Positions 1-15,823 of a DNA stretch of 15,823 nt are shown in pieces. The notes beneath the pieces were generated by a model, which had not been told where the DNA came from, ran no database searches, and was given only the letters and a program-made list of their open reading frames with translations. Origin of the DNA: Octopus sinensis (lineage: Eukaryota); NCBI RefSeq assembly GCF_006345805.1, contig NW_021825316.1:1-15823 (forward strand). Reading direction: 5' to 3'. The first letter of the stretch is position 1, and each line of letters begins with the position of its first letter. Position numbers and translations under genes: made by a program.

Positions 1-280
1 GTGTGTATGTGTGAGTGTGTGTATGTGTGTGTGTATGTGCGAGTGTGAGTGTATGCGTGTGTATGTGTGAGTGTGTGTATGTGTGTGTATGTGTGTATGT
101 GTGTGTGTATGTGTGAGTGTGTGTATGTGTGTGTATATGTGAGTGTATGTATGTGTGAGTGTGTGTGTGAGTGTGTGTGTGAGTGTGTGTGTGTGTGTAT
201 GTGTGTGTGTATTTGTGTGTGTGTATGTGTGTGTATATGTGTGTGTGAGTGTATGCGTGTATATGTGTGTGTGTATGTAT
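1..280. repeat. Imperfect (TG)n microsatellite with TGTA/TGAG variants
   Basis: Directly visible dinucleotide run; it accounts for the Cys/Val ORFs 49..282 and 143..508. Confidence 0.97.
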
Positions 281-299
281 GAGCTTTTTTCTTTTTGTA

Positions 300-458
300 T
301 GAAGCCTGGTACTTATTCTATCGTTCTCTTTGCTGAACCGCTTAGTTACGAGCACGTAGACACACAGACAACAGTTGTCAAGCGACGGCGAAGGACAAAC
401 TCAGACACAAAGACACACACATATATGACGGTTTTTTTTCAGCTTCTGGCTATCAAGG
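300..458 (-). mobile_element. Family A SINE, internal/3' fragment (diverged)
   Basis: Reverse complement matches the family A segment (cttgacaac...tacgt...taactaagcggttcagcaaagagaacgatagaataagtacc) seen in the full copies, e.g. at 5960-6045. Confidence 0.8.
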
Positions 459-464
459 CCATTC

Positions 465-936
465 ACCCCGAAAGGATGAAAGGCAAAGTCGACCTCGGCG
501 GAATTTGAGCTCAGAACGTAACGGCAGACGAAATACCTATTTCTTTACTACCCACAAGGGGCTAAACACAGAGAGGACAAACAAGGACAAAGAAACGGAT
601 TAAGTCGATTATATCGATCCCAGTGCGTAACTGGTACTTATTTAATCGACCCCGAAAGGATGAAAGGCAAAGTCGACCTCAGAACGTAACGACAGACGAA
701 ATACCTATTTCTTTACTACTCATAAGGGGCTAAACACAGAAGGGACAGACAAGGACAAACAAACGGATTAAGTCGATTACATCGACCCCAGTGCGTTACT
801 GGTTCTTATTTAATCGACCCCGAAAGGATGAAAGGCAAAGTCGACCTCAGCAGAATTTGAACTCAGAACGTACCGGCAGACGAAATACGGCTAAGCATTT
901 CGCTCGATCTGCTAACGTTTCTGCCAGCTCGCCACC
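465..936 (-). mobile_element. Family B SINE array 1: head + 2 full bodies + partial third body (tRNA-like head, Meta-like central domain)
   Basis: Head at ~890-936 (rc ggtggcgagctggcagaaacgttagc). Bodies at 706-889 (184 bp), 538-705 (168 bp, 16-bp deletion) and a partial one at 465-537. Core gcctttcatcctttcggggtcgattaaataagtacc resembles the Meta/MESC SINE domain (from recall). B-box-like gagttcaaatt. Confidence 0.88.
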
Positions 937-1256
937 TTACCGTCTTAATAATAATGATGAAGCATTTTGTATCATATATTTCGTACTGAAAGTAGGATGC
1001 TTGTCAAAAGGCAACTGTACTCTGTGTGTTCTTCGCTTTTCGGAATGTTTGTTAGAAATTATAGAATATATTTTTGCAACAAAACACCCCCACCTTCCGC
1101 TTCCTTTATTGCTATAAATCATGAAGCATGATATCTCTTTCCTTAGCAACATATCCAGCAAACTTAATAATCTTAATTCGTTATTGCCAGGAAAGCAAAG
1201 AAAAATAAAAAGAATTAAAAAAACAAAAACAAAAAAAAGAAAGACTGCTTGTTGAC

Positions 1257-1296
1257 TGAAAGCAGCGATAGACATTTTCGTCTATCGCTGCTTTCA
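1257..1296. other. Perfect 17-bp inverted repeat (hairpin, 6-nt loop)
   Basis: tgaaagcagcgatagac (1257-1273) / attttc / gtctatcgctgctttca (1280-1296); the arms are exact reverse complements. Confidence 0.95.
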
Positions 1297-1642
1297 TTTC
1301 TAAATTGGTACAGATAATCTAAGATGAACATTTCCAGACGTCAGTTTTTACCATTTTCAACACGATAGGATTGCTTGAAACATAAACTCGTTGTCGTGGG
1401 ATATAATTACCGATCGTGACTATTGACAATCATTGTCTGACATCATGGTACAGTGATTCCGAGATATTATTGCCGTTGCATTCACTGTTTCCAGTTTGTC
1501 CATTGCCGAGACAATGAACGGGAGGAGAAATTAATAAAATTAGCGAATGAATAATGATACAACACGATCGGATGCCGACGTCACGACAAACAACACTTGT
1601 GATCTATGGCGTAGCTGGAGCTATGTGCCGCACAGGCCCACC

Positions 1643-1883
1643 TTTTGCTTTTTTTTTGTCTTTTTTGTAGTTATTGGGCAACGGTCATGCTGGAGCACCA
1701 CCATGACGGGGATTTTGTCGAACGAATTGACCCTGGTACTTATTATTAATTTTTTCTTTCAAGTCTGGTACATGTTCTATCATTCTCTTTTGTTGAACCG
1801 TTTAGTAACGAGGTCGTAAACAAAGCAACACCGGTTGTCAAGCGGTGGAGAGACAAACGCAGACACCAAGACACAGACACACA

Positions 1884-1925
<42 letters not shown>

Positions 1926-2320
1926 TTATACGACGAGGGCTTTTCAGTTTCCGTTTACCGAATCGACTTCAGTTATGGGGTCGGAAACCTCCGTGTTGGA
2001 GTAGTGCTGGCCTGGGTCAAGAGGGTGGCTGCTGGAAGATCCTATGTCTGTCAACAGGATCCTGCACCATGCCACACAAACAGGAGAACCCAGAGCCAAC
2101 ACTACCATAAAGCACAACTAAAATAAATACACACACACACACACATTTATACGACGAGGGTTTTTCAGTTTCCGTTTACCGAAACGACTTACAAGGCTTT
2201 GGTCGGCCCCCGGGACTGTAGTACAAGACGCTTTGCCCAAGGGATCAAGCAGCAGGATTTATTCTGAATCATAAATTCGAATAGTAATACCCAAACCCCT
2301 AAACACACAGCCACGCCCCA
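1643..2320 (-). mobile_element. Family A SINE, old diverged copy interrupted by an internal duplication and a transposase fragment
   Basis: rc head ggcgtggctgtgtg at ~2320, CORE-like cccttgggcaaagcgtctt at ~2225-2245, internal (CA)n, and 3' ggtggtgctccagcatgacc at ~1683-1702. Confidence 0.8.
1998..2096 (+). pseudogene. Tc1/mariner-superfamily (maT/DD37D-like) transposase fragment around the second catalytic Asp
   Basis: Translates as GVVLAWVKRVAAGRSYVCQQDPAPCHTNRRTQS, matching the (F/W)QQD(N/S/G)APxH motif of Tc1/mariner DDD/E domains. Subfamily call is from recall. Confidence 0.8.
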
Positions 2321-2446
2321 GGTCACCAGAAAAATACAGCAAATCGATTATTTTGTTTCCCGTGTTTGTTATTTTCTATACAACGAGAAAGTGGTTGGTG
2401 GTGGTGGTCGTGGGTGAATGATATTGTGATTTAATTCATTTGTCTA

Positions 2447-2634
2447 GGCGTGGGCAAGGCTGTGTGGGTGGGTAAGAAGCTCACTTTTCAAGCATATGAT
2501 TCTGGGTTCAGTCCCACTATGCGGTACCTTGGACAAGTATCTTCTACGATGGTCCCCGGCCGAACAATGCCGAGTGAGCGAAACGGGTAAACGAAAACTA
2601 TGCGGAATCCCATCACACACACACACACACGCAT

Positions 2635-2665
<31 letters not shown>

Positions 2666-2875
2666 CACACATAATACACGCACACATGTGTCCGTATGTG
2701 TGTCTTTACACTTGACAACCGGTGTTGGTTTGTGTACATCCCCGTAAGCTAGCGGCTCAGCAAAAAGACAAAACAAAAAATTAGTCCTAGGATCGATCTG
2801 TTCGACAGAAAATCTTGAGGGCGGTGCTCCAGCATGGTCGCAGTCCAATGACTTAAGCAAACGATAAAAGACAGA
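2447..2875 (+). mobile_element. Family A SINE, diverged full-length copy
   Basis: Head ggcgtgggcaaggctgtgtgg, B-box-like ggttcagtccc, CORE-like ccttggacaagtatctt, internal (CA)n/(TA)n, tail ggcggtgctccagcatggtcgcagtccaatgact. Confidence 0.87.
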
Positions 2876-3371
2876 GATTTAATGCTACCACTTGATAGTT
2901 TTTCTATTAAAGAACCTCGTGATGCAAAAAGCTATTAATTTTTATGGTATTGCATTTTAAGAATTAACAATTTTTTTTATATCTTTCTGAATATTTTGAT
3001 TAAAAATGGAAGATGAAAAAAGAATTCCGTATGAAAGTGTGAAGGATGAGGTCAAACACATTGAGATATTCTTAGTCGCTCATTTCCTGAGAAAAATTGA
3101 CTTATTGCTATTTATAGTAAACACAATCTGACGCAGGGCTGACTAGGCTTGTCTAATTTGCATAATAGTGCAAGCGCTAGCTAAGTGAATTAATTAAAAG
3201 CAACACGATGCGAAGAAGAATGTATATTTTTAACCTTTGGTGTGGAAAGTACACAGACTGTCAATATTCAGAGCCAGGCTGCGAAGCTACGATTACTTTT
3301 ACTAAAGACGCATACTCGTAAGTTTACCTTGCGTCACTATCGTTATGCATTGTAGCGTCTTCATTAATCAG

Positions 3372-3443
3372 CACACACACACACATACCCCCACCACACA
3401 TATATCATAATCATCATCATCATCATCATCATCGTCGTCGTCG
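3372..3443. repeat. (CA)n, (CAT)n and (CGT)n compound microsatellite
   Basis: Directly visible. Confidence 0.9.
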
Positions 3444-3499
3444 AGCATGTCACCAACAAACCCTCTTATTCGCCAACATCTGTACATCCAAGTAGCATG

Positions 3500-4062
3500 A
3501 AACATCATTTATCACTCAAAATTCACTCTCCATTACTCACCACTCACTATTCGTCATCCATCTTCCACCATCCTCTATCTTCTACCTCTCAGGATGCACG
3601 TCGCATCACTCGCCCTCAATCATTCATACCTCACCATCAATCATCAACCATCCACAATTTTCTATCAATCATTCATCATCAAACCTCTACTACTCACCTT
3701 CAGTCTTCCATCAACCACCATTCATCCCTCACCATCCCGCATCAATTATCAACCACCCACCACTCACCATCAACCATCAATCATCCACCACTTGGTATCC
3801 CTCATCCTTCATTCTTCAATCATTATCAGTCCTCCATAATCCCCTTCTGTCTTCCACCATCCACCATGCATCACTCACCATCCACTACTAATCATTAATC
3901 ACACACCGCTCACCATCAGTCATCGACCATCCACCATTTGCCATCTGTCATCCATCATTCATTATCAATCCTCTACTACCCTCCCCGATGTCTTCCTTTA
4001 TCAACCATTAACCACTCGCCATCAATTACCAGTCAGCTATCATTCGCCACTGTTCACTCACC
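3500..4062. repeat. Degenerate C/A/T-rich low-complexity tract (CCAT/TCA/CACCATC motifs)
   Basis: G-poor strand with recurring caccatc, tcatca and atcaacc words; produces the His/Ser/Pro ORF 3497..3898. Confidence 0.8.
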
Positions 4063-4065
4063 GTA

Positions 4066-4116
4066 AACACACGCATACACACACATACCTTCACACACGC
4101 GCACACAATAGAGATC

Positions 4117-4154
<38 letters not shown>

Positions 4155-4545
4155 TATGCATTACGTACATAGACAACCACACGTACACATACCAACACAT
4201 ACACAACTATAGGAAAACATACAGCGATACATAAATACATACACACATGCTACAAATACATACGCATACATACACACACATTCACACACACATTTCTTAC
4301 ACACATATCACAGCAAATCTCTACGCACACACATAAAAACACGCACACAAACAGACACATGAATACACACGCACACACACACAAACGCACACACACACAC
4401 ACACACACACAAATGAACACACGCACACACACACACGCACACACACACGCACACACACGCACACACACACACACACGAACACACACACACACACGTACAC
4501 ACACGCACACACACGCACACACAAACAAACACACATGAACACACG

Positions 4546-4583
<38 letters not shown>

Positions 4584-4800
4584 GGAACACACACACACAC
4601 GCACACACACGCACACACACACACATGCACACACACATGCACACACACACAAATGCACACACAATACTGATCCAGAAACACAAAGCTGCCAGCACTCACA
4701 CAATTATACAACTACATAGACACATACACACACACACACACAGACACACACACATATACGCACACACAGATATATGTACACACACACACACGCACACACA
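4066..4800. repeat. Long imperfect (CA)n microsatellite
   Basis: Directly visible, with GCAC and AAAC interruptions. Confidence 0.97.
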
Positions 4801-4834
4801 TATCGTCTGGGCTGTAGTTTCGGTTTCTCAAGCG

Positions 4835-4900
4835 CATTCCCCGCCCTTCCATCCGCGCCACCCTCTGATGACGTCACAAAGTGTAAACGAATGCACGTGC
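4835..4900. promoter_or_regulatory. Candidate cis-regulatory motif cluster (GC box, full CRE, E-box)
   Basis: ccccgccc 4839-4846, TGACGTCA 4869-4876 and CACGTG 4894-4899 in a short unique CpG-containing island. Motif match only. Confidence 0.3.
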
Positions 4901-4943
4901 GTGGTGCAGCCAAGTCAGCATTTGTGATGTATTAACATGCAGC

Positions 4944-5573
4944 AGGTGGTTGTGGTGGTGGTGGTCATGGTGGTGGAGAGGCGTTGACCCCGATAATGGT
5001 GGTGGGGTTGGTAGTAGTAGTAGTAGTGGAGGGTGCTGGTGCTTGTAATAGTAGTAAAGGTGGTGGTGGTGGTTTTGATGGTAATAGCAGTAGTGGTGGT
5101 GATAGTGGTGGTGGGTGGTGGCAGTAGTAGTAGTAGTTGTAGTAGTAGTGGTGGTAGTGGTGGTATTGGTAGTAGTAGTAGTTGTGATGGGGCTGGTGGT
5201 GGTTGTGGTAATGGTGATGGTGTGGGCTGGTGGTGGTAGTAGTAGTAGTAATATTATTATTAATAGTGGTGTGGAGGTGGTGGTGGAGGTGGTGGTGGTA
5301 GGGCTGGTGGTGGTGGTGGTGGTAGTAGTAATATTATTATTATTAGTAGTGGTGTGGAGGTGGTGGAGGTAGAAGTGATGGTGGGGGGCTGGTGGTGGTA
5401 TTATTAGCATTATTATTATTATTAGTAGTAGTAGTGGTTATGGTGGTGGTGGTGGTGATAGTAGTAGTTGTATTGGAGCTAGTTTTGGTAATAGTAGTAG
5501 TGGTGTACTGGTGATGGTGGTGGGGTGGGGGAGGCAGGTGTAGTGGTTGTGGTGACAATAGTAGCAGTAGTAA

Positions 5574-5616
<43 letters not shown>

Positions 5617-5620
5617 GTAG
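4944..5620. repeat. Compound trinucleotide tract (GGT)n/(AGT)n/(ATT)n
   Basis: Directly visible; source of the poly-V/T/L/H/Y ORFs. Confidence 0.96.
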
Positions 5621-5696
5621 TGCGTGTGTGTGAGAGGAATGGAAGTTGTCTACGTGGAAGGTGAAAGACATTACATCGTGGCATCGCCATTATATT

Positions 5697-5698
<2 letters not shown>

Positions 5699-5731
<33 letters not shown>
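5699..5731. repeat. (CA)n microsatellite
   Basis: Directly visible. Confidence 0.95.
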
Positions 5732-5732
<1 letters not shown>

Positions 5733-5748
5733 TCATACTTATGAAGTG

Positions 5749-6146
5749 GGAGTGGCTGTGTGGTAAGTAGCTTGCTAACCAACCACATGGTTCCGGGTTC
5801 AGTCCCACTGCGTGGCATCCTGGGCAAGTGTCCTCTGCTATAGCCTCGGGTCGACCAATGCCTCGTGAGTGGATTTGGTAGACGGAAACTGAAAGAAGCC
5901 TGTCGTATATATGTATATATATATATATATATGCGTGTGTGCGTTTGTGTTTGTCTCCCTAGCATTGCTTGACAACCGATGCTGCTGTGTTTACGTACCC
6001 ATTACTTAGCGGTTCGGCAAAAGAGACCGATAGAATAAGTACTGGGCTTATAAAGAATAAGTCCCGGGGTCGATTTGCTCGACTAAAGGCGGTGCTCCAG
6101 CATGGCCGCAGTCAAATGACTGAAACAAGTAAAAGAGTAAAGAGAG
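5749..6146 (+). mobile_element. Family A tRNA-derived CORE-like SINE, near full length
   Basis: A-box-like tggctgtgtgg, B-box-like ggttcagtccc, CORE-like ccttgggcaagtgtc, internal (TA)n(TG)n, tail gactgaaacaagtaaaagagtaaagagag. Closely matches the copies at 6482, 10432 and 11932. Confidence 0.93.
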
Positions 6147-6267
6147 TTATACTCGCACACACACCAACACACACACGCACATTCATTCTTATACTCGCGC
6201 ACACACCCACAACTTTGCAAGTGAACACACAAGGCTATTGTAAAGAGGTGAAACTTCAATTTCCTAT

Positions 6268-6480
6268 GTGAAGGCGCTTAGCGTAGTGCTTAAGGTATTC
6301 GGCTTACGATCGTAATGTTGTGAGTTCGATTCCCAGTGGTTCGCTGTCTCCTTAAGCAAGACATTTTATTTCTCGTTGCTCCAGTCCACTCAGCTGGCAA
6401 AACTGAGTCGTACCAGTAATTCAAAGGGGAAGCAATGTAACACTGGATATCCCTGACAACTACGTTAAGTGTTCTCGTTA
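6268..6480 (+). mobile_element. Older tRNA-headed SINE (family C), 5' part
   Basis: A-box-like tagcgtagtg 6279-6288, B-box agttcgattcc 6323-6333, CORE-like ccttaagcaagacattt at ~6350-6368. Cut off by the family A copy at 6482. Confidence 0.7.
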
Positions 6481-6481
6481 A

Positions 6482-6880
6482 GGCGCAGGAGTGGCTGTGT
6501 GGTAAGTAGCATGCTTACCAACCACATGGCGTCGGGTTCAGTCCCACTGCGTGGCATCTTGGGCAAGTGTCTTCTACTATAGCCTATAGCCGACCAAAAC
6601 CTTGTGAGTGGATTTGGTAGACGGAAACTGAAAGAAGCCCGTCGTATAAATGCATATATATATATATATATGTGTGTGTTTATCCCCTTAGCATTGCTTG
6701 ACAACCGATGCTGGTGTGTTTATGTCCCCGTCACTTAGCGGTTCGGCAAAAGAGACCGATAGGATAAGTACTGGGATTACAAAGAATAAGTCCCGGGGTG
6801 GATTTGCTCGACTAAAGACGGTGCTCCAGCATGGCCGCAGTCAAATGACTGAAACAAGTAAAAGAGAGTAAAAGAGAGAG
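6482..6880 (+). mobile_element. Family A SINE, full length
   Basis: Starts ggcgcaggagtggctgtgtggtaag, has all family A modules, ends gtaaaagagagtaaaagagagag. Confidence 0.94.
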
Positions 6881-6984
6881 TGTCTGTAGTGTACTCAGCC
6901 ATTTGCACATGTTCATTTCACGCCAACCAGGCCTTTCACGAAACCCTTAAGGCCAGCAAATTTTCAGCATCCCTCGTATACATA

Positions 6985-7330
6985 CAGGGTGCGATGGGTA
7001 AATTTTGCGCATGCGCATTGTTTGTTTTTGATTTTGTTGACTACGCAGTATAGTAGGGTCAGTTGGGCACCGTCTGTGAGAAAACCAGCACCATGACGCA
7101 ATTCAATCAGCCAGGAATTTGGAAACGACAAGCTGTACTGCTTGGCATTCACGCCGGAAGCTCCAATACGGGCATTTCAGAGTGTTTCGGTATCAATCTG
7201 AGAACAGTGCAATCCTAGGACATGTACCGAGAGTGATAAAAATCAAACATCCAGTCAATATCATGGTGCGTGGAGTGATCACCTTCATCTTCCCACACGG
7301 CCTCACACTCAACACGGAGGCCTACATCAT
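6985..7330 (+). mobile_element. Internally deleted Tc1/mariner (maT-like) DNA transposon remnant: left end, N-terminal HTH-like segment and catalytic-domain piece
   Basis: TA|CAGGGTG terminus at 6983-6991. ATG 7093 to TAG 7218 encodes MTQFNQPGIWKRQAVLLGIHAGSSNTGISECFGINLRTVQS (HTH-like). Another frame then gives VPRVIKIKHPVNIMVRGVIT-FIFPHGLTLNTEAYI, similar to the KHPxxxMVWGxI...NxxxY region of Tc1/maT transposases. Confidence 0.82.
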
Positions 7331-7341
7331 ATATATATATA

Positions 7342-7758
7342 GGATCTTTTCGGTTTGAACGGCAGTTTTTTCTAGCGGTGTCATATAAATTGTCACCCAT
7401 AATTATGACCCTAGTATCGATCTATTGCATTTCAATCTGTTTTAGGGTTAGGGTTAAAGTTAGGGTTAGTTAGGTTTAGGGTTTGGGTTAGGGTTGGGGG
7501 TGGGGGAAGGGTATCTTTTTTCTTCAGAAATGTAAATAAACCCAATCTGTTTCTTAAGCGACGGACATATTCATACGGCACAGAATGTTTTCACCTCAAT
7601 AGACGTTATTGATTGGTTGAAATTGCAGAAATTGAAGAAAAAAAACAACAAACTTACAAACTATAGAATTTTCTCAATAAAGCCAAGAGAAAAAGTTTAA
7701 AAGTGTTTAGTTACGTGGAAATTATTTTAAAAAACTGCCGTTCAAACCGAAAAGATCC
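7342..7758. mobile_element. 417-bp MITE with perfect 30-bp terminal inverted repeats, inserted in (TA)n
   Basis: ggatcttttcggtttgaacggcagtttttt (7342-7371) is the exact reverse complement of aaaaaactgccgttcaaaccgaaaagatcc (7729-7758). TA/TATA on both sides; no coding capacity. Confidence 0.95.
7442..7511 (+). repeat. Degenerate telomere-like (TTAGGG)n and G-runs inside the MITE
   Basis: ttagggttagggttaaagttagggttagttaggtttagggtttgggttagggttgggggtgggggaaggg. Confidence 0.9.
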
Positions 7759-8047
7759 TATATAATATATATATATATATAGTTACAATGTCTTACAGAA
7801 TTTGACCTTCAAGCTTTGCACCAGCAGTCCATGAGGACGAAGATGCTGGTTTTCTTATTCTTTCCCGTTTTCTCGTTCCGTTTTTTGCTTCAACCTTCTT
7901 CGCGCTTTCTTATTCTGTTAGTTGTTTTCATCTCGTTTGATTCTCTCGTGTTTTTTTCTTTTTTTTGTCGTAGTCCAGAGTCCTGGTTTGTAAATGTATT
8001 TAACCTATGAACTAAGCTTGAAAAGATTGCTTAGAGACACACGTCAG

Positions 8048-8215
8048 AAAATGGGTTTTCTTTCTGATTCGGTCTACCAAGTCCGCTCACAATAATCTGG
8101 TCGGCTCGAGTCTATAAAAGAAAAGAAAAAAAAATGCCAAAAGGTGTACACCCTGCGGGACTGAACTCGGAACATTTGTGGATGGAAATGAAACTTCTTA
8201 CCACATAGCCACACC
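8048..8215 (-). mobile_element. Family A SINE, diverged 5' half
   Basis: rc reads ggtgtggctatgtggtaagaag...ttccgagttcagtcccgcag...tatagactcgagccgacc...tgtgagcggacttggtagacc. Confidence 0.78.
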
Positions 8216-8272
8216 AGTTTAGAATGCGGTATTCTAAAGTTCCTGTTCAGAGGTTATATTCTTGTGGTTGAA

Positions 8273-8864
8273 GGGTCGTGAGCTGGCAGAAACGTTAGCA
8301 CGCCGGACGAAATGCTTAGTGATATTTCATCTGTCTACGTTCTGAGTTCAAACTCCGCCGAAGTCGACTTTGCCTTTCATCCTTTCGGGGTCGATTAGAT
8401 AAGTACCAGTTACGCACTGGAGTCGATGTAATCGACTTAATCCATTTGTCTGTCCTTGTTTGTCCCCTCTGTGTTTAGCCCCTTGTGGGTAGAAATAGGT
8501 ATTTCGTCTGCCGCTATGTTCTGAGCTCAAATTCCGCCGAGGTCGATTTTGCCTTTCATCCTTTCGGGGTCGATTAATAAGTACCAGTTACGCACTAGGG
8601 TCGATGTAATCGACTTAATCCGTGTGTCTGTCCTTGTTGGTCCTCTCTGTGTTTAGCCCCTTGTGGGGAGTAAAGAAATAGGTATTTCGTCTGCCATTAC
8701 GTTCTGAGTTTAAATTCCGCTTAGGTCGACTTTGCCTTTCATCCTTTCGGGGTCGATTAAATAAGTACCAGTTACGCACTGGAGTCGAAGTAATCGACTT
8801 AATCCCTTTGTTTGTCCTTGTTTGTCCCTTCTATGTGTAGTCCCCTGTGTGCAATAAAAAAATA
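8273..8864 (+). mobile_element. Family B SINE array 2: head + 3 tandem bodies with an 18-bp TSD
   Basis: Head ~8273-8319; bodies start at ~8320, 8498 and 8681 (period 183-184). Flanked by tatattcttgtggttgaa (8255-8272) and tatattcttgttgttgaa (8865-8882), 1 mismatch. Confidence 0.92.
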
Positions 8865-9599
8865 TATATTCTTGTTGTTGAAACGTAAACAGAAATTAGT
8901 GAAGAAAAAAAAAAGAAGTTATGTAAATTTAAAATTGCCATTCGGTAAATGGAGCGAAAACTGGTAAGAAATCTTTGCTGTATTCGGGAGCACATCGTGA
9001 TAAAAATAGCGTTTTAATCTCGCTCAAATATGAATTAGGTTAGCAAAGATTATGAGCAATGGCATCCCTGACGACTAGAAAATAAAAGAAAGTAAGTGTG
9101 ACATTGAAGAAAATAGTCTTTGAAACATTATACTTCAATGGAACAGGAGAGTCACGGTAGTACTGTCATCATTTATAGGTTTGCCGGGTTGAAAGCAATT
9201 TGGAGGTGAACGCCTACTACCGAAACGATAATAACAACAACTACCACAACAACAACAATAACTGTAGCAATAATAACTACGACGATGACGCTGACAAGAA
9301 CAGCAAGATCTCAGGCAGAGAAGAAAATAAGGATGAACGTGTTAGGGCTTAGGTACCGGATTTTGGGTTTATTGGGGGGGGGGTCGGGTCTTATGACGTC
9401 AAACGGTAGATTATGTTAGGGGCCAGTGGAGAATTAGGAAGTTACACTCCTTTTTTTGTGGGTGGGGTATGCTTAGTAACATTTATTTCGATTCCATGTC
9501 AGCCCTTTCGAGATAGCCCCAAAAATAATTGTGTCACCTTTTCAGGACACACACACCACACACGTGTGCTGACTCACAGATGTATATGCGTGTGCTGTT

Positions 9600-9680
9600 A
9601 TCAATCTATCTGTCTGTTTCTCTATCTATTTCTCTCTCTATGTCTCTCTCTCTATATATATCTCTCTCTCTCTATATATA

Positions 9681-9731
<51 letters not shown>
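9600..9731. repeat. (CT)n/(TA)n compound microsatellite
   Basis: Directly visible. Confidence 0.95.
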
Positions 9732-9732
<1 letters not shown>

Positions 9733-9871
9733 GTAGTTGCTTACAAACTACATGGTTCCGGGTTCGGTCTCACTGCGTAGCACCTTGGGCAAATATCTCC
9801 TACTTTTGCCTCGGGCCAACCAAAGCCTTGTGAGTGGATTGGTAGACGGAAAACGAAAGAAGCCCGTCGTA

Positions 9872-9915
<44 letters not shown>

Positions 9916-10115
9916 TGTGTTTGTTCCCCCAACATCCCTTGACAACCGATGCTGGTGTGTTTACGTCCCCGTAATTTAGCGGCTCGGCAAAAGTGTCCGA
10001 TAGAATAAGTACTAGGCTTACAAAGAATAAGTCCTGGGGTCCATGTGATCGACTAAAAGGCGGTGCTCCAGCATGGTCACAGTCAAATGACTGAAAAAGT
10101 AAAAGCGTAAAAGAG
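9732..10115 (+). mobile_element. Family A SINE, lacking the extreme 5' end (A box)
   Basis: Begins agtagttgcttac...catggttccgggttcggtctcactgcg, long internal (TA)n, family A tail. Confidence 0.9.
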
Positions 10116-10341
10116 TATATATATTATATATATATATATATATTTATACTCATTCATACTTATACAATTGTGTTTGGGTATGCGTGTGTGCCTGTTGACA
10201 TCTGTATACATCAGTCTCGCATACTCCATGTGAAGTACAATTTTGAGACGTGATTAACAATCACGCGAAGTGAGTGGTGTATAGTTTGTGAATATTTAAG
10301 AACTTATAATATTTGGCCACGCCTAGCAAGTGTATACTCAG

Positions 10342-10348
10342 AGCGCGC

Positions 10349-10389
<41 letters not shown>

Positions 10390-10394
10390 CACAC
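10342..10394. repeat. (GC)n then (GCAC)n tetranucleotide microsatellite
   Basis: Directly visible. Confidence 0.93.
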
Positions 10395-10431
10395 AGAGTT
10401 ATTGATGATTGTGGGAATATCATTGCATATA

Positions 10432-10813
10432 CAGGAGTGGCTGTGTGGTAAGTAGGTTGCTTACCAACCACATGGTTCTGGGTTCAGTCCCACTGCGTGG
10501 CACCTTGGGCAAGTGTCTTCTGCTATAACCACGGGCCGACCAATGCCTTGTGAGTGGATTTGGTAGACGGAAACTGAAAGGAGCCCGTCGTATATATTTG
10601 TATATATATATGTTTGTGTGTCTGTGTTTGTCTCCCCAACATCGCTTGACAACCAATGTTGGTGTGTTTGCGTGCCCGTAACTTAGCGGTTCGGCAAAAG
10701 AGACGGATAAGATAAGTACTAGGCTTGCAAAGATTAAGTCCTGGGGTCGATTTTCTCGACTAAAGGCGTAGCTCCATCATGGCCGCAGTCAAATGACTGA
10801 AACAAATAAAAGA
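10432..10813 (+). mobile_element. Family A SINE, near full length
   Basis: caggagtggctgtgtggtaag head through gactgaaacaaataaaaga tail. Confidence 0.93.
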
Positions 10814-10924
10814 TTATATATCTGTGTGTGTGTGCGTGTATACATATATGTTTATATATAAATTTTACATAATTGTGTGTATATATAAATATATATATAT
10901 GTTGCAAGCAATAAAGATTGATAA

Positions 10925-11199
10925 GAAGGTAGGTATGTAGGGAGAGGGAGAGAGAGAGGGAGAGAAAGCGAAAGTGAGAGTGAGAGGCAAAGAGAGAGAG
11001 AAGGGGAGTTGAGACGTTGCAATGCTATGTTGAAATATTTGCACGCCACCAGTTATTTCCTCTTAGATGTGTTTGTAACAGTTAACACAATCGGTTACGC
11101 CCCAGCTGACCGAAATTAGCAAGGATTGGCACTATTTACATATATGAGAAAATATGTGTGTGTGTGTTGTGTGTGTGTGTGTGCGCGTGTGAGCGCGTT

Positions 11200-11232
<33 letters not shown>

Positions 11233-11250
11233 TATATATATATCATCTAT
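10925..11250. repeat. GA-rich tract (~10925-11010) and (TG)n/(TA)n microsatellites (~11155-11250)
   Basis: Directly visible, with a short unique spacer between the tracts. Confidence 0.85.
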
Positions 11251-11272
11251 ATAATACAAAGTTTAAAGATAC

Positions 11273-11857
11273 CTATTTCTTTACTACCCACAAGAGAGGA
11301 CAAAGAAGGACAGACAAATGGATTAAGTTGATTATATCGACCCCAGTGCGTAACTGGTACTTATTTAATCGACCCCGGAAGGATGAAAGGCAAAGTCGAC
11401 CTCGGCGGAATTTGAACTCAGAACATAGCGGCAGACGAAATAGCTATTTCTTTACTACTCACAAGGAACTAAACACAGAGAGGACAAACAAGGACAGACA
11501 AATGGATTAAGTCGATTATATCGACCCCAGTGCGTAACTGGTACTTATTTAATCGACCCCGGAAGGATGAAAAGCAAAGTCGACCTCGGCGGAATTTGAA
11601 CTCAGAACGTAGCGGCAGTCGAAATACCTATTTCTTTACTACCCACAAGGAGTAAACACAGAGGGGACAAACAAGGACAGACAAATGTATTAAGTCGAAT
11701 ATATCGACCCCAGTGCATAACTGGTACTTATTTAATCGACCCCGAAAAGATGAAAGGCAAAGTCGACCTCGCGGGATTTGAACTCAGAACGTAGCGGTAG
11801 ACAAAATACTGTTAAGCATTTCACCCAGCATGCTAATATTTCTGCCAGATCACCACC
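11273..11857 (-). mobile_element. Family B SINE array 3: head + 3 tandem bodies with a degenerate ~15-bp TSD
   Basis: Bodies at 11629-11811, 11445-11628 (184 bp) and 11274-11444 (171 bp); head ~11812-11857. Flanks aaagtttaaagatac (11258-11272) and aaggtgtaaagatac (11861-11875), 2 mismatches. Confidence 0.9.
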
Positions 11858-11931
11858 TTAAAGGTGTAAAGATACTGAAGAGTCAGTATACACCACGTGG
11901 CAATATTATGTATATATATATATGTATATAC

Positions 11932-12315
11932 GAGTGGCTGTGTGGTAAGTAGCTTGCTTACCAACCACATGGTTCCGAGTTCAGTCCCACTGCATGATAC
12001 CTTGGGCAAGTGTCTTCTACTATATAGCCTCGGGCCGACCAAAGACTTGTGAGTGGATTTGCTAGAGGGAAACTGAAAGAAGCCCGTCGTATATATATGT
12101 GTGTGTATGTGTGTGTGTGTGTTTGTGTGTCTGTGTTTGTTCCCCCAACATCGCTTGACAACCGATGCTGGTGTGTTTACGTCCCCGTAACCCAGCGGTT
12201 CGCCAAAAGGGATCGATAGAATAAGTACTAGGCCTACAAAGAATAAGTCGATTTGCTCGACTAAAGGCGGTGCTCCAGCATGGCCGCAATTAAATGACTG
12301 AAACAAGTAAAAGAG
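11932..12315 (+). mobile_element. Family A SINE, near full length
   Basis: gagtggctgtgtggtaag head, internal (TA)(TG)n, small deletion at gaataagtc^gatttgc, family A tail. Confidence 0.93.
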
Positions 12316-12449
12316 AATAAGTACCAAGCTATAAAAACAAATCAAAAGGCACTGGGGTCGATTGGTTCGTCAAAATATTCTTCAATGCGGTGCCCCAGCA
12401 TGGGCGCAACCTAATGGCTGAAACAAGTAACAGGTAAAAGATTAAAAAA
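12316..12449 (+). mobile_element. Diverged second SINE 3' tail related to family A
   Basis: aataagtacc...cactggggtcgattgg...gcggtgccccagcatgggcgcaacctaatggctgaaacaagtaa parallels the family A 3' module. Confidence 0.75.
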
Positions 12450-12774
12450 TTTTAAATATCCAATGTATTTCTTGGACTATATCAGCTAACGTGCACATTC
12501 TTTATATAACTCAACAGGGCATATTTTGAGGAAGGTTTTGGCTGCTATTTCCAGCTGCCCGAGCGAGGTACAAGGTTCCATGGCCTTGGTGTTGGTTGTA
12601 ATGAAGGTGAGGGTGTGAGGAGGAGGAAATAGATTGATTGGATATGTCACGTGCGCCGTGAAATTGCATCCAAAACTCTGTTCGGCGCCAATGGACGAAC
12701 TAACCGGATGTTAGTTTTACATTCCGTGTTTTTACAAACTACTGCCTGCTTCACACACACGTAAGTTTACATAC

Positions 12775-12967
12775 ATATAATTATATATATAACATATATA
12801 TATATATATATAATATTATATATATATATATGGTGTGTATATATGTATCTGTTTTTGTGTGCGTCTGTGTGTATATATATTTATATATGTGTATATGTAA
12901 TGTATATATATATATATATATGCATGTATATGTATGTATATATATATATATATATATGCATGTATAT

Positions 12968-12999
<32 letters not shown>

Positions 13000-13100
13000 G
13001 CATGTATATGTATGTGTATTATAATATATAGTATATATATATATATGCATGTATATGTATGTATATATATATATTATATATATATATGCATGTATATTAG

Positions 13101-13138
<38 letters not shown>

Positions 13139-13215
13139 TGTATATGTATATATATATATTATATGGCATGTAATTATATATATATATATATATATGCATG
13201 TATATGTATGTATAA

Positions 13216-13250
<35 letters not shown>

Positions 13251-13290
13251 CATGTATATGTATGTATATATATATATATATATATATATA
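12775..13290. repeat. (TA)n tract with a higher-order unit (TA)n-TGCATGTATATGTATG
   Basis: About 9 recurrences of gcatgta between 12921 and 13260, separated by TA runs of variable length. Confidence 0.95.
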
Positions 13291-13500
13291 GTTAAAACCC
13301 AAACAAAAAGCACAAAAAAAACACAACGCGAGGACGTGGAACAAATATAGTATTTTTGACGCTCAGGAAAGAAGGAAGGAGGTTTAACGTTTCGAGCGGA
13401 GCTCTTCGTCGGAAACATAGGAGAAGGAAAGATCCAGAGAAGGGAAGACAGAGAAAAAAAATCGCCAACGGTACACACGAAGTCACATTTTGAAAGACCG
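13291..13500 (-). mobile_element. ~210-bp non-autonomous Penelope-like element (solo pseudo-LTR-like) embedded in (TA)n
   Basis: Sharply bounded non-simple sequence between two TA runs, pyrimidine-rich on the minus strand, containing a minimal hammerhead motif. The Penelope assignment is inferred from that motif. Confidence 0.6.
13382..13416 (-). ncRNA. Minimal type I hammerhead ribozyme-like motif (variant core)
   Basis: Minus strand GUUU-CCGACGA-A-GAGC-UCC-GCUC-GAA-ACGU-U-AAAC: stem I GUUU/AAAC, core CUGANGA with U4>C, stem II GAGC/GCUC, GAAA, and palindromic ACGU stem III. Confidence 0.68.
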
Positions 13501-13659
13501 ATATATATATATATATATTAATATATATATATATATATATATATACAATATATACATACACCATATATATGCATAGTATGTATATCACATGAAGTATTTT
13601 ATAAGTACGTTACAACACGCAAGAAAAAAATACAGAAATTAGAATTTGAGATATATACT

Positions 13660-13692
<33 letters not shown>
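13501..13692. repeat. (TA)n (13501-~13580) and (GA)n (13662-13692) microsatellites
   Basis: Directly visible. Confidence 0.9.
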
Positions 13693-13694
<2 letters not shown>

Positions 13695-13696
<2 letters not shown>

Positions 13697-13990
13697 GTCG
13701 TATTGTTGTAGTCGAGGGTTCTTCGTTGACGCCCGACACCACTGGGAGGTGACCCTCGAAGTCCCTGGAAATGGAGATCTCCAGGTCCAAATTCTTGAAC
13801 GGCAACCCACAGAACGGACGCAGTGAAATCACCCTTACCCACCTTGTCGCTTAACAACAACAACAACAACAACAACAGCAGCAGCAACAGGAACAACATC
13901 AATAACAATGACATGAAGAACAACTGCAACAGCATAACAAAACAAGAAAAACAACCGCAGTAACAGCGACAACAACAACCAGCAGCAACA
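13695..13990 (+). mobile_element. Probable 5'-truncated retroposon 3' end followed by a long imperfect (AAC/AGC)n tail
   Basis: GC-rich structured segment (stems tcgagggt 13712-13719/accctcga 13752-13759 and cctgga/tccagg) runs directly into (AAC)n at 13853. The tail is certain; the element identity is inferred. Confidence 0.45.
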
Positions 13991-13992
13991 GT

Positions 13993-14420
13993 GGAGGCAC
14001 AATGGTCCAGTGGTTAGGGCAGCGGACTCGCGGTCGGAAGATCGCAGTTTCGATTCCCAGACCGGGCGTTGTGTGTGTTTATTGAGCGAAAACACCTAAA
14101 GCTCCACGAGGCTCCGGCAGGGGGTGGTGGCGACCCCTGTTGTATTCTTTCGCTCCAACTTTCTCTCACTCTTTCTACCTGTTTCTTGTCCCCGACAAGA
14201 GCCTGGATGCGCATTCATCCATCCGTCGATGCTCTCGGTGTCGGGGGGGGGGGTTGACCTGCTTTCTCTTCTGCGGGTCTTACGAATGTCAAAGGATCAC
14301 GTTTCGGACTTCTCCCACTACAGAGGCGCGATCTTGAGAGCTCTGGGACGAAGACCGCTACGCTCAACAGCAACAGCAACAACAACAACAACAATAATGA
14401 CAAAACAGTGACCACAACAA
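13993..14420 (+). mobile_element. tRNA-headed SINE (family D) with (AAC)n tail
   Basis: A box tggtccagtgg 14003-14013 and B box gtttcgattcc 14047-14057 at tRNA-like spacing, a central pyrimidine tract, a structured 3' region, then (AAC)n from ~14366. Confidence 0.82.
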
Positions 14421-15070
14421 CACTAATAAATCTGTGCAGAGATTCTACAGCAGTGTTACCGAAATGTGTCAAGGTTACTCCGAAGGGTGATTGAATGTGA
14501 CCTGCACTTTTAATAGTGAGTGTGTGGGGGCGAGCATGAGAATGTGATTGTGTTTCTGTAGAATTTATTTATTTTTTCGAGAAATGATTTTTTTTGCACA
14601 AAACATTGTAATTATAATTATGACAACACCCTGTCCATGTGTTCAGTTCATTCCCAAAGGCACTTGTGTACTACACCAGCGATAACAACTGCAGATAGTA
14701 CAGAGAGTCACGTAGGGTTCACGGAAAATACACTCGAAACCAGATGTTAATACCGCACCCATTACATCAGAACTACTGTGCTTCGCTATCGCAATAAGTC
14801 TGGAAACTAAAATTCATAAAATTAATCAATAACCTTATAAGCTAAAACATCGTAGCAGCTGCAGAAGTATTTTCAAACGGATGAAAGACATGCAACAGTG
14901 TTTGACCCGTTTGAAAATAGCACATGGCTCCTGTCGCTTCCTATGCTATGCCAGAGTCTGAAGATACAAGATTTTTTTTACTTCTTTTTGCATTCAGCCG
15001 GTTTATTTATAGTTTGCTCTGTTTGTTTTCTGCTCTCTAGTGTTTATCTTTGAGATGCAGGTTCTTTTAA

Positions 15071-15304
15071 CCCTTAGCCTGAGCGACTGGTTCATGTGAC
15101 AATAGGGCATGCCCACAGGTTTGTGAGCCTGTGGATCATATGTTAAGGGACCAACACTCCACCCTAATCACAAGAATATTTTCTACATAACTCCTTCCAA
15201 TTCATGTATAATTTAGCCAGAGGGCCATCTTCTGCTTTTGGCCTATAACTGAGGCACTTAACACGTACTTCTAGAAGGGACTTAAGAGCAGCAATTTCTA
15301 AGGG
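15071..15304. mobile_element. piggyBac-like MITE, copy 1 (TTAA|CCCTTAG...CTAAGGG|TTAA)
   Basis: TTAA at 15067-15070 and 15305-15308; CCC/GGG termini with a 7-bp inverted match. Short TIR limits confidence. Confidence 0.6.
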
Positions 15305-15443
15305 TTAACTCCATTTCCCCCCCCAAACTCCTCATCTCCCTATTTGCTAGCCTGACCACCGGAAACAGCTTATCACGCACGCGAGTAAAAGTTTAATATG
15401 ACGACAAAACGTTTTCGAATTTAAAATATTCTTAACCTCATAA

Positions 15444-15708
15444 CCCTTAGCCTGAGCGACTGGTTCATGTGACAACAGGGCATGCTCACAGGTTTGTGAG
15501 CCTGTGGATCATATGTTAAGGGACCAATTTTCGACCCTAATCACAGGAATATTTTCTACTATCTGACACACAACTGGGCCCAGACTTCCTTCAATTCTTG
15601 TATACTTTAGCCAGAGGGCCATTTTCTGCTTTTGGCCTGTAACTGAGGCACTTAACACATACTATCCACCCCGGCCAGAAGGGACTTAAGATCAGCGATT
15701 TCTAAGGG
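15444..15708. mobile_element. piggyBac-like MITE, copy 2
   Basis: Same termini (left flank ATAA, right flank TTAA) and homologous interior, with two extra segments relative to copy 1. Confidence 0.58.
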
Positions 15709-15823
15709 TTAACTCCATTTTCCCCCAAACTCCTGATCTCCCGATTTGGTAGCCTGACCACCGGAGACAGCTTGTCACGCACGCGAGTAAAAGTTTAATA
15801 TGACGACAAAACGTTTTCGAATT

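What the first reader, a model, noticed from the sequence alone, without database searches (positions are those of the whole stretch)
8255..8882. Concatemeric SINE: one head plus three head-less 184-bp bodies inserted as a single event inside one TSD
Seen: the array is head + 3 bodies, and the whole trimer is bracketed by one 18-bp direct repeat (8255-8272 and 8865-8882, 1 mismatch). Two other loci (465-936 and 11273-11857, both minus strand) have the same architecture. Every internal junction reads tail-GAAATA|GGTATTTCG (one GC variant at 11443-11444). Known: TSDs of this length mark target-primed reverse transcription, and SINEs normally insert as monomers. Inference: base-precise junctions at independent loci are hard to explain by post-insertion slippage. 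They point to a retroposon mobilised as multimers, by repeated RT template jumping, rolling-circle copying of a circular ~184-nt RNA (retrozyme-like but with no recognisable hammerhead), or a multimeric master copy.
Basis: partly seen in the sequence, partly recalled or inferred. Interest (0 to 1): 0.8.

Follow-up and report, generated by a model that had tools for sequence, protein, structure and literature searches.

The report
SINE copied as mosaic headless concatemers
Nearly half the copies of this abundant short jumping element are one full copy followed by 1–9 head-less copies joined at the same base, often from different subfamilies, likely because the reverse transcriptase hops from one element RNA to the next while inserting, which would be a direct route from jumping elements to satellite DNA.

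Summary
The focal insertion is a 47-bp head plus three bodies (177, 183, 184 bp) inside one 18-bp target-site duplication (TSD). In 1.6 Mb sampled without a query, 45 of 100 family loci are arrays. Among 76 head-bearing loci unit number runs 1–8 and fits a geometric series (p≈0.49). 79 of 88 junctions sit at position 48 and 9 at position 15, and the upstream tail type predicts which. Units do not cluster by position. Short arrays mostly mix unrelated templates, including all three focal units and TSD-bounded chimeras ending in an older subfamily under a young head. That disfavours a fixed multimeric master, a single circle and pure slippage. Best reading (inferred, 0.55): RNAs transcribed from arrays end just past a junction, so their 3' end repeats an internal site, and a LINE reverse transcriptase transfers its cDNA onto such ends. 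The base-precise junction is then inherited, not remade. Local re-copying adds units to long arrays. Growth in place by insertion into resident copies is not excluded (0.17). An L1-like LINE shares the 3' end. No ribozyme was found, and there is no RNA-level evidence.

The parts
8255..8272 (+). 5' copy of the target-site duplication (18 bp)
   Evidence: sequence; TSD scan
8274..8320 (+). SINE head, element positions 1-47, with an A-box-like motif at 8284-8294 (box label recalled); forms the 5' arm and loop of a hairpin whose 3' arm starts at the junction site
   Evidence: folds of related copies
8321..8497 (+). unit 1 (177 bp), positions 48-231, B-box-like motif at 8346-8356 (label recalled), X-type tail with a 5-bp deletion
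8498..8680 (+). unit 2 (183 bp), head-less, X-type tail; 9% from unit 1 and 14% from unit 3
8681..8864 (+). unit 3 (184 bp), head-less, Y-type tail (GCAATAAA), the most diverged of the three; its last ~35 nt resemble the 3' end of an L1-like LINE
8865..8882 (+). 3' copy of the TSD, starting directly after the tail
465..936 (-). second locus: head + 2 units (second with a 16-bp deletion) + 3'-cut third unit; no TSD found
11274..11857 (-). third locus: head + 3 X-type units; TSD at 11875-11861 and 11272-11258 begins (G)GTAT

Best explanation
These are arrays of one full SINE plus head-less units inside one target-site duplication, likely written in a single insertion by a LINE reverse transcriptase that repeatedly moves its cDNA from the head region of one SINE RNA onto the 3' end of another. 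Shown: fixed junctions at positions 48 and 15, geometric unit number, units from unrelated templates, and the tail type predicting both the junction and the first bases of the TSD. Inferred steps: (1) Pol III reads from the only complete head through the first tail and often stops a few bases past a junction, so the RNA ends ...GAAAUA-GGUAUU(U), or -AGAAAC.. for the Y tail, sometimes longer; this 3' end repeats the internal site, like the R region of an LTR element. (2) The RT primes on target DNA through these terminal bases. (3) Near position 48-125 the cDNA anneals to the redundant 3' end of another RNA, or of the same one, and copying goes on, about every second time; otherwise it runs to the head and the insertion closes. 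The junction is therefore inherited from the acceptor RNA, and each new array is a source of further acceptors. (4) Re-copying of the same template, or unequal exchange in DNA afterwards, lengthens and homogenises long arrays.
For: Unit numbers 41/19/7/3/3/1/0/2 in 76 loci fit a geometric series with p=0.49 (chi-square p=0.70). No position effect: 82 of 340 observed, 82 expected. In arrays of up to 3 units only 36 of 172 units have their nearest neighbour in their own array, and 58 of 100 adjacent pairs share no private variant. The focal three units are 9-14% apart, like other loci. X-type tails are followed by GGT in 29 of 59 loci, Y-type in 0 of 20 (p=2e-5), so the RNA carried the junction bases. 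Upstream of position-48 junctions the tail is X-type (TG) in 244 of 305 and Y-type (CA) in 4; upstream of position-15 junctions Y-type in 42 of 63. TSD-bounded arrays mix both junctions (L253, L267, L268) or end in the older Z tail. In 16 X->Z/W arrays with an old last unit the head is as young as in X/Y loci (0.068 vs 0.062) and half as diverged as in age-matched Z/W monomers (0.147; p=0.0004). Z/W last units carry mostly private variants (72 variants, 48 distinct, 23 arrays). The X-to-Z switch lies between 48 and 125: 18 of 39 last units are Z-type already at 61-64, 16 X-type, 5 unclear, and none has the TA form at 125/128 that 23 of 39 penultimate units carry. Z and W tails also join at 15 and about 50. 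Template jumping to concatemers is shown in vitro for L1 ORF2p (PMC10830420, passages). TATTT ends 42-50% of Pol III transcripts in mammalian tests (PMC8466645, passages).
Against: No RNA was seen: RNA ends, Pol III transcription and the transfer are inferred from DNA. TSDs of arrays are more decayed than those of monomers (perfect 12/12: X/Y monomers 21 of 37, X/Y arrays 18 of 54, X->Z arrays 9 of 43, Z monomers 6 of 25). That fits growth in place better, although unselected arrays and monomers differ little (5/120 vs 11/336) and TSD decay in X->Z arrays does not track the age of the last unit (rho 0.05). Older subfamilies sit last (Y-ended arrays: last 0.056 vs first 0.036, p=0.047), which needs aged copies to be transcribed. 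7 of 39 X->Z arrays start Z-type, against 1 of 52 X/Y arrays. Long arrays show patchwork sharing typical of DNA-level exchange (L217, C15 block 44835). The head and body contain further T3 runs, so the terminator role is uncertain. Many long and chimeric arrays were query-selected.
Confidence: 0.55

Rival explanations
1. Growth in place: a new SINE RNA primes at the GGTATTT (or AGAAAC) site of a resident genomic copy, and the cDNA joins the resident head by homology, often replacing it, so the array gains a unit under the old TSD. Same RNA redundancy and same RT, but the donor is chromosomal DNA.
For: Older subfamily last; private variants in last units; more decayed TSDs in arrays; 7 of 39 X->Z arrays start Z-type; three visible nested insertions (L196, L198, C26 block 187493); target sites read RGTAT.
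Against: Heads are young even when the last unit is old, most clearly next to the junction (0.064 vs 0.178). First and last unit mostly differ at 48-64, where an internal TSD should be. Z/W and older copies are 170 of 270 loci yet end a minority of arrays. Seamless arrays far outnumber nested ones.
Confidence: 0.17
2. Post-insertion DNA duplication (slippage or unequal exchange) is the main cause; retroposition only delivers monomers or a founder dimer.
For: Within-array pairs share 1.52 private variants vs 0.08 between arrays; 94 of 168 units of long arrays have their nearest neighbour in their own array; higher-order and patchwork patterns; this is the route proposed for reptile SINE satellites (PMC10702118, part read).
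Against: It cannot give unrelated units, X->Z chimeras or mixed junction classes within one TSD. The focal trimer has 16 singleton variants and 1 shared. Arrays with shared variants do not have older TSDs (3/177 vs 15/292). It is real as a secondary process.
Confidence: 0.1
3. Whole multimer RNAs from many array sources are copied as they are; leaky Pol III termination at each junction gives the geometric series, and no transfer occurs at insertion.
For: p≈0.49 matches the 42-50% reported for TATTT; it explains GGT-starting TSDs and the fixed junction; many position-15 units share a variant their own heads lack.
Against: It can only shorten arrays. It does not explain how many independent chimeras with private Z/W units arose, and no sibling arrays were seen among 188 loci (weak if sources are many). 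It probably contributes within the best explanation.
Confidence: 0.1
4. A circular 184-nt (and 217-nt) RNA is copied by rolling, retrozyme-like, with a final switch to a head-bearing RNA.
For: Some long arrays are nearly uniform (L003, 9 units); both junctions lie in or beside predicted hairpin loops; one TSD-bounded head-less dimer.
Against: No ribozyme match; most short arrays are mosaics; nearly all arrays begin with a head, and 5' ends at 49-51 are 3 of 271; monomer TSDs start with junction bases, which a linear redundant RNA explains directly.
Confidence: 0.05

Closest known systems
SINE-derived satellites (sSat) of squamates, PMC10702118 (abstract, parts 1 and 4 of 6 of the main section, keyword passages)
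   Same: Tandems of a SINE sub-region with leading and trailing units; the snake sSat3 unit keeps box B and lacks the 5' head; longer loci are more uniform.
   Different: Explained there by unequal recombination and concerted evolution; the word TSD does not occur in its text. Here about 45% of all family loci are arrays, most are short, TSD-bounded and mosaic.
U6/L1 and related template-switch chimeras, PMC4476161 (passages); template jumping by L1 ORF2p, PMC10830420 (passages)
   Same: A full-length Pol III RNA copy 5' of a 5'-truncated copy inside one TSD; RT moves between RNAs; triple chimeras are known.
   Different: Those are rare, join different RNAs at variable points and do not iterate. 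Here the join is fixed, iterates up to about ten times and appears to propagate itself.
Non-LTR retrozymes, PMC7229834 and bioRxiv 10.64898/2026.07.22.740005 (passages)
   Same: Dispersed monomers to multimers of a small unit, non-autonomous, with long TSDs when present.
   Different: They carry a type I hammerhead in each unit, make circular RNA and relate to Penelope elements. Here: no hammerhead, a unique head, an L1-like tail and mosaic units.
Tandem Dip/B1/B2 SINE multimers, PMC8466645 (passages)
   Same: About half of Dip copies lie in head-to-tail multimers of up to eight.
   Different: Those units are full-length SINEs and their origin is left open; here downstream units are head-less at one base.
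Cassandra TRIM tandem arrays, PMC7215508 (passages)
   Same: Concatemers of a small non-autonomous retroelement, with template switching and later unequal exchange proposed.
   Different: An LTR element with true terminal repeats; here a non-LTR SINE with a few bases of redundancy.

Membership tests
SINE (SINEBase definition, PMC3531059 section 4) | short non-coding repeat, at least 100 copies | tested here: met
   231-bp monomer; 270 related loci in 1.6 Mb
SINE | interspersed, non-tandem | tested here: inconclusive
   loci are dispersed, but 45 of 100 X/Y loci are short tandems
SINE | at least 60% identity to a tRNA, 5S or 7SL RNA over 60 nt | tested here: inconclusive
   no ARAGORN or Rfam call; 54-62% gapped identity, z 1.1-1.9, to the only two isotypes held, Arg and Phe; A/B-box-like motifs by recall
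SINE | 3' end shared with a partner LINE | tested here: met
   last ~35 nt align with the 3' end of a LINE carrying RVT_1 and zf-RVT, both ending AATAAAGAAA(T/C)A; that this family is the actual driver is not shown
SINE | variable TSDs from target-primed reverse transcription | tested here: met
   58 of 93, mean 15 bp, null 3 of 300
SINE | Pol III transcription from an internal promoter | not testable with these tools
   only contigs were available
Non-LTR retrozyme | type I hammerhead in each unit | tested here: not met
   Rfam scans; core motif occurs once in the window, outside the arrays, at chance level
Non-LTR retrozyme | circular RNA | not testable with these tools
   no raw RNA reads
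Complex (fixed dimeric/trimeric) SINE | fixed unit number with position-specific variants | tested here: not met
   n = 1-10; no index concordance
SINE-derived satellite (sSat) | tandem units shorter than the parent SINE | tested here: met
   184- and 217-bp units of a 231-bp element
SINE-derived satellite (sSat) | at least four middle monomers, uniform units | tested here: not met
   focal locus has 3 unrelated units; 3 of 76 unselected loci have 6 or more units
MetaSINE | Meta central domain | tested here: not met
   no resemblance by eye to the BivaMeta alignment in part 1 of 4 of the supplement, and no hit of four body motifs in it; not a formal alignment
Named octopus SINE families (OK, OR1, OR2) or Repbase/Dfam entries | sequence identity to the deposited consensus | not testable with these tools
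   libraries not held; SINEBase supplements unavailable; genome paper not held

The most novel reading that the evidence does not exclude
A SINE family has acquired a self-perpetuating terminal redundancy: its RNAs end in a copy of an internal site, so the partner LINE reverse transcriptase performs a strand transfer about every second round and writes tens of thousands of mosaic concatemers. This would be a naturally programmed, iterated template jump in an animal genome that recombines subfamilies at each insertion and seeds satellites directly by retroposition.
Probability: 0.45. Interest if true: 0.78.

Novelty: new variant of a known kind. Interest (0 to 1): 0.62.

Why it matters
SINEs are taken to insert as monomers or fixed dimers, and SINE-derived satellites are ascribed to later DNA recombination. 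Here almost half of a family's loci (order 10^4-10^5 arrays, extrapolated from 45 in 1.6 Mb, with 0-14 per 200-kb block) are TSD-bounded concatemers whose units come from different templates. If they form at insertion, they are a very large in vivo record of RT template jumping, whose rate (about 0.5 per round) and sequence rule (a few bases of 3' overlap) can be read from the genome. They would also explain module swapping between SINE subfamilies and give a route from retroposon to satellite. They matter for annotation too: pipelines that strip tandem repeats from TE libraries (PMC10294476, passage) would hide them.

Tried and rejected
RNA evidence: no RNA holder listed; the four runs laid are contigs only and say nothing on RNA ends or circles. 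Rfam and ARAGORN gave nothing on the element; tRNA origin is untested beyond two isotypes. A BLAST search for tail-only hits found no LINE; the profile search did. The RVT_1 family search of G000 was not used further. Cleavage of the RNA at position 48 (tRNA-half model, with end-to-end jumping or ligation) was considered because the site borders a predicted hairpin loop, but 5' ends at 49-51 are only 3 of 271 and at 15-16 only 5 of 271, so it is not favoured. An HDV-like ribozyme starting at the junction was considered by eye and found no support in Rfam. Arrays ending in partial units mostly lack TSDs and were not used as evidence for internal priming. The TSD as a clock is noisy. Three look-ups in earlier scan findings returned nothing. 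Rows dropped: the 76-locus count leaves out 3 loci (one nested, two with unclear ends), and unit numbers of 4 loci split by internal deletions were corrected by hand. Supplements not seen (SINEBase, parts 2-4 of the MetaSINE PDF apart from the keyword search, sSat figures) may bear on family naming.

Full report
Observation. The window is contig C1787 of G000, a 2.72-Gb assembly. At 8255-8882 an 18-bp direct repeat with one mismatch brackets a 47-bp head and three bodies of 177, 183 and 184 bp. Positions below count from the first G of the head. The junction base is 48; BLAST tables show 49 because the reference copy has a change at 48. Locus 11274-11857 (-) is a second TSD-bounded trimer. Locus 465-936 (-) has a cut third unit and no TSD.

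Data. Eight 200-kb blocks were taken at arbitrary places on eight chromosome-scale contigs (unselected but not random). The blocks hold 270 related loci. 100 have the X/Y tail of the focal element; the rest have other tails (Z, W) or are older. 45 of the 100 are arrays, 0-14 per block.

Anatomy. Of 88 unselected junctions, 79 join tail GAAATA to position 48 (GGTATTTCG) and 9 to position 15 (AGAAACG). Among 76 head-bearing loci the unit numbers are 41, 19, 7, 3, 3, 1, 0, 2 for n = 1-8, a geometric series with p = 0.49 (chi-square p = 0.70); selected loci reach 10. TSDs of about 15 bp were called in 26 of 38 unselected monomers, 9 of 16 unselected arrays and 22 of 36 selected arrays, against 3 of 300 mismatched pairs. 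The TSD starts right after GAAATA, and its first bases follow the tail type: GGT after 29 of 59 X tails and 0 of 20 Y tails. The same link holds inside arrays: X tails precede position-48 junctions (244 of 305), Y tails precede position-15 junctions (42 of 63). I infer that the RNA itself carried the first bases of the junction. Predicted folds put position 48 at the edge of a strong hairpin loop; position 15 is in a loop in one of five folds shown and paired or variable in the others. tRNA origin is likely from box-like motifs (recalled) but was not shown.

Where units come from. There is no position effect: the nearest unit in another array has the same index 82 of 340 times, expected 82. 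A marked sub-lineage (71G, 171A, 175A) appears in monomers, first and internal units; its linkage is 9 of 29 within a unit and 1 of 21 across a junction (p = 0.03, units not independent). All pairs of diagnostic sites show four gametes in 180 first units, so subfamilies recombine freely. In arrays of up to three units 58 of 100 adjacent pairs share no private variant and 18 share two or more; in longer arrays 43 and 55 of 129; random pairs share two or more in 0.3%. The focal units are 9-14% apart, no closer than to other loci, and the last has a Y tail. So short arrays are mostly mosaics, while long arrays contain many local copies, some with patchwork or period-2/4 patterns.

Chimeras. TSD-bounded arrays combine both junction classes (L253, L267, L268) or end in a unit with the older Z tail (12 TSD calls in the 29 loci, two doubtful). 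Z/W last units are more diverged than first units and carry mostly private changes, so they were captured independently. Their heads are young: 0.068 in 16 arrays with an old last unit, 0.062 in 86 X/Y loci and 0.147 in 23 age-matched Z/W monomers. The switch from Z to X sequence lies between 48 and 125, about half of the cases at 48-60. Z tails join position 15 in five loci and about 51 in one, a W tail about 50 in one, and four position-48 junctions carry an extra tail repeat.

Partner. A profile of the tail found a LINE at G000:C2:196,063,170-196,065,931 (-) with RVT_1 (E 2e-31) and zf-RVT. Its closest solved relative is L1 ORF2p (E 5e-35; R2 3e-20), and its database relatives carry endonuclease, RT and zf-RVT domains. 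The label Tx1-like is recalled, not tested. Its last 35 nt align with the SINE tail. This family has at least 40 copies at 93-99%, and in 9 of 10 loci the tail is followed by (TATC)n, whereas SINE targets read RGTAT. It may therefore be a relative of the driver rather than the driver.

Mechanism. One model covers these facts. RNAs made from arrays end shortly past a junction and so repeat an internal site at their 3' end. The RT primes on target DNA with those bases, and near position 48-125 the cDNA transfers to another such end about half the time. The junction is inherited from the acceptor and the units come from a pool. TATTT, present at each position-48 junction, ends 42-50% of Pol III transcripts in mammalian assays (PMC8466645, passages); it is untested here, and the head and body have other T3 runs. 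L1 RT makes concatemers by template jumping in vitro (PMC10830420, passages), and LINE-made chimeras inside one TSD are known (PMC4476161, passages). All RNA steps are inferred.

Against. Array TSDs are more often imperfect than monomer TSDs (perfect: 21 of 37 X/Y monomers, 18 of 54 X/Y arrays, 9 of 43 X->Z arrays, 6 of 25 Z monomers), though the unselected sets differ little. Older subfamilies sit last. 7 of 39 X->Z arrays start with Z-type bases, and three nested insertions with a second head exist. Growth in place with head replacement would fit these points and cannot be excluded from one genome. Local copies could be RNA re-copying or DNA exchange; arrays with shared variants have few TSD mismatches (3/177 vs 15/292, p = 0.08), a weak hint for re-copying.

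Literature. Ten searches found no description of this architecture or family in the held library. The closest are squamate SINE satellites (PMC10702118), retrozymes (PMC7229834; bioRxiv 10.64898/2026.07.22.740005), full-length Dip multimers and Cassandra arrays (PMC7215508). PMC4758252, PMC4824008, PMC5786205, PMC13295347, PMC9795677 and PMC10294476 were seen as passages and gave no match to the body.

Verdict. A real, genome-wide feature and a new variant of known kinds (SINE, RT template switching, SINE-derived tandems). Interest 0.62.

Noticed in passing
window 2471-2599, 5749-6137, 6488-6866, 9727-10107, 10434-10814, 11931-12323; a related piece near 8150-8215: A second dispersed repeat family with five or six copies in the window (families D12, D18, D20), SINE-like by eye; one piece lies just upstream of the focal insertion.
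   Followed up: no
window 7442-7499: About ten degenerate TTAGGG repeats, an interstitial telomere-like tract.
   Followed up: no
window 3697-3960: A 146-bp unit in 1.8 copies within CAT/CAC-rich sequence.
   Followed up: no
window 8044-8296: A contig of run X17 (organism D) runs from the flank into the head with 13 differences in 250 bases, so the focal insertion is likely shared with another organism code; unit number there cannot be read.
   Followed up: partly
L157 3170-5931 (-); L271-L280: An L1-like LINE family with at least 40 copies at 93-99% whose 3' end is followed by (TATC)n in 9 of 10 loci: a likely microsatellite-targeting LINE.
   Followed up: partly
L165 7770-8963 (+): Two further LINE-like 3' ends with a related tail (GCCCTTGTGGC.AATAAAA), 1.1 kb apart and followed by (ATT)n; an array of this SINE starts about 100 bp after the second.
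   Followed up: partly
element 5' ends, many loci: Most TSD-bounded copies have AA between the 5' TSD copy and GGCGGCG (40 of 58), either the true RNA start or untemplated bases.
   Followed up: no
L024, L196, L197, L223, L241, L256: Full SINE copies often start 8-20 bp after a Z tail of another copy, i.e. full-length head-to-tail neighbours, suggesting AT-rich tail ends are also preferred targets.
   Followed up: no
X, Z and W tails: All three tails hold a short hairpin with the loop CTTGT (seen by eye), a candidate recognition signal for one RT family.
   Followed up: no
G000:C1:100.0-100.2 Mb versus C5:16.0-16.2 Mb and C2:196.0-196.2 Mb: Strong regional differences: 0 X/Y loci in the C1 block, 28 and 21 in the others, with arrays concentrated in the same blocks.
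   Followed up: no
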